From the IMG/VR virus record IMGVR_UViG_3300020200_000018: DNA of 64,000 nucleotides, one strand, 5' to 3'. The DNA comes from an uncultured virus (IMG/VR IMGVR_UViG_3300020200_000018). Lineage: Duplodnaviria > Heunggongvirae > Uroviricota > Caudoviricetes. Shown piece by piece: positions 1-64,000 of this stretch (position 1 is the first letter of the stretch; each line of letters begins with the position of its first letter). Both the position numbers and the translations under genes were made by a program. The notes beneath the pieces were generated by a model. It searched no databases, had not been told where the DNA came from, and saw nothing but the letters and a program-made list of their open reading frames with translations.

Positions 1-90
1 AAAACTCGCCACAGGATCGGGATCAGTCGTTGCACAACCAATCATAGACACCAATGACCAGAGCATCAAGACGACCAACAGACCGTCCAT
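1..90 (-). CDS. Partial putative lipoprotein (runs off the window edge)
   Basis: Manual translation MDGLLVVLMLWSLVSMIGCATTDPDPVASF...: hydrophobic stretch followed by lipobox-like MIGC. Start position uncertain. Confidence 0.35.
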   Translation of the reverse strand, partial: MDGLLVVLMLWSLVSMIGCATTDPDPVASF

Positions 91-206
91 CAGCAACCTA
101 TTTCTTTTTTGTTCTAACACACTCATATTTCTTTTTTGTTCTAACATATTCATATTTCCTTTCGTTTTATCGGTCCGCGAGGACCTGAGCAATACCAAAG
201 CCCGAC

Positions 207-240
207 TGTGCCCAGTAACCGTAGGTGGCTACTGGGCACA
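207..240 (-). terminator. Stem-loop downstream of ORF 248-754
   Basis: TGTGCCCAGTA (207-217) and TACTGGGCACA (230-240) form an 11-bp inverted repeat just past the stop. No clear U-tract. Confidence 0.5.
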
Positions 241-247
241 ATGAACC

Positions 248-754
248 TTAAGCACTGAAGAGCGTTGCAACTGCGGCTGCTGTTTCAGGTGTTTTGCCTG
301 ATTTTACTTTAGCGCCAAAGGATCCTTTGGCAAGCACTTCAACTACAGCAGCTTTGCTGTTACTAACCTTCTCTCCTTTTTCCACTTTTGTTATTTTCCA
401 AGCTTCACGAAACTTAGCTGGAATGGCTTTTGTCTGTGGTACGTTAGTCGTGATAGAATTCACGTACTCCGCAGCCTTACGGCCGTTGCGGACCACATCT
501 AACTTCAAGCCAGCATAACGGGCAATCCAAATGGCATGCCGCGCCCGCCTGGTTCCGCCTACTTTAGCGGATAACCCACTTAATGTAAACCGACCTTTAC
601 CAGCCACAAGCAATTCGCGTACAGCCGCAAGGCAGAGCGCCGATGTTTTGGTCTCGGTCGGGGAAAGAGGATTCAATGCTTTCGGCGTTTTCGCCGGTTT
701 CTGTTTAGGTGTTGCGGTGGCTTCAAGCACATCCGCAGTCATATCTTTGCTCAT
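248..754 (-). CDS. Basic Lys/Ala-rich hypothetical protein, possibly DNA-binding
   Basis: 168-aa ORF with GGAGG Shine-Dalgarno upstream and a consensus sigma70 promoter at 925-953. Confidence 0.6.
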   Translation of the reverse strand: MSKDMTADVLEATATPKQKPAKTPKALNPLSPTETKTSALCLAAVRELLVAGKGRFTLSGLSAKVGGTRRARHAIWIARYAGLKLDVVRNGRKAAEYVNSITTNVPQTKAIPAKFREAWKITKVEKGEKVSNSKAAVVEVLAKGSFGAKVKSGKTPETAAAVATLFSA

Positions 755-924
755 AATAGAGCCTCCTTAAATTTTGGTTAGTCACATTCAAACAAAACAA
801 CATCATCATCATTTTCTTAACATTCTTATCTCATACAGTGACCTCCGTTTATGTAAACCTTAATAAATGCCAACACCGTCCCTCCAATAAAAATGAGAAA
901 GATAGTGCCCATATATCTTGGCTT

Positions 925-953
925 ATTATAACAAACCTGCATCATTTTGTCAA
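925..953 (-). promoter_or_regulatory. Sigma70-type early promoter
   Basis: TTGACA-17 bp-TATAAT, perfect consensus on the minus strand. Confidence 0.8.
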
Positions 954-1099
954 TACCAGAGCCACAATTCCCTAACTATATGAAATATTGAGCCCCTGTA
1001 ACAGGCATAACCCGGCCACAACGGGTCAACGTGGCAGCCCTTAGCGATGCCACCGAGGCAGACTTAATGGCGGCTCCAATAACCTCTAATCCTGTCCTT

Positions 1100-2254
1100 T
1101 TACTCATAATCCCGAACTCCTAAACCGACGGGAAACCTAGGCTTGCCATCTTCTGACTTTCCTTGGTACCGTACACTTAATTCCCTACCCACGTACTTTT
1201 TCCAATTCCTCCATTGTTCACGGCGGTACTCGTAAGAGCCACGGCAACGGACTGAAAATTCTCTTTCGGGTCCTGTTTTGCCATTCCCGGCATCACAGGT
1301 AAAGATAGCGGTTCCTTCATCTTTTCCTTCGCCTTCTACTGCACCAAGGATTTTGAATTCGGCATCATCGAAGTCTTTTAACTTGAGGAGTTGGTTTGAC
1401 CTGAATTCATAAACATAGCCATCTGGTCCACCGCTACGGACTATCGTACCCTCATACCCATCGGTTACAAATTGCGTATGGTACTGCATGACCTCACTTT
1501 CATCTTTGGCTTGGTAAGTCTGTACCTTAATGGCTAGGCCAGGTTTATAATCTTTGCGTTTCACAAAGCGGTCTGTGAACGATTTGCCCGTATCAGGTAC
1601 GTCATAATTCCAAAACCTAACGTACTGTTTGAGGCCGTTCCAATCTGGCTGTTTCTCCTCCTTAACTAAGGAAGTCAATTTTTGAAATGAAATATCACCG
1701 TGGCAATAGGCTTCACCATCAAGACGTTCGCCAACATCCATGATTGTCACCATGAAAGGTGTTAAGAACGAAAGGTTCTTATAGGGTTTATTTTTGCGGC
1801 TGGTGTAAACCACTTCTGTTTTAGACACACGGGTCGCTATAACACGCACCCCATCTAGCTTCGGCTGCACCCAAACTGGGTAAACCAGTTTATGCTTCCG
1901 CTCGTGGAATTTATTGGCCAGCATTGGCAGGAGGTTAGGTCCAACCGACTTCTTTTCTTTTCCCACACCTTTGGCCAAAGCCTTTAGGTCGGTAACGTAA
2001 TTCTTGTCTTGTTTCCGCTTCCAGGTGCTTTCGGCTTCGGCGGCAGCTTGCTCAAACGGCGTAGTTTCATTCACCCGCCCGAGGTTTTTGCCCTCCTTCA
2101 CTTTCTTAGTAGCTAATTGCTTCTTCCCACCCTGGGCGCCATGTTCTGTATAGATCACCGCTCCCTGGGAAGCTTCCTCAATCCAAATGCGCCATTCTTT
2201 AACTGTGCCCCTAGAGGCTAAGCCGTAAAGTTTTGGAAATTCTTTTTTCTGCAT
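1100..2254 (-). CDS. lig: ATP-dependent DNA ligase with N-terminal extension
   Basis: Motif I QPKLDGVR, LDGE, EGTIVR, LLKLK, C-terminal OB-fold ending KPRFPV. Confidence 0.93.
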   Translation of the reverse strand: MQKKEFPKLYGLASRGTVKEWRIWIEEASQGAVIYTEHGAQGGKKQLATKKVKEGKNLGRVNETTPFEQAAAEAESTWKRKQDKNYVTDLKALAKGVGKEKKSVGPNLLPMLANKFHERKHKLVYPVWVQPKLDGVRVIATRVSKTEVVYTSRKNKPYKNLSFLTPFMVTIMDVGERLDGEAYCHGDISFQKLTSLVKEEKQPDWNGLKQYVRFWNYDVPDTGKSFTDRFVKRKDYKPGLAIKVQTYQAKDESEVMQYHTQFVTDGYEGTIVRSGGPDGYVYEFRSNQLLKLKDFDDAEFKILGAVEGEGKDEGTAIFTCDAGNGKTGPEREFSVRCRGSYEYRREQWRNWKKYVGRELSVRYQGKSEDGKPRFPVGLGVRDYE

Positions 2255-2267
2255 TATCTTTCCTTTT

Positions 2268-2492
2268 TTACCGTATCCGTATCGCAGAACCCATCACATC
2301 CGCAGCATACACATCGCCCATTTCACCATTAGGCACAATGGGAGTTTTTACAAGACAAAACCACCTAGCATACGGTTTAGTATCATCCGCCTGCCATTTC
2401 TTTAAGACGTACCACGTCCAAGAGCCGTCATGGGACTCCCAGATTTCATAAGCTTGTTCTTTTTTTACCGTTTTGCCACAAAGATTTTTCAT
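2268..2492 (-). CDS. Hypothetical protein
   Basis: 74-aa Trp-rich ORF with AGGAG SD, in a gene run. Confidence 0.65.
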   Translation of the reverse strand: MKNLCGKTVKKEQAYEIWESHDGSWTWYVLKKWQADDTKPYARWFCLVKTPIVPNGEMGDVYAADVMGSAIRIR

Positions 2493-2535
2493 ACCTTCTC
2501 CTTCTTATTATAATTTGACTGTGCCGCTGTTCGGT

Positions 2536-2809
2536 TCAATGTACACATTTCGAATGAATGGCCATCCTGGAAGTGCAATCCATCCACTGTTTAATTGTGA
2601 GTCTTGGTATATTTTGATAATAAATTATTATACCCATCATGCAGGTGGCAGAGCAATAAGTAAATGGCATACCCTGGAGCTCCGGAGCTACTGGCGTAGA
2701 CCAACGATTCCACAACCACGATTTAAAATCCCGGCATTCAGTTGGGCGCACCCAATGAATCCGCCAAGATAAATTGTTCTTATCGGTCGAAATGTGTACA
2801 TTCATCATC
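2536..2809 (-). CDS. Hypothetical protein, paralog of 5285-5515
   Basis: Shares the W-x-I-x-WVRPxECxxFKxWLW motif with the ORF at 5285. AGGAG SD before the Met run. Confidence 0.55.
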
Positions 2810-2834
2810 ATTCTCCTTTTAATTAGTGTGATTG

Positions 2835-3083
2835 TTAACGCCATTCAACGATTCCGATTCCAATACTGTCGGGGTTTTTAGATTTTTTCAAGTGAACCCT
2901 AAACCAAGAACGGGCATGCCGTTCAGCAGCAAGCTTTGTTTGTCTCCAACTAATTCTCCCATCAGGAGTCAATATCAGGTAACCGTCAGAGAATCCAATC
3001 CCTGCATCACGGTCGCGCCAGTATTCATCATGTTCAATGATAATTTTTCCTTGTTTTGTTATATTGTCCTTCATCATTTTCAT
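2835..3083 (-). CDS. Hypothetical protein
   Basis: 82-aa ORF in a tightly packed minus-strand run. Confidence 0.55.
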   Translation of the reverse strand: MKMMKDNITKQGKIIIEHDEYWRDRDAGIGFSDGYLILTPDGRISWRQTKLAAERHARSWFRVHLKKSKNPDSIGIGIVEWR

Positions 3084-3091
3084 TTTTATTG

Positions 3092-3349
3092 CTACTTTCT
3101 TCTGAATGGGAACGGTGATCTATACAGGTACTTGTTATACAGGTTCTTATCAAAATCAAACTCATTCTCAAACTGGAAAAACCAGCCTCTTGACTCGGCA
3201 TCTGGCAGGGAAATTTTCCAGTCCCCTACGGTACTTGCCCAAGAATTTAAGCGTTCTTCATAAAGTGGTCCCTCACGTTCAATGACAAGTGTTCCGCGTT
3301 TCGTTATTATATTGATATTGGCCTTCCTCATTTTATTGCTCTTTCTCAC
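3092..3349 (-). CDS. Hypothetical protein
   Basis: 85-aa ORF in the minus-strand run. Confidence 0.5.
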   Translation of the reverse strand: MRKSNKMRKANINIITKRGTLVIEREGPLYEERLNSWASTVGDWKISLPDAESRGWFFQFENEFDFDKNLYNKYLYRSPFPFRRK

Positions 3350-3530
3350 GCTCCGTTGTCATCCAGTTACGGTAAAACACTAGATGCCTGGGGCAGAAGT
3401 AATATGGGGCACCATTGAGATAAATCGCCGCAGGCATTAGCGCCGATCCATAATGCCGTGACGCCTCGCGGTTTACAGCACATTCCTCATAACAACCAAC
3501 AGCATCACAAGTTTGCAATGTCATATTCAC
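3333..3530 (-). CDS. Small Cys/His-rich hypothetical protein
   Basis: Starts just after the AAGGAG SD of the repeated promoter cassette. The ORF track's longer N-terminus is cassette sequence. Contains CDAVGC...C...FCPRH. Confidence 0.55.
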   Translation of the reverse strand: MNMTLQTCDAVGCYEECAVNREASRHYGSALMPAAIYLNGAPYYFCPRHLVFYRNWMTTEREKEQ

Positions 3531-3531
3531 G

Positions 3532-3678
3532 TTCTCCTTTTCTCCATTCATCTTGACTATACTATACCATAAAACCAAGATTGGTGCAAGGATTATTATT
3601 CGCGTAACTACGCAATTTTAAAGGGGTTTTAAGAGAATGGCGTAACTAATTGATAATATTGGGGTTTATTTTTATGTG
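3532..3678 (-). repeat. 147-bp promoter/RBS cassette, copy 1
   Basis: Identical to 4889-5035. Contains an IHF-like box (TATCAATTAGTTA), TTGCAC-17-TATAGT and an AAGGAG SD. Confidence 0.92.
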
Positions 3679-3916
3679 TTATTCTGCTTGGTTGGACCGT
3701 GCAATCTGGATAGGGTTGTTATCGTCGCTATTTTCGCCTTCCCCACTTGCCGCGTATACTGTTCGGCCCGTTCGCGGGTGTAGAAAAAACGCTCCACTGT
3801 CTGCAAGAATCCAGGATAGGAAACTCTAAAGAATGTCATGGTTTTAATTCCCCCTTGTTGTCCTAAGCTTGTTTATGACCCGCGTACTGTACATTACCAT
3901 GGTTTCCATCACACCC

Positions 3917-4582
3917 TCATTTTATTGCTCTTTCTTGGTTGGACCGTGCAATCTGGATAAGCTTGTTTATGACCCGCCCATGCGCTGGATAAGCGATAAC
4001 CGCTACATCTTTGCGGTAACAGGCATCACAAGGACCGCACTTCCCACCGCGGCTATATGCGCCACAAAGATACGCCTCAGCCGGGGCTTCATTTGCTGTC
4101 GGCACAATTACTGAACCATGTAAACCCGGCGTATAGTTTCCGTCAATGCTATCGGCAGAATACCGCACCGCTACATTTGGCAGAGTTGCGATTTGTTCTA
4201 AGATATGGCGAAATTTTGCAATTTTGTAGGAACGGGTCGGCAGCCAATGCCGGACCCAGGGAGTCTGTTCAATTACCTGTTTAATTTTATTGGCCAAGGC
4301 AGGATGGTAAATGTCACCGCTATCAAACCAACGGAAGAGGACTTCCTTCTTCAGGGCTTTAACCATATCTCCCACCCAATTAGCATCGCGCCACGCTTCT
4401 CGGTTTGCTTCCCGGGCTTGCTTGACAACTGGAAAAACATAAAATCCTGTCCGTGCGTAACAACCCGCACAGGCTGGAACGGCGGTACCATTCTTATCAC
4501 GCGCTCCTGGGCACGTTTCCCATGCGGCCAGGCTCCACGATTTAGCATTTAGTTTTGAGGTTTGTGAAAGATGGTTCATCAT
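3917..4582 (-). CDS. Phage GP88-like Cys-rich protein (possible Fe-S / radical-SAM-related)
   Basis: WSL..TCPG..CAGCYA, FRWFDSGD, HWLPTR, C-terminal CxxCxxC pattern recognised as GP88-like. Confidence 0.65.
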   Translation of the reverse strand: MMNHLSQTSKLNAKSWSLAAWETCPGARDKNGTAVPACAGCYARTGFYVFPVVKQAREANREAWRDANWVGDMVKALKKEVLFRWFDSGDIYHPALANKIKQVIEQTPWVRHWLPTRSYKIAKFRHILEQIATLPNVAVRYSADSIDGNYTPGLHGSVIVPTANEAPAEAYLCGAYSRGGKCGPCDACYRKDVAVIAYPAHGRVINKLIQIARSNQERAIK

Positions 4583-4593
4583 GTTTTCCTTTC

Positions 4594-4884
4594 TTACACA
4601 ACCATACTTTTAAAAAGGTTCATTTGTAATTCCTCAAGCACCACTGGTTGAACCTGATTTTCTTTAGCACCTAAGAAAGAATGGTGGATAAGAGGTTTTT
4701 CGATTCCTCTAGCTAGAAACCATTCTTTGAGGGCAGACAATTCTTTGTCAATAAACATAAAGGAGGCAACTCCTCTACCATTGGTGGCTTTCTCTATCCG
4801 TTGTTTTCGTAGGTGGTCAAGGTGGATTAACGCACCATAAATACCCATACTTTCAAATTTGTCGTTGTAGCTTCTTTTTCTCAT
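4594..4884 (-). CDS. Early hypothetical protein carrying the 'YxDKFExMG...IDKEL' domain
   Basis: Starts after the cassette SD. Homologous by eye to both repeats in ORF 59610-60125. Confidence 0.7.
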   Translation of the reverse strand: MRKRSYNDKFESMGIYGALIHLDHLRKQRIEKATNGRGVASFMFIDKELSALKEWFLARGIEKPLIHHSFLGAKENQVQPVVLEELQMNLFKSMVV

Positions 4885-4888
4885 TTGC

Positions 4889-5035
4889 TTCTCCTTTTCT
4901 CCATTCATCTTGACTATACTATACCATAAAACCAAGATTGGTGCAAGGATTATTATTCGCGTAACTACGCAATTTTAAAGGGGTTTTAAGAGAATGGCGT
5001 AACTAATTGATAATATTGGGGTTTATTTTTATGTG
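4889..5035 (-). repeat. 147-bp promoter/RBS cassette, copy 2
   Basis: Identical to 3532-3678. Confidence 0.92.
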
Positions 5036-5108
5036 ATATCCTGAAGAAAAACAATAGGTTATGATATTGAAAGATAAGAGAGGGATTTTGAGGTAATTAA
5101 TAAACCGC

Positions 5109-5224
5109 TATACCTAAAAATGAATCATTCATTTATACCTAAAAATGAATCATTCATTTATACCTAAAAATGAATCATTCATTTATACCTAAAAATGAAT
5201 CATTCATTTATACCTAAAAATGAA
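5109..5224. repeat. 25-bp tandem repeat, 4 full copies plus a partial, each with an internal palindrome
   Basis: Unit TATACCTAAAAATGAATCATTCATT. Contains the inverted repeat AAATGAAT-C-ATTCATTT. Non-coding and AT-rich. Confidence 0.95.
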
Positions 5225-5284
5225 AGCTGGAAGATTGTCAATTTCGCTTCTTGCGCCGACGCTGTATCTAGAAGAGGTGGTTTG

Positions 5285-5515
5285 TCAATTAATTTTTAAT
5301 TCCTTGGTATAATCTAATGTTATGCCCAAGATGCGGGTAACACTATAGAAAGTTCGCGTCTGGACGAAAAGATTTTCTACGTCAGCAATCATCATATCAG
5401 CGTCCGTGGCGGTGCCACATCGATAGAACCATAACCAAACTTTAAAATTCAGGCATTCATTGGGACGCACCCAATAAATCCATAACGTCCAATTCTTCTT
5501 ACCAAATTTGAACAT
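5285..5515 (-). CDS. Hypothetical protein, paralog of 2536-2809
   Basis: WIYWVRPNECLNFKVWLW versus WRIHWVRPTECRDFKSWLW. Confidence 0.55.
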   Translation of the reverse strand: MFKFGKKNWTLWIYWVRPNECLNFKVWLWFYRCGTATDADMMIADVENLFVQTRTFYSVTRILGITLDYTKELKIN

Positions 5516-5553
5516 CGTTATTTCTTAGGGCCCGAGCAAACAAACCTTACATT

Positions 5554-5949
5554 CTACTTTTTTCTTTTTTTTTTGTTTTTTAATTTTCTAACTTGTTTCT
5601 GATAATCACGAATCACTTTTTCTTTGCGAGCAATATCCTTAAATAACGTACCAATCAACAAGTTGGGCCCCATCGTCTGAGGCCATTCACTCCGCGGTTC
5701 CTTTCGGAGAAAGTTCCAGGGAGCCATCGCCTTGAACGCCGATCCCATTACAGTAAATGGTTTAATTAATAAGTTGGCTTTTTGCACTATCCAACGGGTC
5801 GATTGATAGCGAAATACACGCAGGCGGTATCCATAGCCGCGGAAGATTTCAAGAGTTTTGACCCGTAATTGCTGAAGGCTCGATGTTTGCTTATTTTTCT
5901 TTCTATCTTGTAACATTAATCTTGCTCCTTTTCTGGTTAAGTATATCAA
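5554..5949 (-). CDS. Basic hypothetical protein
   Basis: 131-aa ORF overlapping the stop of the upstream gene. Confidence 0.55.
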   Translation of the reverse strand: MIYLTRKGARLMLQDRKKNKQTSSLQQLRVKTLEIFRGYGYRLRVFRYQSTRWIVQKANLLIKPFTVMGSAFKAMAPWNFLRKEPRSEWPQTMGPNLLIGTLFKDIARKEKVIRDYQKQVRKLKNKKKRKK

Positions 5950-6320
5950 GCTGCACCTTTTGTAAGCGCAATCGCGTTAGCCACATACCGTCGGCGTTCT
6001 TGGAGGAGGGTGCGCCACCGTTCTGCTGAAAACCCGATTTCTTTACAACACCATTCAAACGTAAATGGTATGTTCCAATTATCTTCTTTATTGTCCATTA
6101 GCCAATTCCATGCATCAATAATTTCAGGTGCTAGGATTTTAGTTCCTTTTACAATCCGATATTTGAGGACAGCACAATCTTCCAACGCTTGGTTGATAAT
6201 AGCCTCAATTAAACGCTCTCCGGATTCAAACCCCACCGATGGGCAAAAGCCAAATAGGTCCTCATCCTGTTCCTTGTCGCAATCAAATTCACGATTATCT
6301 TCTAATGTCTTTTTATGCAT
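5946..6320 (-). CDS. Hypothetical protein
   Basis: 124-aa ORF with AIINQALED...AWNWL...FTFEWCC pattern. Confidence 0.6.
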   Translation of the reverse strand: MHKKTLEDNREFDCDKEQDEDLFGFCPSVGFESGERLIEAIINQALEDCAVLKYRIVKGTKILAPEIIDAWNWLMDNKEDNWNIPFTFEWCCKEIGFSAERWRTLLQERRRYVANAIALTKGAA

Positions 6321-6329
6321 AAAGGTAAC

Positions 6330-6608
6330 TTATTTTTTCCGGTCTTTGTCAATTTGTGGTAAAGGCGTCAATACTTGGCGCCGTACGGGTTCAGGTGCGA
6401 CCACTAATTTATCAGACTTTAAAAGGTATGGGGCCGGCGCATGGTTGATGCAAGCCAAACACATCCTAGCTTCTTGTACAATTTCGTGGCCGTGTGTTAC
6501 CGCTCCTTCATGGGAACGGTATGTAACGGTCCGCATGGAACGCACGACGGGAAGGGATGGTACGCGTGGCGGCGAGATAGTGTGGCAAGATTCACAGACG
6601 AACATCAT
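6330..6608 (-). CDS. Zn-ribbon-like hypothetical protein
   Basis: Two CxxC pairs (CESC, CLAC). GGAG SD. Promoter-like region upstream. Confidence 0.6.
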   Translation of the reverse strand: MMFVCESCHTISPPRVPSLPVVRSMRTVTYRSHEGAVTHGHEIVQEARMCLACINHAPAPYLLKSDKLVVAPEPVRRQVLTPLPQIDKDRKK

Positions 6609-6768
6609 TGACTCCTATTGGTTAAAGTGGTCCCTGAATACTATTCTATTAATTGTACCATGACTTTGCATTGGAGTCAAGAATTATTTTATGGCATAAC
6701 CCATTGTTTTTACAGGGAACTTAAAAATAATTTATAACCTATTGAAAACATAGCGGATTTATAAATCC

Positions 6769-7170
6769 TTAAACCGGCCTACAACGACCGATCTCTGGCT
6801 GGCCAGTGGTATAATACACTTTAGATATCCCAGCCGCCCCTAGGACCTTCCAGCAGGTTGCACAGGGCCGTGCTAATTGGTACTGCCCCATCTTATCTAG
6901 CCGGACATTGAAGAAAGTATAGCGCGGCAAGCTAGGGCGGGGGCTATTCCGTAAGTGGGCCATGAGCCGGCGGAGGGCATGGATTTCAGCATGGCGGGTA
7001 TATTCTGAACGGTTAATCCGGCGGTCAGCTTGGGGATTAAGTTCTTTGTTCCATCCGACTGTGATAAGCCGTCCTTTAAGCAACACCAAAGTGAAATGCT
7101 TTGCTTTATCAACATTCGGGCGGTGGGCATATTTATCAACGACACGCCTAATGGCAGCATTCAAGTCCAT
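6769..7170 (-). CDS. Cytidine/dCMP deaminase-superfamily protein
   Basis: Zinc-binding HAE and PCxxC motifs (RHAEIHAL ... ARPCATC). Confidence 0.8.
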   Translation of the reverse strand: MDLNAAIRRVVDKYAHRPNVDKAKHFTLVLLKGRLITVGWNKELNPQADRRINRSEYTRHAEIHALRRLMAHLRNSPRPSLPRYTFFNVRLDKMGQYQLARPCATCWKVLGAAGISKVYYTTGQPEIGRCRPV

Positions 7171-7184
7171 GCTTTAGTGTACTA

Positions 7185-7421
7185 TTAGCCAGCTATTTTG
7201 TCAATGGTTAATAACAAATTAAACAAAGAATCTAGTAATGGTCCTATAATTGTGCCGGCACAAAACCCAATGCCAAAAAACAAACATGCTAACAGTAGAA
7301 TGATGATTTTCTGGAAAGTCTCAAGGGGAGGCAGATATCCAATAGGACGGTGTAAGAAATGCTTATCAACATAAGACGCAGCTAAAAATGAAAAATTATG
7401 GAGGCCATTGAATCGGCGCAT
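7185..7421 (-). CDS. Small putative membrane protein
   Basis: Hydrophobic segment IIILLLACLFFGIGFCAGTII. Confidence 0.45.
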   Translation of the reverse strand: MRRFNGLHNFSFLAASYVDKHFLHRPIGYLPPLETFQKIIILLLACLFFGIGFCAGTIIGPLLDSLFNLLLTIDKIAG

Positions 7422-7523
7422 TATGGCCCTCCGCGTCCTCCATCTTTATAGATACAGGCCGCCATAATAAGCATGAGGAATAACATAAATGTAAATTGGA
7501 CAATAGGATGCATAGGGTCCTTA

Positions 7524-8216
7524 CTACCAGGGAATATTGCTATACGTGCAATATAGAGTATTGGTGGAGAATAATGTATAGACTCCGCTGTTTTCCGGAA
7601 ACACAAATATAAAGGATACATCCGGATGCTTTGTGGTTAACCAATTGAGGAAGTGTAGCCGGCCTGGAGTATCAGCATGGTTAGCCCTAGTTTCTGGCCC
7701 ATAATTTAGACTGCCGTCAAAAATATTCGATACGGCTTGGTCTGGCGTAGTAAGCAAAAAATCAAAACCAAAACAAAACAACTGCGTTTTACCATGGTTA
7801 ATAGCAAACCGCATAGCTGCCATACCTGCGTTCATCCGCGGACGGTTTGGGTTGCATTCCGCAGGCTCCCAACAATCATTATCCTCTGGAACCAGGAGGC
7901 GCGACAAAGGAAAACATAAATTAGGATCAGAATGGATGCCGCGTCTGATTTCATTAACCATACCTTTATCAACGGCAACAACATAATCTGGATAAGGATG
8001 GGTGATAGGATGGTAATTTCTATGAATGCCATTGCAGCCGTAAGTTATAATATGGGATGGTATTTGAGTAATAGAGAATTCGAGGCGGGAAGTACCATTA
8101 CCAATGATAGCCGCAGCTTCTCCCCAATCGGTACGGTAATAGTTAAAATCGTCCGCATTGGGAATATCTTTAACTACATCATTATTCCCATCTTGTAATT
8201 CTGAATATAAGACCAT
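7524..8216 (-). CDS. Hypothetical protein with Rossmann-like IIGNGxSR / YGCN / GFD motifs (DUF115/GT29-like fold)
   Basis: AAIIGNGTSR...TYGCN...PDYVVAVD...FGFDF. Confidence 0.6.
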   Translation of the reverse strand: MVLYSELQDGNNDVVKDIPNADDFNYYRTDWGEAAAIIGNGTSRLEFSITQIPSHIITYGCNGIHRNYHPITHPYPDYVVAVDKGMVNEIRRGIHSDPNLCFPLSRLLVPEDNDCWEPAECNPNRPRMNAGMAAMRFAINHGKTQLFCFGFDFLLTTPDQAVSNIFDGSLNYGPETRANHADTPGRLHFLNWLTTKHPDVSFIFVFPENSGVYTLFSTNTLYCTYSNIPW

Positions 8217-8219
8217 GTC

Positions 8220-8639
8220 CTACCATCCGATAGTAAGTTTTGGAAATGCTTTCTTGACTGCTTCTGGATTAATTTTGAGTTTCTTGTCTTTTACACGCAA
8301 AACAAGGAGCGCATCATCAGGATCAATATTCTCTAGCATTTGAATAAAGAGTTGTTCCCGTTTGAGTTGTTTAACCTGTAACCCTTCTTGGCTCGCTACA
8401 AAATAAATGAATTTACGGCATTCTTTATAAAGCCCTCCCTCATAGTCACTAGCCTTAGCCGCTGGTTTAAAGGGAGGAGCCCCTTCCGGAAGGAGCCATT
8501 TAGTATTTGGATTCATACCAAAACCAACAATGTTTTTCAAAGATGTGGAGGAATGTTTCAGGAGGAGGGCTGTCTGTTCGTCCACGGTTTTAGCGGCTTC
8601 AATACGTTCAATAATTTTTGAAAGGGCTTCAATCGCCAT
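8220..8639 (-). CDS. Conserved T4-like hypothetical protein downstream of RNase H
   Basis: WLLPEGAPPF...KREQLFIQMLE motif and synteny as in T4-like marine myoviruses. Confidence 0.7.
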   Translation of the reverse strand: MAIEALSKIIERIEAAKTVDEQTALLLKHSSTSLKNIVGFGMNPNTKWLLPEGAPPFKPAAKASDYEGGLYKECRKFIYFVASQEGLQVKQLKREQLFIQMLENIDPDDALLVLRVKDKKLKINPEAVKKAFPKLTIGW

Positions 8640-8640
8640 A

Positions 8641-9486
8641 TTAGAAATCTCCTATTCGTGGGATGAGGCTATTTAGTCTGTGGTGCATAAAATAACTGAG
8701 CAATCCCTGCCGGGTTTTTGGGCTTGCTATTTGTACCCGCCATTCATCGAGGATGGCATTTTGCACTTTAGAAGGAATCATTTTAAAATTTATTAATGAA
8801 TTATTCCGCGCATAATTCAGCACCAAATCAGCGGGAATCCCTACGGTATAGGTATCGAGTAAAGTTTTCGATAACGATTTTTGTTTTTTACCAGGAGTAA
8901 TAAATGTATCATCGTCTGAAAGGATGTTAGGAATACCATCACTTTTATCGCCCCGGAAAATATGTTCTGCTAGGGCTTTATCTAGATCAGCAGGAAACAT
9001 AACAAAATCTTTTAGCCGCGGAGAATATTGCCGAAAACCATTATACTGTGCCAACTGACCAAAGTCTTTATCACCAGATACACAAAGGACCGACTCACGG
9101 CCAAAGAATCCTTCCGTAGCGTTAGCAGTTAAGACAGCGATAATGTCATCAGCTTCCGCACCTTCTACTGTAAGGACCAAATATGGAGAATTCTGTTTAA
9201 ATTCTTCCCTCATGGTATTGATGTTGTAGTGGCAAGCATTTGAAAAAGTATTTGAAGTGGCCCGTTTAGCTGCCCTAGCAGCTTTATATGATGGAAATAA
9301 TTGTTTCCTCCAATAAGAGGCACTATCACAACATAAAATAGGATCACCATAGGTTTTAAAAAAGAGCTTGCGGTATTTACCGAGCGTAAGCCACACGCGG
9401 TGCCGCACACTGGTTATAGCATAATCCTCTTGGTGGCATACAGCCGTAGAAGCAATCGCTAATTGGCTAAAATCAATAAGGAGCAT
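8641..9486 (-). CDS. rnh: RNase H (T4-type 5'-3' exonuclease)
   Basis: LLIDFSQ, YWRK..FPSYKAAR, EADDIIAVL, SGDKDF, GDKSDGIPN. Confidence 0.93.
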   Translation of the reverse strand: MLLIDFSQLAIASTAVCHQEDYAITSVRHRVWLTLGKYRKLFFKTYGDPILCCDSASYWRKQLFPSYKAARAAKRATSNTFSNACHYNINTMREEFKQNSPYLVLTVEGAEADDIIAVLTANATEGFFGRESVLCVSGDKDFGQLAQYNGFRQYSPRLKDFVMFPADLDKALAEHIFRGDKSDGIPNILSDDDTFITPGKKQKSLSKTLLDTYTVGIPADLVLNYARNNSLINFKMIPSKVQNAILDEWRVQIASPKTRQGLLSYFMHHRLNSLIPRIGDF

Positions 9487-10643
9487 TATTTGGCCGCCAA
9501 GATAACTGTCGTGTTGTTTATCCGTCCATTCACAGCCAAGTCTTTTGTCGTTAGCGTTGAGGTGACTGCATGGAGAGAGCGAATGCCAACCCCACCGTCT
9601 AAACTAGCAAAAAAGTTTTTAGGATTTCGTAATTTTCGTTGGCACGATTCTTTAGCAAATCCCTTGATTGTCGTACCTTTAATCGTCATAACTTGGTTAT
9701 CCTGGGTATAATAAGTAGCAAGCATCCTAGTCTTGGTGTTATAGGTCCACACCTCCTCACATTCCAACAATTTTTTAGGATCAATAGACTTCAAACTAAG
9801 GTCTTTATGTTCAGGTAAGTATTTCAGGTGCTTGAGTGCCACTTGGGGATTTCGTTTCCGCGGTTTCCGCTGAGTTTTATTGGCTGCAAACCATTGGGTG
9901 GCACCATCGACAATATTTTGCATAAAGGCCGTATAATTTTCTAATTGCTTTTTAGAAAAGGTGCTATAGCCTTCCCGAAGGACTTTATCATGTTTTACTG
10001 CCTTTAATTCATCAAGGACCGGCTGGTATATACCCGCAATATGCTTTGCATAGACAGGTTTTATATTATGTTCTTGTAACCATGCCAGCATATCAAAGAC
10101 ATCTTTGCATCCACCTAAAATAAACGCATCGACCCTTCCATCTAAATCAGCGACATAAGTTTTGGCTTGTACTTCTACACGGTCCTGGATAGTCGGTGGT
10201 GGAATTGCTGTTGTTTCTTGGGCAGCTTTCTTTTGGGCTGCATTCCTTTCTTTAGCCATGTGGACTAACGCCGTTAACGTATCCAAAAACCATGTATTGG
10301 ATTTTTTATCAGGGGTATATCCTAAAAGGAGCATCCGGCACATTGCGGCTAAAGTTTGGTTGAATTCAGAATCTTTTATAGCGGTCAAATCAACCTTGTT
10401 GTCTTGGCCAATAGATTTAAAATACGCTAACAATGCTTTCCGCCTATCTTTCAAGTCCAAGGTAGCATTATAATAATTAAATGCCGAAAGAATTTTGTTA
10501 CGGTATTCTTCTGCTCCTAAGAGTTGGTCAGCGCTACTCCACGTAGGTTCTGCGCCATGAAACCCCGTATAAGCTACAGCCACCTTTTCGCGGTCCGCTG
10601 CTTTCTTCCTAAGGATGTCGCTATGTGTTTTTGCTTTGTGCAT
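9486..10643 (-). CDS. Conserved T4-like myovirus hypothetical protein
   Basis: C-terminal RKPRKR..LKY..WTYNTK..KGTTI..NGRIN pattern, upstream of rnh. Confidence 0.75.
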   Translation of the reverse strand: MHKAKTHSDILRKKAADREKVAVAYTGFHGAEPTWSSADQLLGAEEYRNKILSAFNYYNATLDLKDRRKALLAYFKSIGQDNKVDLTAIKDSEFNQTLAAMCRMLLLGYTPDKKSNTWFLDTLTALVHMAKERNAAQKKAAQETTAIPPPTIQDRVEVQAKTYVADLDGRVDAFILGGCKDVFDMLAWLQEHNIKPVYAKHIAGIYQPVLDELKAVKHDKVLREGYSTFSKKQLENYTAFMQNIVDGATQWFAANKTQRKPRKRNPQVALKHLKYLPEHKDLSLKSIDPKKLLECEEVWTYNTKTRMLATYYTQDNQVMTIKGTTIKGFAKESCQRKLRNPKNFFASLDGGVGIRSLHAVTSTLTTKDLAVNGRINNTTVILAAK

Positions 10644-11610
10644 AATGGCGGTTAACGATAGACTCCAATAAGTAGGTCCATTGCCGGGCCCGTCCAGTCC
10701 AATTATAAACTGAATCCATATACGCCTTTTGAATTTTTAGGCGCTCTTTAACAGATGAGGAATCAGTAAGGTAGGTATGAATTACGCCACCTAAGACGTT
10801 GACAAAACGGTTCGCGTGGATGTTAATATCTTCATCAAACTGGTACAGCGCAGCAAAATTTGCAGTCGTTTCTGGTAAAGCCGCATAATTCGGGCATACC
10901 ACTTCACATTCTGCGGACATAGCTTCAATAGCCGCAATGCACGATGTTTCAGGCCAGATAGATGGATAAGCAAAAATGTGGGCTTGTTGTAACGCAGCAC
11001 GGATTACATGGTTAGGCTGGAATCCATGGTATGTGATATGTGGGTGGCGCCGGCATAATTCAAAAAGTTCATGGTACTGTTTGTCACGTTCAGGCCAACC
11101 ATATATGCTGAAAGAAGAATACACATCCAAATGGACTGCGGATCCGTATTCTTTTGCTAAGACTTCAAAACAGGGTACAAGTATTTCAAGGCCGCGGTGG
11201 GGTGTTGTGTGGTAAATGAGTCTGATAGGACTTGCTGGCTTTTGGTGTAATGGTATTGGCTCGATGGCATTTTGGAGTACCACACCAGCGCCCAGAGGTA
11301 CTCCTAACCCTAAATTATAGGTATGCATCTGGTAATGTGAAACAAAAACCAGTTGTGCAAACTTAGCACGTTCGGCAGGATTAGCTAAATGGGCTGCTTC
11401 AGGATCGTTCCAAAGATCATGCAACCAAAGGATATTCGGCTTGACTGGATCAAGGTGCCGTACCCGGCTACAAATAATGTTGACCTTCTCTAGTAACGCG
11501 GCATCAACACGTTCTTTCAAACCTTGAAGCATCAGTTCCGTGCCGCCTTGCGCTCCACGGAACGTTCCATCTGTTTCAGGACCCGTAATGTTTAAGATAG
11601 TCTGCCCCAG
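10621..11610 (-). CDS. GT-B (GT4-like) glycosyltransferase
   Basis: GGTELM, WLHD, TPHRGLE, YPSIWPETSCIAAIEAM. The frame is open upstream of ATG 11532 to a CTG at 11610 preceded by GAGGTG. Confidence 0.85.
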   Translation of the reverse strand: MGQTILNITGPETDGTFRGAQGGTELMLQGLKERVDAALLEKVNIICSRVRHLDPVKPNILWLHDLWNDPEAAHLANPAERAKFAQLVFVSHYQMHTYNLGLGVPLGAGVVLQNAIEPIPLHQKPASPIRLIYHTTPHRGLEILVPCFEVLAKEYGSAVHLDVYSSFSIYGWPERDKQYHELFELCRRHPHITYHGFQPNHVIRAALQQAHIFAYPSIWPETSCIAAIEAMSAECEVVCPNYAALPETTANFAALYQFDEDINIHANRFVNVLGGVIHTYLTDSSSVKERLKIQKAYMDSVYNWTGRARQWTYLLESIVNRHYAQSKNT

Positions 11611-11653
11611 AATTCACCTCACTTGTAAAACCGCTTTATTGGTAATAGATTAT

Positions 11654-11682
11654 AATATACCAAATTTGGATCGCTCTGTCAA
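11654..11682 (-). promoter_or_regulatory. Sigma70-type promoter
   Basis: TTGACA-17-TATATT. Confidence 0.65.
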
Positions 11683-11685
11683 GGG

Positions 11686-12084
11686 CTACGCTTGGCGGGT
11701 AAAATAGTTGGTGTGCATGGATTCCGGCGAGAAATACTCAGTAATCGTGGCTTTCACACAGTCGGGATCAAATTCCTTACAAGAAAACACATCAATATAA
11801 AACGTATTGTCGTGTTCAACAAAATGGGCAGTAAAACTTGATGTGGTAATAAGCTGGACGGCAGAATAACCCCTAAGGTTTAAATTTGATGTATCAAAGA
11901 ATTGCACATGGCATGGACCCCAAGCGACCATACCAATACGTTCAATTAAATCAGCAACAAAAGCCCTGATAACGGATTCATTATGGATACCATTATTGGC
12001 ACCTTTCCCATCTACCGTCATGTGGTAACCCCATTGTTCCTGGCACTCTCCCATTGCTATTGTCTTTCTCCTTTTTACCCCCAA
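11686..12084 (-). CDS. speD: S-adenosylmethionine decarboxylase proenzyme (phage type)
   Basis: WGYH..VD, GYSAVQLITTS..TAHF, YIDVFSCKEFD. True start probably slightly downstream. Confidence 0.8.
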   Translation of the reverse strand: MGVKRRKTIAMGECQEQWGYHMTVDGKGANNGIHNESVIRAFVADLIERIGMVAWGPCHVQFFDTSNLNLRGYSAVQLITTSSFTAHFVEHDNTFYIDVFSCKEFDPDCVKATITEYFSPESMHTNYFTRQA

Positions 12085-12097
12085 CGTATTCCGTTAT

Positions 12098-13099
12098 TTA
12101 TTCGGGAATACTTAAAAACGCAGCTTGGTTATTAGTATCGTAACACCATCCTGTCCATACCTCAAAGAAACTTTTTACAAGTGCATCAGAAAATGGATAA
12201 GCTGCGTAAATACACTCTCTTAAATTATTTAGCGTTGTTTGGTGGCAAACGTGATCATATTCTGCACGGCCCAAGCAAATAAGTGGTTTGCGGTGTAAAA
12301 GAGCTTCGAATCCGGTACCAGAATTCACCGTAACCACACATTTAGCTAAACGCAAACAATCTTGAATGTTCACCGCTTCGATCCATATGGCGCCAGAAAA
12401 TTGTGCGGTAATCTGCTTGAGGGGCTCCATCGATCCCGGATTTACTGGATGCCCCTTCACAACAACGGGAATACCAAGACTATGGCCGGCTTCAAGCGTT
12501 TTCGTAAGGGCATCAGCTACCGATACCGTTGAGTGGAACCGGATAGTCTCATCATGCGGTAATTGGCACGGGTAAAATATAAATGGATCTTTTGGTAACA
12601 AAGAGAGGTTGGTCCCAAGTGGTGGTTGGTCAAATTTACTATCTCCGCGCAAAATCCATTGCTGTAATTGTTCAAAAGCCATTCCTGCACCTTCGGCTGG
12701 TACTACAGCAAAGGGATACGCCGATGAACCAGCTCCCCATCCTTGGGTGTCACAACTAAACAACCACGGAAATTGGGTTTGGGCATAATAATACGCTTCG
12801 GTGTGGGTTAACGGAAATTCGTGGGCTTCTTTATGTGGCACATAAACACGGTCCCACCCTTGCAAGCCATCCGTTTTAGCGGTAGCACACAAACTATCGA
12901 CTTCATTTGCATTAAATTGCCAGAGGGGGCGTTCCCAGACTCGTATGTTATCGCCACGGCGTTGGTGTTCTTGTGCTAGACGGTGGATAAATGCACCCCA
13001 GGGTTTTCTAATTGGCGCAATGGGCCCTATTACACTAGGCACAATGCCATACTTGAACATACAATCAAGCCGTGGGGCAAGGATAAGGATATTTTTCAT
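12098..13099 (-). CDS. Capsule polysaccharide synthesis (KpsS/KpsC-like) glycosyltransferase
   Basis: PCQLPHDETI, VVKGHP, VTVNSGTGFEALL..KP motifs. Confidence 0.75.
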   Translation of the reverse strand: MKNILILAPRLDCMFKYGIVPSVIGPIAPIRKPWGAFIHRLAQEHQRRGDNIRVWERPLWQFNANEVDSLCATAKTDGLQGWDRVYVPHKEAHEFPLTHTEAYYYAQTQFPWLFSCDTQGWGAGSSAYPFAVVPAEGAGMAFEQLQQWILRGDSKFDQPPLGTNLSLLPKDPFIFYPCQLPHDETIRFHSTVSVADALTKTLEAGHSLGIPVVVKGHPVNPGSMEPLKQITAQFSGAIWIEAVNIQDCLRLAKCVVTVNSGTGFEALLHRKPLICLGRAEYDHVCHQTTLNNLRECIYAAYPFSDALVKSFFEVWTGWCYDTNNQAAFLSIPE

Positions 13100-13929
13100 A
13101 CCGTAGCAGCCCTATAAAGGTTATCGAATTCTTGCTTTTTTGCCAAATACTTAGTATTAGAATATTTTCTGTCACCTTTGCCAGTCCAAATAGCAGATCC
13201 TTCATTGAAGTCCCAATCAAGGTCAACATTTGTAAAATGATGTATATGATGAAGGGTGGGGCATGTATGCCCTCTGAGCTGCCACCAACGGGCTGCGGCG
13301 CATAATGCTACCTGATCCATAAACCACCGTTGTGGGCCACGCTCCATGGAAATAGTTGCATATTGTAAAAAATCAAAACCTTCCGGTGCGACATAAACCA
13401 ATCCAGCCGCCACTTTAGTTCCTTCATTCTCCCATCCTACTGTACCTGGCAACGGATCCCTGAAAAACAATCCAACGGGAAGGGTTGGTTGCGTAATACG
13501 TTGGCAAATTATACTATCGACATCAAGGATAAACATTGGACGTTGGCGTTCTTTTAATAATGCCAATGCTGCATAAAACCTAGCGCAGGAATAGTATAAC
13601 CGCGCTTCTCCCCTAGTGTAACTCAACTGTTCAACTGTAGTTCCTAAGGAATGGCGGCCCGCAGGATGGGGCTGTTTCTTCATCAAGTTAGTACTGGTAG
13701 CCACTAATTCGTGTATAAACCCATAGTCTTCCGTAGTTATTGAATTGGGGAAAATGATATGGAGGTGTACCGTATATCCACTCTGCATCGCTGACGTAAC
13801 AAATGCAGGGCCATGGATCCTCGCATATCCAATATCACACGCAGCAAAAATAATTGGGCTATTGGCCGATAAAGTCATAGGCACCATAGGGTTCATACTC
13901 GCGGCCACATTGGGGTCCTTGAAACACAC
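13096..13929 (-). CDS. Putative GT-A glycosyltransferase
   Basis: YYSCARF, ILDVDS (DxD), WFMDQ, IWTGKG. True start probably near 13897. Confidence 0.55.
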   Translation of the reverse strand: MCFKDPNVAASMNPMVPMTLSANSPIIFAACDIGYARIHGPAFVTSAMQSGYTVHLHIIFPNSITTEDYGFIHELVATSTNLMKKQPHPAGRHSLGTTVEQLSYTRGEARLYYSCARFYAALALLKERQRPMFILDVDSIICQRITQPTLPVGLFFRDPLPGTVGWENEGTKVAAGLVYVAPEGFDFLQYATISMERGPQRWFMDQVALCAAARWWQLRGHTCPTLHHIHHFTNVDLDWDFNEGSAIWTGKGDRKYSNTKYLAKKQEFDNLYRAATV

Positions 13930-14647
13930 CTGCTGCTTCTGATTCTTTCGCTAACTTATCATGTAAGTACCAAAAATCAACGAGGTCCGGCCTCCGGTGT
14001 TGTCCAGGCGATCCACGGTACCAAAGCGGCTTCCATGGTTGGGTTGCCATATTAGTATAATGTAATTGGTACATTTCTTCAGTAGCTAAATCACCAGAAG
14101 CACCTTCACCGTCAAGCACATTCCACCGTGCATCCATAGTTTGGACAACCGATGAATCCCCAGATAACATGCCGATCATCCTATTATGCATTTCTGGTAT
14201 AGCACGGAGGCGTTCAAATGGGGGTAAAATATACTCAGCGGCCGAGCAATCAATCATCATCACACAAAATTCATGCCCTCCGAACCTATGGCCTGTCCTG
14301 GCCATAAATGGTTTCCCGTCCATAGGGGTATTCCAAAGGGCTGCAATATCACGCAGGTTAATCATATCTACATCAGTATAGATGGCCCTTCCTTTAAAGC
14401 CACATACAGCAGGAATGCCCCATCGGAATCCAGAGAATGGTGTTGGCCAAAGCTGCGTTTCCCATCCCGCCCACGGTGAGGACATATCATGCGTCTGCCG
14501 CATCCAATTAACTTCAAGGTGCAATCCATCTACTTGGAATCCAACTGCGCGGTTTGTAATAAGGGTATGGAGGTAAATGCGCTCCATATCAGTATCCTCA
14601 CCATTAGCTGAGGAACCAATAAAAATTCTAATCGTGTTATTTTCCAT
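13859..14647 (-). CDS. GT8-like glycosyltransferase
   Basis: IRIFIG, TPFSGFRWGIP, GRAIYTDVDM, WNVLD, LHYT..QPW. Confidence 0.75.
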   Translation of the reverse strand: MENNTIRIFIGSSANGEDTDMERIYLHTLITNRAVGFQVDGLHLEVNWMRQTHDMSSPWAGWETQLWPTPFSGFRWGIPAVCGFKGRAIYTDVDMINLRDIAALWNTPMDGKPFMARTGHRFGGHEFCVMMIDCSAAEYILPPFERLRAIPEMHNRMIGMLSGDSSVVQTMDARWNVLDGEGASGDLATEEMYQLHYTNMATQPWKPLWYRGSPGQHRRPDLVDFWYLHDKLAKESEAAGVFQGPQCGREYEPYGAYDFIGQ

Positions 14648-15182
14648 AGGAATATCTCTCAAAAAACATCCCATTCATTTTCATAAATCCTTTAGCCATT
14701 GTACTCACTCCTTTGATGGCCACTGTAGTTGCTTCGTCATACCTCCATCCATGGGCAGCCAACACACCTTTCCAATACTCTTGTGTGCGGCAGTTGACAT
14801 GATGGTGGCCAGCCCAACCAGGAGGAGCAGCAGTAATGACAGCCCAGTTAGCCGTTTCAAAAGCCGCAAACACATTAGGAAGATATTGTTCTTCTACATG
14901 CTCTAAAAATTCTACACACCAAATAAGGTCTGCTTGGTAGTGGAATGGCCCTTGTGTAAAATCATGGATAAATACAGTCTCCGTATGGTTAATAGAAAAA
15001 TCTCCATCTACACCAACCGCGCTTTTCTTACAGGTCCTAAAATAGTGGAGCATGCCACCAGGACCACATCCTATATCAAGAACCATCGAAAACGGAATAT
15101 GAGCCACTAACCAATCAGCAACACCCGTGTCTATATTTGTGCGGTTAAGGTGCCCGCCGAGGTGATTGGGCAATTCGTTCAT
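14637..15182 (-). CDS. Class I SAM-dependent methyltransferase
   Basis: VLDIGCGPG, CVEFLEHV, GHHHVNC. Confidence 0.85.
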   Translation of the reverse strand: MNELPNHLGGHLNRTNIDTGVADWLVAHIPFSMVLDIGCGPGGMLHYFRTCKKSAVGVDGDFSINHTETVFIHDFTQGPFHYQADLIWCVEFLEHVEEQYLPNVFAAFETANWAVITAAPPGWAGHHHVNCRTQEYWKGVLAAHGWRYDEATTVAIKGVSTMAKGFMKMNGMFFERYSYGK

Positions 15183-15200
15183 GGTGGAAGTATAATAGAT

Positions 15201-15644
15201 TTATGCTGTATTGGCAAGCTGACGTTGCCCAATAATATGGGCCGGCGGACGGCGCCATTTTCCGATAGCATCATTAAGGTAATCGTCTTTTTCGAGAACA
15301 TTAAGCCGGAATTGTAAAGAGACTTCAGCATAATTCGTATCACCCCGTGTAGCATGGACAGAAATAATTTCAAATGTAAACTGGTCTAAACCAAGGTGTC
15401 CTATTTCTTCTTGTAAAAGACTAGACGATGACATATAAGACTGCCAATCAGACTGGGACCTGACACGCCGCCCTTTACCTTTTTTCTTCCGGATTTGCCA
15501 AAAATATTTACGGCCCACATATTGCTTACCTGTAGATTTATTAGTGATAAGGTAAACAAATCCTTCTGCTTTGCCAACATGTTCGGGCAGAAACAGTTGC
15601 CCGCGGAATGTCCAAGGCACAACCGCCTTAGCCACTAACGCCAT
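15201..15644 (-). CDS. GIY-YIG family endonuclease
   Basis: GFVYLITN...YVGRK, DWQSYMSSS. Confidence 0.8.
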   Translation of the reverse strand: MALVAKAVVPWTFRGQLFLPEHVGKAEGFVYLITNKSTGKQYVGRKYFWQIRKKKGKGRRVRSQSDWQSYMSSSSLLQEEIGHLGLDQFTFEIISVHATRGDTNYAEVSLQFRLNVLEKDDYLNDAIGKWRRPPAHIIGQRQLANTA

Positions 15645-15664
15645 ACTCAGTGCCTGCTCGGTTC

Positions 15665-15877
15665 CTACTCAATTCCGCCATTTAGTTCAATCAAATCCGG
15701 CCCAGATTCGTCAATGTTCTGCCCATCAAGGAATTCCCCACAAAACGGGCAGAAGGACGACGGATCATCACTATTAAATGCAACCACGTATTCCATTCCG
15801 CAATGTTCACATATGGGTTCTTCTATAGTGTCAAACCTTTCTGCAAGGACATTAATATATTCTTCTTCATGCGCCAT
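15665..15877 (-). CDS. Small acidic Zn-ribbon protein
   Basis: CEHCG ... FCPFCG. GGAGG SD before ATG 15877. Confidence 0.65.
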   Translation of the reverse strand: MAHEEEYINVLAERFDTIEEPICEHCGMEYVVAFNSDDPSSFCPFCGEFLDGQNIDESGPDLIELNGGIE

Positions 15878-15922
15878 TGGGTCCTCCCTTATCAAAATAT
15901 GTAGCTAACATGGGAATTTCCT

Positions 15923-17842
15923 TTACACTTCACAATTACCACTGCTACACGCTAAAATTTGAGACCCCGTGGTCATATCACTTTTCTCTACATCTGCCAA
16001 CTGATTCCAATTGGCATCTTTTGGCATTTTGGCCAAGAAAGCCTTATATTCAGCTTCCGTACATTCCTGATAAGGTGCTTGCCGGTAACTATGTTCACTG
16101 TGGGGTAAGAAGGATACGCCGGACATTTTATCAAAATGCCGGTAAACCCAAGCTCCCACATCCATCCATTCATGTTCTTTAACAGTGATTGTAACAGATG
16201 GCTTATGTTCACACCAATAGTCTTGAAACTGTTCCCAATATTCTAACTGTTGGACCGCTGTAAGATGTTCCCGGATAACAGCATCCTTTGGCGCTTGGAT
16301 TGGAAATGAAAAAATGCCGACGTGTGATGGCTTCGTAAGGTCCTCCTCGTGTGGAAATCCTTGGGCCACCATAATGTTATAAAGGGGATCTTTTTTGTCC
16401 ATCCGTACACTACGGATATAATATCCACTATACCGCGGGTGGATCCCACTCGATGCATCGACCAACTGGCTTACCGTTCCGCTTGGCTTATTGCACGTAA
16501 TGGCTACACTAGGTGAAATTTTCAGTTTTTTAGCCCATTCTTTATTTGTTTCGATAGCCACTTCTTTAAGGTCTGCGAGGCGCTTAGCCGTCGCCGTATC
16601 TATGCCATTAAGGAGCGGGCAATCCATCGTGCCCGTAAGCGAAACACCCAAGAGGCGCTCCTCCTCACAATTTTGTTTCCATTTTGGTGTCACATATTTG
16701 AAGTTTATTAACGTGGACTGCCATGTACCGAGGATCGAGGCCCAACGGACTTTTTTCCGCAATTTATCCATCGTATCAGTTGTCCTTGCTACAGCTTCCG
16801 TGAGGTTGCAAAATTCCCTATCACGTAAAATAATTTCAGAACAGGGATTGATTCCAAATTCATATTCTGGATTTCTCCGGCCTGCTTTCGTGATTTGCTG
16901 GATCGTAGCCGCACGGTTAAATATCCCACGCTCTCCAGACTTGCTTTCGTACAGCGCCTTCCACTCATTCATAAAAATATCCATGCCTGGTTTGACTTGG
17001 TAACATGCTGAATTATTAGCTAAAGCACGTTCGGGATGTTCAATCCACCATTGCCCAGCTTTCGCATGGCGTAAATGGTCATCAAACACATTCGAAAGGG
17101 AAAGGAGCGCAGCGCGGCGGACTCCGCCCACGAGGACTACTTCACCAGTCTTACATGCTAAGTCATGGACTTCAATGGGCATTAATTTTCTTCCTGCTGC
17201 ACCTTTGAATATAGCTTCTGCAAACTTAAACAATTCATTAAGCGGTTCTGGTCCAGACGCACGGCCTCCAAAGGTCTTGAGGGCAGCACCAGCTGGCCGG
17301 AGTTTACTCAAATCCCACTTTGGAATGAGTCCTTGGTACAGCAAGCCAATGAGTTCTTTATATCCTTTTGCCCAACCTAATTTAGAATCTGCGACTTGGA
17401 TAGTCGTATCAGTTGAATGGAATTCCTCAGCAATGGTGGGCATCTGGACGACAAAATCACGTTCAACCGAAAATCCACAACCAGTTCCATTCATCAAAAC
17501 ATAAAGGAGTTCGTCAAATGCTTGGGGACGGTTAAATGCCATATAGGCGCAGTTATATCCAGCAATATTTTCCCGGTGTAACGCTTCTCCAGCAGTCATC
17601 AAACACCGCATAGACGGCATAACCTTTAACCCGAGGACAGCATTGTAAAGTTCTTCACGGTCATCGGCTTCTAGTTTATATTTGCACATTTCACCGAGGT
17701 GTTCCTCAAAAAATGTAAAATACCGCGTAACAGTTTCTGGCCACGTTTCGCGGCGTCCCTGTTCCCAAAGGAATCGGCTATACCGTGAAAGGTAAATGAA
17801 ATGTTGGTAAGAGGTCGGAAAACTAAATGCAGGAGTTGGCAT
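15923..17842 (-). CDS. nrdJ: Class II (adenosylcobalamin-dependent) ribonucleotide reductase
   Basis: MPSMR, GYNC, TFGGRASGP, VGGVRR, NPCSEI, KPSGTVSQL, C-terminal CSSGNC. No beta subunit adjacent. Confidence 0.92.
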   Translation of the reverse strand: MPTPAFSFPTSYQHFIYLSRYSRFLWEQGRRETWPETVTRYFTFFEEHLGEMCKYKLEADDREELYNAVLGLKVMPSMRCLMTAGEALHRENIAGYNCAYMAFNRPQAFDELLYVLMNGTGCGFSVERDFVVQMPTIAEEFHSTDTTIQVADSKLGWAKGYKELIGLLYQGLIPKWDLSKLRPAGAALKTFGGRASGPEPLNELFKFAEAIFKGAAGRKLMPIEVHDLACKTGEVVLVGGVRRAALLSLSNVFDDHLRHAKAGQWWIEHPERALANNSACYQVKPGMDIFMNEWKALYESKSGERGIFNRAATIQQITKAGRRNPEYEFGINPCSEIILRDREFCNLTEAVARTTDTMDKLRKKVRWASILGTWQSTLINFKYVTPKWKQNCEEERLLGVSLTGTMDCPLLNGIDTATAKRLADLKEVAIETNKEWAKKLKISPSVAITCNKPSGTVSQLVDASSGIHPRYSGYYIRSVRMDKKDPLYNIMVAQGFPHEEDLTKPSHVGIFSFPIQAPKDAVIREHLTAVQQLEYWEQFQDYWCEHKPSVTITVKEHEWMDVGAWVYRHFDKMSGVSFLPHSEHSYRQAPYQECTEAEYKAFLAKMPKDANWNQLADVEKSDMTTGSQILACSSGNCEV

Positions 17843-17868
17843 AGTAGTCCTTAAAGGATAGCTTGATG

Positions 17869-19002
17869 TTAAGGGGTTCTGTTCAAATACCGGTATGTCG
17901 TGGGTACTTTTATTTCATGTTCAGTAGAATAAAAACCAGGAGAATAATTACACCGCCGCCACAATGAAAATTTAGTTTTGAGTGCTAGGCCCGAATATGT
18001 GCAGGCGCTTATGAGTTCGGTGAGGACCGGTGTCGTGAGCCCCGCCATGATTGCCTCGTTAATATCTTTCCACCGGAACGTGGGCGCCCAAATACAGACA
18101 CGCACATTCCCCGCCTGGATTAACCGTTCCATAATGCCGACAACATGCTCATTGCGTGGTTGGTTGTCAAATATAAAGGTAGTTTGTTCCCGGTTGATAA
18201 TAGAAAAGACTTTTGGCAAATCACTACTGCCAGCCGCAAGGGCATTCGGTAAGAATAAACTATCTAGGGGTCCTTCGACTACAAATGCAGGTTGACACGC
18301 ATTAAATTTTTCCAAACCATAAATGAGCGGAGCATCATTACAACGGACTGTCAAATACCGTGGTACTTGACTTCCATCTTGTTGCTCTAACATGCGGCCT
18401 GTCGCTCCAACAAGGTGACCCGTTTGGTCACGGAATGGAATCACCAGTCGGCTATCATGGGGCAACCGCTTGAAATAAGATTGTAAATTTAATTTCTCTA
18501 AAACACTAAAATTTTCAGCAAAATATAAATCCAGCCAGGTTTCTTCTGGTATAAGACGTTTACGCACATATTCTACACAGGGGTGGAGTGGATTCGTTTT
18601 TGCAAGGTTACTGATAGAAGGAAGGAGTTCTCCTAAGTCAGAATGGAAAAGGAGGGTAGGATCGGCTGGTGGTGCTGGCGCTGCTGGCGCTGGCGCTGGA
18701 AAATTTGTAGTATGCCATTGCAACTGACGGCGTTCACGGAATTGCTCAAGGCGGTATTCTTTAGCCAATTCAGGAGCCACCATATTAATAAATTCGCCCA
18801 GTGGCAAATTGACTGCACAATTATGGCATTTATATCGGATCCGTCCTTTGCTCGGATAGAGGAAGCCTCGTTTTTTATGTTTATTCTTTTTGGAATCGCC
18901 GCAGAGTGGGCAACGGAAATTAAAAAGGTTAGTGCCTTTGGCTTTAAATTGCGGAAGGCGGGCGCCAAGAAGCCGTGCGTATTTGAGGTCCACCCAATTC
19001 AT
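17869..19002 (-). CDS. 61: DNA primase (T4 gp61-like)
   Basis: FRCPLCGDS..CHNC zinc finger, TOPRIM VEGPLDSLF, FDNQPRN, KDINE. Confidence 0.93.
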   Translation of the reverse strand: MNWVDLKYARLLGARLPQFKAKGTNLFNFRCPLCGDSKKNKHKKRGFLYPSKGRIRYKCHNCAVNLPLGEFINMVAPELAKEYRLEQFRERRQLQWHTTNFPAPAPAAPAPPADPTLLFHSDLGELLPSISNLAKTNPLHPCVEYVRKRLIPEETWLDLYFAENFSVLEKLNLQSYFKRLPHDSRLVIPFRDQTGHLVGATGRMLEQQDGSQVPRYLTVRCNDAPLIYGLEKFNACQPAFVVEGPLDSLFLPNALAAGSSDLPKVFSIINREQTTFIFDNQPRNEHVVGIMERLIQAGNVRVCIWAPTFRWKDINEAIMAGLTTPVLTELISACTYSGLALKTKFSLWRRCNYSPGFYSTEHEIKVPTTYRYLNRTP

Positions 19003-19010
19003 CAGTGGTT

Positions 19011-19039
19011 ATTATAACGTAAATGGACACAATGGTCAA
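19011..19039 (-). promoter_or_regulatory. Sigma70-type promoter directly before primase
   Basis: TTGACC-17-TATAAT, ending 8 nt before the ATG. Confidence 0.7.
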
Positions 19040-19054
19040 TAGCTAACGGTTAAG

Positions 19055-19759
19055 TTATACCAGGGGGGAGGCATCGATGCCTTGTGTAAATTTAGGCCGC
19101 CGTAAAAACATCATTGCACCAGTCGTATTGTTGCGGAGAATAATACCCTTGTCTGGATTCTTTGTCGCGTAGTCTGTAACTTCTGCACCAGCATCTTCAC
19201 TAACCCAATGCCTGTAATTAGAATATTTTTTCTTGCCCATCCTGGCTTTGTAATATTTGTTTGGATCAACGTCAAATACCTTGTGGCCTGCGAAAACACC
19301 AGGTTCACCTTGCGGTCCTACACCAATGCCGGCGACTTGGCCGCGCCCAGCTGCATTTGTAGGCGCATCTTCAGCTAACATTTCGAGGATGACTGCTGGA
19401 ACGGGTGTTGAGTTATCTGAAAGTGATACCATAATACGGTCCAGAGCCTCCTGGAGGCCCATGGGGCGGGTCAACCAAAACAACGCATGATCTTGTTCAC
19501 GTAGGAGGAATAACGCCATCGCTACAGTGCCCAAATAAGTTCGGCCTGGAGGAATCAGAGCCATGATACGTTTTAAATTAAGGACGAGACGATCAAATGG
19601 CCTGTCGGAATCGCGTTCTTCTTTAGTCTGTGGTTTACGGAGCCTCTTGCCATCCTTATCAATCAGCCCAAATTTATAAGCATCGAGGTCCGTAAACGGC
19701 ACAACGAGGCGCCGCAAAAATTGGTATAACAAATAAGAGTCTAAGAGTGGACCAGCCAT
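19055..19759 (-). CDS. Conserved T4-like hypothetical protein (probably virion-associated)
   Basis: YQFLRRL..PF..AYKFGLIDKDG pattern common in T4-like myoviruses. Confidence 0.7.
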   Translation of the reverse strand: MAGPLLDSYLLYQFLRRLVVPFTDLDAYKFGLIDKDGKRLRKPQTKEERDSDRPFDRLVLNLKRIMALIPPGRTYLGTVAMALFLLREQDHALFWLTRPMGLQEALDRIMVSLSDNSTPVPAVILEMLAEDAPTNAAGRGQVAGIGVGPQGEPGVFAGHKVFDVDPNKYYKARMGKKKYSNYRHWVSEDAGAEVTDYATKNPDKGIILRNNTTGAMMFLRRPKFTQGIDASPLV

Positions 19760-20154
19760 TATAGTGCTTTCAATTTTTCAACGATACCCGCATCAGCTTC
19801 TATGACTGTATCCAAGGGTAGGTGTAAATTAGCCACCACAATCGGATTAGTGGGCCAATGCCCTAGGAACAGCAATACAGGATATAGGTAATCTAAAAAT
19901 TCATCCAACTTAAACACAAGGATTCGCGTGAGCGCTTCTTTTTCAAACACATTATACATGGCCACAATATGGTTCACAAGGAGCCGTTCTTTGAGTTCTC
20001 CTGATTTCGCATACCGGCGGAAGAGCCTGCGGATATTACGGATTCTCCCGAGGTCTTCATAAAATTCATAAAGTCCGCCTTGGCCTATATTCGTATAATG
20101 TTTTGCGGCATAAAGTATAATGTTGTGATCATCCAGTGGTGTAGATAAAACCAT
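19759..20154 (-). CDS. Conserved T4-like hypothetical protein
   Basis: LYAAKHY..EFYEDL.RI..L.RY...GELKERLLVNHI pattern. Confidence 0.75.
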   Translation of the reverse strand: MVLSTPLDDHNIILYAAKHYTNIGQGGLYEFYEDLGRIRNIRRLFRRYAKSGELKERLLVNHIVAMYNVFEKEALTRILVFKLDEFLDYLYPVLLFLGHWPTNPIVVANLHLPLDTVIEADAGIVEKLKAL

Positions 20155-20156
20155 AA

Positions 20157-20555
20157 TTAGAACGTATTAAGGGCCACCCTTTTTATGGTAGTCGCATTAA
20201 CAGCAATGTAAAGGTAAGTGTTGGAGAACCAAAGCTGTAGCGGTGCTTTACCGGCACTAGAAGCATTATTACTTGCTGGGTTCGCGCCCAAGGTTACGAT
20301 ATGGACATTCGACTTCAGGCGGGCCGTGCAAGTAACATTGGAGGTGGCTACTGTATTTGAGCATCTTAAAACGGTGTTGCCAACAAGTGTGGTCCTACCA
20401 TTGATAGCAGTATTAGAAGGAACCGTGCCAAAAAGGTTCTTGACCGTGATCTTTTTAGAGACAGGAGTACCATTTGGATTGTCAATAATGAGGAAGAGGT
20501 CCTCTGACGTTGCGCTCGTAAGAGCAGTAAGTTGGGTTACTTTTTTATCTGCCAT
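20157..20555 (-). CDS. Putative virion structural protein
   Basis: MADKKVTQLTAL N-terminus, Asn/Thr-rich beta-type composition, YIAV..TIKRVAL C-terminus. Confidence 0.55.
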   Translation of the reverse strand: MADKKVTQLTALTSATSEDLFLIIDNPNGTPVSKKITVKNLFGTVPSNTAINGRTTLVGNTVLRCSNTVATSNVTCTARLKSNVHIVTLGANPASNNASSAGKAPLQLWFSNTYLYIAVNATTIKRVALNTF

Positions 20556-20798
20556 AATCCTTAATCCTTAAATTTATAATAGCCTTTTCAGTATAATATA
20601 CGCACCGCCGCAAAGAAGCAGTAGTTCACTATAAGTGATGCTGTGTAATACGGACATTCTGATATCCATCCTTTATGAGCTGTATTCTCTGACTAATTGC
20701 TACGTCCTTACTCTTCCAAACTCCAAAAATCACGCAACCCATATTCGCGGTACCCATACTTAAAACATAAACTTGCATATAACGTTCCGCTTTCTCTA

Positions 20799-21461
20799 TT
20801 AATCGGCTGTTGCTGTCCGGACAACAAAGGTTCCCAATGCATTGGACACAGCACCCGTCAACACGAGGTTTGCAACCTGCGCCCCGGCATTCTTAGAACG
20901 TATCACCACCGCTGTTGCAGTCGCATTTGTCAGGGTCTGGGCATTGATTTTATAGGTACCTGCTACTGTTGGTTTGAATTTCAGGATCACAGTGTTATTA
21001 GCCCTAAGAACGGTGGTGTTGCTGGCTAAAACCATTGCATTGCCCGAAATAGTATTCGCCAAGGTTAGCTTTAGTTTGCCGCTCCCAGACGAGAACGCTA
21101 TTGAATGGTTAAACACGATGTAAACATTAGCTAACGCATTCCGTTTAATCGACGTACCAAATGTTGAATTAGACGACACAAAAACCTGGACTAATTCTGG
21201 AAACCTGAGGCTAGTATTTGAGGCATAACCCTTATTGGCTCCAGTAGCCGGATTAGCGGCGACCACGACTTCGTCAATGAGCCGGGCATTGCTGTGCATA
21301 TCGGTTTTGTTTTGCCGGCGGACCCAACCGCTGTTCGTGAGGACGATATTGCGCTTTTGCCTTTGGCTTTCTGTATATGGTACACCGCCAGCAAGTATGC
21401 CCGCGCGGGTGTTGGCGCCAGTTGCAGGTGCAGAATCTTTAGTGAATTTCCATAGTGGCAT
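20799..21461 (-). CDS. Putative virion structural protein
   Basis: MPLW start, GWV motif, Ala/Thr/Asn-rich. T4 late promoter upstream. Confidence 0.6.
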   Translation of the reverse strand: MPLWKFTKDSAPATGANTRAGILAGGVPYTESQRQKRNIVLTNSGWVRRQNKTDMHSNARLIDEVVVAANPATGANKGYASNTSLRFPELVQVFVSSNSTFGTSIKRNALANVYIVFNHSIAFSSGSGKLKLTLANTISGNAMVLASNTTVLRANNTVILKFKPTVAGTYKINAQTLTNATATAVVIRSKNAGAQVANLVLTGAVSNALGTFVVRTATAD

Positions 21462-21529
21462 GGGAGCTCCTTACTTTTCCGCTAGCCGCCTATCGGCCAG
21501 CTTACTCGACATAATATCGCATCACCACA

Positions 21530-21537
21530 TATTTATA
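21530..21537 (-). promoter_or_regulatory. T4-type late promoter TATAAATA
   Basis: Exact TATAAATA on the minus strand in the intergenic region. Confidence 0.7.
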
Positions 21538-21539
21538 AT

Positions 21540-22031
21540 TTAAAAACCAAGCCGATGCAGCTTTTTTACCGTGTCAGAAACACCTGTATAAAGGATCGGC
21601 ACACCACCGGCTGATGCCCATTCGGTTATATTTTTGCTATAATCATCGACTAAAACATTCGGTGTACCATTAGCTTGGGCAAATTGGCGTTTATCTTGCC
21701 TTTTTACCATATGGATATGGTTTTTAGAGATATTACCAAGGTGCTTTGCAATCCAAATATACTTTCCGCGGATACAGTGTTCTGCATCCCAGACAGCATA
21801 AGCGGTGAGGATGTGGGGCCTGAATTTATTAATGTACTGCCAAAGGTCCTGGCCACTTGCGGTCCATCCAAGTCCAGTCCAAAAATTTGGTGTTTGGCGG
21901 ATTGTAGCAGCTTGTTGCGGTGTAATAAATCCTTCCCATCCTGCACCAAATAGCTTCCGGCAACCACCATCAAAATCAACTAGAGTATTATCCATATCAC
22001 AATAAATGGTACCTACGGTATCCTTTGGCAT
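21540..22031 (-). CDS. 5'(3')-deoxyribonucleotidase (HAD, NT5C-like)
   Basis: IYCDMDNTLVDF, ILT, LVDD...WASAGG. Confidence 0.82.
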   Translation of the reverse strand: MPKDTVGTIYCDMDNTLVDFDGGCRKLFGAGWEGFITPQQAATIRQTPNFWTGLGWTASGQDLWQYINKFRPHILTAYAVWDAEHCIRGKYIWIAKHLGNISKNHIHMVKRQDKRQFAQANGTPNVLVDDYSKNITEWASAGGVPILYTGVSDTVKKLHRLGF

Positions 22032-22042
22032 AGCTGTTAATC

Positions 22043-23164
22043 CTAAGCCAAATGTCGTTCGCTAACTTTGGTTCTGTCTTTGAGTTCTGTCGGTTTCCTG
22101 GGTTCGATCTTACCGTCCTTGTTGACAGTGTAACTTGTATAACTTTGTGGCAGGCGCACAAGTTGCCCATTTTTTACTTCATGCGTAACAGCATTAGCAC
22201 GTCCATAACGGCCTTTGCCATAACTACTCAATCCCATAAGCCGCGCTTGCCTGTCTGGTTCAGACTCTTGCTTGGGAGGTTTAATCATTGCAACTTCATC
22301 GAGCATTGGTTCCATATCGACGCGGTCTTTCTCACCAGATAACTTGATAGCTGTATTGGCAACTGAAACCTTGACACCATTAACCGTTTGTTGCTTCTTC
22401 GGCGCCGGTGCATTAGAGGTGCTGGGTTCTGTAGTACCAGGGGTTGCAACTAATGGGCCCGGAGATTCCTTGACCTTTTTGGCCAAAAAAGGCTTCTTCT
22501 TAGCATTCTCAGTAAACGTATCACCAATTTTCTTTGTCGTTAACCCTAAACGGTAGCTTCCGCTGCCATGTTGCTTGTTTAACTCTTTCACTTTCTTCCA
22601 CATATTGTGCTTACTACCTTTATCAATTATTTTTTTGCTAGAAGCATCAAAAACAACGTGAAGATCGGAGCGTCCCCAAGCAGGAATCCCAGTCCCCGCT
22701 TCACCAACCGGCTTTTCCTTGGCCCAAAAAGGCTTCTCATCAAACTTATCACCAATTTTATTTGTCGTAATACCTAAACGGTAGCTTCCGTTTCCATGTT
22801 GCTTGTTTAACTCTTTCACTTTCTTCCACATATCATGCTTACTACCTTTATCAATTATTTTTCTAGAAGGATCAATAAGAGCATAGTATGTTGATTTTGA
22901 AAACGCTTCACCAACCGGCTTTTCTTTGGAAACTTTCTCAAGGCCGAGTAGTTGCTTGATCTTCTTCCAGCCTAAAGTTTCCTTATCAGGCACTGGTGCT
23001 TCTGCTTCGGTAATTCCGTGTGACTTTAAGGTTTCACGCGCCTGTTCAACCGAGGGCCCGCCTAATAGGGCTTTCATCGGATGCTTTACTGTATCCAAAG
23101 CTATTTTCAGCATATGGTATGTAGGAGGATCGTGTTTATAGTCTGATAAATTTTTAGATGGCAT
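22043..23164 (-). CDS. Lys-rich hypothetical protein with an internal duplicated ~45-aa domain
   Basis: KIIDKGSKHxMWKKVKELNKQHGxGSYRLG occurs twice. Several x-x-EA junctions. Confidence 0.7.
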   Translation of the reverse strand: MPSKNLSDYKHDPPTYHMLKIALDTVKHPMKALLGGPSVEQARETLKSHGITEAEAPVPDKETLGWKKIKQLLGLEKVSKEKPVGEAFSKSTYYALIDPSRKIIDKGSKHDMWKKVKELNKQHGNGSYRLGITTNKIGDKFDEKPFWAKEKPVGEAGTGIPAWGRSDLHVVFDASSKKIIDKGSKHNMWKKVKELNKQHGSGSYRLGLTTKKIGDTFTENAKKKPFLAKKVKESPGPLVATPGTTEPSTSNAPAPKKQQTVNGVKVSVANTAIKLSGEKDRVDMEPMLDEVAMIKPPKQESEPDRQARLMGLSSYGKGRYGRANAVTHEVKNGQLVRLPQSYTSYTVNKDGKIEPRKPTELKDRTKVSERHLA

Positions 23165-23165
23165 A

Positions 23166-24017
23166 TTACACCCTGTGTCCTTGCAAGGCTCGCTTAATGC
23201 GGTTGAACAAATTAAGGGATACATCGTCCAAAGCAGCATCTGGATTTATGTCCCGGTCCGGGCATTTGCACCTGCCAAATCTTTCTAAATCATCAAGCCT
23301 ATCCTCAGAAAATTCAGTTACCTGGATATCATCAGATTGGCCCGGCGTGTCCTTAGCATACTTTTTCCTAATGGCATCGGTCCCAATAAAGTTAGTATTT
23401 TCTTCTTTTTTCATATTCTCACCAAGCCTCTTTTTTGTTTGAAGGTCCATACCTGCCCGTACCGCATGGTACATTTTAATCATTAATGCCTTGGACATGG
23501 AGGGCGGGCATCCGCTAAAGAAATTTTCTTTATCACCAGCAGCAGCCCAAGCCCGCATTTTTGAAGCTGATATACCAGTAAGACCTTCGGCATCGGGGTC
23601 CCGCATACCAGCCGACTCTACAGCGATAGACTTAAAATGGTATGCCTGATTATTATATTTCCTGAGCAAATCCCGGAATTCATTCACCCTATCGCTACCG
23701 ACAACCATGACCACCCTATCATATCCTTTTGCATCAAGCCACTCCATGGCATCAAAAATAGTGCCCGCACCAGGAGCAAGCCGAATATCTACTGTACCCA
23801 AGTCGTCCCACACCGCCTTCGCAAAATATAACTTATCATGCGGACTCAGTGGATCTGTCCGTTTATGTTGCGTATAGCTCAGGAACAAAACCGGCTTAGT
23901 ATGTTCTGCCTTACCATAATTTACTAATCTATCCACCAACTTAGCATGGCCAACTGTCGGTGGATTCAATCTTCCGTATGAAAAAACAGCAGTTGCAGGC
24001 ATATTATATTTAGCCAA
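23166..24017 (-). CDS. Cytidylyltransferase-like (HxGH) nucleotidyltransferase
   Basis: YGRLNPPTVGHAKL, VVGSDRV, SAG.RDPDAEG..GISASKMR. Confidence 0.85.
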   Translation of the reverse strand: MAKYNMPATAVFSYGRLNPPTVGHAKLVDRLVNYGKAEHTKPVLFLSYTQHKRTDPLSPHDKLYFAKAVWDDLGTVDIRLAPGAGTIFDAMEWLDAKGYDRVVMVVGSDRVNEFRDLLRKYNNQAYHFKSIAVESAGMRDPDAEGLTGISASKMRAWAAAGDKENFFSGCPPSMSKALMIKMYHAVRAGMDLQTKKRLGENMKKEENTNFIGTDAIRKKYAKDTPGQSDDIQVTEFSEDRLDDLERFGRCKCPDRDINPDAALDDVSLNLFNRIKRALQGHRV

Positions 24018-24059
24018 ACAGGTCCATTGTTAACTAGCCGGAATTATACAGTAGTCCAC

Positions 24060-24088
24060 TTGACAGGATCCTATTTTTATGATATAAT
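24060..24088 (+). promoter_or_regulatory. Perfect sigma70 promoter on the non-coding strand
   Basis: TTGACA (24060-65)-17 bp-TATAAT (24083-88) on the + strand. Confidence 0.6.
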
Positions 24089-24126
24089 TCTGACTGCGCG
24101 TCGGTACGAAGTAGAAGTAATGCAGG

Positions 24127-24597
24127 TCATCCAGCATCATGTTTGGTCCATGTAAGAAATGGTAACCTTCCAAAAGGATTATCATTGTAATTAATATAAA
24201 TCGAAAGGTCCTTGCACAATCCATCACCCCTTTTATCAATATACAATGCATCAGGCTTATTATCTCCATCTACATCAATTTCATAAAAAAGTGGCTTATA
24301 AGGATATTGATTAGGTAGAAATTCATTATTGTCAAAGCCCAGCATTGTAACTGAATAAATGACAAAATCGATTGCAGTATCCCCAGTAAGATCGTATGCT
24401 TCAGCCGTCAATCCTTGAGGCATATTACGTTCTATGAGTAATGTAGGAACATGGTTAAAAGAGTCAGGGGTAATGCCACACGAAAGGATTGGCATAGGAA
24501 ATGGGCGGGCTGCTGGCGTAGGTAAACTGGTACCAATTAGGGTTAATATGATAAGTAGGAGTTGGAATCCGTACTTGAGTAGTACCACTATCGCCAA
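24127..24597 (-). CDS. Putative exported protein
   Basis: N-terminal hydrophobic signal-like segment. DxxGDxxxD repeats resembling Ca-binding loops. Confidence 0.55.
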   Translation of the reverse strand: MAIVVLLKYGFQLLLIILTLIGTSLPTPAARPFPMPILSCGITPDSFNHVPTLLIERNMPQGLTAEAYDLTGDTAIDFVIYSVTMLGFDNNEFLPNQYPYKPLFYEIDVDGDNKPDALYIDKRGDGLCKDLSIYINYNDNPFGRLPFLTWTKHDAG

Positions 24598-25754
24598 CCT
24601 TTCACGATATCAGGAGAAAAATTCGAGCGTGAGAATTCTAGCCGATCAACTAATTTCACCGCTTTTCCTATGCGGTCTACTGCGACATACCCTTCTGGGT
24701 TTGCTACTTCATACCCCCGTGATGTTTGGTAAAACGTTTTCGTATTCGCTGTCAAATCAAGTTGCCGTATAAGGATAAGTTTGGCATTTGTAATCCAGGA
24801 AAGGAATTGGTAGCAAAGGATAAAGGTATTCAAACCTATGTTTGCAATGGTAGCAGCTACGTCGTGACCTTCAGCCACAGCAGCATTAAGTAAGCCCCGT
24901 GCTAATTCGGTGGGATTCTTTAACCATTCACCACTCCGTACTTGCTGGTTATTGTAACGTGCGATAAATGCAACTGTTTTAACATTTTGGCCCAAGGCCC
25001 GCAATGCCGCCGATGGAATTTGGTTTAGGATTTTCCCCGCAGTACTAAGGGCAGCGCTGCATGCCGCTGTCATTTCGGATGTCATAGTTGCGTATCCCGA
25101 TAAGTCACGGTAAACCGCATCAACTTGGAACACCCTGTGTGAGGTACCTAAAAGCGATGTAATGTTGGCATTGTATGTGGCATTCAGTGTCTTGAGGTCT
25201 TGTCCTTTGTATTGTGTGTGCCATACCAATCCAATATCAGCTGCCATAATTTTAGCTGCTAAGGGCGAGTTAATGGGTATGGCATAAACCAGGGTATTCG
25301 GATGGAATGCAATAAATGTTTCGCCGCCTATTGTAATTTCTTTAAGGGTGTCTTTCGTAAACAAGAGGTCGCCTTGGACGGCGCCATCCTGTGGTGCAAT
25401 CGGTTTCAAAACATCCAAGGCTAAGTGGAAGATTCCATTTAACCGTCCTTCGACCATCCTATCAATATCGCTATGGGTTTTATAGACAACCGGAACCTTA
25501 TTAAACACACCCTTTTTGGCAACAAAAAATTTCTTGTCGGCTGGATCAATGCCCATCACAAATGATGGCGCTCCGTCCCATTTTACACTCAATTTTGTCC
25601 GTGAATCGCTATGCCCAGCCAGCATATCGCGGACGTCCATGAGGTAATCAAAAATACGCCTGGCTCCAGGAATACCTTCAGAAAAGAGGAGGTCCTCGAC
25701 ATGCTCAAGGTGGGTATTTTTCGCTTCTGTAAGGTAGTGGATGAATGACTGCAT
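24588..25754 (-). CDS. Conserved T4-like protein with a ligase-like KxDG motif (DUF6267-like)
   Basis: KNTHLEHVED, SVKWDGAP, QGDLLF, PNT, EGYVA, KLVDRLEFS. Starts MQSFIHYLTEA. Confidence 0.8.
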   Translation of the reverse strand: MQSFIHYLTEAKNTHLEHVEDLLFSEGIPGARRIFDYLMDVRDMLAGHSDSRTKLSVKWDGAPSFVMGIDPADKKFFVAKKGVFNKVPVVYKTHSDIDRMVEGRLNGIFHLALDVLKPIAPQDGAVQGDLLFTKDTLKEITIGGETFIAFHPNTLVYAIPINSPLAAKIMAADIGLVWHTQYKGQDLKTLNATYNANITSLLGTSHRVFQVDAVYRDLSGYATMTSEMTAACSAALSTAGKILNQIPSAALRALGQNVKTVAFIARYNNQQVRSGEWLKNPTELARGLLNAAVAEGHDVAATIANIGLNTFILCYQFLSWITNAKLILIRQLDLTANTKTFYQTSRGYEVANPEGYVAVDRIGKAVKLVDRLEFSRSNFSPDIVKGWR

Positions 25755-25816
25755 ATTATCCCTTTCTTTGTTCATCACCATAATAGTATACCACAAAGCC
25801 AGGATTATAACAAGGA

Positions 25817-26077
25817 TTAATATCCGCTTAACCGCGCAATTTTAAAGGGGTTTAATAAAATAACGCCAGCTTTGTAAGACTGTTGTGGGGTTTTGAGGAG
25901 TTTCTGGCCAGCCTTGTCAATTAAGGCGGCAGAGGATTGCGCCCGTTCGGCAATAGCATTGCCATAGGCTTGTAGTTTAAGATGGTGTTTTTTGACTTTG
26001 GCCGGGTTTAACCCTGCCTTCAGTAGGCTATGGAAAACAATGCTCCCTTTTAATTCGGCCCCACGGTCAAGTCTCAT
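25817..26077 (-). CDS. Hypothetical protein
   Basis: 86-aa ORF. The 3' end overlaps a degenerate promoter cassette. Confidence 0.4.
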   Translation of the reverse strand: MRLDRGAELKGSIVFHSLLKAGLNPAKVKKHHLKLQAYGNAIAERAQSSAALIDKAGQKLLKTPQQSYKAGVILLNPFKIARLSGY

Positions 26078-26088
26078 AATATAGGTAT

Positions 26089-26574
26089 TTATTGATTTTG
26101 TATGGCCTTTTGGTAGGCCTTAACGAGGTCGAATTCGAGGCGATTTGCCTCACGTTCCCAGGGTTGTTTATTATATGCTACGTCATCATCAATGATCTTG
26201 CGCCCGCGCCACCGTGTGATGTTTTCATTTGAAGCATAGGAGAACATTTCACCAGTAGCAAATTGTTTTAAATGGATAAGTTCATGGGCCAACGTCCGTA
26301 AGCATTGGAGTCTTGATTGTTCGCGGTCGATGGGAATAGAAAAATAACGTGGGCGGAGGTTCTGATCAGTCCAATAACACTCTCCCACAAATCCTTCCCG
26401 CCGTTCGAGTCCTTTAATAAAAGATATCCTGAGGGTAATGTTAGTAGCAAGGCGGCTGCCAAGGAGTTCAACAATCATCCACTTCGCGGCTTTTCTTATT
26501 GTGGCACGGAATTCTTTAGAGCCACCATAAACACAGACAGAAGGTTGTTTAAGCATATGCCCTCCTGGTTGCAT
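26089..26574 (-). CDS. Zincin-like metallopeptidase-domain protein
   Basis: TLAHELIHLKQ (HExxH) and PWEREA. Confidence 0.75.
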   Translation of the reverse strand: MQPGGHMLKQPSVCVYGGSKEFRATIRKAAKWMIVELLGSRLATNITLRISFIKGLERREGFVGECYWTDQNLRPRYFSIPIDREQSRLQCLRTLAHELIHLKQFATGEMFSYASNENITRWRGRKIIDDDVAYNKQPWEREANRLEFDLVKAYQKAIQNQ

Positions 26575-26614
26575 TTGTATTTATTTCCTCAAAAGCCGGC
26601 TTTTTAATATTAAA

Positions 26615-28069
26615 TTATATTTTCAAATCTGAAAAATCGCGGTTCCGTTGACGTTTCTCAATCCACGGTAATCCGGCTTCTTCGCCCATCCGTTCTCCAA
26701 AGGAAGACTTATCGAATAAGGGCATATCTTCTTTTTTGGATGGGGTTTCATTAATAATACCATTGGTGGGATCTACGACATCAAAAAGCCGCATCTTAGC
26801 TTTATTAAATCCAACGATAAATCGCTTGTACTTATTCAGGTCGGCATAGCGGTTCTTGAGTTGCTTAACCATAATATGGTTACATGCATCTAGTTCTTCA
26901 GTAGAAATGAGGGCCAACCATAAGTCGGCTGTAGCTGGTCCTCCAATACTTTCTGAGGTTTCAGTAAGTTCTGGATCAGAGTTATTGAATCCTGCCCGGT
27001 TAGTTTGGGTGGCGGTGATAACAGGTACGCCCTTTTCAATCGCAAATCCACGGAATTCTTCTGAGATATGTTTGACAAAGGTATAGGAGTTAACTGTGCT
27101 GCCCATTTTTACCCTGCTAGATGCACAAATATTCATATAGTCAATATAAATGATATCAGGTTTAAAATCTTTCTTGAGGTAGAGTTCGTTGGTGAGGTGA
27201 CGAAAATGCCCAACGTGCGGTGTGGCGGTCGGGTATTCTTTAACGACTAATTTACCATTGGTTTTCTTCTTGAGTTTACTAAACTTCCTATCGTATTCAT
27301 TTTTGCTCAGGGCCAAAAGTTCCTCAATCGTTACATCTAAGAGGTTGGCATCTATGCGTTTAGCAATTTCCTCTTCCCGCATTTCCATCGTAATATAAAG
27401 GACAGACTTACCGAGCATAAGGTTGGCAGCTGCCATGTGGCACATGACAGCCGTTTTACCTACACCAGTACTTGCCATGATAATATTCAATGTTTTCTTA
27501 GATGGCCCGCCTTTGGTGATTTTATTGAGGATGTCAATATCAAATGGTATTTTTTCTTCTGTGCAATGATAATAATTCCACCGCTCGTCTGCATGTTCAA
27601 TGAAGTCATGCCCGATATGGGTGTCAAAAGACACGGACAAGGCTTCTTGGAGGATTCCTGGGATCGCGCCTTTGTCGCGGTTCTTTTTATCTTTGCCGTC
27701 CAAAATACTGATCCCATCCATAATTGCGTTATAGACGGCCCGTTCAGAACAAAATTTTTCTGTTGAATCAATAAGCCATTGGTCGGCTGGTGCTTCGGGT
27801 GGCGTTGTAATAGTGGGTAACAGCGTTTGGATGTTAGCATAGACGCCTTCGGGAATGTCTTTGGCTTGTTCAAATTCGATAGTAAGGGCCGCGGCCGTTG
27901 GGCGGGCTTTATATTTCTCCATGTACGCCGCGGTCCGTTCAAAGATTTTTCGTTCAGATGGATCGCTAAAATATTCTGGCTTAAGGTATGGCAAGACCTT
28001 CCAAGCATACCCATCCGAATAGAGGAGGTGTTGGAGGATTAACCGATCAAGTGATAAGTCTGTGGCCAC
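26615..28069 (-). CDS. 41: Replicative DNA helicase (T4 gp41-like)
   Basis: Walker A ASTGVGKT, YITMEM, KEYPT, IDYMNI, TATQTNR, KQLKNRY. GTG start after GAGG. Confidence 0.95.
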   Translation of the reverse strand: MATDLSLDRLILQHLLYSDGYAWKVLPYLKPEYFSDPSERKIFERTAAYMEKYKARPTAAALTIEFEQAKDIPEGVYANIQTLLPTITTPPEAPADQWLIDSTEKFCSERAVYNAIMDGISILDGKDKKNRDKGAIPGILQEALSVSFDTHIGHDFIEHADERWNYYHCTEEKIPFDIDILNKITKGGPSKKTLNIIMASTGVGKTAVMCHMAAANLMLGKSVLYITMEMREEEIAKRIDANLLDVTIEELLALSKNEYDRKFSKLKKKTNGKLVVKEYPTATPHVGHFRHLTNELYLKKDFKPDIIYIDYMNICASSRVKMGSTVNSYTFVKHISEEFRGFAIEKGVPVITATQTNRAGFNNSDPELTETSESIGGPATADLWLALISTEELDACNHIMVKQLKNRYADLNKYKRFIVGFNKAKMRLFDVVDPTNGIINETPSKKEDMPLFDKSSFGERMGEEAGLPWIEKRQRNRDFSDLKI

Positions 28070-29154
28070 TATTCCTCTACGCTTTCTTGTGTGATACCAC
28101 GGACTTCTTCGCTTTGCCCAAAACAAAATGCCGCTTTAACGACTTCTTCTAATTTATCTAAAACATCTTTAGTAAAAAACCGTTCAGGATCAGCATCAAT
28201 GTCCTTCGTAAATCCTTTTTCACCGTTTGGGAATACGAAGCGGTTGCCTTCTTTTTTAATAAGCCCAGCTGCTTCCCCAAGTTCTTGCAACCCATAGTAC
28301 CTGTCAAGCCCCTTCTGAAATGATAACCTCGTTTTGACACGCACACCTTCTTTTGTGAAACGGGACTTTTTCATTGTGCAGGTAATAATCACTCCGACAA
28401 TATTTTTATCTTTGTCACGATCTTTGGACTTCGACAAGAAAAGGATGGTGCTGGCCGCATACTTTAATCCTGCACCGCCACCCATTTCTTTAGTTGGCAC
28501 GTAAGTACCGATTATATTATAGACATGGTTGGTAACAAGCATCGGCACTTTTAATTTAGCCAATTTGAGGGTAAGGACCCTGAACGTGGCTTTAATAAGT
28601 TGTGCCTTAGTCATATCGCGTGTTTCTTTTCCTTCGCCGGTATCTTCCACTTCTTTAGTAGTTGATAATGCGCCAAGGGAATCTAATGCGAATATCAAGG
28701 GCGGCCTGTCTTCTTCGGGTACTTTCGCATAATTATCGAGGACGCGGACTGCGTGGGTACGGAAGGATTGGATTGTTTCTGGTTCAACAATAATAACACG
28801 TTTTGCGTCAATACCATGTTCAACCATCATCTTTTTCGTTACCGCACCTTCCGTATCGTAATAAAACGCGGCTGCTTGCGGGTGTTGCTCAAGGAAATGT
28901 TTCAATACCGCTAAAAGGTAGAAAGTTTTGCCAGTGGCTTCTTCTCCAGCCAAGGCAGTGACTTTATTGTTTGGTATGCCACCCCAGAGGCTTCCTGAAA
29001 GGGCCGCATTCAGGATATGGGAACCCGTATCTATCCAGCCAGAGAATTCTGCTGAGGATGTGGCTTCATCCGCGATATGGGTGTTAGGATCGTCAAGTTC
29101 ATCCAAGATACTTTGAAAAATGCCAAGACTATCGGTTGTTTTCTTTTTATTCAT
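28069..29154 (-). CDS. uvsX: RecA-like recombinase UvsX
   Basis: DTGS..LNA.LSG, AGEEATGKT, DSLGAL, TRDMTKAQ, VTNHVY, GGGAGLKYAAS. Confidence 0.95.
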   Translation of the reverse strand: MNKKKTTDSLGIFQSILDELDDPNTHIADEATSSAEFSGWIDTGSHILNAALSGSLWGGIPNNKVTALAGEEATGKTFYLLAVLKHFLEQHPQAAAFYYDTEGAVTKKMMVEHGIDAKRVIIVEPETIQSFRTHAVRVLDNYAKVPEEDRPPLIFALDSLGALSTTKEVEDTGEGKETRDMTKAQLIKATFRVLTLKLAKLKVPMLVTNHVYNIIGTYVPTKEMGGGAGLKYAASTILFLSKSKDRDKDKNIVGVIITCTMKKSRFTKEGVRVKTRLSFQKGLDRYYGLQELGEAAGLIKKEGNRFVFPNGEKGFTKDIDADPERFFTKDVLDKLEEVVKAAFCFGQSEEVRGITQESVEE

Positions 29155-29175
29155 ATGTCCTCCAGGTGACATATC

Positions 29176-29204
29176 ATTATACTACTTAAAAGACACTTTG
29201 TCAA
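29176..29204 (-). promoter_or_regulatory. Sigma70-type promoter for uvsX
   Basis: TTGACA-17-TATAAT, perfect consensus. Confidence 0.8.
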
Positions 29205-29205
29205 A

Positions 29206-29246
29206 TAAAAAGCCACGGTAACTGTAGCACTACCGTGGCTTTTTTA
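29206..29246. terminator. Intrinsic (bidirectional-type) terminator
   Basis: AAAAAGCCACGGTA-loop-TACCGTGGCTTTTT. Confidence 0.8.
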
Positions 29247-29259
29247 TCACGTGGCTTGT

Positions 29260-30204
29260 TTAAAACTTGTATGCGGCCCGCAAGAGTTTATAGAGTAGGT
29301 TACGTGTGGCCGTCCGGTTGACCTCTGTAGGCAACGCAGTGACCTTTGCAAGGGCCTCGACCTCTTCTATGAGGGTTTCTAAGCGTGGCGATACTTCATT
29401 GGTGAAATGAAGATTTCCGGTTTTCAGTTCGCGTAGGTATGCCGTTTCGGCTAACGGATAGGTGAACCCACCATTTCGCAGGATTGCACGGATTTGATAT
29501 GCTATCCGGAACGCGTGGCTAACTGCTTTCCAATCCACACCCTGGTTTAATTCAGCTAACCTGGCCCTGCTACCATATTCCTCAATGAACCGTTCTAATA
29601 CTGGCAGGTATTCACGTACAAACGCTCTAGGATTTAATAATTTGCCACAAACTTGGTAGTATTCAACGTCATCATCTTCGCGGACCCATTGGCAATGTTC
29701 GTTTATCGGAAGGATATCCCGTTTGGAATTGACACGGGAATTCCTATCCACGCTTTTGAAAGCGTTAAGCACTGCTTTAGCAGCCGAGAGCCGGGAACCT
29801 TTGATACCATACTTGGCTGCCTGGGCCCTGGCATACCGGATTGAGGCTGCTATATTCTTAGAATAAAACATGGACCGCTGGGCCACAAGGACTTCCCAGA
29901 TATCCGACGTAGCCAAAATAGCTTGGGCAGGTGCGTGGAGCATGTCTATTGCTACGGTTTGCCCTTCCTCTGCCAGCGCGAAAAAATATTGGAGGGAATA
30001 CATTTCCATGTCCCTATCATTAGCTGTATTCTTAGTATGTTCGGCTAACTTTGTGTTATCATGCGCCGTCGCCTTGACTGTGCAGCAAAGCACGTCCTTT
30101 ACTGACGGTAGGAATATGCCCTTATAATCCCTATCGGAGTTTGGCCCGGCCAACCCATAGAGGTGCGAGCCAAAGACCATTTCTACAATTTTATTCATTA
30201 TCAA
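29260..30204 (-). CDS. Nucleotidyltransferase, T4 NrdC.11-like (Pol-beta superfamily)
   Basis: FGSHLYGL..PNSDRDYKGIF, AAKYGIKGSRL, VDWKAVSHA. Confidence 0.85.
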   Translation of the reverse strand: MIMNKIVEMVFGSHLYGLAGPNSDRDYKGIFLPSVKDVLCCTVKATAHDNTKLAEHTKNTANDRDMEMYSLQYFFALAEEGQTVAIDMLHAPAQAILATSDIWEVLVAQRSMFYSKNIAASIRYARAQAAKYGIKGSRLSAAKAVLNAFKSVDRNSRVNSKRDILPINEHCQWVREDDDVEYYQVCGKLLNPRAFVREYLPVLERFIEEYGSRARLAELNQGVDWKAVSHAFRIAYQIRAILRNGGFTYPLAETAYLRELKTGNLHFTNEVSPRLETLIEEVEALAKVTALPTEVNRTATRNLLYKLLRAAYKF

Positions 30205-30210
30205 ACCTTC

Positions 30211-30633
30211 TTAATAGTTTCCTTCTGCAACCTGAAAGCAGATTAAGCCAATGCGGCGCCACATTGCCACCACGGAAATACGGTCATCCAAAACAAACGT
30301 CACCCTATATTCTGGCTCCACGGCAAACCGGTAAAGAAATTCTTTAACAATATCATCCTTTCTCCTATCACGTTCTGGCCGCATTATCAAATCCGTGTAT
30401 GGTACACCATGCCAAAACAAGAATTGCTCTGTTTGGCGTCGGAATTTATTGCTACGCCCAGTTATACAGATAATTGCGTGGTCGGTTGCAAAGCGGCGGA
30501 CAACCTCACGGACCGGAACAGATACATCGTCCTCTTGGCAATAGGAATGATCGTAAGGGTCTCGGCTGGGAGCACGAATAGAAAGGGTGCCATCCAAGTC
30601 CACAATAATGGCAGGTTTTTTTATAATCCCCAT
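30211..30633 (-). CDS. HAD phosphatase, PseT/Pnkp 3'-phosphatase-like domain only
   Basis: VDLDGTL, ITGR, MRP..DRRKD..VK, LDDR..V..MWRRIG..CFQVAEGNY. Confidence 0.85.
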   Translation of the reverse strand: MGIIKKPAIIVDLDGTLSIRAPSRDPYDHSYCQEDDVSVPVREVVRRFATDHAIICITGRSNKFRRQTEQFLFWHGVPYTDLIMRPERDRRKDDIVKEFLYRFAVEPEYRVTFVLDDRISVVAMWRRIGLICFQVAEGNY

Positions 30634-31088
30634 TCACTTGTTGAAAATTTATGTAGTTGAGCAACCATTTTTGGTTCGACTTGGAATGCAAATTTTACGG
30701 CTGGTTGATCAATGGGTATAAGGATCATATTGCGGTTGTCCCGTGTCGTATAAAATTTGGTGGTAAATGTTTTTGGATCAATTTCATAACACTTGCCGCT
30801 CCGGCTGCGGTCCCTTGAATTAAGGGCTATCATAAACAACCGTCCAACATTGCGGCATTTCCATAATTGGTTTTGTGCGAATGAAAAGGCTCGTTGGGTG
30901 TGAAATTCCTCCATAGTCTTGACCTCAACTGATACACCATTAGCCAGCATATCTTTTTCTGAATCGAATTGGTTATCAGAATATACCACTTCGGCACCTT
31001 CAGCAATCTTGAGGTACCTCCCAACGATCATTTCTCCGAGGCGGCCTTGTGCAACCTTTTTCTCGTTTGATGAATAATAGGTTTCCAT
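30621..31088 (-). CDS. Putative PD-(D/E)xK nuclease-like protein
   Basis: GE..V...KD......VEVKT pattern. Confidence 0.5.
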   Translation of the reverse strand: METYYSSNEKKVAQGRLGEMIVGRYLKIAEGAEVVYSDNQFDSEKDMLANGVSVEVKTMEEFHTQRAFSFAQNQLWKCRNVGRLFMIALNSRDRSRSGKCYEIDPKTFTTKFYTTRDNRNMILIPIDQPAVKFAFQVEPKMVAQLHKFSTSEWGL

Positions 31089-32072
31089 TTAAAAGAAGGA
31101 CTCCAACGTTTGGTTCGGTTCTGGATGCCACCCAATGACTTTAAGTATAGCATTGAGTGGTTCTATAAAGGCTTTGTCAAATTGCATGGAATAGTCAATA
31201 TAGGGCCGTAAGCCAAATTCTTCTGGCAAAAATGCAATAGCTGAAATGACATGGGACATGATGGGATTGGGCTCTTTAAGGTAACAGAATTTGATCTTTT
31301 CTCCATTACGGATTTCTTCGTATTTCTTTTCCAGCTTTAATTCTTTCCGTAAACGGTTATAAATGACTGCGCCTTTTGTGTGTATCGGCACACCTTTTTC
31401 TAAATTAAGATATTTTGTAACTTGGTTCACTGCCCGTGGAAATGCGATGTCCTCAAATGGTAGGGACTGAAATTCTTGACGGTACTTTTTAATGAATTCT
31501 TGTAAATCCCTTTCAGTGCCTGACATAATGACACCAATTGCGTCTTTAATAGCTTTACGGCAAGAAGATGGAGTAGAAGATTTTACAGCTTCGATACCCA
31601 TGATTTTGATTTTTGGGGTATCGTACCGGATACCTTCATTGTCAAATACATTGAGCATGTACCGTTTCTTAGCTGTCCAAATACCACGGTTCGCAATAGC
31701 TTCGCGTTTCATCACCAATGTGCCTTGTTGGGCACCAAGCATCTGAGAGAGCCGGTTAAAGATTTCATCAAAAGCTGGAATAATTTTCTTCTCTGCGATT
31801 TTATCAAGTTTTTCTACTAGCTGTTCTTGCGTCAATGCTGGATTTACTGCTAAAAGTTTTTCCGCAGCACCAGCAAATTTAAGGTAGAGGGAATCCGTAT
31901 CAGACGCAATAACGTAATCTTTGCCGTTTGTATCAAGGAGGGCATTCATTACTTTATTGATTTCTTGTTCAGCAAAACGGATAACCAATTGGCCACCAAA
32001 AGTAATTGCTGTTGCCTGGCGGATATCAAAGTGCCGAAAATGCTCGTTACCTAACCGAGCGCTCCGTAACAC
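31089..32072 (-). CDS. 43: DNA polymerase gp43, C-terminal part (palm motif C and thumb)
   Basis: GNEHFRHFD..ATAITFGGQ, ASDTDSLY, KKRY, GIEAVKSSTP, C-terminal clamp-binding TLESFF. Confidence 0.92.
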   Translation of the reverse strand: MLRSARLGNEHFRHFDIRQATAITFGGQLVIRFAEQEINKVMNALLDTNGKDYVIASDTDSLYLKFAGAAEKLLAVNPALTQEQLVEKLDKIAEKKIIPAFDEIFNRLSQMLGAQQGTLVMKREAIANRGIWTAKKRYMLNVFDNEGIRYDTPKIKIMGIEAVKSSTPSSCRKAIKDAIGVIMSGTERDLQEFIKKYRQEFQSLPFEDIAFPRAVNQVTKYLNLEKGVPIHTKGAVIYNRLRKELKLEKKYEEIRNGEKIKFCYLKEPNPIMSHVISAIAFLPEEFGLRPYIDYSMQFDKAFIEPLNAILKVIGWHPEPNQTLESFF

Positions 32073-33685
32073 GAATTAAGCTGGAGTTTCTTAGCCAATT
32101 GCAGGTTTTTGTATTTGGCTATCTCCTGCTCTTTCATATTACGGAAGCGCTCAAGTTCCTTCAAAGCTGTCAAACTTACGGTTGTTAAATCTTTTTGCCT
32201 ATCTCTTGACTTCTGCTTATCTATTTCTTTTTCAATAGCAATAAGGTCTTTTTGCGCGGCTTGCATAGCGTTCTTGTATTCAACCCGTTTCCCATAAAAC
32301 TTTTCCATCATTTCTGGTAAAAACCCGCGCACATCTGTCCTGAAGACCCAACCATTCGCACCTAGTGCGGTGTGGGATTTTGCAAAGGCAGGCACTTTGC
32401 CAGCCAATAACTTATCAATCGTAACATCTTGGTGGCATTGGTTCAGAATTGTTTCCGGTGAAATATTGAACATTCTGATAAGGTTTGGATACATGGAATT
32501 TAAATCGAACGACAATACCCAATCATGCGATCCGATCTGTGGATCTTTTACATACGCGCCTGCATACGCTTCGTTTTTATGCCCACCACTATTGACGGGA
32601 ACAGCAATCTGCCGCTCCCACAAATAATTATGGATAAGGACATCCCACAAACGGACTTGCGTCATTACATCGGTATAGTTGACTTTGGCATCATACGCCA
32701 TTGCTAACGCCAGGTCGATCAATTTCATTTTTTCATCTAGTTTTTGGACCAGTAGCACATCCTGGATATTGTATTCTACAAACCGTTGGTGGTCACGCTC
32801 ATACATGGCTTGAAGTGTTGAGTAATCAGTGTAAGACAGTTTGCTTGTACCCAATTCAACATTGGCAATGTGGCCAAGCCTGTACGATTCTTGTTGGTTG
32901 TAAGTAAACTTGCGGTATAGGGCCAAGTAGTCAAGGATACTGACACCGCCAATATCAATGCACGTTCCCTCTTTACCGAAGTTATCATAACCTATCCGTT
33001 CTGAAACCAATCCCCAGGGTGATAACCTATTGGCATATTTCACGCCCAACTCAGATTTAATCCGGCTATAGAGGTAGGGAAGATCAAATCTGTCAACACT
33101 CCATCCACTTACAATATCGGGATGGACGTTAACCCAATAATCGAGTAGGCGTGTAAGGAGTTCACGTTCATTCTGGCATTGGTGGAATTCAACATTAAGT
33201 CCTTCTACTTCCTTATGTTTCGTTGCATCGTATGGACCCAGTGCGAGGACAAAAATACCATTAGCATCCTGGCAGGTGGCAGCTGTGATTTGTTTGTTGG
33301 CCAATTTCATGTTTGGGAAGCCTTCGTCCATATCCATTTCAAGGTCTATAAAGACAATCCGTAAAAGGTTGCGGTCAAATTCAACAATGCCGTTATAGGT
33401 TTCATTGAGGAATGCATAAACAAAGCGCGGTAATCCATAAATCCGCATACCTTCAACGCCGTCGTATTTTTTGATAAAATCTTTGGCGGAATAAATGTTT
33501 GCTTGCCGCATCGCGGTCAAAAGCTGGCCACTTGGTGTGCGCCAGGGCCCTGGCTCTTCGCCGTTAGGAAAGAATAGGAGGGGGCGGTAGGGAACTTTCT
33601 CAGCAAACCGTTTGCCGTTGCGGATGCCGCGGATGAATACTTCATTGCCTTTGGTAAAGGCATTAGTATAGAAATTCAAAGCCAT
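32051..33685 (-). CDS. 43: DNA polymerase gp43, N-terminal part (exonuclease, motif A, fingers, motif B)
   Basis: DLEMD, FDLPY, YNIQD, SFDLNSMYP, ends KKLQLNSCYGALG-TAG. Confidence 0.92.
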   Translation of the reverse strand: MALNFYTNAFTKGNEVFIRGIRNGKRFAEKVPYRPLLFFPNGEEPGPWRTPSGQLLTAMRQANIYSAKDFIKKYDGVEGMRIYGLPRFVYAFLNETYNGIVEFDRNLLRIVFIDLEMDMDEGFPNMKLANKQITAATCQDANGIFVLALGPYDATKHKEVEGLNVEFHQCQNERELLTRLLDYWVNVHPDIVSGWSVDRFDLPYLYSRIKSELGVKYANRLSPWGLVSERIGYDNFGKEGTCIDIGGVSILDYLALYRKFTYNQQESYRLGHIANVELGTSKLSYTDYSTLQAMYERDHQRFVEYNIQDVLLVQKLDEKMKLIDLALAMAYDAKVNYTDVMTQVRLWDVLIHNYLWERQIAVPVNSGGHKNEAYAGAYVKDPQIGSHDWVLSFDLNSMYPNLIRMFNISPETILNQCHQDVTIDKLLAGKVPAFAKSHTALGANGWVFRTDVRGFLPEMMEKFYGKRVEYKNAMQAAQKDLIAIEKEIDKQKSRDRQKDLTTVSLTALKELERFRNMKEQEIAKYKNLQLAKKLQLNSCYGALG

Positions 33686-33690
33686 ACTCT

Positions 33691-33719
33691 ATGATAGCAA
33701 AACTGGAAGAATCAGTCAA
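33691..33719 (-). promoter_or_regulatory. Sigma70-type promoter directly before gp43
   Basis: TTGACT-17-TATCAT, ending 5 nt before the ATG. Confidence 0.6.
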
Positions 33720-34114
33720 TCAACTAATTTAGGCTTAAACCCTTTGGGTATCTGATGATTTGTATGTAATGCCTGCTCAGGGATAACAATGCCAGATCCA
33801 AATGTCGTATTATAGCTATTGAACATTTCCTTTGCAGGAGAAGAGAAAAACAGTACATGGTTCAAAGCAAAGGTGACTTCTTTACCACCTGGCGTATCTT
33901 CACTAAATGGTAAGAAGTCTGATAAGTGGACAATGCCTTTTCCTGTTTGTTGGTCCATACCCATAAGAATAGCGGCAGGTTTCTTAATTGTGATTGTTGA
34001 AGAATTAGATCCAAGGGATACTTTTCCAATCACCATCGCACCAGTAATAAGTTGAAGCAGCACAACCTCATTGGAAAAAATCGTGCTTGTTGGTTCTTTA
34101 ACTACGGCTGTCAT
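33716..34114 (-). CDS. Sm-like fold hypothetical protein
   Basis: VVLLQLITG..VIG...YN..FGSGIV pattern. Sits between regA and gp43 as in T4-like myoviruses. Confidence 0.6.
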   Translation of the reverse strand: MTAVVKEPTSTIFSNEVVLLQLITGAMVIGKVSLGSNSSTITIKKPAAILMGMDQQTGKGIVHLSDFLPFSEDTPGGKEVTFALNHVLFFSSPAKEMFNSYNTTFGSGIVIPEQALHTNHQIPKGFKPKLVD

Positions 34115-34547
34115 TAACTAACTCCTTACTCCTATATGGTTTTGTTTTCTTCTTACCAATGTGATACTTTGGTTCGAGCATCCACTCTGTCTTTTCGTGG
34201 AATGGGATGATTTTAATTTCGCTCAAACTTGCTGCATCCCAGTTTTGGTAATTTGTATCAACTGGCCGTACCAATTTCCACTCAGCCAGTAATTTTATGA
34301 CAGTATTACGTTGGCGCCTGTCATTATCATTAAAGGTACTTTCAGCTCCGTCAAGGGCAAAGAGTTCTTTATAATGGGTAATAAAATACCGTCCTTGCTT
34401 ATGTAAGATATGGCAAAGCTGGGTGAGGACATCATTATCAGCATTTGGATGGCCGATCCGTGTGAGGGTTTCGCGGATAATAAGAAAGGCATCTGGTTTT
34501 GGTAGAAGCACTTCGGCCATAGTGTTTATGATTGTTTTACTCTCCAT
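34098..34547 (-). CDS. regA: Translational repressor RegA
   Basis: FLIIRETLTRIG, CHILHKQGRYFITHYKELFALDG. Confidence 0.95.
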   Translation of the reverse strand: MESKTIINTMAEVLLPKPDAFLIIRETLTRIGHPNADNDVLTQLCHILHKQGRYFITHYKELFALDGAESTFNDNDRRQRNTVIKLLAEWKLVRPVDTNYQNWDAASLSEIKIIPFHEKTEWMLEPKYHIGKKKTKPYRSKELVNDSRS

Positions 34548-34947
34548 CTTCTTTTCCACCTTTCGTCATAAGGGTATTAATTTGTGCCAATTGAGATTGT
34601 GTTAAAATGCGGCAAGCCTCAAGGGCTCGTTTGTATCCAAACCCAAATGCTTCTTGTACTAATTCAATATTTGCATTAGTTTGTTTTTCGCCCCATTTTC
34701 GTTTTGGGCGGCGCCGCGGTCGAACAGAATAGAAGTAATAATCATATTGTAGGCGGGTTGGTAATGCCGCCCGCATATTCATATCTTGGGCTTCTTCGAT
34801 AGTGTCAGGATGGAATGAGAAGGTTTTATTAATGAGGAATGGCAGATAATCTTTTTCTGCTAACTGGTCGTTTTCTGTACCACACATGGAGTGGATTTTA
34901 GTTGTACCAGCCGATTCTACATAACTAAATGGATTTATTGCAGCCAT
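34537..34947 (-). CDS. 62: Clamp loader small subunit gp62
   Basis: YLPFLINK..S...DT...MN, QYDY, ends KGG. Synteny before regA. Confidence 0.88.
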   Translation of the reverse strand: MAAINPFSYVESAGTTKIHSMCGTENDQLAEKDYLPFLINKTFSFHPDTIEEAQDMNMRAALPTRLQYDYYFYSVRPRRRPKRKWGEKQTNANIELVQEAFGFGYKRALEACRILTQSQLAQINTLMTKGGKEDGE

Positions 34948-34951
34948 AAAA

Positions 34952-35545
34952 CTATTTCTTGACTAATTTATCAATGATGATTGCGGTTGTAATGTATGAT
35001 GTTGGCACGTTCATAAAAGCTGATTCGTGGGCATCATAATATACCAATAATGGAAACGGCACTAATTGATTTAATGCCTTGATAATGTGTTGATATTGGC
35101 GCCATGGTGTGTCGTGTGGCAAAATACCTGTTTTAACTTGTTCTGGTGTGAGGTTGCCAAATGCTTCAATAGGTATGACAATAATAATTTTTTGGTTAGC
35201 TTCTTTAGCGGCTTGAAACTGTTCCTCACAATCATCCGCATCTATTTGTAAAATTGTTACATCAGAAAATTCATGGTACCGGTTTATGGCTTCTTCTACA
35301 TCATTGAATGCTTGGTAATCTGTACCTTGAAACAACATAAAAAGGACCGGCTCGTGGATTAATTGGCGCCAAGCTTCAAGCCGGATTAGTGTTTCACGAA
35401 CCTCTCCAGTTATAACAGAAGGTAATGCTGGTATACAAAGCGTTCCTGGGTGGGTTGTCCATTCCACTAACAAATCTTTAAGGATTGCCGATTCAAAGGG
35501 ATCTAAATCGAGGTTATATTTATTTGTTTTTTCCGGTAACATCAT
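34952..35545 (-). CDS. Hypothetical protein
   Basis: 197-aa ORF between gp44 and gp62. Confidence 0.6.
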   Translation of the reverse strand: MMLPEKTNKYNLDLDPFESAILKDLLVEWTTHPGTLCIPALPSVITGEVRETLIRLEAWRQLIHEPVLFMLFQGTDYQAFNDVEEAINRYHEFSDVTILQIDADDCEEQFQAAKEANQKIIIVIPIEAFGNLTPEQVKTGILPHDTPWRQYQHIIKALNQLVPFPLLVYYDAHESAFMNVPTSYITTAIIIDKLVKK

Positions 35546-35906
35546 TTTGAAATCCTACTTGTTTAAGCCGCGAATCATTAGGGTCAATAGCGGTTGCAAG
35601 TTCTTTGAAGTCCTGGAGGGTGAGGTCACCCTCTTTGCTATAACGGTTACACCATTCAATAGTTTCTGGCATCGACACAAGCCTCTCGTGGTAAGCACAA
35701 AAAACATTATATCCGCTGGAATGTTGGTCTTTATAAATCCATGATCGTTGGCACGAAAAACATAGACCTTCTGGTTGATTGAAAATTTTAATCTTCTGGT
35801 CGTTTACTCCCAGTCGGTAAGCTTTGCTTTCATCTGCGACACTTAAAAATGGCTTTTTACGTTCAACGATATCGTCAAACATAGTCCTCCTCTTGGTTAT
35901 TAACAC
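35520..35906 (-). CDS. Hypothetical Cys-containing protein
   Basis: CFSC...C...C pattern. Probable start near 35882. Confidence 0.55.
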   Translation of the reverse strand: MLITKRRTMFDDIVERKKPFLSVADESKAYRLGVNDQKIKIFNQPEGLCFSCQRSWIYKDQHSSGYNVFCAYHERLVSMPETIEWCNRYSKEGDLTLQDFKELATAIDPNDSRLKQVGFQNDVTGKNK

Positions 35907-36153
35907 TAGCTTCGAGAAGGCTGTTAAGATTATTTAGTTTATCGGCATTTAATAATTTCAGTTCTTCTTTTTCCAATAACTCTGCCTCATCTATGGCTAA
36001 TTCTGCATCATGTAACCAATTGACTTTTTCTTTATGGCGGGATACTTTTTTATCCATTGGACCTGCATGCCGGTTATAGGTCTCAAGTGCAAAGAGATCG
36101 CGGTATTTTTGTGCGGCTGCGCGGCCGCGGTGGCGGGGATTGCTCATAATCAT
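35875..36153 (-). CDS. Hypothetical protein
   Basis: 92-aa ORF immediately after gp44. Confidence 0.5.
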   Translation of the reverse strand: MIMSNPRHRGRAAAQKYRDLFALETYNRHAGPMDKKVSRHKEKVNWLHDAELAIDEAELLEKEELKLLNADKLNNLNSLLEASVNNQEEDYV

Positions 36154-36161
36154 TTATTTCT

Positions 36162-37103
36162 TTATTTAAAGGTACAGGAGTGCATCACTTCTGTTAAACA
36201 AGCTGCTAAATTAATTTCTTGGTCGACCACAAAAGCAGCTTTATATTGATAATCGGCCAGTGTCACTATTAACATGGGGACTGATTTAGGATCTAAGACA
36301 TCTACAGCCATATCATAAAACCTGCGGAAGAGGGTTGCGGTATCTTCGGTTTGGTTTTGTGCGATCCATGTCCGCATTGCACCAAAATTCTTTTCTTTCA
36401 TAGCCCCCAACAAATCTTTAATATCTGTATTGTTGATGGTAGCAAGAATACCGGTATCAATCTTTCCTGTAGCTGCATACCGTTGCAATTCATTAATACA
36501 GCGGCGCCAATCGGGCAAGTATTTTTTGACTAATTCAACTAAGACCTTTTTATCAAATGGTATTGATTCGGCTTTCAAGATTGTTTCAAGCCGTCCAAGC
36601 ATTTGCGCGGCCATGACCACCTTCTCTGCGGCTGTCAATCTGAATTCAATGCAAGACGTCCGCGATTGTAACGCTTCAATGATCTTGTTCTTGAAATTAC
36701 AAGTCAGGATGAACCCACAATTAGATGCAAAGGATTCCATAAAATTGCGGAGTGCTGGCTGTGTATGCGGAGTAAGGTAATCTGCTTCGTCAAGTAACAC
36801 ATATTTCCGGCCACCCGTAAAACTAACCGTGCTTGCAAATGCCAGAATATCTGTCCGCAGCGTGTCCAGGTTACCATGGAGTGATCCATTAATTTCAAGG
36901 ATATCGCAACCCAATTCTTCTAACATAGCTCTGGCGACAGTGGTTTTGCCAATACCAGGACCTCCAAAAAGGAGAAGGTTCGGTACGTTTTTATCATCCA
37001 CAAATTGCTGGAATATTGCTTTAGTTGCAGATGGCAAGATAGTTTCAGAAACTTTCTGTGGACGGTATTTCTCAGTCCAAAGAAATTGTTCTACATGCTT
37101 CAT
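36162..37103 (-). CDS. 44: Clamp loader large subunit gp44
   Basis: LWTEKYRP, GGPGIGKTT, LDEADYL, LTCN, DWRR. Confidence 0.96.
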   Translation of the reverse strand: MKHVEQFLWTEKYRPQKVSETILPSATKAIFQQFVDDKNVPNLLLFGGPGIGKTTVARAMLEELGCDILEINGSLHGNLDTLRTDILAFASTVSFTGGRKYVLLDEADYLTPHTQPALRNFMESFASNCGFILTCNFKNKIIEALQSRTSCIEFRLTAAEKVVMAAQMLGRLETILKAESIPFDKKVLVELVKKYLPDWRRCINELQRYAATGKIDTGILATINNTDIKDLLGAMKEKNFGAMRTWIAQNQTEDTATLFRRFYDMAVDVLDPKSVPMLIVTLADYQYKAAFVVDQEINLAACLTEVMHSCTFK

Positions 37104-37789
37104 TATAATTCCTTAGTTTTGATATCAACGGGAAGCCAGTATTCAACAGTCACGCTATCCGCAATGTTAGTCTTTAAATACGCAAGGCCTTGGGTAGATA
37201 CTTTTGCCTCATACTTGCCTGGTAGGATTTTGAGATATTCTGTCTTGAATACCGTACGGTAGTTAGTTTCAGCTCCACCAACTTCATATTCAAAGACATT
37301 GGACCCTTCGGTCCGCAAGTCGGTTGCACCAATGTAGGATTTGCCATCCCGTCCAAACAGCATAATTTCAGGCAATGACAAGAGGGCGGCCGCCTGGAGT
37401 GTTGCTTTTAGGGCTTCTGCTTCGATGGTGAATTTAGCATCCTCAGACGGTAATTTAATTGCATGTTCTGGCGGAGTTGTAACGTGGGCCTTTGAGCCAT
37501 AAAAATATTTTACAGCAGTTGGCCCACTACGGATCATTACATAGTTATCAGCGCATTCTAATTCTGAAGAAGAGCAAAGATCAAGAACGGCAATAAATTG
37601 TGCTAAATTATAGATGGCAAATTCTTTTGGGAATTTGTCTTTGAGTGTAGCTTGGGCCATGATTGTTTTTTGCGGCTGGACTGTCCGCTGGATATGCCCT
37701 TCTTTAAAGATAAGGGACTGGTTAATCGTGGCAAAATTTTTCAAGACTAAAATAGTCTCAGGTGAAAGTTTGAGTTTAGGATATTTCAT
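37103..37789 (-). CDS. 45: Sliding clamp gp45
   Basis: LSPETILVLKNFATINQSL, FAIYNL..F. Synteny before gp44. Confidence 0.93.
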   Translation of the reverse strand: MKYPKLKLSPETILVLKNFATINQSLIFKEGHIQRTVQPQKTIMAQATLKDKFPKEFAIYNLAQFIAVLDLCSSSELECADNYVMIRSGPTAVKYFYGSKAHVTTPPEHAIKLPSEDAKFTIEAEALKATLQAAALLSLPEIMLFGRDGKSYIGATDLRTEGSNVFEYEVGGAETNYRTVFKTEYLKILPGKYEAKVSTQGLAYLKTNIADSVTVEYWLPVDIKTKEL

Positions 37790-37877
37790 GGTGTGGTATG
37801 TGTCCTCCGTGTGTAACAGGATTCCGCAAGTCCTGTTGTTGTTATTTTGAAAGTTGCGGCATAATATGTAAAGTGGA

Positions 37878-38270
37878 TTAGGCTTCTTCTTTATTGTGGA
37901 GTGAAAGGAGCATCAATGCGTAATGTAAGATTTTTAACAAATCCTTTTTATTTTTACCACCTTTCACGCCATACCGTGACGCATATTTGATGATATTACC
38001 GCGGTAAAAATCACTACCAATGTTTAATCCTTCTAAGTATTCTCCTGTCTGAATCCGCGTCCTGGCGTAATGTTCACCATATGTGCTATCCACATAATTC
38101 TTGAGTTCCTCAAGAGACCGGTCCTCGTCATAACGGTATTTGGATTTATATTCTGGTTTTGATCTTATTACAGTCATAGTTGAGTTAATTCCAGGAATCC
38201 ACTGTAATCCTCCTGAAAGCAATCCGTCTTTGATGGATTTAGTAAGGTCTTTTAATTCTGTAGTATTCAT
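37878..38270 (-). CDS. DUF3310-like conserved phage protein
   Basis: TYGEHY..GNIIKYASRYG.K...DLLKILHYA. Confidence 0.75.
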   Translation of the reverse strand: MNTTELKDLTKSIKDGLLSGGLQWIPGINSTMTVIRSKPEYKSKYRYDEDRSLEELKNYVDSTYGEHYARTRIQTGEYLEGLNIGSDFYRGNIIKYASRYGVKGGKNKKDLLKILHYALMLLSLHNKEEA

Positions 38271-39149
38271 TTACTTCTCCTTTTCTTTTTTGGCGGCACC
38301 AATCCGAGTTTTAATTAATTGGTTAACATCAGCAGTCGCAGATGCTCCAATCTGTGCAAGGTCTGGCAATGAACCCGAAAAAACGTATGCGCCCATGTGC
38401 TGGAGTTTCATCCATGGGCAGAGCCATACTTTCATGCCTACTTTCCGTGTCCATTGGCAAAACATATAGTCCTCTGACAAGTATCGCTTAGATTCTGAAT
38501 CAATAGGGCAATCGAAGTATGCCATAATTGTTCTGGTGCCGTCAAAATGCTCGGTACGCACATGGTCAGGAAGGTATTCCTGCTGCGGGTATGCTTTTTT
38601 AAAAGCGTCAAAGACATGCCGCTGCACCATCATAAATCCAGTGCCAGATTCTAAAACTTCAACTGGTTGGTCAATGGCAATCGTGGTTTGCGTAATAACT
38701 GGATTGAATACAAAGTCACCAACGTAGTTTTCGAGGCGTGTGGGATCACGGTCTGCAAAGCCTTTATCGACGGCCCGTTTGATTTTTTCCCAAGAAATAC
38801 ATTTCTTTGGATATGGGCCACAGACAATATCTTTATCAGAACCAGGAGTAGCCAATGCGGCTAATGCCAAAACGTCATTAGGATCGAAGCCAATATCAGA
38901 GTCAATAAACATTAGGTGCGTATATCCCGACCGTAGGAATTCATCAGCCAGGTAGTTCCGGGCCCGCTGGATTAAGGATTCATTGAATAGGTAGAAAAAT
39001 CGTACGTCCAAGTTATATTTGGCAGCGAGGATAGCCAAGTCTGCTGTGGATTTACAATATTGGCCAGAACATTGCCCTCCATACATCGGCGTAGCTACAA
39101 AAATGCGACGTTTGCGAAGTTCACCAATATCAATCGTAATTTCTGGCAT
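38271..39149 (-). CDS. GT-A-fold glycosyltransferase-like conserved phage protein
   Basis: VATPMYGG, ESLIQRARN, FIDSDI, GTGFM, LSEDY.FC. Confidence 0.75.
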   Translation of the reverse strand: MPEITIDIGELRKRRIFVATPMYGGQCSGQYCKSTADLAILAAKYNLDVRFFYLFNESLIQRARNYLADEFLRSGYTHLMFIDSDIGFDPNDVLALAALATPGSDKDIVCGPYPKKCISWEKIKRAVDKGFADRDPTRLENYVGDFVFNPVITQTTIAIDQPVEVLESGTGFMMVQRHVFDAFKKAYPQQEYLPDHVRTEHFDGTRTIMAYFDCPIDSESKRYLSEDYMFCQWTRKVGMKVWLCPWMKLQHMGAYVFSGSLPDLAQIGASATADVNQLIKTRIGAAKKEKEK

Positions 39150-39196
39150 ATAAGTTCCTTATGGCTGGTAAAATAAATTGATTCTTGATTCTTGTT

Positions 39197-39225
39197 ATTC
39201 TACGCAATTTCGCTGCTATTGTCAA
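39197..39225 (-). promoter_or_regulatory. Sigma70-type promoter
   Basis: TTGACA-17-TAGAAT. Confidence 0.7.
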
Positions 39226-39276
39226 ATGTGTGTTTCGATTAGACGCCGCATAATCTTTCGATTAGACGCCGCTTCG

Positions 39277-39756
39277 TTAGCGAGATACGGGATTCTGCCA
39301 AATAACTGTTCCCGTGTATTTACCTGTGGTTTGTGCGGTGATAGGTGATAATTGTTCGCCACATGGCACTTTAACTACATTCAGCCAATTACCATTAAAT
39401 GGTTGTTTTGCAGTAATTTCTACCAATGGCACTCCTGCTAGTATAAACACTTCTAAAATAGTTCTATCACCAATGCCAAGGACTTTATGCTGCCCGATAG
39501 TGCCTCTGGATATCCATGAATCCTTCATTTGTTTTTCCAATGCGCCTCCAATATAACAGTCACCAATTGCAAGGGATTCTCCTTGTAAAGAAAATAGGAT
39601 AATGGCGATGAGTACGATAGCACCCAAATACATGAAAAGCAATAGAAGCACGGGCCAACTATACCCGAATGTTTCTCCGCGTTTCGGTACATGCAGAGGG
39701 CTGGCGGAGGAAAAATCCTCTATATTGATATAGTTAGCCATGAGTATATTCCTCAT
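39277..39756 (-). CDS. Membrane-anchored hypothetical protein
   Basis: One long hydrophobic helix followed by a soluble region. Confidence 0.55.
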   Translation of the reverse strand: MRNILMANYINIEDFSSASPLHVPKRGETFGYSWPVLLLLFMYLGAIVLIAIILFSLQGESLAIGDCYIGGALEKQMKDSWISRGTIGQHKVLGIGDRTILEVFILAGVPLVEITAKQPFNGNWLNVVKVPCGEQLSPITAQTTGKYTGTVIWQNPVSR

Positions 39757-40465
39757 TTTTATCGATAAACGGTATAAGGTTATGAGTTAATGCTCGCATT
39801 TGTCTAAACGCCGCCACGCTTTCTTTATTTTTGGCGCACAAATTAGACGGTAAATTGCCGTTGTATCTTATAGCCTCCTCACGCCTAATCTGGTCAAGCA
39901 ATGTCTTTACTTCACAACGATAATATCTGTCAGCGTTCATTACTGGTGGATGGTCGAAAGTAAGCTGGTAGTTAAGCAAAAGATTAGCCTCTGCACTCTT
40001 CACGAAAGTTCCTTTATACTTTATTTTTGACTTAACACGCATAATACATGCATAGATTGAATCTATGTTATACGTGCCGTCAGGGTTGCGTAAGTAGGGA
40101 AATGCATTACGGAATAAGAGGTACATTGCCTCATGGCTGATACCCTTACGCAAGCTGCATATATGCTCTTGTAGTCTCTCTTTTGGTCCAGCAACATCCG
40201 ATCCCTTCAATCCGCGGCCCTTTGTGTCATAGGAAAGTATATCGTCACCACTTTGTCCAATGTCAAACACTTGCGGAATATAGCACGGAAGTAGTTTTGA
40301 TTTTATAAATGGTAAGAGTTCTTCATAATTCTTAAAATATCCTAATGCGTAAACAAGCGCAGGAGTATTGCGTACCAGCTCAGGTACCTGTGTCAAGGGT
40401 ATCCATTTTGGCTTCTCGAATCCAGAAGCACAGGGTTTAAAATAATTTATGTGATAGGGTTTCAT
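39734..40465 (-). CDS. Hypothetical protein, weakly GIY-YIG-like
   Basis: LVYA...DIGQS...RL.EH...E..L...N pattern. Not decisive. Confidence 0.5.
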   Translation of the reverse strand: MKPYHINYFKPCASGFEKPKWIPLTQVPELVRNTPALVYALGYFKNYEELLPFIKSKLLPCYIPQVFDIGQSGDDILSYDTKGRGLKGSDVAGPKERLQEHICSLRKGISHEAMYLLFRNAFPYLRNPDGTYNIDSIYACIMRVKSKIKYKGTFVKSAEANLLLNYQLTFDHPPVMNADRYYRCEVKTLLDQIRREEAIRYNGNLPSNLCAKNKESVAAFRQMRALTHNLIPFIDKNEEYTHG

Positions 40466-40502
40466 GGTCTAATTGCCTTTCGCTCTTAATTGCTCTAAAG
40501 AT

Positions 40503-40640
40503 GCGGCAGGAGAAGGGAGAGCAACCTTCCCCTGCCGCGGGGACCAGCACAGGATGAGGAAGAGGAGAATAGGAAAACCTGCACCCTATGCTGGGAAGAC
40601 CAGCAATAGGATGTGAGTTCCGTAACATCCTGTTGCTGGT
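40503..40640. ncRNA. Candidate structured RNA / three-hairpin element
   Basis: Three consecutive inverted repeats, the last of 16 bp, in an intergenic region. Confidence 0.4.
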
Positions 40641-40645
40641 TAAGC

Positions 40646-40894
40646 CTAGGCTAGGCCCAGGGACACATTACCTGCAGCAACAATGCGCCGCGTCGGAGTG
40701 CCGACTTGGAACACTGTCATAGGTGCGAGCCAAGAATTGTATCGGGTATTTTCATACACCGCATAACCTTGACCGCGGACTGCGCGGATAGCACCCGTAA
40801 CATTGCGGATGCCGAAGCGTTCCCTGATTTGTCCCTTGGTAAAATTGTTTCCATCGACAAGGGCCTTAACCAGGCGAGAAATGGAACTATTCAT
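40646..40894 (-). CDS. Small winged-HTH-like protein
   Basis: T..QI..RFGI.N....I..VR..GYAVY.N...GTPTR..VAAG. AGGAGG SD. Confidence 0.7.
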   Translation of the reverse strand: MNSSISRLVKALVDGNNFTKGQIRERFGIRNVTGAIRAVRGQGYAVYENTRYNSWLAPMTVFQVGTPTRRIVAAGNVSLGLA

Positions 40895-40961
40895 TTAAAA
40901 CCTCCTACTAAATTTCCCGGAGCGGCCGGGAGCCGTTTTTGGCTTACTGCCAGACTTAATT

Positions 40962-40990
40962 ATCATACTACATTATGGATGATATGTCAA
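40962..40990 (-). promoter_or_regulatory. Sigma70-type promoter
   Basis: TTGACA-17-TATGAT. Confidence 0.7.
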
Positions 40991-41014
40991 GGGTAGGCAT
41001 TTCAAAAAGCCGGC

Positions 41015-42370
41015 TCACGCTTCACGCTCGGTTTCATCCGCACCTGAAAATAGGCTACCATCTGTCATAAACTCTGCCGCACGACTGCTCACTGTGGTTG
41101 GTTGCGCCGTGTTGGAATTCTGATCTAGAGGTAGAGGCACATCAGGGTTCACCGATGCATTGACCTCTAGAGGTAGAGGCACATCAGGGTTCACCGATGC
41201 ATCGACCTTACTATACAGTTCCAAAAGCGCTGTTTTGGTATTCTCGTTGTACCTAGCGACACAATACCTAACGGCATCCAGCCTATCACGAAATAACAAG
41301 AAGGTTCTTAAAACGTGAATCAGACGGCGTGTTGAGATAACTTCTTCGATTGCGTTATCATCGAATGTTTTTCTCACCACTTGCCCCCAGTTGACGAGGT
41401 GGCTGATAAAATCATCCATCTCGGGATCATTCTTAGCTACATTTCTCAGGATGTGGCGTTCTACTGATGGGGAAGGCCACTGCTGTTCGATTGTAACGAC
41501 AAACCGTTCCAACCACGAATCATCAAGGATTTTTGCAGCCGTATAGAGTCCATTATCAGATCCCCGTCCCTTGGTGTTCGCTGTTACACAAATATTGAAC
41601 CCAGGCCGTGGGTAGATAATCTCGCCAGTCTTTTTCATGTAATACGGCTTACCCTCCAAAATACCCTGGAGGCACATGATCTTATTAGGGTCTGCGCGGT
41701 CAACCTCGTCCACGAGCAAAACGCAACCCAATTCCATGGCCCTAACAGCAGGACCCTTAATAAACTTAGTCTCCCCATTGATAAGACGGAACCCACCGAT
41801 AATGTCGTCCTCGTCTGTTTCAGTGGTACATTGGGTTCTAATCAATGCCCGTTTGGTACGGGCTGCACTTTGTTCGATCAACATGGTCTTACCGTTGCCA
41901 GATAATCCGGCAACAAAGATGGGGAAAAAGATGCCAGAGGCCAAGACTTGTTCAATCATCTTATAGTCACCGAACGGCACATAATTGGAGTCCTTGGCAG
42001 GCACCGCTGCATAGGCATGGTCGCTAACCGCATTTGGATCGAATACAACTGAGGATGGTTTTGGCGCACGTGGTTGGGAAGGAAATGGCAACACTTGTGC
42101 GACGGCATTGGGTTGGGCATCAGTGGGTGGAGTAACTGGATCCGTGTCTTTTAAACTTTTCTCAGGCTTTGGCGCACCAGCAGTACTGCCGTCCAACGCA
42201 AAAATACCGCGGGTCACCAAAAAATTCTCACGGAGCCACACGCCCGGATAACGGAATCCGTTCTCTTCGGCAAAAGTAAAAAGGTCTTTTGCCTTCACTT
42301 TAGCTGTTTCACCGAAGTGTTTCCGGGCTGCTTCCAAAAACGCCATATTCATTTCTAAACTTTTTGCCAT
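41015..42370 (-). CDS. CobS/MoxR-like AAA+ ATPase
   Basis: GLSGNGKT, ETDEDD..GGFRL, LLVDEVD, TANTKGRGS, ISTRRL. Confidence 0.9.
   Translation of the reverse strand: MAKSLEMNMAFLEAARKHFGETAKVKAKDLFTFAEENGFRYPGVWLRENFLVTRGIFALDGSTAGAPKPEKSLKDTDPVTPPTDAQPNAVAQVLPFPSQPRAPKPSSVVFDPNAVSDHAYAAVPAKDSNYVPFGDYKMIEQVLASGIFFPIFVAGLSGNGKTMLIEQSAARTKRALIRTQCTTETDEDDIIGGFRLINGETKFIKGPAVRAMELGCVLLVDEVDRADPNKIMCLQGILEGKPYYMKKTGEIIYPRPGFNICVTANTKGRGSDNGLYTAAKILDDSWLERFVVTIEQQWPSPSVERHILRNVAKNDPEMDDFISHLVNWGQVVRKTFDDNAIEEVISTRRLIHVLRTFLLFRDRLDAVRYCVARYNENTKTALLELYSKVDASVNPDVPLPLEVNASVNPDVPLPLDQNSNTAQPTTVSSRAAEFMTDGSLFSGADETEREA
41124..41207. repeat. 42-bp in-frame tandem duplication in the AAA C-terminal tail
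   Basis: Encodes VxASVNPDVPLPL twice. Confidence 0.9.
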
Positions 42371-42418
42371 TGCTCTCTTCTCCTATTGTTGTTAAGTTAA
42401 CTGCACCGTACTTTAATC

Positions 42419-42447
42419 ATTATACGTTAAAGGTGGTTTGTTGTCAA
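42419..42447 (-). promoter_or_regulatory. Sigma70-type promoter with upstream IHF-like box
   Basis: TTGACA-17-TATAAT, with AATCAACCAGTTA about 20 bp upstream. Confidence 0.8.
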
Positions 42448-42606
42448 GAAAAATCTTATGCCATAACTGGTTGATTTTATTAGCTATAGAAGCGGGCCAA
42501 GACAGGCTACAGGGGGTTTGTTTGGTAGTAAGGGTAGTAGCCCATGGACGAGATACTTCGGGCCCTGTAGGGGACAGATTCAGGAGGTTTATTGGTTCTC
42601 TTTTCA

Positions 42607-45021
42607 TTATGCAATCATATTAATAAACCGGGACAAAATTACCCGGTTTTTGAGTTTTGCACCACAAGCTTTTTTAAAGGCACGGGTGATCTCGGTAATC
42701 TTTGCCCCTTCTTTTAAAAGCAACATGCTGTGGTCCTCTGTTCGAAGAGAGGTACCACCAGAAATAATATAAAATTCATCGCATCCCATCCCACCAGGAA
42801 TAGCAACATAGCGATCTCGGCGCCAAGCATGGATATACTGTTCTGCATATACCGACATTCTTCGCATTTTACGGGTAGCATCTACTCCAGAAGCCACAAA
42901 GAATGTCAGCGTGTGGACGCCACAAGTTTGGCGCAACATGCGTACCAATGAATCAGTATATTGTGTTTCATCATAAGAATACCTAGAACCTCTAAAGAGT
43001 TTAATTTCTATTTTTGTTCGATTATCTTGTAAAATGTAATTTGGTACTAGCGGCATGTTATTCTTGTCCACTGCCCTGGGACTGATATGCCCTGATTCAT
43101 CACATTGATAATTCCCATAGTTGTCTAAATGGCATCGACCGTGCGGAAAGTCTGGCCAATCATGGCTGTAGACCATATCAGAAGTAGCATCCCCGTCGGT
43201 TAAAAAGATAACATTAACCACCTCTGCTCCAGTTTGCTGGCGAAATTCAGGTATTTGATATCGTGCTAAAAATATGGCCTCATTTAATGGGGTCGACCCG
43301 AGGCCGAACATACCATATGCCATTGCCGGCCGTAGGTACCGATTCGGGAAGCCCGGGCGTGTCATGCGAGGCGTATAGACACTTATGAGGTAAGCTGCCA
43401 TTTGATTAAATTCAAATGGCCGTTGCTTATTATTAAAAAATTCGATCAACCAAACATCATCATGGTGTGCGCCCACTGCAATTTCACCATCTATTCCGAC
43501 ATATTTTTTTCTGCGATCAAATTTCGCTTTCATGTCAGGATATTTGTTTTGCAGTTCTAGCGTTCCTCGACCCATGTCTGTAAATCCAAATACCCGATGC
43601 GGAATATTACACCGTCGGCAAAACATTACGAGGTTAATTAATTGCTGGATAGTGCCCTCAATATGTTCCGACATTGAACCGCTTAAATCAACATACATTA
43701 GAAGAGCATGGTTTTTTGCTTCAGGAGTCTTTGTAATTTTCTTAAAAATATCATCCAAAAATTTGTAGTTAGATAACTTAGTCATATTCAACGTGCCTGT
43801 GCGAGCAGTTTTAGAACGCGAATACAATGACGCCGCTTTCTTAGCCTCAAATTCTTGGACAAGGTACGACACTATGCTAGAATTTTCAATACAAAATTTG
43901 TGATAAGTTTTCGCTATTTCTTCGCGGGTATACGCGACTTCATGCCCACGCTGCACCTTCATCTTGTGCGCGGCTTTTCTTTGGTTAATGGTGGCGGTTT
44001 TATCGATTGAATCTTTTACAATTTGCTTGCCATCTTCATCTACAACGTCTGCCCGCCACCGCATGGACGTTCCCTCAGGGTCATTAAACATCGAGGCCAA
44101 TTCAGCTAATACATCTTGGTACCGTATCACATAATCATCATGTGGAATGATTTGCGGTAACTTAATATAGATTGGCACTGTGCCGGATGCTTGAATATAG
44201 GTTTCCTTTACGGCTTGATTCATGGTTTCGTTTGTCAATGGAGGTGGGGCATCTTCCGTTAGCTCGGCATTAGAATCATCGAATAGGACCTCGGTTTTAT
44301 CATCCTTCTTCTCTTCCTTATCACCATACTCATTTTCAATATCGTCATCAATATCTTCATTCGGCGAGTTAGATATTTGTATTTCTTCCTCTTCTCTATC
44401 CTCTTTTTCTATGGAAAATTTGATTGGTGCAACTTCACGCTGCCAACGGTACATATCTTTTGCTAATTGCGCCACATCTTCCCAAGTCTCAGTATTTGTA
44501 GCACGTTTAACCCATGCTTGTTCCTCTAATGAAAACTTGACGGGTAAAGCCGTACCAACTTTAGTATAAATGTTGAGCCTATCAATAAAAGGTAAATGGG
44601 ATGTATTTGTACTATCGAGCCGGAAAAAATTACCTTTAACTAAAGTTTGGTAGCCCAATATAAAATCGCGTTTAAGGCCAGGATACATAGCTTTAATTTT
44701 ACGCTCAATGCGGATATCCTCAACAATGTTTAGGTAACCCTTAAAAATTTCTTTGCGGAATTCTTCTCCTGGTTTAAAGACTGTGGTGTACCATTCTTCA
44801 GGTTTAGTCCAAAGGGCATGGCCAACTTCATGGCCAACTAGCATACTATAAACATGCTGATCGATGTTAGACCAATTTGGCAAAGTAAGCCGTCGGTGCT
44901 TCGGTTCAAAATGTGCGGTGTCTGTGGTGGTGGAGTGTTCTACTGTAATGTTTTCTTGCGCCAATAAACGAGCTAAAATTGCTTTGGCGGCTTCATTAAT
45001 AACGGGCTTAGTGTTTTCCAT
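42607..45021 (-). CDS. Metallopeptidase-like plus VWA-domain protein (CobT-like partner of the AAA ATPase)
   Basis: HEVGHAL (HExxH), NIVEDIRIE, MIDAS DLSGSM, TPLNEA, FLTDGD. Confidence 0.88.
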   Translation of the reverse strand: MENTKPVINEAAKAILARLLAQENITVEHSTTTDTAHFEPKHRRLTLPNWSNIDQHVYSMLVGHEVGHALWTKPEEWYTTVFKPGEEFRKEIFKGYLNIVEDIRIERKIKAMYPGLKRDFILGYQTLVKGNFFRLDSTNTSHLPFIDRLNIYTKVGTALPVKFSLEEQAWVKRATNTETWEDVAQLAKDMYRWQREVAPIKFSIEKEDREEEEIQISNSPNEDIDDDIENEYGDKEEKKDDKTEVLFDDSNAELTEDAPPPLTNETMNQAVKETYIQASGTVPIYIKLPQIIPHDDYVIRYQDVLAELASMFNDPEGTSMRWRADVVDEDGKQIVKDSIDKTATINQRKAAHKMKVQRGHEVAYTREEIAKTYHKFCIENSSIVSYLVQEFEAKKAASLYSRSKTARTGTLNMTKLSNYKFLDDIFKKITKTPEAKNHALLMYVDLSGSMSEHIEGTIQQLINLVMFCRRCNIPHRVFGFTDMGRGTLELQNKYPDMKAKFDRRKKYVGIDGEIAVGAHHDDVWLIEFFNNKQRPFEFNQMAAYLISVYTPRMTRPGFPNRYLRPAMAYGMFGLGSTPLNEAIFLARYQIPEFRQQTGAEVVNVIFLTDGDATSDMVYSHDWPDFPHGRCHLDNYGNYQCDESGHISPRAVDKNNMPLVPNYILQDNRTKIEIKLFRGSRYSYDETQYTDSLVRMLRQTCGVHTLTFFVASGVDATRKMRRMSVYAEQYIHAWRRDRYVAIPGGMGCDEFYIISGGTSLRTEDHSMLLLKEGAKITEITRAFKKACGAKLKNRVILSRFINMIA

Positions 45022-45118
45022 GATTTCCTCTCATTTTGGCTTTATTATACACCAGATAAAGCACGAAGGTCAAGGAATTTGTTTCCTTGTAAAAACAACA
45101 GGTTAGGGAGGATAGTAG

Positions 45119-46435
45119 TTAGAAAAAAGACGTTAAATTGGTGGGTTTATCGCGGACGGTCCAAAGATCACGGCTAGTCCAACAAGTTGGTGGGCGGAGC
45201 CCTAAAAAGGTATAGATGATACCACAGAGGGATGCACCAGACGTAAGGTATGGTTGTATGCACCGTTGCCAAGTATCAATAAAATGTAATTGTCCTAATT
45301 TTGGTTGGTCATAAATTTTCTCAACATGATATTGTAATTCGTTCGGATTTGTTATCCGGTAAAAATCTACAATTTGTGTGTTCTTCTGGTTGTCATATCC
45401 AGGGTGGGTAAATGGGTGTACACCATTTTTAAGGTATTCCAAATATTTTGTAGTGGCCCAACCATCAGCAATAGGAATGCACAACGACGTTTTCCACGTT
45501 TGCATAATACGCTGAATTTCAATCCGCGAAACTTTACCACGGTAAATTTGTTGACCGTGATCATTCATCATATTGATACGGTCATCTGGCCAGTCACCGT
45601 AAACATGGGCTGATGGAAATACATCTAAGACCCACTCTTTTAAAATTGGCCAGCGCTCTTGGATTATCCGTCCTCCTCCATTACCGTCGGCGCCTTTATT
45701 GAGGGCTATACCAAATACAATGGGCCGTTTTGTAGAGGTAGAGATAAGTTCCTCTGGATTCGGCAACACTTCATCAAAGGTGCAGCAATATTCTACTCCC
45801 GCATACCTCACAGGTACTGTGCGGTCAACGACTCGTTGGTCAGTGGTATTATCAAACCGTTGGAATTCGAATGCGCCATTATATTGTGACGCAATTACCA
45901 CAGGATCATTTACAAGGTCCCATTGTGCTACCAATGACCGGGGATCATCGCAAAGGGCTACCCACGGGCACATAGTTTCATTGAGGATATTGATAATGGG
46001 CGCATTATTACGGACAGCAAAAGCCAAAGGCTGTGCGAGTTCTCCTGCTAGGGTCCGTGAAACGCCTAGTAAATTATACCGTGCAGATACACCAAGGAAT
46101 AACGCTCCACCCGTAACTGTAATGCCCCGCTCTTTAAAATACTGCGCTGGCCAGCGCCACATGTTGCCTGTCGCGTCTGTAATTCCTGCCCATACATCAA
46201 TTAAATTGCGGTTGGGAAAAAGGTGTTGGTATTGTGCTTGGCTTAAATCCCTAAGGTCGGAACGACCAACCATATAGAATGTGTCCTTGGGATTATTGTA
46301 TGCTAGGACTACAATAAACTTCGTTGCATCATCCGCGCCAAATGAGGATACAAATTCTATGTTGTCTTGGTGCCGTGGGTGGAACCGCAGACTGATACCA
46401 AATTTACCGACGAGGATATGGTTACCCATTACCAA
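45119..46435 (-). CDS. Putative GT-B DNA glycosyltransferase (distantly beta-glucosyltransferase-like)
   Basis: Two-Rossmann-like layout (VGKFG.. N-terminus, CDDPR, VYGDW, WATTKYLEYL..GVHPF..YD). Last gene of the MTase-TET operon. Confidence 0.55.
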   Translation of the reverse strand: MVMGNHILVGKFGISLRFHPRHQDNIEFVSSFGADDATKFIVVLAYNNPKDTFYMVGRSDLRDLSQAQYQHLFPNRNLIDVWAGITDATGNMWRWPAQYFKERGITVTGGALFLGVSARYNLLGVSRTLAGELAQPLAFAVRNNAPIINILNETMCPWVALCDDPRSLVAQWDLVNDPVVIASQYNGAFEFQRFDNTTDQRVVDRTVPVRYAGVEYCCTFDEVLPNPEELISTSTKRPIVFGIALNKGADGNGGGRIIQERWPILKEWVLDVFPSAHVYGDWPDDRINMMNDHGQQIYRGKVSRIEIQRIMQTWKTSLCIPIADGWATTKYLEYLKNGVHPFTHPGYDNQKNTQIVDFYRITNPNELQYHVEKIYDQPKLGQLHFIDTWQRCIQPYLTSGASLCGIIYTFLGLRPPTCWTSRDLWTVRDKPTNLTSFF

Positions 46436-47933
46436 TGTTCCTTGTAAGTATTACTGAATCTAGTGGTGATTTCCAACTATTAATATAGTCCAAAAACCGT
46501 TGCTGCCTCGCTGGATCATCCGCATGGAATGGCAAGCAGGTGGCCAAAAGGAACAGGCCGCCACGCACCAACTTCGTGTGGTTATAACCAAACATAAATG
46601 ACAATTCAGCAAGCATGTCGCGTATTTCTATCAATGCAGGTGGAGGGTTAATACCATATAGCATAAAATGGTAACCATGGTACAGGTCTTGATAAAGCTT
46701 ATAAAGGTCATACATCTTATCCCCAGCCGTACCAATCACACCAAATTCCCCACGTGGATCTACCAACGTCAGCTTACCCGTTGCGGGCTCAAACAAAATA
46801 TTGCCTGTGTGAAAATCACCGTGTATAACGGGTGCCCACGTGGCATCTTTCATCATTTGTATACCCTGAAACACTATCCACGAAGTAAGGTGTTGTGTAG
46901 CGGGTAAGATACGTTTGCCGGGTTCAGTAATATACATGGCATAATTAGCTGCTTCGTTATTGAGGTGCTGTTTACGTGGATCATTCCAAAACACTTCCTC
47001 CATTATACGGTATAACCGTTCGAGAAGCATTCGCCACGTCGCCATAGGCACTTGGTCATAAACTAAAAGGTCCGCTAATGGGAATCCTGGTTCCAGTGTC
47101 ATTTTTAAATTCGGACCCGAAAGAATCCGTGGCGTAAAGAGCCGCTGTTCCTCGTTTAGTGAGAGGTACCAAAGGCGTTCTTTCTGGATTTTATCACCGT
47201 GGCTTTCTGAGGTCTTTTCAATCGTACCGTAGAATGTATCTACTTTAAGACGGTTCATTGCTCTAGCCGTAAGGCTTTTCAGACTAGCAGCCGTGGCGTA
47301 ATAATTGTTAAAATTTCCTACGTCAAAATGGTGCTGTACGTTTACCAATTTAAATTCCTTATGGAGTTGCAAAATACTACTGATTTCCGGCCCAATAGTA
47401 GAATCACCAAGATGGGAGCCGAGTAGCCGCCCGCGTTGCCAACCATAAATGCCGACCAACGCTTTAAACCCAGTATGGAACTCCACGGGCTTATCAAAAT
47501 AAGTTTTTCCATCTGTTACACACCACTCCGAGTGGTCTGGTTTTTCTGCTACCGCTAAAAAGTCTGTTCCAAATGGTAAGTTTGTATCTAACACAATCGT
47601 ATCTCCTAACCAGACAACCACAGGAGATTCTTTATCTAGAAGTGCAGCATATCCCAATTTAATAGCATCAGCAGGACCTGTTGGGCATTCCTGTTGCACA
47701 TATTTCAAGTGCGGAAACCGCTGGCGTATATCTTCCAACTTCCCATCAACCACGACGATTTCACCTATGTTATAATGCTTAAAGGCATCAAGGATATACT
47801 GCAAACATGGTTTGCCGTTCACAGGCAACATAGCCTTTGAAACAGTATTCGTCAGGGGCCGCATCCTTGTCGCAAGACCTGCGGCAGGAATAATGACATT
47901 AACTTTAACGGATGTTAAGATTGTGCCGGGCAT
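46422..47933 (-). CDS. Sugar-phosphate nucleotidyltransferase fused to an APH/choline-kinase-like domain
   Basis: N-terminal IPAAGLATRMRP...SKAMLPVNGKP, WLGD. C-terminal HGDFHTGNIL, LVDPRG, GD..YDLYKL. Confidence 0.85.
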   Translation of the reverse strand: MPGTILTSVKVNVIIPAAGLATRMRPLTNTVSKAMLPVNGKPCLQYILDAFKHYNIGEIVVVDGKLEDIRQRFPHLKYVQQECPTGPADAIKLGYAALLDKESPVVVWLGDTIVLDTNLPFGTDFLAVAEKPDHSEWCVTDGKTYFDKPVEFHTGFKALVGIYGWQRGRLLGSHLGDSTIGPEISSILQLHKEFKLVNVQHHFDVGNFNNYYATAASLKSLTARAMNRLKVDTFYGTIEKTSESHGDKIQKERLWYLSLNEEQRLFTPRILSGPNLKMTLEPGFPLADLLVYDQVPMATWRMLLERLYRIMEEVFWNDPRKQHLNNEAANYAMYITEPGKRILPATQHLTSWIVFQGIQMMKDATWAPVIHGDFHTGNILFEPATGKLTLVDPRGEFGVIGTAGDKMYDLYKLYQDLYHGYHFMLYGINPPPALIEIRDMLAELSFMFGYNHTKLVRGGLFLLATCLPFHADDPARQQRFLDYINSWKSPLDSVILTRNIGNG

Positions 47934-48277
47934 GGTAATATTTTAGCAAACTCTTTAGGATGGTGGGATTTGTCGTCGATATACACATCCCCATAAGGCT
48001 TTCCCATAATTAACTGGTGGTACTTCACGCCATGCTGTTTGAGCCATGTTTCTAATACGGGCCGCACTTTTTGGTTAATTTTCTCCAAGTCGCCATTGTG
48101 GCTCAACATACCGCGGCTAGTGTGGAGGATAATAAAATCCCCAGAATCATAACATAAATTTAACATTTCGATAGCCTCGACCTGGGGAACTGCATTTACA
48201 TAATCATGGGTTTCTGATCGGCAAAGTGTTCCATCTATATCGCAGACGATTATACGAGGTTTAAATGTTTGTGGCAT
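47915..48277 (-). CDS. HAD phosphatase (capsule-biosynthesis type)
   Basis: CDIDGTL, HTSRG, MGKP..DVYIDDK. Confidence 0.85.
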   Translation of the reverse strand: MPQTFKPRIIVCDIDGTLCRSETHDYVNAVPQVEAIEMLNLCYDSGDFIILHTSRGMLSHNGDLEKINQKVRPVLETWLKQHGVKYHQLIMGKPYGDVYIDDKSHHPKEFAKILPCPAQS

Positions 48278-48461
48278 TCTGGATTGCCTTCTTTAAGTCG
48301 GTCGCAGCAACACAATACCTATCGCCATCAAGAGTCGCCAATGTAACAAAGTCACTACCTAAGCTACTATTAGATAACACTATGAATGCCTCACTCCATT
48401 TTTCTGATTTCCAAGATTCACCATTGACAGCATAGATTTTGATATTATTAAATGATTCCAT
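48261..48461 (-). CDS. Small hypothetical protein
   Basis: 66-aa ORF, translationally coupled within the operon. Confidence 0.55.
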   Translation of the reverse strand: MESFNNIKIYAVNGESWKSEKWSEAFIVLSNSSLGSDFVTLATLDGDRYCVAATDLKKAIQNATNI

Positions 48462-48464
48462 TTC

Positions 48465-48773
48465 TTATCTCCTTCGCTTTTCAAGGTGATTGTAATAAAT
48501 GATCTGGATAACCCAGATAGTGTTAAATATGACCATAGATAACCCGCCAAAAAATGATAGCCATTGGTTAAGGTACGGATAGTAATAAAGGTTCCAATAT
48601 CCCCATGACGTTAAAATTATAGTTGAAAAAGTTGAAACGCCACGGACCTTTTTATCGATATAAAGACGACGAATGTTAAATCCAATTAAGCTTCCAGCAA
48701 GTAACTCATACATACCATTGATAGTATCTTGCCAGGGCCATGACCATGCCCAATGAGTATTAATTAAATCCAT
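48465..48773 (-). CDS. Three-TM PQ-loop/SemiSWEET-like membrane protein
   Basis: Three hydrophobic helices with LY..K.VRGVS loop. Confidence 0.55.
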   Translation of the reverse strand: MDLINTHWAWSWPWQDTINGMYELLAGSLIGFNIRRLYIDKKVRGVSTFSTIILTSWGYWNLYYYPYLNQWLSFFGGLSMVIFNTIWVIQIIYYNHLEKRRR

Positions 48774-49727
48774 TTAATCCTCTGTATATCGTAGATTAGG
48801 ATCGTTGGCTAGGCGGGTATCACAATAGCTAACACAAGAGAGCCGGCGTCCTTTACCTGCAATAGGAGATACCCCATGCTGCTTTCTACTATCGCCAACA
48901 AATACGTCACCATCTCCAATGCTAATGGCAACCCTAAATTGTGGCAATACAAACAATGCGCCAGTAAATGTGCCAATATGGAATACCGATAAACACGTTA
49001 GGCTGGTATTCAAATCCCCTGCGTCAATATGGTAGCCCATCATAGATGTATCGTCATCCTCATATTTGTTAGCTGAAAGGGTTGTAAAAATCGTGCCACC
49101 AAGATGGTAAGTTTTTGGAATATTATCATCTGCAAAAGCACGTTGCGCCGCATATTCAAATGGTGCAATCTCTTGATAAGTTGCATCCGCAATCACGTTC
49201 ATACGATTAAGGATTTCTAATTTATCTGGATTTTTCTTAGACCACGCATCTAATTCTATTTCTCCCGTAAACCTACCACGCTTATATCCAATTAAGACAG
49301 AATGGATTGGACGTCCACGAGCGACAGTATCCCATGTTCCGTCTTTTTTCCGGCGGATCATGGCATTCTTATTTCCGCCCTTAAACTTATAATCCACACC
49401 TTCAACCCAATTATACTGCCTAAGGAGTTCCTTTGGATCCCAAGGTCCTGCTTGGGCAATACGAAGATCGGAGGTAATGTTAATGCTGTCAAGGCATGTT
49501 TTAATGTCTGTATAATCCTGATCAGTAAACGCATGGCGTTTAATCGCAGCTAAGAGGGGACGGTCACCAAAAATATCACGGGGCCCCAAAACTTTAAAAT
49601 CACAATTAATTACTTCGGCATCAAGGACAGTATCATAATCCTCTGGAGAAGGAATTTGCCCCTGGTACCGCATGGCAGATTGAAACCCAATGTCTTCAAC
49701 AACTACAAATTCTTTCATAACCCCCAT
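48774..49727 (-). CDS. TET/JBP-family 2OG-Fe(II) dioxygenase
   Basis: FTTLSAN, HIDAGD (HxD), GALFVLPQF, QHGVSPI, RLSCVSY. Directly downstream of a C5 methyltransferase. Confidence 0.85.
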   Translation of the reverse strand: MGVMKEFVVVEDIGFQSAMRYQGQIPSPEDYDTVLDAEVINCDFKVLGPRDIFGDRPLLAAIKRHAFTDQDYTDIKTCLDSINITSDLRIAQAGPWDPKELLRQYNWVEGVDYKFKGGNKNAMIRRKKDGTWDTVARGRPIHSVLIGYKRGRFTGEIELDAWSKKNPDKLEILNRMNVIADATYQEIAPFEYAAQRAFADDNIPKTYHLGGTIFTTLSANKYEDDDTSMMGYHIDAGDLNTSLTCLSVFHIGTFTGALFVLPQFRVAISIGDGDVFVGDSRKQHGVSPIAGKGRRLSCVSYCDTRLANDPNLRYTED

Positions 49728-51037
49728 TCCTTTGCTGGTTGTAATATCGCTTTGTATAGATGGTTTGCAATCGCGTACATTTGTAATGGCGCCACCATCA
49801 ATCCGATCCGTTCTTCTGTATCTTCTTCTGTTCCGGGTGCAAATTTGTAATCATCTGGTAGCGACATGATCCGCATAAGTTCTGGGCGGGTAAAACATCG
49901 GTCCTCATCTGGTAAGAAATAACTGTGGCAACGTCCTGTAATCGTCGGCGCTGGCGCATTCCAAGCACAACGAAAATAATTGAAATAAGACATGCGGTTT
50001 TTGAATTTAGCTAATTCAGGAATGGTCGAATGTGTTCGGGCCACCGTGATAAGGAATTTGCAAAACTGCATCTGTTTCTTTGGATTATAGGGAATGGCCT
50101 TTAAAACTTCACGGACAACGGGATTGCCATCTACAACATCTGCAAGCTCCTTTAACCGAAGCGCAGCAAATCCCTCCACATGCTTCATATTAGCCAATCC
50201 ATCACGGAGTGTTGTTTGTTTAGCAAAAGGAGCAGGATAGACACGCTGGTGAAAATGTAATTCTTCTAATCCTAATACTTTGGCAATATCTTCCCTAATG
50301 CAAATGATAAATGTTCGTTGCCGGTTTTGTGGCACTCCATAGTAAGACGCATTGAGGATTTTATATGCACAGCGGTAGCCAATGGCGTTCAATGCACCCA
50401 TAAAGGCAGACAAATAATCATGGGCCCGGCCAGCTGATAACGCTTTAACATTTTCAATCACAATACAACGTGGCTGCAATCCTTTAGCAATACGGATCAT
50501 TTCTTCGGTCAAACGTTCAATTTGGACTTGGACGTATCCGTGGTAAAGTTTTTCTTGGTCCCAAGACTTCTTACGTTTGCCACTCATAGAGAAATGGGTA
50601 CAGGGAGGTGAACCGTCAAAAATGTCCAATTCCCCTGGCTGCAATCCAGCAGCTTTTAAAAAATCACTGTCTTGTAATGTTTTAATATCGCCTGTAAAGA
50701 TATGGGTAGTTGGATGGTTTAGCCGGTAAGATTCGTAGGCGTGTTCAACAAATTCATTTGAGACAAGGACTTTGCCACCCGCCAACTTATAACCTGTTGA
50801 AGAACCTCCTGCGCCAGCGAAAGTTGAAATGACAGTAAACTTAGCTGCTTCACTAGCGCGGTTCATATCAGCTACAGTATAAGGTATGTAGCCAGCGGTT
50901 TCTTTTGGTGCCACAGGTTCGGCTTCCCGAACGCCTGGCAGCCAAGTTTCAGTACAAAGTACGTGGCCAGCAATTTCTTTTGGCGCCATAGGTTCGGCTT
51001 CTCGAACACCTGGCAACCAAGTATCAAGGGTCTGCAT
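49715..51037 (-). CDS. DNA (cytosine-5) methyltransferase
   Basis: Motif I FAGAGG, IV GSPPC, VI ENV, VIII PQNRQR, IX R..SLPDDY. Confidence 0.93.
   Translation of the reverse strand: MQTLDTWLPGVREAEPMAPKEIAGHVLCTETWLPGVREAEPVAPKETAGYIPYTVADMNRASEAAKFTVISTFAGAGGSSTGYKLAGGKVLVSNEFVEHAYESYRLNHPTTHIFTGDIKTLQDSDFLKAAGLQPGELDIFDGSPPCTHFSMSGKRKKSWDQEKLYHGYVQVQIERLTEEMIRIAKGLQPRCIVIENVKALSAGRAHDYLSAFMGALNAIGYRCAYKILNASYYGVPQNRQRTFIICIREDIAKVLGLEELHFHQRVYPAPFAKQTTLRDGLANMKHVEGFAALRLKELADVVDGNPVVREVLKAIPYNPKKQMQFCKFLITVARTHSTIPELAKFKNRMSYFNYFRCAWNAPAPTITGRCHSYFLPDEDRCFTRPELMRIMSLPDDYKFAPGTEEDTEERIGLMVAPLQMYAIANHLYKAILQPAKEWGL
50891..51022. repeat. Duplicated N-terminal peptide in the methyltransferase
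   Basis: TWLPGVREAEPxAPKExAG twice, 75-nt period. Confidence 0.85.
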
Positions 51038-51054
51038 AATTATAGTATAGCGGT

Positions 51055-51729
51055 TTATGAGGATATTGTCAAGGACAAAGATTCTGTTTCAGGCGAGCCA
51101 ATTGGAATCCTTACTTTTGTATCGTCTAAAATAACCGGTTGTTCATTAAGAACCACTGGCTCGGTTGGCAATTTTCCTTTATGTGTTTTCTTATAAGCTT
51201 TCATACGCCTGAGTAATTGCTTCTGCTTATTGCGGCCGCGGATACGCTCAGACATAGAAGCCCTAGTTGTAAACGTAATTCCATTCAAATGGTCGTACTC
51301 GTGGAGGAATACACGAGCAGTCATACCATCAAATTTGATTGTATCTGTCGCTCCTGTGGCTAAAGTATAACGTACCCGGATAGCGGACTTCCGCGTCACA
51401 CGTAAAAATAAGCCTGGAAATGATACGCATCCTTCCTCATAGCGCACATTCTCTCCAAATTCATCTAAGATATTGGGATTAAATGCTACCACAATACTTT
51501 CAGGATCAGCGAAATTACCAAACGCAAAGACCCGGGCCATTACCCCGACTTGTGGAGCAGCTAAACCAACGGCTTTATATTCGATGAGGAGTGCTTTAAG
51601 GGCATTGGCCAATAACAATGCACCATTCGGATCGCCTTCGATATTAAAATCCTCACATACTTGTCGGAGCCTTGGATCGGTTTCTGGTAAAAGTTGTAAA
51701 CGGCTAGTCTGTCCATCAAACGTCACCAT
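51055..51729 (-). CDS. def: Peptide deformylase
   Basis: GLAAPQVG, EEGCVS, HEYDHLNG. Confidence 0.95.
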   Translation of the reverse strand: MVTFDGQTSRLQLLPETDPRLRQVCEDFNIEGDPNGALLLANALKALLIEYKAVGLAAPQVGVMARVFAFGNFADPESIVVAFNPNILDEFGENVRYEEGCVSFPGLFLRVTRKSAIRVRYTLATGATDTIKFDGMTARVFLHEYDHLNGITFTTRASMSERIRGRNKQKQLLRRMKAYKKTHKGKLPTEPVVLNEQPVILDDTKVRIPIGSPETESLSLTISS

Positions 51730-51737
51730 AATTCCTC

Positions 51738-53453
51738 CTATGCAATAAGTTGGCTAAAATTCTTATTCTTTTCAAACTTAATCACGTCCTTAAATTTGTC
51801 CATAAGCAAATCCCCTTTATGTGTTACCACAAACACGTTACATCCCTCAAGGTCATGGATAAGTTTCAAAAATTCTTCGCAGCCAGCAGCATCGAGGCTA
51901 GAATCAAAGACCTCATCTAAAACTAAAAGGTTGGCATTGGCGCTATTCTTGAGCCTAGCTACTGTGCGCCATGTAAATAACAAGGATAGGTCGATCCGCA
52001 TTTTCTCTCCTTCACTGAAATTTTCATATGAAAAATCATCCCGGTACCGGGAGCGGATCGTTTCCTCGAAATTTTCATCCAATTCAAAGTTAACAAAAAA
52101 GTCCAACGCAGCTAGGTATTTGTTGATTAATTGGTTAATGACGGGGATGTATTGTTTTACAATTCTAGCTTTAATACCATCATCCCGTAGGACGACTGCT
52201 GCCATATCTAATGTTTCTTTATCTTTTAGCACCTCAGCATAGGTATTTTGCAATAGGAATACATGGCTCTCCACTTCATCTAACTTAGCTTGGATGGCGC
52301 TAGTATTATCTGCTTCCGCCACTTTTTCTGCTTGCCGTTTAAGCGAATTCAAAACCGCTTCTTTGCTTAACAATTCACTAGACGTAGTGTTGTACGTTCG
52401 CTCAGCCTGTTCTGCTTGCTTCCTGGCATCCTCGAGGTCTGTAACGCTTTGCAAAACGTTTACATGAAATTCATGTAGTTGGGTAATAGCTAATTCAACT
52501 TCTGCATGGGTCGTGTTTTTAATTGCTACTTGTTTTTGCCGAAATGCCGCGGCAATTTCTTGGGCACAGGTTGGGCATTCTTTTGATTTCTCGTAAAACG
52601 CAATATCCTTTTTAAGTTTGACCTTTCGTTTATCCAACTTACTCAGGAGTGCGGTAATTTTTGCAAGTTCCATTTCATTAGGAGCTAATTTTTCAATGGT
52701 AGCCTTCACCGCATCCCATGCCATTTTAGCAGCCGCGGCAGCAGCTTTCAGTTCTCCTATCTTATTTACGTGCTGGACAATTTCTTCATCATGCCCTTGC
52801 TTGGCTTCTTCATGCCATGCAGTCGTATGGGCCAATTGTTCTTGGTAAACTTGGATCAGTTTTTGTGCGGCTTTAATATCTGCATTAAGGTTGATTACTT
52901 GTTCGCGGTTGGATAAAATCCGATCTTTAAGCAGGAGTAACATTTTCGAGAAAATGCGTATATCAAGAAAATCCTCAATGACTTCGCGGCGGATACCTGC
53001 TGGCAACTGCATAAAAGGTACAAAGCTAGCCGAGCCCAGCACCACTACTTGGGTGAAGGATTTAAAGTTCATCCGCAAAACTTCATTTTCAAGGTAGGCT
53101 TGGTAATCCCGTACCGCGGCATCTTGGTTTTCTAATATGCCGTTTTTATAGATTTCAAACACAGCTGGTTTGACGCCACGTACCACCTTGTATTCATTAT
53201 ACCCATCATCAAATTCGATTTCGGTACTAAGATCACCGCGGTTAATTGAATTAATGAGTTTGTCTTTTTTAATCTTCCGGAAAGGGCGGCCATAGAGACA
53301 AAAGCAAATAGCATCGATAAATGTGGATTTACCGGCGCCGTTATTACCAACAACTAAGGTGTTTGGTGATTTATCAAGCCGAAGCTCTGTAAATGCATTG
53401 CCGGTGGAGAGAAAATTTTTCCAGCGGATTGTTGTGAAGTGCAGTTTTGCCAT
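51738..53453 (-). CDS. 46: Recombination endonuclease subunit gp46 (Rad50/SbcC-like)
   Basis: GNNGAGKST, CPTC hook, FSEGEKMRIDL, LDEVFDSSLD. Confidence 0.96.
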   Translation of the reverse strand: MAKLHFTTIRWKNFLSTGNAFTELRLDKSPNTLVVGNNGAGKSTFIDAICFCLYGRPFRKIKKDKLINSINRGDLSTEIEFDDGYNEYKVVRGVKPAVFEIYKNGILENQDAAVRDYQAYLENEVLRMNFKSFTQVVVLGSASFVPFMQLPAGIRREVIEDFLDIRIFSKMLLLLKDRILSNREQVINLNADIKAAQKLIQVYQEQLAHTTAWHEEAKQGHDEEIVQHVNKIGELKAAAAAAKMAWDAVKATIEKLAPNEMELAKITALLSKLDKRKVKLKKDIAFYEKSKECPTCAQEIAAAFRQKQVAIKNTTHAEVELAITQLHEFHVNVLQSVTDLEDARKQAEQAERTYNTTSSELLSKEAVLNSLKRQAEKVAEADNTSAIQAKLDEVESHVFLLQNTYAEVLKDKETLDMAAVVLRDDGIKARIVKQYIPVINQLINKYLAALDFFVNFELDENFEETIRSRYRDDFSYENFSEGEKMRIDLSLLFTWRTVARLKNSANANLLVLDEVFDSSLDAAGCEEFLKLIHDLEGCNVFVVTHKGDLLMDKFKDVIKFEKNKNFSQLIA

Positions 53454-54529
53454 TAATCGTGTTGGGATTCCATATTTAAAGCTTCAGTGTGGAGTGCTTG
53501 GAATAATTTTGTTAGCGCCACTTTATCAACGGTGCCTTCCAAGCTCGCCACATATTTACCAAGGATAGCCATAGTATCTTCGGCTTGGTCAATAAGTTCT
53601 TCATCAGTAAGTTGTTGGGAATTATAATGATCATCCACAACCCGTACGTCAGCGGGGCCTGCTGCATACAGGTTCGCCATGTACTGATCAAATTTAACGG
53701 GATCGTTTTTTGCCGTAACAACAACCTTCAAAAAACATCCCTTGTAAATGGTTGCATCAATAGGTGGCTTTTCAAGTGTATCATCGTACCATAGTTTGTG
53801 GAATAAACGACGTGGATTTTGCACATACTTCATTTTTCCTGTTTCTGTGTCAAAAACATGGAATCCCCTGGGATCATCAAAGTCCGACCAAGTCATTTCA
53901 TAGGGAGCTCCGAGGTATGAAATATTCCCGCGTTGTGATTTGCGATGGAAGTGCCCAGAATAAACTTGGTTGAAACGGGAGAATAATTCTGCATCAAATC
54001 CTTCATGCGCTGGCATACCGCGGTACATTTCAAATCCCTTAATTTCCAAATGGCCAAAAACTACGTCTGCTTGCCATTCACGTAGCGCGGTAAAACTAAC
54101 CTCTGCGTTTCCGTCATTGATCCACGGCAGCATAAGCATTTTACAGGTTCCCATTTCAATGATTTCTGGTTTCGAGTATATCGTCGGGCGCCAGGCATTA
54201 GAATCACCGAGCGCGCCATATAATTCTTGCATTGCATGGATGTCGTGGCAATTTTTAAAATACGAATCGTGGTTGCCTATCAGGATGTGGAGGTCAAGGC
54301 CCCGTTCTTCACATGGCACAAAAAAGTTTTGCCGCATGTAATGGGCTATCGAGAATTGGATAAATTTTCTGCGGTCAACAATATCGCCAAGGTGAAAAAC
54401 AGTTTTAATGCGGTGCAGGTCGAGGTATGGAAAGAATTGCTCCCGGTAAAATAGGAGCATGTGCGCTAAGAGGTCCGGCGATTCAGCACGGGCGCCCCAA
54501 TGCGTGTCGGTTAAAATTGCAATCTTCAT
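53453..54529 (-). CDS. 47: Recombination endonuclease subunit gp47 (Mre11/SbcD-like)
   Basis: TDTHWGAR, HLGD..DRRK, GNHD, GHLE, SGHFH. Confidence 0.96.
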   Translation of the reverse strand: MKIAILTDTHWGARAESPDLLAHMLLFYREQFFPYLDLHRIKTVFHLGDIVDRRKFIQFSIAHYMRQNFFVPCEERGLDLHILIGNHDSYFKNCHDIHAMQELYGALGDSNAWRPTIYSKPEIIEMGTCKMLMLPWINDGNAEVSFTALREWQADVVFGHLEIKGFEMYRGMPAHEGFDAELFSRFNQVYSGHFHRKSQRGNISYLGAPYEMTWSDFDDPRGFHVFDTETGKMKYVQNPRRLFHKLWYDDTLEKPPIDATIYKGCFLKVVVTAKNDPVKFDQYMANLYAAGPADVRVVDDHYNSQQLTDEELIDQAEDTMAILGKYVASLEGTVDKVALTKLFQALHTEALNMESQHD

Positions 54530-54552
54530 TATAGTGCGATAGTCTTTAATTG

Positions 54553-54690
54553 AATGTAGGGGCTGGGCTTGATTCCAGCTTGCTCTTCTAATGCGAGTAA
54601 CGGAGGCCCTTCTTTAACCAGAAGTGGAATCCCACTAAGCTCCATCCGGTTTTATTATCGAATCCGTGCGGGGCCCCGCCGCCCTACATT
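54553..54690 (-). ncRNA. Candidate ~138-nt structured RNA with tRNA-like ends
   Basis: 9-bp terminal stem AATGTAGGG/CCCTACATT, an adjacent T-arm-like GCTGG/CCAGC hairpin and several internal hairpins. GC-rich island in an intergenic region. Confidence 0.55.
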
Positions 54691-54713
54691 TTAAAAACAC
54701 AATTCAGGAAGAG

Positions 54714-55409
54714 TCATTTTACTTCCTTAAAGTCATAAAAGAAATCGTTACTGTTTCTCGCAGAATATTTCATATTTTTTTCAACTGAATATATCTTTGT
54801 TGCTATCTTAAAATCTGATGCCTTAGCTTCCGATACTGTCAAAGAAGCATCAAAGAATAATGTTCTGTTGTTGGGTTGTGCAGCAAATTGCCCATTGTCC
54901 AACTTGATAAAATTGTAGCTCTTATGCTCATCTGCTGTTTCAGAAAATCCTGTATTTAAATAACCTGGATCGTTTTGACAAAAATCAACCGTAAACATGT
55001 AATCGCCGAAATGCCACACTCTTTCTTTGTCTAAAAATTTGCATTTTAACAACTTAAGGTTGTCTTTTTCAATGACAGTAAAATTATAACTCAAACAGTC
55101 CCAAATTTGCAAGTAATCCAAAGGCAAAAGCGGTGCGTTCAAATTTGTTTGCCGTGACACAAAAGCATGTAAAGGTAGTTTGTCATATAAAGCGCCATAG
55201 TTTGGCAATAATGCTTCAATTCTAAATGCTTGGCCTTTGATGCATTTCATTGTCATCCAAATACATGGCTCTAATTCACCGTGACCTTTTTCAAAATCAT
55301 ATAGAAATTCTTTTTTTACAAAACACGAAATAGGAGGTAAGTTATGGACCAAAAATGCCACTTCGATTAAACCTTTTGTTAATTCGGGCTGATAGGCTCG
55401 ATGCTTCAA
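54714..55409 (-). CDS. Conserved phage hypothetical protein
   Basis: HNLPP...EFLYD..GHGE, GALYDKLP, EHKS..I.LDNGQFAAQPNNR. Probable GTG start near 55361. Confidence 0.7.
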   Translation of the reverse strand: MKHRAYQPELTKGLIEVAFLVHNLPPISCFVKKEFLYDFEKGHGELEPCIWMTMKCIKGQAFRIEALLPNYGALYDKLPLHAFVSRQTNLNAPLLPLDYLQIWDCLSYNFTVIEKDNLKLLKCKFLDKERVWHFGDYMFTVDFCQNDPGYLNTGFSETADEHKSYNFIKLDNGQFAAQPNNRTLFFDASLTVSEAKASDFKIATKIYSVEKNMKYSARNSNDFFYDFKEVK

Positions 55410-55460
55410 CCCAGTTGATATAATATTTTACATGATTAGTGTGGAAATGTCAATAGAAAG

Positions 55461-56063
55461 TTATTTTGAAGGACCTTTAACGCCCTTTGGTGCTTTATAA
55501 TTCCGGCGGGATTTAGTACGCTTTTTTCGTTTGAACGATTCAAACTCATTCATAAAGGTATACATCTGTTCTTTGGTCCATTCGCTCTGCGACACTTCTT
55601 GGGAATGCCGCCCGCGTGATTCTGTGTCACCATCTTGCCGGTCAACCGTTTCTTCCATTAAATTGGCCCGTTCAATCATCTTATATTTGGTATACTGGTA
55701 CCGCTTTTCTTTTTGGATACGCCGGACAAAAGCAAAGTAAATAATCTGAGTGAAATATGCAAATGGATTCTTAGACTTTTTGGGATCAAAGTTGTCAATG
55801 TATTGGAGGCAATTTTCTATCCCATCGCAAACCATCTCATCCCTGAATGTATAAGATGAAAAATTCGGCCGGAATGCTAAATGCGTGGCGATTTTCATAA
55901 TGCTCTCACCAATATAATCAGTCACCATCGGGCGAGGTTTTTTCTCGCGGATAGCACGGTTTATCTCTTTCTTGTAATTCACCAAGGCCCTGAAAAGCTC
56001 GTCATTATCTACATAATGCACCGATTTCTTTGGTTTATTAATGGCTAATAGATTAGGTAGCAT
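55461..56063 (-). CDS. 55: Late-transcription sigma factor gp55
   Basis: HYVDN, YIGE..KIA.HL..RPNF, DGIENC, NPFAYFTQI.YFAFVRRIQKEK. Confidence 0.95.
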   Translation of the reverse strand: MLPNLLAINKPKKSVHYVDNDELFRALVNYKKEINRAIREKKPRPMVTDYIGESIMKIATHLAFRPNFSSYTFRDEMVCDGIENCLQYIDNFDPKKSKNPFAYFTQIIYFAFVRRIQKEKRYQYTKYKMIERANLMEETVDRQDGDTESRGRHSQEVSQSEWTKEQMYTFMNEFESFKRKKRTKSRRNYKAPKGVKGPSK

Positions 56064-56074
56064 ACATGGTTCCG

Positions 56075-56278
56075 TTATGTAACTTCTAACCAAACACGCG
56101 CACCCCAAGGAAGTGGATGGGTTGGATTATACCGAACAGTAACTTCTCCCTTGTGTGTAAAAGTATGGACCCGTTTAGGTTTGCCATACTTACCTTGGCT
56201 AACACGGATGACAGGCTTCTTTGTTCCGTGTTTTAGGTTGCTCGCTATAGTGTTTTTACAAACTGTGACGTAATACAT
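56075..56278 (-). CDS. Small hypothetical protein
   Basis: N.KHGT..PVI...Y.P..PL..GARVW pattern. Confidence 0.6.
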   Translation of the reverse strand: MYYVTVCKNTIASNLKHGTKKPVIRVSQGKYGKPKRVHTFTHKGEVTVRYNPTHPLPWGARVWLEVT

Positions 56279-56296
56279 ATAATCTTTTTAGTTCAT

Positions 56297-56728
56297 TTAG
56301 TGGTAAGTGGGATTAGAATTAGATGAATCAGTTGGCCAATCATAAACAGTATTGCTGTTGGGCATTCCCTCTTCCTGTTCTTTTTTGTAGTAATAGGATA
56401 ACACAAGGTTAGGATCGGCCGGGCCTGCGACTACCACTTGCGTTTTTGGTAAATCCATAATGGACCTATTGACAATCTTTGCAGCACCACTGATCCATGG
56501 CAACAAAATAATAGGAGCACCAGGCAACCTCCAATCTTGGACTACTACGTGTGGATCAGAGATAACCCATACATGGGAGAATTCCCCAACTATTTGCGCG
56601 GCAAGCGTTTCGCCAGTTATTAATTTTAAAACAATGATGGGCAAAGCATTCGGTGGTACCACTTGTATAATTGGTTTTGCCGGATTGGTTTTTTGTTTGA
56701 GGTTGAGGAAAGATTTCTTTCGCGGCAT
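56297..56728 (-). CDS. Sm-like fold hypothetical protein between uvsW and gp55
   Basis: IVLKLITGETL...P...PW. Position matches T4-like myoviruses. Confidence 0.6.
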   Translation of the reverse strand: MPRKKSFLNLKQKTNPAKPIIQVVPPNALPIIVLKLITGETLAAQIVGEFSHVWVISDPHVVVQDWRLPGAPIILLPWISGAAKIVNRSIMDLPKTQVVVAGPADPNLVLSYYYKKEQEEGMPNSNTVYDWPTDSSNSNPTYH

Positions 56729-56729
56729 T

Positions 56730-58211
56730 TTAACCTTTCAATCGTACATGAAATGTGGACAACGGAAAACCTTCCTTTTCATAGTATGCTTTCCGGATAG
56801 CGGCATGGCCTAATGTAAAATTACGGCGTTTCGTATAGAGGCTATCTGCGATATCAAATAGTTTGGCATGGGTTTTACCACTTCCTAAACGAAGGCTGCG
56901 GCCAATAGATTGGAACACACGGATACGGCTTTTTGATGGACTTGCAAAAATAATATTGTGGAGACGTTTTATATTTATGCCGGTTGAAAAGGTACCGTAA
57001 CTAGCAATGATGATCGCATTATTTTCTTGTTCAACAAGGGAGCGGACACTTTCGCGCTCATCTGCATCAACTTTTCCATGGACAAAAAATACCGGCCTTT
57101 TAGCATCTTGCTTGTTCGCTGCTGTTTTGATATAGCGGAATAATGTCTCACCATGTTTCTCCACCAAAGTATAAAGGACCAGGGTGTTGCCTTTAAGCGC
57201 TGTGGCCAACTTTGTAATATACTTATTCCTAGCGTGGGATGCAACCAAACATTCAATTTCGTGATGGTATAACCAACTCCTTGGCTTTACTTCTGGTGGA
57301 TGCTCTAACAACACCATAGAAATATTCAAAGGCGCAAGGAGTCCTTGTTGTTGTAAATCTGTGGTAGATGCTACTTGGTGGATGGGTCCAAATAAACCCT
57401 CAAGGATCCATTGGTGTATTTTTGTGCCATCAAGTGTACCTGTTAACCCAATACGGTGGTAGATATGTGGGCATTTAACCATAATTCCTGAAAGGGACCT
57501 TGCTTTAAAAAGGTGGACTTCATCACCTACCAAAGCGCTGAATGCAGAAAAATATTTTGGCCCTTCTGTATATACCGCTTGCCATGTCGTTACGGTAATG
57601 TTTGCACCTACATCTTTGTCCGCACCTTCACACACTCCGTGGGTGGTGCCTGTATAGCCATATTCTTTAAAGTCGCTTATTAATTGCTTGACCAAAGATT
57701 TTGTTGGAACAATAATTAATGGTCGCTGTCCTTGCTCCAAATACCAAAGGGCAAGCAAATAAGCAATGAGGGATTTCCCACTCGCTGTCGGCGACACCAC
57801 AATACCCCGGCCCATTTTGACAGCAAATACAAAAGCATCAAGTTGGTGTTGGTGCGGTGCATGGGGAAGGGCTTGGCTCTCCACCCACTTTATTAATGCC
57901 TTAGAATTGGGGGAAATGCGGCGTGACGCTGTTTCATGGTCATGCGTAACAGGAAACCCAAATTGTGCGGCCCATGCTTCTATCCTATGTTGTAATCCGG
58001 CATAGACTAACGCGGTGCGTATATTATAAAGGTGGACCTGCCCATCCCAATAGCCACGGCGGGCCGCTGGCATAAATTTGGCACCGGGTACGTCAAATGA
58101 TAGTTGTTCCCAAAGTTCACGCGTAACCGCTGGTTCATCACACAGGACACGGATATATGTGTGGTTGACGTTTTTAATATTGACTGTCGCCATGTGTGTC
58201 TTATTGTCCAA
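56730..58211 (-). CDS. uvsW: SF2 helicase UvsW
   Basis: SPTASGKS, DEVH, GLTGT, ASYGTFSTGINI, QSIGR.LR. Confidence 0.95.
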   Translation of the reverse strand: MDNKTHMATVNIKNVNHTYIRVLCDEPAVTRELWEQLSFDVPGAKFMPAARRGYWDGQVHLYNIRTALVYAGLQHRIEAWAAQFGFPVTHDHETASRRISPNSKALIKWVESQALPHAPHQHQLDAFVFAVKMGRGIVVSPTASGKSLIAYLLALWYLEQGQRPLIIVPTKSLVKQLISDFKEYGYTGTTHGVCEGADKDVGANITVTTWQAVYTEGPKYFSAFSALVGDEVHLFKARSLSGIMVKCPHIYHRIGLTGTLDGTKIHQWILEGLFGPIHQVASTTDLQQQGLLAPLNISMVLLEHPPEVKPRSWLYHHEIECLVASHARNKYITKLATALKGNTLVLYTLVEKHGETLFRYIKTAANKQDAKRPVFFVHGKVDADERESVRSLVEQENNAIIIASYGTFSTGINIKRLHNIIFASPSKSRIRVFQSIGRSLRLGSGKTHAKLFDIADSLYTKRRNFTLGHAAIRKAYYEKEGFPLSTFHVRLKG

Positions 58212-58674
58212 ATTGTGTTAACTTGCGCCACTCAATAGCGTTCTTAATCTGGTATCCCCGGTTGTTAATCGCCTTAAGGATTTCTTCAGCCACCGCACAA
58301 GACTCTTCCGCAATCGCAATCCGGGCATCTTGCTTAATCAATTCTGTATCAGCTTCAATATGGGTATGGACTTCGTTTTTTAAGTGCCGGACTAACATGG
58401 GAGGCCTGTCCATTGTTTTTAGTTCCTCAGTGCCATTTAAGTTACCGAGGTAATAATCACGCAGCTTCGCAAATAGTTCGCGGCGTTCATAGTGGCAGCG
58501 TTTGGCCCAGAGCCGGGCTTGTGACAAAATTTTCAAATACTTGGCATGGAGGATTGGAATTTTAAACGATTCTGTATCTAATTCAGTATCGTCAAATTTT
58601 GCATCAGCCTCCCACATTTCAATTAAGGTAGGGGGAGACATTTTGACTTGTTGTTGGCTTGTATTAGCAGACAC
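58201..58674 (-). CDS. uvsY: Recombination mediator UvsY
   Basis: MWEAD..D..LD.ES.KIP.LHAKY, NRGYQIKNAIEW. Adjacent to uvsW. Confidence 0.9.
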   Translation of the reverse strand: MSANTSQQQVKMSPPTLIEMWEADAKFDDTELDTESFKIPILHAKYLKILSQARLWAKRCHYERRELFAKLRDYYLGNLNGTEELKTMDRPPMLVRHLKNEVHTHIEADTELIKQDARIAIAEESCAVAEEILKAINNRGYQIKNAIEWRKLTQFGQ

Positions 58675-58885
58675 AGTTAGATTCCCATAATTGGAAGATA
58701 GTTATGGCTTTTATAGGGTCCGGGCAACGTAGCTGGCCTATTTTTGCCATCCCCTGGAATAAGGGCGCCAGCTGGGCAGTATAAACGACCCATTTAATCG
58801 CTCTACGGACCGCCAGAATGGGCCCAAGTTCAGCACCGACAGCAGCACCCACATATTCCATATTCTGTGGACTAACTAGACTCAT
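58664..58885 (-). CDS. Hypothetical protein
   Basis: 73-aa ORF between a promoter and uvsY. Confidence 0.35.
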   Translation of the reverse strand: MSLVSPQNMEYVGAAVGAELGPILAVRRAIKWVVYTAQLAPLFQGMAKIGQLRCPDPIKAITIFQLWESNCVC

Positions 58886-58967
58886 TTATTTACTAATACT
58901 AGACTCATTTTGCCATAGCGTTTTTTGGCTTATTACATAGTACGCACAAACGCTCATCATACGATGA

Positions 58968-58997
58968 AGTTTACCATATTATAGTATGGATTGTCAA
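58968..58997 (-). promoter_or_regulatory. Sigma70-type promoter for the uvsY-uvsW unit
   Basis: TTGACA-18-TAAACT with TG extension. Confidence 0.55.
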
Positions 58998-59034
58998 GGG
59001 TCGTGGTAAAGAGTAGAAATTTTTGGGAGGAAAG

Positions 59035-59589
59035 TTAGCGGGAGGTACCTGGTTTCAATTCGTACATACGGTACGCAAACGTAACGGTGGCTTCTGCGTA
59101 ATTTACGGTTTCTGCGGTGAGTTCAAAATTTAGGCCACTCAGGGCGGTGGGAAACATATCTTTAAATATGACTGACGCAATCGGATTTTTTGAGCTTGAT
59201 AAAATTGTAAGGGTACCATCTGTCATAAAAGCTGCCGCACGGGCAGCTCCTTTTGCTTCGAGGTGCCAGGGTGCAGTAACAGCCGTGGACGTTTCAGTTA
59301 AACTAACCGGATGGCCTATCTCCCGTATCCAATGGTAAATCTCATAATAATTTTTTAGGTTCTCATCAATTTTGAACGTGAGTGTCCAGGGCGCCCAAGA
59401 AATCCTGTCACCTGGCTTTGGCAAATGGCTGAATGGTGATGATGTTATTGCCGCGGGAATGTCAAGGGATGGTAATTCAGTCCGTTGGGTAAAATATACA
59501 ACATGAGGCAAACGTAGGAGGGTGAGTTGGAATCCATTTTGCCCGAGGAAGTTGACATTATCCGGTGTGCCTTGCACAATGGATGGCAT
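59035..59589 (-). CDS. 3: Tail tube terminator / tail completion protein (gp3-like)
   Basis: NFLGQNGF..LRLP.V.YF..ELP, FKIDENLKNYYEIY.W, D.TL.I, F.DMFP.ALSGL.F. Synteny gp23-gp3-uvsY. Confidence 0.8.
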   Translation of the reverse strand: MPSIVQGTPDNVNFLGQNGFQLTLLRLPHVVYFTQRTELPSLDIPAAITSSPFSHLPKPGDRISWAPWTLTFKIDENLKNYYEIYHWIREIGHPVSLTETSTAVTAPWHLEAKGAARAAAFMTDGTLTILSSSKNPIASVIFKDMFPTALSGLNFELTAETVNYAEATVTFAYRMYELKPGTSR

Positions 59590-59609
59590 ATCTTTTGTTT
59601 AAGCCTTTT

Positions 59610-60125
59610 CTATTTCTTCTTGTAAATGAAAAATGGAGACTCCATTTCGACCCCATCCTTCAAGCCTTTACCTTTATTGGCTAACCAATCCGCGAGCGCA
59701 TAAAGTTCTTTATCAATAGGAATAAGCAGGGAGCCGGGATGGCCACCGTGTTGAGCGATCAAGTCTTTCCGCTGTTTCATCAGTTTCTCAAGGTGGGCCG
59801 CGCGGCCGCTAACACCCATACGTTCAAACTTATCAGCATATTCGCTCTTGATTGATGCTTCTGTTACCGGAGCACCAGGGCGCCATGACCAGCCATGCAC
59901 CGATGGGTCAGGGGATTGCCCTTTCTTACGCAACCATGACATAAGTGCATAAATTTCTTTATCAATAAACATGGTCTGGCTTACTCCACCATAAGGATTA
60001 TTCCTGATCTTGTCTTTCCGTTGTTTTTGTAGCTTGTCAAAGTGTGTTATCGCATCCTTAACACCCATACGTTCAAACTTATCAGCATACGTTTCTTCGC
60101 TCAAGTGTTCTAAGAATGTTTGCAT
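59610..60125 (-). CDS. Probable capsid-internal protein with two copies of an unrecognised ~55-aa domain
   Basis: MQTFLEHLSE N-terminus. YADKFERMGV...KQRKD...IDKE.YAL..WL..KG occurs twice. AGGAGG SD. Confidence 0.7.
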   Translation of the reverse strand: MQTFLEHLSEETYADKFERMGVKDAITHFDKLQKQRKDKIRNNPYGGVSQTMFIDKEIYALMSWLRKKGQSPDPSVHGWSWRPGAPVTEASIKSEYADKFERMGVSGRAAHLEKLMKQRKDLIAQHGGHPGSLLIPIDKELYALADWLANKGKGLKDGVEMESPFFIYKKK

Positions 60126-60171
60126 TTAATCCTCCTAAGATAATACCTGCTGCGTCCATCCCGGCCCGCCG

Positions 60172-60348
60172 CTATAACCTAATCCTCCTATTGCCTTCAC
60201 CCTTAGCAATGAGTACACCGAAACGGGTACCAACTAAGTGCGCGCCGTACTGTTTAAGGACCTTTTTAAGGTCATCCTTGCAAGCTTTTAATGCCTCCAA
60301 GTGGGCCTCTTCATCTTTCGCTTCACGGATAAATTGCCTAAATCGCAT
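60172..60348 (-). CDS. Small protein with capsid-targeting-like N-terminus (not in the ORF track)
   Basis: Manual translation, 58 aa: MRFRQFIREAKDEEAHLEALKACKDDLKKVLKQYGAHLVGTRFGVLIAKGEGNRRIRL. Confidence 0.6.
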   Translation of the reverse strand: MRFRQFIREAKDEEAHLEALKACKDDLKKVLKQYGAHLVGTRFGVLIAKGEGNRRIRL

Positions 60349-60432
60349 TAAATGCCAGCATTCTTGAGTTTTGGTCGGTATTAAGAGATTAAGACTATTT
60401 AGTTTATGATGTGGGGTTGGAATGTAATAGGC

Positions 60433-60460
60433 AAAAAAAAGGGCTCCGAAGAGCCCTTTT
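60433..60460 (-). terminator. Intrinsic terminator after gp23 with cUUCGg tetraloop
   Basis: Minus strand GGGCTC-TTCG-GAGCCC-TTTTTTTT. Confidence 0.92.
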
Positions 60461-60484
60461 CATTACTCTATTGTAGAATGTTGA

Positions 60485-61855
60485 TTAGAGTATGTTGGTG
60501 ACTGCCACACGCCGGTAATAGATGTTCTTGTTGGCGAACAGGATCTGCCCGTCACCAGCAGAGGTAGCAAAGGGATTAGCCACCATACCGTACCGTGTTT
60601 TGAATCCGATCTTTGGCTGGAATGTATCTTGTCCTACTGCACGGACCATCTGGAGTGGCACGTACGGGCAATAGAATAAACCAGCATCAAACGCCGACGC
60701 GCCTTTATAGCCGACAGTGAAATACTGCTTACCTGCGCTGGACGAGAAGTACGGATCAATATACACCTTGATCCGGCCAGCCAACGTACCTGCAAAGGTA
60801 TTGCCTGTATCATCGACCTGCAAGTCATTTGACATCGCAGGCGCATAATCTAAGACACCAGCCATCGCAAGGGCCGAGGCTACGTCACTTCCACAGACCA
60901 TCAAGTTGCCCTTCCCACGCCGGGTTGACTTGGCAATTTGATTCGCCTCACGTTCAACCTGGAACAAGAGGCCTTTAAACTTTTCTACCATCCACCGTCC
61001 GTTAGAATCAACGTCAAGGTCGAAGGTGCCGGCAGTCGTGACGTTTTCTTGCGCTCCAATCGTCGCGGTATAGTTGATGGTCCGGACGACTTCACGGTTG
61101 ATTTCTGCGAGGATTTCAGCGGCGAGGATATTGCTGAGTTCCGTCTCCGCATCCAATCCATGGATTGCTTTTAAGTCCTGCGCCAATTCCATTGTGTATT
61201 CAGCCTTCAGGGCCCTTGACACAGCGGTGACAGCGACCTTCTCAATGCTGAATGCCATTTCCCGGAATGCGTTGGTAGATGCATCCCCGAGGGCTTCTGC
61301 CTTGGCAGTGGACATACCGGTTGACACGGTGTATCCTGAAGCACTGGCAGCGGTAGTTGGATCACTGCCAACCTGGCCAGTACCAGCTGAGCCGTCTTTG
61401 ACGAAGATTGACGCGGTGTTCCCACCCGCCGATGAGGAGAACGAGGTATTCGCTTCGTTGAACAAACCTTCTGCACCGGTTTGCGAGGTATAGCGGGAGC
61501 GCATTGCAAACACCAGTCCTGTTGGACCAGTCATTGGCTGCACACCGCAAATATCATACGCAATCAGGTTTGGCATAGACCGACGGACGAGAGAAATGAG
61601 GACAGGATCGAAAATGTCCACATTGCCTGCCGCGGCAGTCGATGAAGAGGCGCCCATCGCATTGGTTGGTGATGCTTCACCTAAGAGCGACATGGACCCC
61701 CGACGTTCATTGCCTTGTGCTTCCCTGGCGCTGAATTCCTGGTTTTCCAAAAGGACCGCCAACACAGAGCGACGGTGAATATCGTTAATGGCTGGCAAGT
61801 CAGGATGCTCGATAACCGCCTTCCACTTCTCTTGCAACTGTTCATTCAGGTACAT
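60485..61855 (-). CDS. 23: Major capsid protein gp23
   Basis: LISLVRR.MPNLIAYDICGVQPMTGPTG, SRALKAEY..ELAQDLKAIHGLDAE, FYCPYVPLQ, GFKTRYG. Confidence 0.98.
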   Translation of the reverse strand: MYLNEQLQEKWKAVIEHPDLPAINDIHRRSVLAVLLENQEFSAREAQGNERRGSMSLLGEASPTNAMGASSSTAAAGNVDIFDPVLISLVRRSMPNLIAYDICGVQPMTGPTGLVFAMRSRYTSQTGAEGLFNEANTSFSSSAGGNTASIFVKDGSAGTGQVGSDPTTAASASGYTVSTGMSTAKAEALGDASTNAFREMAFSIEKVAVTAVSRALKAEYTMELAQDLKAIHGLDAETELSNILAAEILAEINREVVRTINYTATIGAQENVTTAGTFDLDVDSNGRWMVEKFKGLLFQVEREANQIAKSTRRGKGNLMVCGSDVASALAMAGVLDYAPAMSNDLQVDDTGNTFAGTLAGRIKVYIDPYFSSSAGKQYFTVGYKGASAFDAGLFYCPYVPLQMVRAVGQDTFQPKIGFKTRYGMVANPFATSAGDGQILFANKNIYYRRVAVTNIL

Positions 61856-61910
61856 ACACCGGTCTCCTTTGCGTTACGTTTGGCAACCTTAATTTGGCGC
61901 CCGTTATGGT

Positions 61911-61918
61911 TATTTATA
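61911..61918 (-). promoter_or_regulatory. T4-type late promoter TATAAATA
   Basis: Exact match upstream of gp23. Confidence 0.85.
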
Positions 61919-61928
61919 CAAACCCGGT

Positions 61929-63545
61929 TTATTTCACTGGATCAATACGGCCCGCACGGTTCACTTGTTTTGAGATGGCTTTGACATAAGCATCCATGCC
62001 TGGAGTGGCTTTTTCTTTGTCACTATCAATTAACCGTTGGTTTTCGTCTAATGACACAGACCGCTTGGCACCACCCTTTTTCGGGAAATAGGATTCACAG
62101 AGGTTTTGAACCTTTTCCCTGAATGCTTTTGCATTATTAAATTGCATCGCCTCAGCCAACGCCGTAATCTTTTCACGTTGGGCATCACTCATATCCTTAG
62201 TAACTTCGGCGAGGATGTCCTTACGGGCGTATTGTTCAATTTGTTTAGTAAGGGTCAGGTTGCGGTTGATTTCTTCGTTCAAGTCCTTATCCATTTTCTC
62301 TATTTTTGTGGCCAATTGTTCAACCACCTTGACTTTGTTGGCTGGGACTTGGATATAGTGTTCGGTAAATAGATGTTTCATACCGTCCATGAACGATTCA
62401 ACCAGTTCAGTTTGCAGGCCGTGTTCAACCGCTAACTTGTTCTCTGCCATCCATTGCTCAACCACGTAATTGAGGTAGTTATCAAGGCGGCGGGTTAGTT
62501 TCGATATCCGGCGGTTAACAGCTTTTGCCATATCAGCTTCGGCCAATTTCCGGAGGCCCCTAAGCTTCCGGTTCACTTTTGTAATGACCGCTGCTTCCAT
62601 AAGTTCCGTTGCTTTCTTCTTGAATTCTTTTGTAAGGTCAGCACCACGGAATGCTGCGGCTATGTCTTCGGTGAGGCTCAAATCTTTGCGCCTAAATTTT
62701 GTGCGCTTTGCAATGGCTTCGGAAACTGTAATTTTCTTATCCTCATCGTCCTTTTCGGCAATGGTCTTATCCTCATCGTCTTTTTCGGCTAAGCCATTGT
62801 TGCCGTTCTTCTTACCATTCTTTTCGGCAAGGCCATTGTTGCCGTTTTTCTTACCATTCTTTTCGTTCTCGTCATCACCATTTTCTTCGTCTACCGGTTC
62901 TTTCTCGTCATCATCTTCATCAATCTTTTCATCATCACCGTTTTCTTCGTCCACCTTTTTCTCGTCCTCGCCATTTTCTTCATCCATTTTATCATCATCA
63001 TCTTCATCAACATATCCCTGCTCAACCACCGGTTCTTCCTCGTCATCATCTTCGTATGCTGCCAAACGTCCATCTTCTTCCACGTCATCCCCATTTTCTT
63101 CTTCCATATCATCCCCATTTTCTTCTTCCATATCATCCCCATTTTCTTCTTCCATATCATCCCCATTTTCTTCTTCCATATCATCCCCATTTTCTTCTTC
63201 CACGTCATCCTCATGTTCTTCGCCCACTTTCGTTTTCTTCTGCATGCCTGGTTGCTCTTCATAATCCTCAGGATCGTCCATTTCTGTCTCAAAGTCCTTA
63301 AGGTCTTTATCAGACATTTCCGCCAAACGGTCCACAATGCCAGCGATTATAACTGCCCTGTCCCCTGGCTTAATGCCAGAACCCTGGGCATGTGGTTCTT
63401 TTTCAGCATTGCGCTGGTCTCCGCGGTTTGGTGCGACCTGTTTCACACCGTCGCCACTTTGGGTGCTTGCATCTGCGCCATAGGACGCGCTGAACGCTTC
63501 CTTTAACGCTTTCTTGCTTTTCTTGACGGCTGCCTTCTTTTTCAT
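61929..63545 (-). CDS. 22: Prohead core scaffold protein gp22 with a large acidic low-complexity insert
   Basis: C-terminal EFKKKA..MEAAV, LDNYLNYVVEQWM.EN.LA.E.GL..E..ESF..G, M.AY..AI. Lies between gp21 and gp23. Confidence 0.9.
   Translation of the reverse strand: MKKKAAVKKSKKALKEAFSASYGADASTQSGDGVKQVAPNRGDQRNAEKEPHAQGSGIKPGDRAVIIAGIVDRLAEMSDKDLKDFETEMDDPEDYEEQPGMQKKTKVGEEHEDDVEEENGDDMEEENGDDMEEENGDDMEEENGDDMEEENGDDVEEDGRLAAYEDDDEEEPVVEQGYVDEDDDDKMDEENGEDEKKVDEENGDDEKIDEDDDEKEPVDEENGDDENEKNGKKNGNNGLAEKNGKKNGNNGLAEKDDEDKTIAEKDDEDKKITVSEAIAKRTKFRRKDLSLTEDIAAAFRGADLTKEFKKKATELMEAAVITKVNRKLRGLRKLAEADMAKAVNRRISKLTRRLDNYLNYVVEQWMAENKLAVEHGLQTELVESFMDGMKHLFTEHYIQVPANKVKVVEQLATKIEKMDKDLNEEINRNLTLTKQIEQYARKDILAEVTKDMSDAQREKITALAEAMQFNNAKAFREKVQNLCESYFPKKGGAKRSVSLDENQRLIDSDKEKATPGMDAYVKAISKQVNRAGRIDPVK
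63085..63210. repeat. 24-bp in-frame tandem repeat (about 5 copies) in gp22
   Basis: Encodes (M/V)EEENGDD repeats. Confidence 0.92.
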
Positions 63546-63588
63546 CGGTCGCTCCTGTTCAAAGTAATAGTAGAACCAATCTCCCGGC

Positions 63589-63596
63589 TATTTATA
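63589..63596 (-). promoter_or_regulatory. T4-type late promoter TATAAATA
   Basis: Exact match upstream of gp22. Confidence 0.85.
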
Positions 63597-63608
63597 CAGA
63601 AGAGGTTT

Positions 63609-64000
63609 TTACCGTTGGCTAGCTAAAAAACTTTCAAAGATATCTAGTTGTACTGCTGTTGAAAGCCCTTGAACAGTACCACTGGCTTTTTCGACCCTAC
63701 GTTTGGCTTTTTCCAATTTTGCTTCTTTGAAAATTCCATTATTCCAAATCCATTCCCTGCTTTCCATGATACCATTGACAAATGCTGAAGGAGCTGATGG
63801 ATCAGCCACAATATCAGCCGGTGTAGATAAGAAGTAATCTTCCATAACTTCTTGGTAGCCTCCGCGTTCACGGAGGTTACCCATACCACGGCTGCTCACA
63901 GCTATTTTGGCGCCTTCATCTAAAAAGTTCTTAACAATCTGGCCCATTGGGGTATCCATAATCTTTGCACGGCCAATAAAATTGTTGCCATCTTGGGTAA
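63609..64000 (-). CDS. 21: Prohead protease gp21 (partial, 5' end outside the window)
   Basis: FIGRAKIMDTPMG, VSSRGMG, DIVADPSAPSAFVNGIMESREW. Confidence 0.95.
   Translation of the reverse strand, partial: TQDGNNFIGRAKIMDTPMGQIVKNFLDEGAKIAVSSRGMGNLRERGGYQEVMEDYFLSTPADIVADPSAPSAFVNGIMESREWIWNNGIFKEAKLEKAKRRVEKASGTVQGLSTAVQLDIFESFLASQR

Follow-up and report, generated by a model that had tools for sequence, protein, structure and literature searches.

A stop-led gap in the gp43 DNA polymerase gene of an uncultured T4-like phage as a candidate short translational bypass

In the 64,000-nt stretch analysed here (the window; IMG/VR record IMGVR_UViG_3300020200_000018, from an uncultured virus of the Caudoviricetes), the gene for the DNA polymerase gp43 is broken by a UAG codon directly after a conserved motif-B glycine, and the conserved reading resumes in another frame after a gap of 5 nt. 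From comparison of this site with its relatives we consider it highly probable that the gap is a programmed short translational bypass, or 'stop-hop', which would be a miniature counterpart of the one known from T4 gene 60/mobA. That the ribosome leaves one GGT, skips the UAG and lands on an identical GGT was already the leading interpretation of the first-pass annotation, and it gains support from 28 other contexts with the same break, from the start codons missing in 24 of 27 contexts, and from a covarying hairpin upstream of the take-off codon. The features of the site are collected in Table 1.

Table 1. Features at the gp43 break, in window coordinates
Feature	Position	Strand	Remarks
gp43 part 1 (ORF1)	32051..33685	-	544 codons + UAG; ends ...NSCYGALG
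Take-off Gly codon GGT	32054..32056	-	Equivalent to RB69 G571
5-nt coding gap TAGGT	32049..32053	-	UAG 32053..32051 overlaps landing GGT 32051..32049
Resume codon AAC	32048..32046	-	
gp43 part 2 from AAC	31089..32048	-	319 codons + stop; palm second half and thumb
ORF2	32072..31089	-	327 aa counted from GTG at 32072
GTG, sole possible start for a separate second subunit	32070..32072	-	Inside 3' strand of conserved hairpin
Large RNA hairpin, ~105 nt	32053..32157	-	3' strand runs into take-off codon
5' strand of 15 covarying pairs	32136..32151	-	Alignment A3 columns 11-26
3' strand of covarying pairs	32057..32072	-	Alignment A3 columns 90-105; codons for (S)CYGAL; includes GTG 32072..32070

The minus strand at the break reads AAT TCG TGT TAC GGA GCG CTC GGT TAG GT AAC GAG CAT TTT CGG CAC TTT GAT. 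ORF1 comprises the N-terminal and exonuclease regions, the first half of the palm and the fingers with motif B, and matches the Pfam families DNA_pol_B_exo1 (1.1e-18) and DNA_pol_B (1.8e-17). It aligns to RB69 gp43 residues 4-571, its last residue being the equivalent of G571, and residues 6-309 of ORF2, which begins MLRSARLGNEHFRHFD..., align to RB69 gp43 569-883, so that the two pieces of the polymerase abut exactly. Deletion of the 5 nt in silico restores the family consensus YGA[LIV]G-N..FR, the UAG is flanked by identical GGT codons, and the joined product is predicted to have 544 + 319 = 863 aa. Decoding of TAG as an amino acid was considered and rejected: the continuation in frame 0 is non-conserved sequence. 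All other T4-type genes scanned in the window are unbroken ORFs, and that scan found no second polymerase. The window contains no tRNA genes, and hence encodes no special tRNA-Gly. By itself, the 8-mer GGTTAGGT shows no enrichment in the window (2 matches vs 1.7 expected). A 155-aa ORF that follows gp43 gives a weak hint of PD-(D/E)XK homology (E 0.16); it was found in this phage only and is therefore not part of any shared cassette.

The break is genuine DNA. The first-pass annotation had left room for an assembly error, which is refuted by five contigs carrying the 5 nt: two are JGI-type assemblies, namely IMG/VR contig L001 (1 mismatch in 5062 nt against the window) and metagenome contig L081 (identical over 5981 nt), and the other three are Logan contigs, built independently from runs X1, X8 and X9 (word depth 31.9, 13.7 and 17.3), which span 31750-32350 without indels, all of this being evidence from assembled contigs that minority variants could escape. 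The X8 contig has a separate SNP at 32276, and a contig from run X14 covers just 31750-31821. At least 98% of the sampled words are present in 13 lake-water runs, which may share one campaign and may include the source sample; none of the runs listed with the window's words is an RNA run. The nearest genome record, G001, is a 25.8-kb fragment that lacks gp43.

The first-pass annotation had pointed to related genomes as the place to look for the same break, and relatives are not uniformly continuous: a pattern scan of IMG/VR returned 47 contigs from 47 datasets, which represent 29 distinct contexts, the window included. A stop follows the same motif-B glycine directly in 29/29 contexts, as it must by construction, the scan pattern having demanded a stop at this position; it is TAG in 24, TGA in 3 and TAA in 2. 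The gap measures 5 nt in 15 contexts, 9 in 6, 6 in 3, 4 in 3 and 10 in 2. Immediately before the resume codon the gap ends in GGN in 26/29 contexts, and the landing triplet matches the take-off triplet exactly in 12, is compatible with it by U/C wobble in 4, keeps GG but changes the third base in 10, and reads AGC in 3. Since all three frames are represented among the gaps, read-through cannot account for every case, and nor can a single-base frameshift; in one context (L255) a TAA lies in the resume frame directly before the landing GGT, which could thus be reached by a hop only. In the 4-nt class the gap could as well be crossed by a +1 shift, with one Ser added.

What follows the gap is conserved as coding sequence. 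All 30 insert-bearing sequences show conservation over the 28 residues that follow the resume codon, at 67% identity to the insert-free consensus vs 78% for insert-free genes themselves, a comparison, like the others made here, between unmatched samples, since insert-bearing loci were gathered by the stop-requiring pattern and insert-free loci by similarity to the window; the insert-free pattern has at least 120 matches. The peptide before take-off, KYKNLQLAKK.QLNS.YGA.G, is also conserved, but equally so in insert-free polymerases. Insert-bearing genes occupy at least five separated parts of the tree, and sister lineages carry gaps of unequal length: 6 nt in L273 and 5 in L272/L292, 6 in L264 and 5 in L277, 9 in L256 and 5 in L243. 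In split relatives the frame open upstream of the stop runs for 45-82 codons and includes motif B. Protein records tell a similar tale of truncation: P0241 (46 aa) ends in ...NSCYGALG, and P0242 (528 aa), from a more distant unsplit relative, ends in ...YGALG, its partner P0003 being called from 28 codons further on; the DNA behind P0242/P0003 is absent from IMG/VR and GenBank phages. GenBank phages hold no near-identical relative of the window, all tblastn matches lying below 60% identity, and two insert-bearing lineages likewise lack a close relative in culture, nt identity reaching ~64-67% across no more than 51% of the query.

Upstream of the take-off codon, every insert-bearing gene, that of the window included, can form a large covarying hairpin that is absent from insert-free relatives. 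Over the 113-nt stretch 32158..32046 the window folds at -48.9 kcal/mol (z -8.27), and 0/200 shuffles are as stable; a fold of 32010-32110 gave z 0.33 because it cuts off the 5' strand of the hairpin. The 15 pairs are formed in 96.9% of cells, vs 23-45% when slid. Cells changed on both sides number 58 (0/500 shuffles reach 58), 7 of the pairs show compensatory changes, and the covariation score is 0.536 vs 0.202 in shuffles (0/500 reach it). On average 14.5 of the 15 pairs are formed in 24 insert-bearing stretches; among insert-free genes the mean is 7.0 for the 23 that are split and 5.2 for the 145 that are unsplit. The mean folding energy is -44.3 kcal/mol in insert-bearing genes vs -18.2 and -16.5 for insert-free genes, with ranges that do not overlap. 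An Rfam search of 31000-34200 returned no match at E up to 1. The hairpin matches the 5' stem-loop of gene 60 in position, not the gene 60 take-off stem-loop, for which gaps of 4-10 nt are too short; it could also serve other ends, such as mRNA stability or control of the cassette genes. The first-pass annotation had drawn attention to a different structure, a small GCUCG/CGAGC hairpin around the gap. That hairpin is present in the window (32060..32042, -7.9 kcal/mol) but is specific to its lineage, folds from -21 to +36 around the site having revealed no conserved counterpart in the 28 contexts; the conserved structure is the ~105-nt one upstream.

An enzyme of two subunits is the best of the other explanations, and one that we hold to be improbable. 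Here a 544-aa protein would end at the UAG, a second would start at the GTG at 32072 by translational coupling or re-initiation, and the two would associate non-covalently at the border of fingers and palm. The GTG is in the right frame, 22 nt upstream of the stop, and the break adjoins the fingers/palm boundary of RB69 gp43, which we take to lie at residues 572/573. Split gp43 is moreover common in these phages, with breaks at the fingers tip in 44/238 gp43 rows, alongside thousands of stand-alone B-type proteins. Against this, the GTG has no Shine-Dalgarno match, its duplex with the anti-Shine-Dalgarno sequence (-0.6 kcal/mol) being weaker than at 73% of random positions, although the polymerase's own ATG likewise has none; a TAA stands two codons upstream in its frame, and the codon itself is base-paired within the conserved hairpin. 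In 24/27 contexts the resume frame offers no ATG, GTG or TTG at all ahead of the resume codon, yet the residues from that codon on are conserved. Split relatives would need a third free peptide of 45-82 residues containing motif B, and both the Gly landing codon and the hairpin would be left unexplained. The two-subunit option that the first-pass annotation had attached to this GTG fares worse than the bypass; the GTG itself has no counterpart in relatives with gaps of 5, 6, 9 and 10 nt.

A -1 frameshift within the 8 codons between the second-frame TAA and the UAG would bridge the window's gap, 5 nt being equal to a -1 change of frame, and would yield a product with two additional residues, e.g. 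YGALGLGNEHF. Such events are known to be stimulated by a stop codon occupying the A site and by strong structure close at hand (PMC5009743). We nevertheless think it very unlikely, and this further option of the first-pass annotation has lost ground: the 8-codon overlap contains no X XXY YYZ slippery heptamer, tRNA-Gly would by base-pairing rules be expected to re-pair poorly at CGG, and the structure is found on the 5' side of the site where the 3' side would be called for. Gaps of 4, 6, 9 and 10 nt, as seen in relatives, would need other frame changes or none, and a conserved motif would be interrupted by an insertion in the product.

The gene might instead simply be broken, in a defective or helper-dependent lineage or through a recent mutation carried in a bloom. 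Copies of the window's lineage are nearly clonal, with 1 SNP in 5 kb, and the runs that hold them may stem from one campaign. Yet three runs have the insert genotype as their assembled majority, at 14-32x word depth, and 13 runs contain it, every other gene scanned in the window is unbroken, and deeply diverged lineages keep the design, with both halves conserved and the hairpin covarying; we regard a broken gene as very doubtful. Least credible of all is removal of the gap at the RNA level, e.g. by some unknown cut-and-reseal reaction: two genes of RNA-repair type, for a PNKP-phosphatase (30211-30633) and RlaP (29260-30204), lie just downstream of gp43, and an enzyme might be offered the gap by the hairpin, but the stop and the Gly landing codon would then have no role, and no case in which 4-10 nt are cut out of a bacterial mRNA is known to us.

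We return to the translational bypass, for which the arrangement of stop, landing codon and hairpin suggests a course of events. The ribosome would translate gp43 as far as Gly544 (GGU) and there meet UAG, which is decoded slowly. The last ~15 nt of the ~105-nt hairpin would at this point lie unwound within the ribosome, with the partner strand outside the mRNA exit, and re-zipping of the hairpin may pull the mRNA forward and help the peptidyl-tRNA-Gly to release its codon. Kept in the P site, the tRNA would re-pair with the identical GGU 5 nt downstream and decoding would restart at AAC, the outcome being a single polymerase of 863 residues in which ...YGALG-NEHFR... forms the canonical junction. 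What we infer from these sequence patterns is that a hop takes place and how efficient it is, that the hairpin drives it, and that the gap confers the immunity discussed below. Some observations count against a hop. The window, unlike most of its relatives, has a GTG upstream in the second frame, and it is without the endonuclease gene; synthetic stop-hops are reported to be of low efficiency, yet a replicative polymerase is essential; and the landing codon departs from the take-off codon in its third base in 10 of the 29 contexts and is AGC in 3.

Most insert-bearing genes have a homing endonuclease gene just upstream of them. A GIY-YIG/SegE-like ORF lies between 43A and 43B in 19/25 insert-bearing contexts vs 0/161 insert-free ones, as detected with an endonuclease profile that was itself built from insert-bearing loci. 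Corrected for phylogeny, the association comprises few events: 6 independent pairs, of which 3 point in the same direction and 0 in the opposite one (median p 0.25). The gene of the window is not split at the fingers tip, in distinction to 28 of the 29 insert-bearing contexts, which are of the split type, and the window holds no member of the cassette's GIY-YIG family (hmmsearch, E up to 10). The fingers-tip splits sit 31-58 residues upstream of motif B, in agreement with the first-pass annotation's statement that natural gp43A/B splits fall in the fingers before motif B; the window's break follows motif B. In most relatives the cassette of hairpin leader, stop, 4-10 nt gap and Gly landing stands behind a GIY-YIG gene that splits gp43 at the fingers tip. 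If T4 mobA/gene 60 is a guide, the conserved motif-B DNA contains the target of that nuclease, and the gap probably makes it unusable. The window copy is best read as a relic of such an endonuclease cassette, in which the nuclease gene would have been lost and the polymerase halves seemingly re-fused, leaving hairpin and gap behind.

Taken together, these patterns may describe an undescribed family of mini bypass cassettes in the polymerase genes of aquatic T4-like phages, in which a ~100-nt hairpin would drive an efficient hop, the cassette would spread with its GIY-YIG nuclease, and the window would be a 'hit and run' survivor; we lean towards this fuller account, if by a small measure. The reason for the retention of hairpin and gap in the window would on that account be a lasting protection from the nuclease that co-infecting relatives bring. 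If the account is true, these are the first natural stop-hops, and in the published literature we found no description of such a stop-led gap in gp43. Experiments on efficient programmed bypassing have been carried out almost solely on T4 gene 60 (10.1101/2022.08.31.505936), and counterparts acting over shorter distances have 'long been presumed' (2016 review, PMC5009743). The 29 natural variants of a compact design, in three frames and with the hairpin attached, amount to a ready mutational series, suited to asking how refolding of mRNA at the exit side, the stop codon and codon matching jointly shift a ribosome by a few bases. There is a consequence for annotation as well, in that gene callers give such polymerases as fragments of 46, 300, 327, 528 or 544 residues, and the link between homing endonucleases and recoding would widen from a topoisomerase to a replicative polymerase.

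Several known systems share parts of this design. Among them are Aeromonas phages with split gp43A/gp43B, in one of which the halves are separated by a GIY-YIG gene (Petrov, Karam and co-workers, cited in PMC2677866). The same enzyme is split there at the fingers, with a GIY-YIG-type gene in between. Of our contexts, 28/29 belong to this split type, whereas the window gene is not split at the fingers tip; the Aeromonas halves are described as two separately translated subunits, and the account of them in that source makes no mention of a stop-led gap after motif B.

Natural gaps of 10 nt and 7 nt have been reported in the large terminase genes of Streptomyces phage phiHau3 and two prophages, where, once UUA had been replaced by UAA, mass spectrometry identified a junction peptide in E. 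coli (PMC10732093). Those genes resemble ours in having a frame-breaking insert, a first codon that is slow to decode, an essential phage gene as host, flanks that match uninterrupted relatives, and RNA structure predicted nearby. They differ in their trigger, for the part of the stop is taken there by UUA, a rare sense codon with ties to the physiology of the host; three genes of the type are known, and the available text of PMC10732093 reports no link to an endonuclease.

Synthetic stop-hops are reviewed together with the gene 60 signals in PMC5009743, as are +5 and +6 hops in E. coli (Weiss et al. 1987, cited therein). The 6-nt class among our contexts (e.g. GGA TAA GGA) is exactly the case in which '9 nt specify one amino acid', and the window would correspond to the +5 form. 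Unlike these artificial and inefficient constructs, the sites here are natural and conserved and come with a dedicated hairpin; according to that review, no natural in-frame stop-hop was known in 2016. The mitochondria of Magnusiomyces capitatus contain 'byps' (PMC5009743; 10.1101/2022.08.31.505936), which are likewise numerous short non-coding inserts in essential genes, skipped by ribosomes and marked by an undecodable A-site codon; they are longer than ours, at 27-55 nt, and mitochondrial.

The T4 gene 60 cassette and its homologues also belong here. In T4 a homing-endonuclease gene splits an essential replication gene (gene 39/mobA/gene 60), the bypass spans 50 nt (10.1101/2022.08.31.505936), and the insert shields the genome from its own endonuclease (10.1101/2022.08.31.505936; PMC5009743). 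The gap here is 4-10 nt vs 50 in T4, it holds neither a conserved take-off stem-loop nor an internal Shine-Dalgarno motif, and the 5' hairpin, which exceeds its T4 counterpart considerably in size, extends right up to the take-off codon. Here the endonuclease belongs to a GIY-YIG/SegE-like kind, MobA being a different protein, and the host gene is gp43, not a topoisomerase (the word 'polymerase' occurs nowhere in the available text of 10.1101/2022.08.31.505936), the window copy lacking both the endonuclease and the split. In its logic, nonetheless, the arrangement is alike: a bypass placed a few dozen codons into the downstream gene, with take-off at codon 46 in T4 and 45-82 codons open here; a Gly take-off codon followed by a stop, usually UAG, with a matched or near-matched Gly landing; and an mRNA stem-loop 5' of take-off, one that in T4 has been proposed to propel the first forward steps.

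On the minus strand of the window, the DNA polymerase gene gp43 reads ...AAT TCG TGT TAC GGA GCG CTC GGT TAG GT AAC GAG CAT TTT CGG... and is divided by a stop-led gap, TAGGT, into two pieces, ORF1 and ORF2. ORF1 matches RB69 gp43 residues 4-571, and because the alignments of the two pieces end at 571 and begin at 569, their frames abut exactly. The first-pass annotation had claimed that removing these 5 nt restores an uninterrupted YGALGNEHFR; both alignments bear this out, as does the gp43 family consensus, which the joined sequence reproduces. Gene order around gp43 is that of the T4 replication module (gp45?-gp44-gp62-regA-gp43, then PNKP phosphatase, RlaP, UvsX and gp41). Every other gene scanned in the window has an unbroken ORF, and no second polymerase was found among the genes scanned across it.

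Features of the window discussed in the text
Feature	Position	Strand	Remarks
ORF1, gp43 before the gap	33685..32051	-	544 aa; exonuclease and polymerase domains of family B; motif B, ...NSCYGALG, at its C-terminal end
ORF2, gp43 after the gap	32072..31089	-	327 aa; aligned from its own residue 6 to RB69 569-883
Gap TAGGT	32053..32049	-	junction YGALG-NEHFR when skipped
Hairpin, paired region	32157 to 32053	-	from the fold of 32158..32046
Long fingers linker	32136-32290	-	ORF1 residues about 465-520; extra part resembles N-terminal head of 43B genes
155-aa ORF	30621-31088	-	directly after gp43, ATG adjoining the polymerase stop; weak PD-(D/E)XK hint only (DUF4420, E 0.16); absent from all other loci
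Stand-alone PNKP phosphatase domain (PF25109, 1.1e-40) and RlaP-type nucleotidyltransferase (PF10127)	29260-30633	-	between gp43 and uvsX; RNA-repair-like pair
Free-standing SegE-type GIY-YIG endonuclease gene	15201-15644	-	PF19835 1.5e-38; only 147 aa; adjoins class II ribonucleotide reductase gene
Peptide deformylase gene, phage-encoded	51055-51729	-	PF01327 3.2e-34
Genes that together look like a DNA hypermodification set	48774-51037, 10621-11532, 12098-13099		C5 cytosine methyltransferase (PF00145, 1.4e-51) adjoining TET/JBP dioxygenase (PF12851); glycosyltransferase and capsule-synthesis-type genes elsewhere in the window, apart from this pair

The 5-nt break is real DNA. An assembly error, raised earlier as a possibility, is contradicted by the same 5 nt in an IMG/VR contig (L001, 1 mismatch in 5062), in a 95-kb metagenome contig identical to the window (L081), and in Logan contigs of sequencing runs X1, X8 and X9, which span the site without any indel at word depths of 31.9, 13.7 and 17.3; the L001 SNP also occurs in X8. 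At least 98% of sampled words are present in thirteen lake-water runs, which may belong to one campaign and include the source sample, and whose contigs may hide minority variants.

Similarity searching gave 239 loci, 235 of which have an unbroken frame across the YGA.G-N motif; two belong to the window's own phage, and in two a truncated locus leaves the motif out. The closest full-length proteins (P0123 and P0124, 48-49% identity to ORF1) are both continuous. Splits at the fingers tip, into genes 43A and 43B, occur in 44 of 238 rows and precede motif B by 31-58 residues or more, in agreement with the earlier statement that natural gp43A/B splits break in the fingers before that motif. Between 43A and 43B, insert-free split polymerases (L013, L014, L017, L018, L021, L023, L024, L026, L030, L040 and L045) have a conserved ORF of ~95-103 aa (...AHGVCATGK...; for example L013:2549-2857) with no Pfam match, in place of which L019 has a phosphomannomutase-like HAD gene (PF03332, 6.9e-26). 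A first hint that the break may recur comes from P0242 (528 aa) and P0241 (46 aa), which end in ...NAAYGALG and ...NSCYGALG; the gene call of P0003, the partner of P0242 that shares its tally of 4 contigs (the longest 44,437 nt), starts no earlier than 28 codons past the junction.

The first-pass annotation had suggested seeking the same break in related genomes, and it is there. An IMG/VR pattern scan for motif-B codons followed by a stop matched 47 contigs, each from a separate dataset, and the pattern-scan contigs with L081 give 62 loci in 29 distinct contexts. The gap is 5 nt in 15 contexts, 9 nt in 6, 6 nt in 3, 4 nt in 3 and 10 nt in 2, and its stop is TAG (24), TGA (3) or TAA (2). The triplet before the resume codon is identical to the take-off Gly codon in 12 contexts, U/C-compatible in 4, GG with another third base in 10, and AGC in the 3 with 4-nt gaps. 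The resume residue is Asn, except for Ser in 2 contexts, and is followed by a conserved ..[FYW]FR; identity to the insert-free consensus over the first 28 residues past the resume codon is 0.67, versus 0.78 for insert-free genes. In L255, a resume-frame TAA lies directly 5' of the landing GGT. In a FastTree phylogeny built from 216 C-terminal parts, a quick tree whose insert-bearing and insert-free samples were gathered by different routes, inserts fall in at least 5 separated places (minimum 10 changes), and gap length differs between sister lineages. Members of the 4-nt class (TAGC; L242, L244, L248, L254 and L258) land on AGC, without a Gly landing codon, and start codons are available upstream in their second frame; they may use a +1 shift adding one Ser in place of a hop.

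RNAalifold detected a long-range helix in 28 contexts. In an alignment of 24 distinct rows and 111 columns it has 15 pairs, and its 3' strand is made of the codons directly before the take-off codon. Paired cells amount to 96.9%, versus 23-45% with partners slid. Compensatory changes occur in 7 pairs, both sides change in 58 cells (reached by 0 of 500 shuffles), the covariation score is 0.536 versus 0.202 in shuffles, and the 5' strand tracks the Leu/Ile/Val identity of the codon preceding take-off. Insert-bearing genes (n=24) form a mean of 14.5 of the 15 pairs, with a mean MFE over the last 100 nt of -44.3 kcal/mol (range -56.6 to -36.3); the corresponding values are 7.0 and -18.2 kcal/mol for split insert-free genes (n=23), and 5.2 and -16.5 kcal/mol (range -28.3 to -4.1) for unsplit ones (n=145). 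The window's 113 nt fold at -48.9 kcal/mol (z -8.27), with a paired region whose extent places the take-off GGU inside the hairpin.

From these sequence comparisons, we consider programmed bypass in the window's gp43 very probable. The hop proposed in the first-pass annotation, from GGT over UAG to a second GGT, is supported by the family of stop-led gaps, by the absence of start codons in most contexts and by the covarying hairpin, which would drive it. Gaps in all three frames, missing start codons and a conserved landing Gly fit a hop but neither read-through nor a single frameshift nor separate initiation. The small remaining probability is shared among several rivals. A second subunit could start at the GTG at 32072; however, this GTG lies, like the unusual Cys codon in NSCYG, in the hairpin 3' strand, opposite CGUAAUAU, and both are thereby explained without a start codon, and the resume frame upstream of the resume codon is without ATG, GTG or TTG in 24 of 27 contexts, yet the residues past it are conserved. 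A -1 shift would have to accommodate relatives whose gaps fall in all three frames. A dead gene and removal of the gap at the RNA level take up the rest. The hop is directly testable with a small reporter.

In 28 of 29 contexts, all fingers-tip split phages with the gap early in gene 43B, the open frame upstream of take-off is only 45-82 codons. Most of these phages have an ORF of 226-249 aa between 43A and 43B; 14 of 16 intervening ORFs tested (168-249 aa) match GIY-YIG or SegE_GIY-YIG (E up to 0.01), five exceeding the Pfam cut-off. Among the 25 insert-bearing contexts that extend 1.3 kb or more upstream, a profile of this ORF matches 19; it matches 0 of 161 insert-free ones. This association is suggestive but not proven, because only ~6 contrasts are phylogenetically independent (3 agree in direction, 0 are opposite, p ~0.25). 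In four insert-bearing loci (L273, L292, L262 and L279), the 2.8 kb preceding the endonuclease gene yielded nothing 43A-like, and the polymerase's first half has to be encoded further away or elsewhere. A profile search found no cassette endonuclease in the window, whose SegE-type gene does not match that profile. The window's gp43 is unsplit, and its linker from the GFLPEMM-like motif to motif B has 76 residues, versus a median of 47 (range 40-61) among 61 insert-free genes without a split; a linker this long would be expected if an A tail and a B head had been fused again, and the gene may be a former split.

Natural bypass is described for T4 gene 60 and homologues in topoisomerase genes (10.1101/2022.08.31.505936) and for yeast mitochondrial byps (PMC5009743; 10.1101/2022.08.31.505936), and, over gaps of 10 and 7 nt, for Streptomyces phage terminases (PMC10732093). 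Synthetic stop-hops date from 1987, with no natural example known to a 2016 review (PMC5009743). In the full-text literature, with most subscription journals outside coverage, we found no paper describing a gp43 gap downstream of motif B; as far as that literature reaches, the gp43 hop would be a variant of a known bypass type, first described here. The cassette architecture mirrors T4 gene 39 / mobA / gene 60, in which the bypass insert protects against MobA (10.1101/2022.08.31.505936). The hairpin likewise matches the gene 60 5' stem-loop in position and logic, as that element is described: it folds as soon as its sequence has emerged from the ribosome, and has been proposed to power the initial forward movement (10.1101/2022.08.31.505936), and a 2024 preprint, by its title, argues for pairing of the exiting mRNA as the driver (10.1101/2024.12.09.627546).
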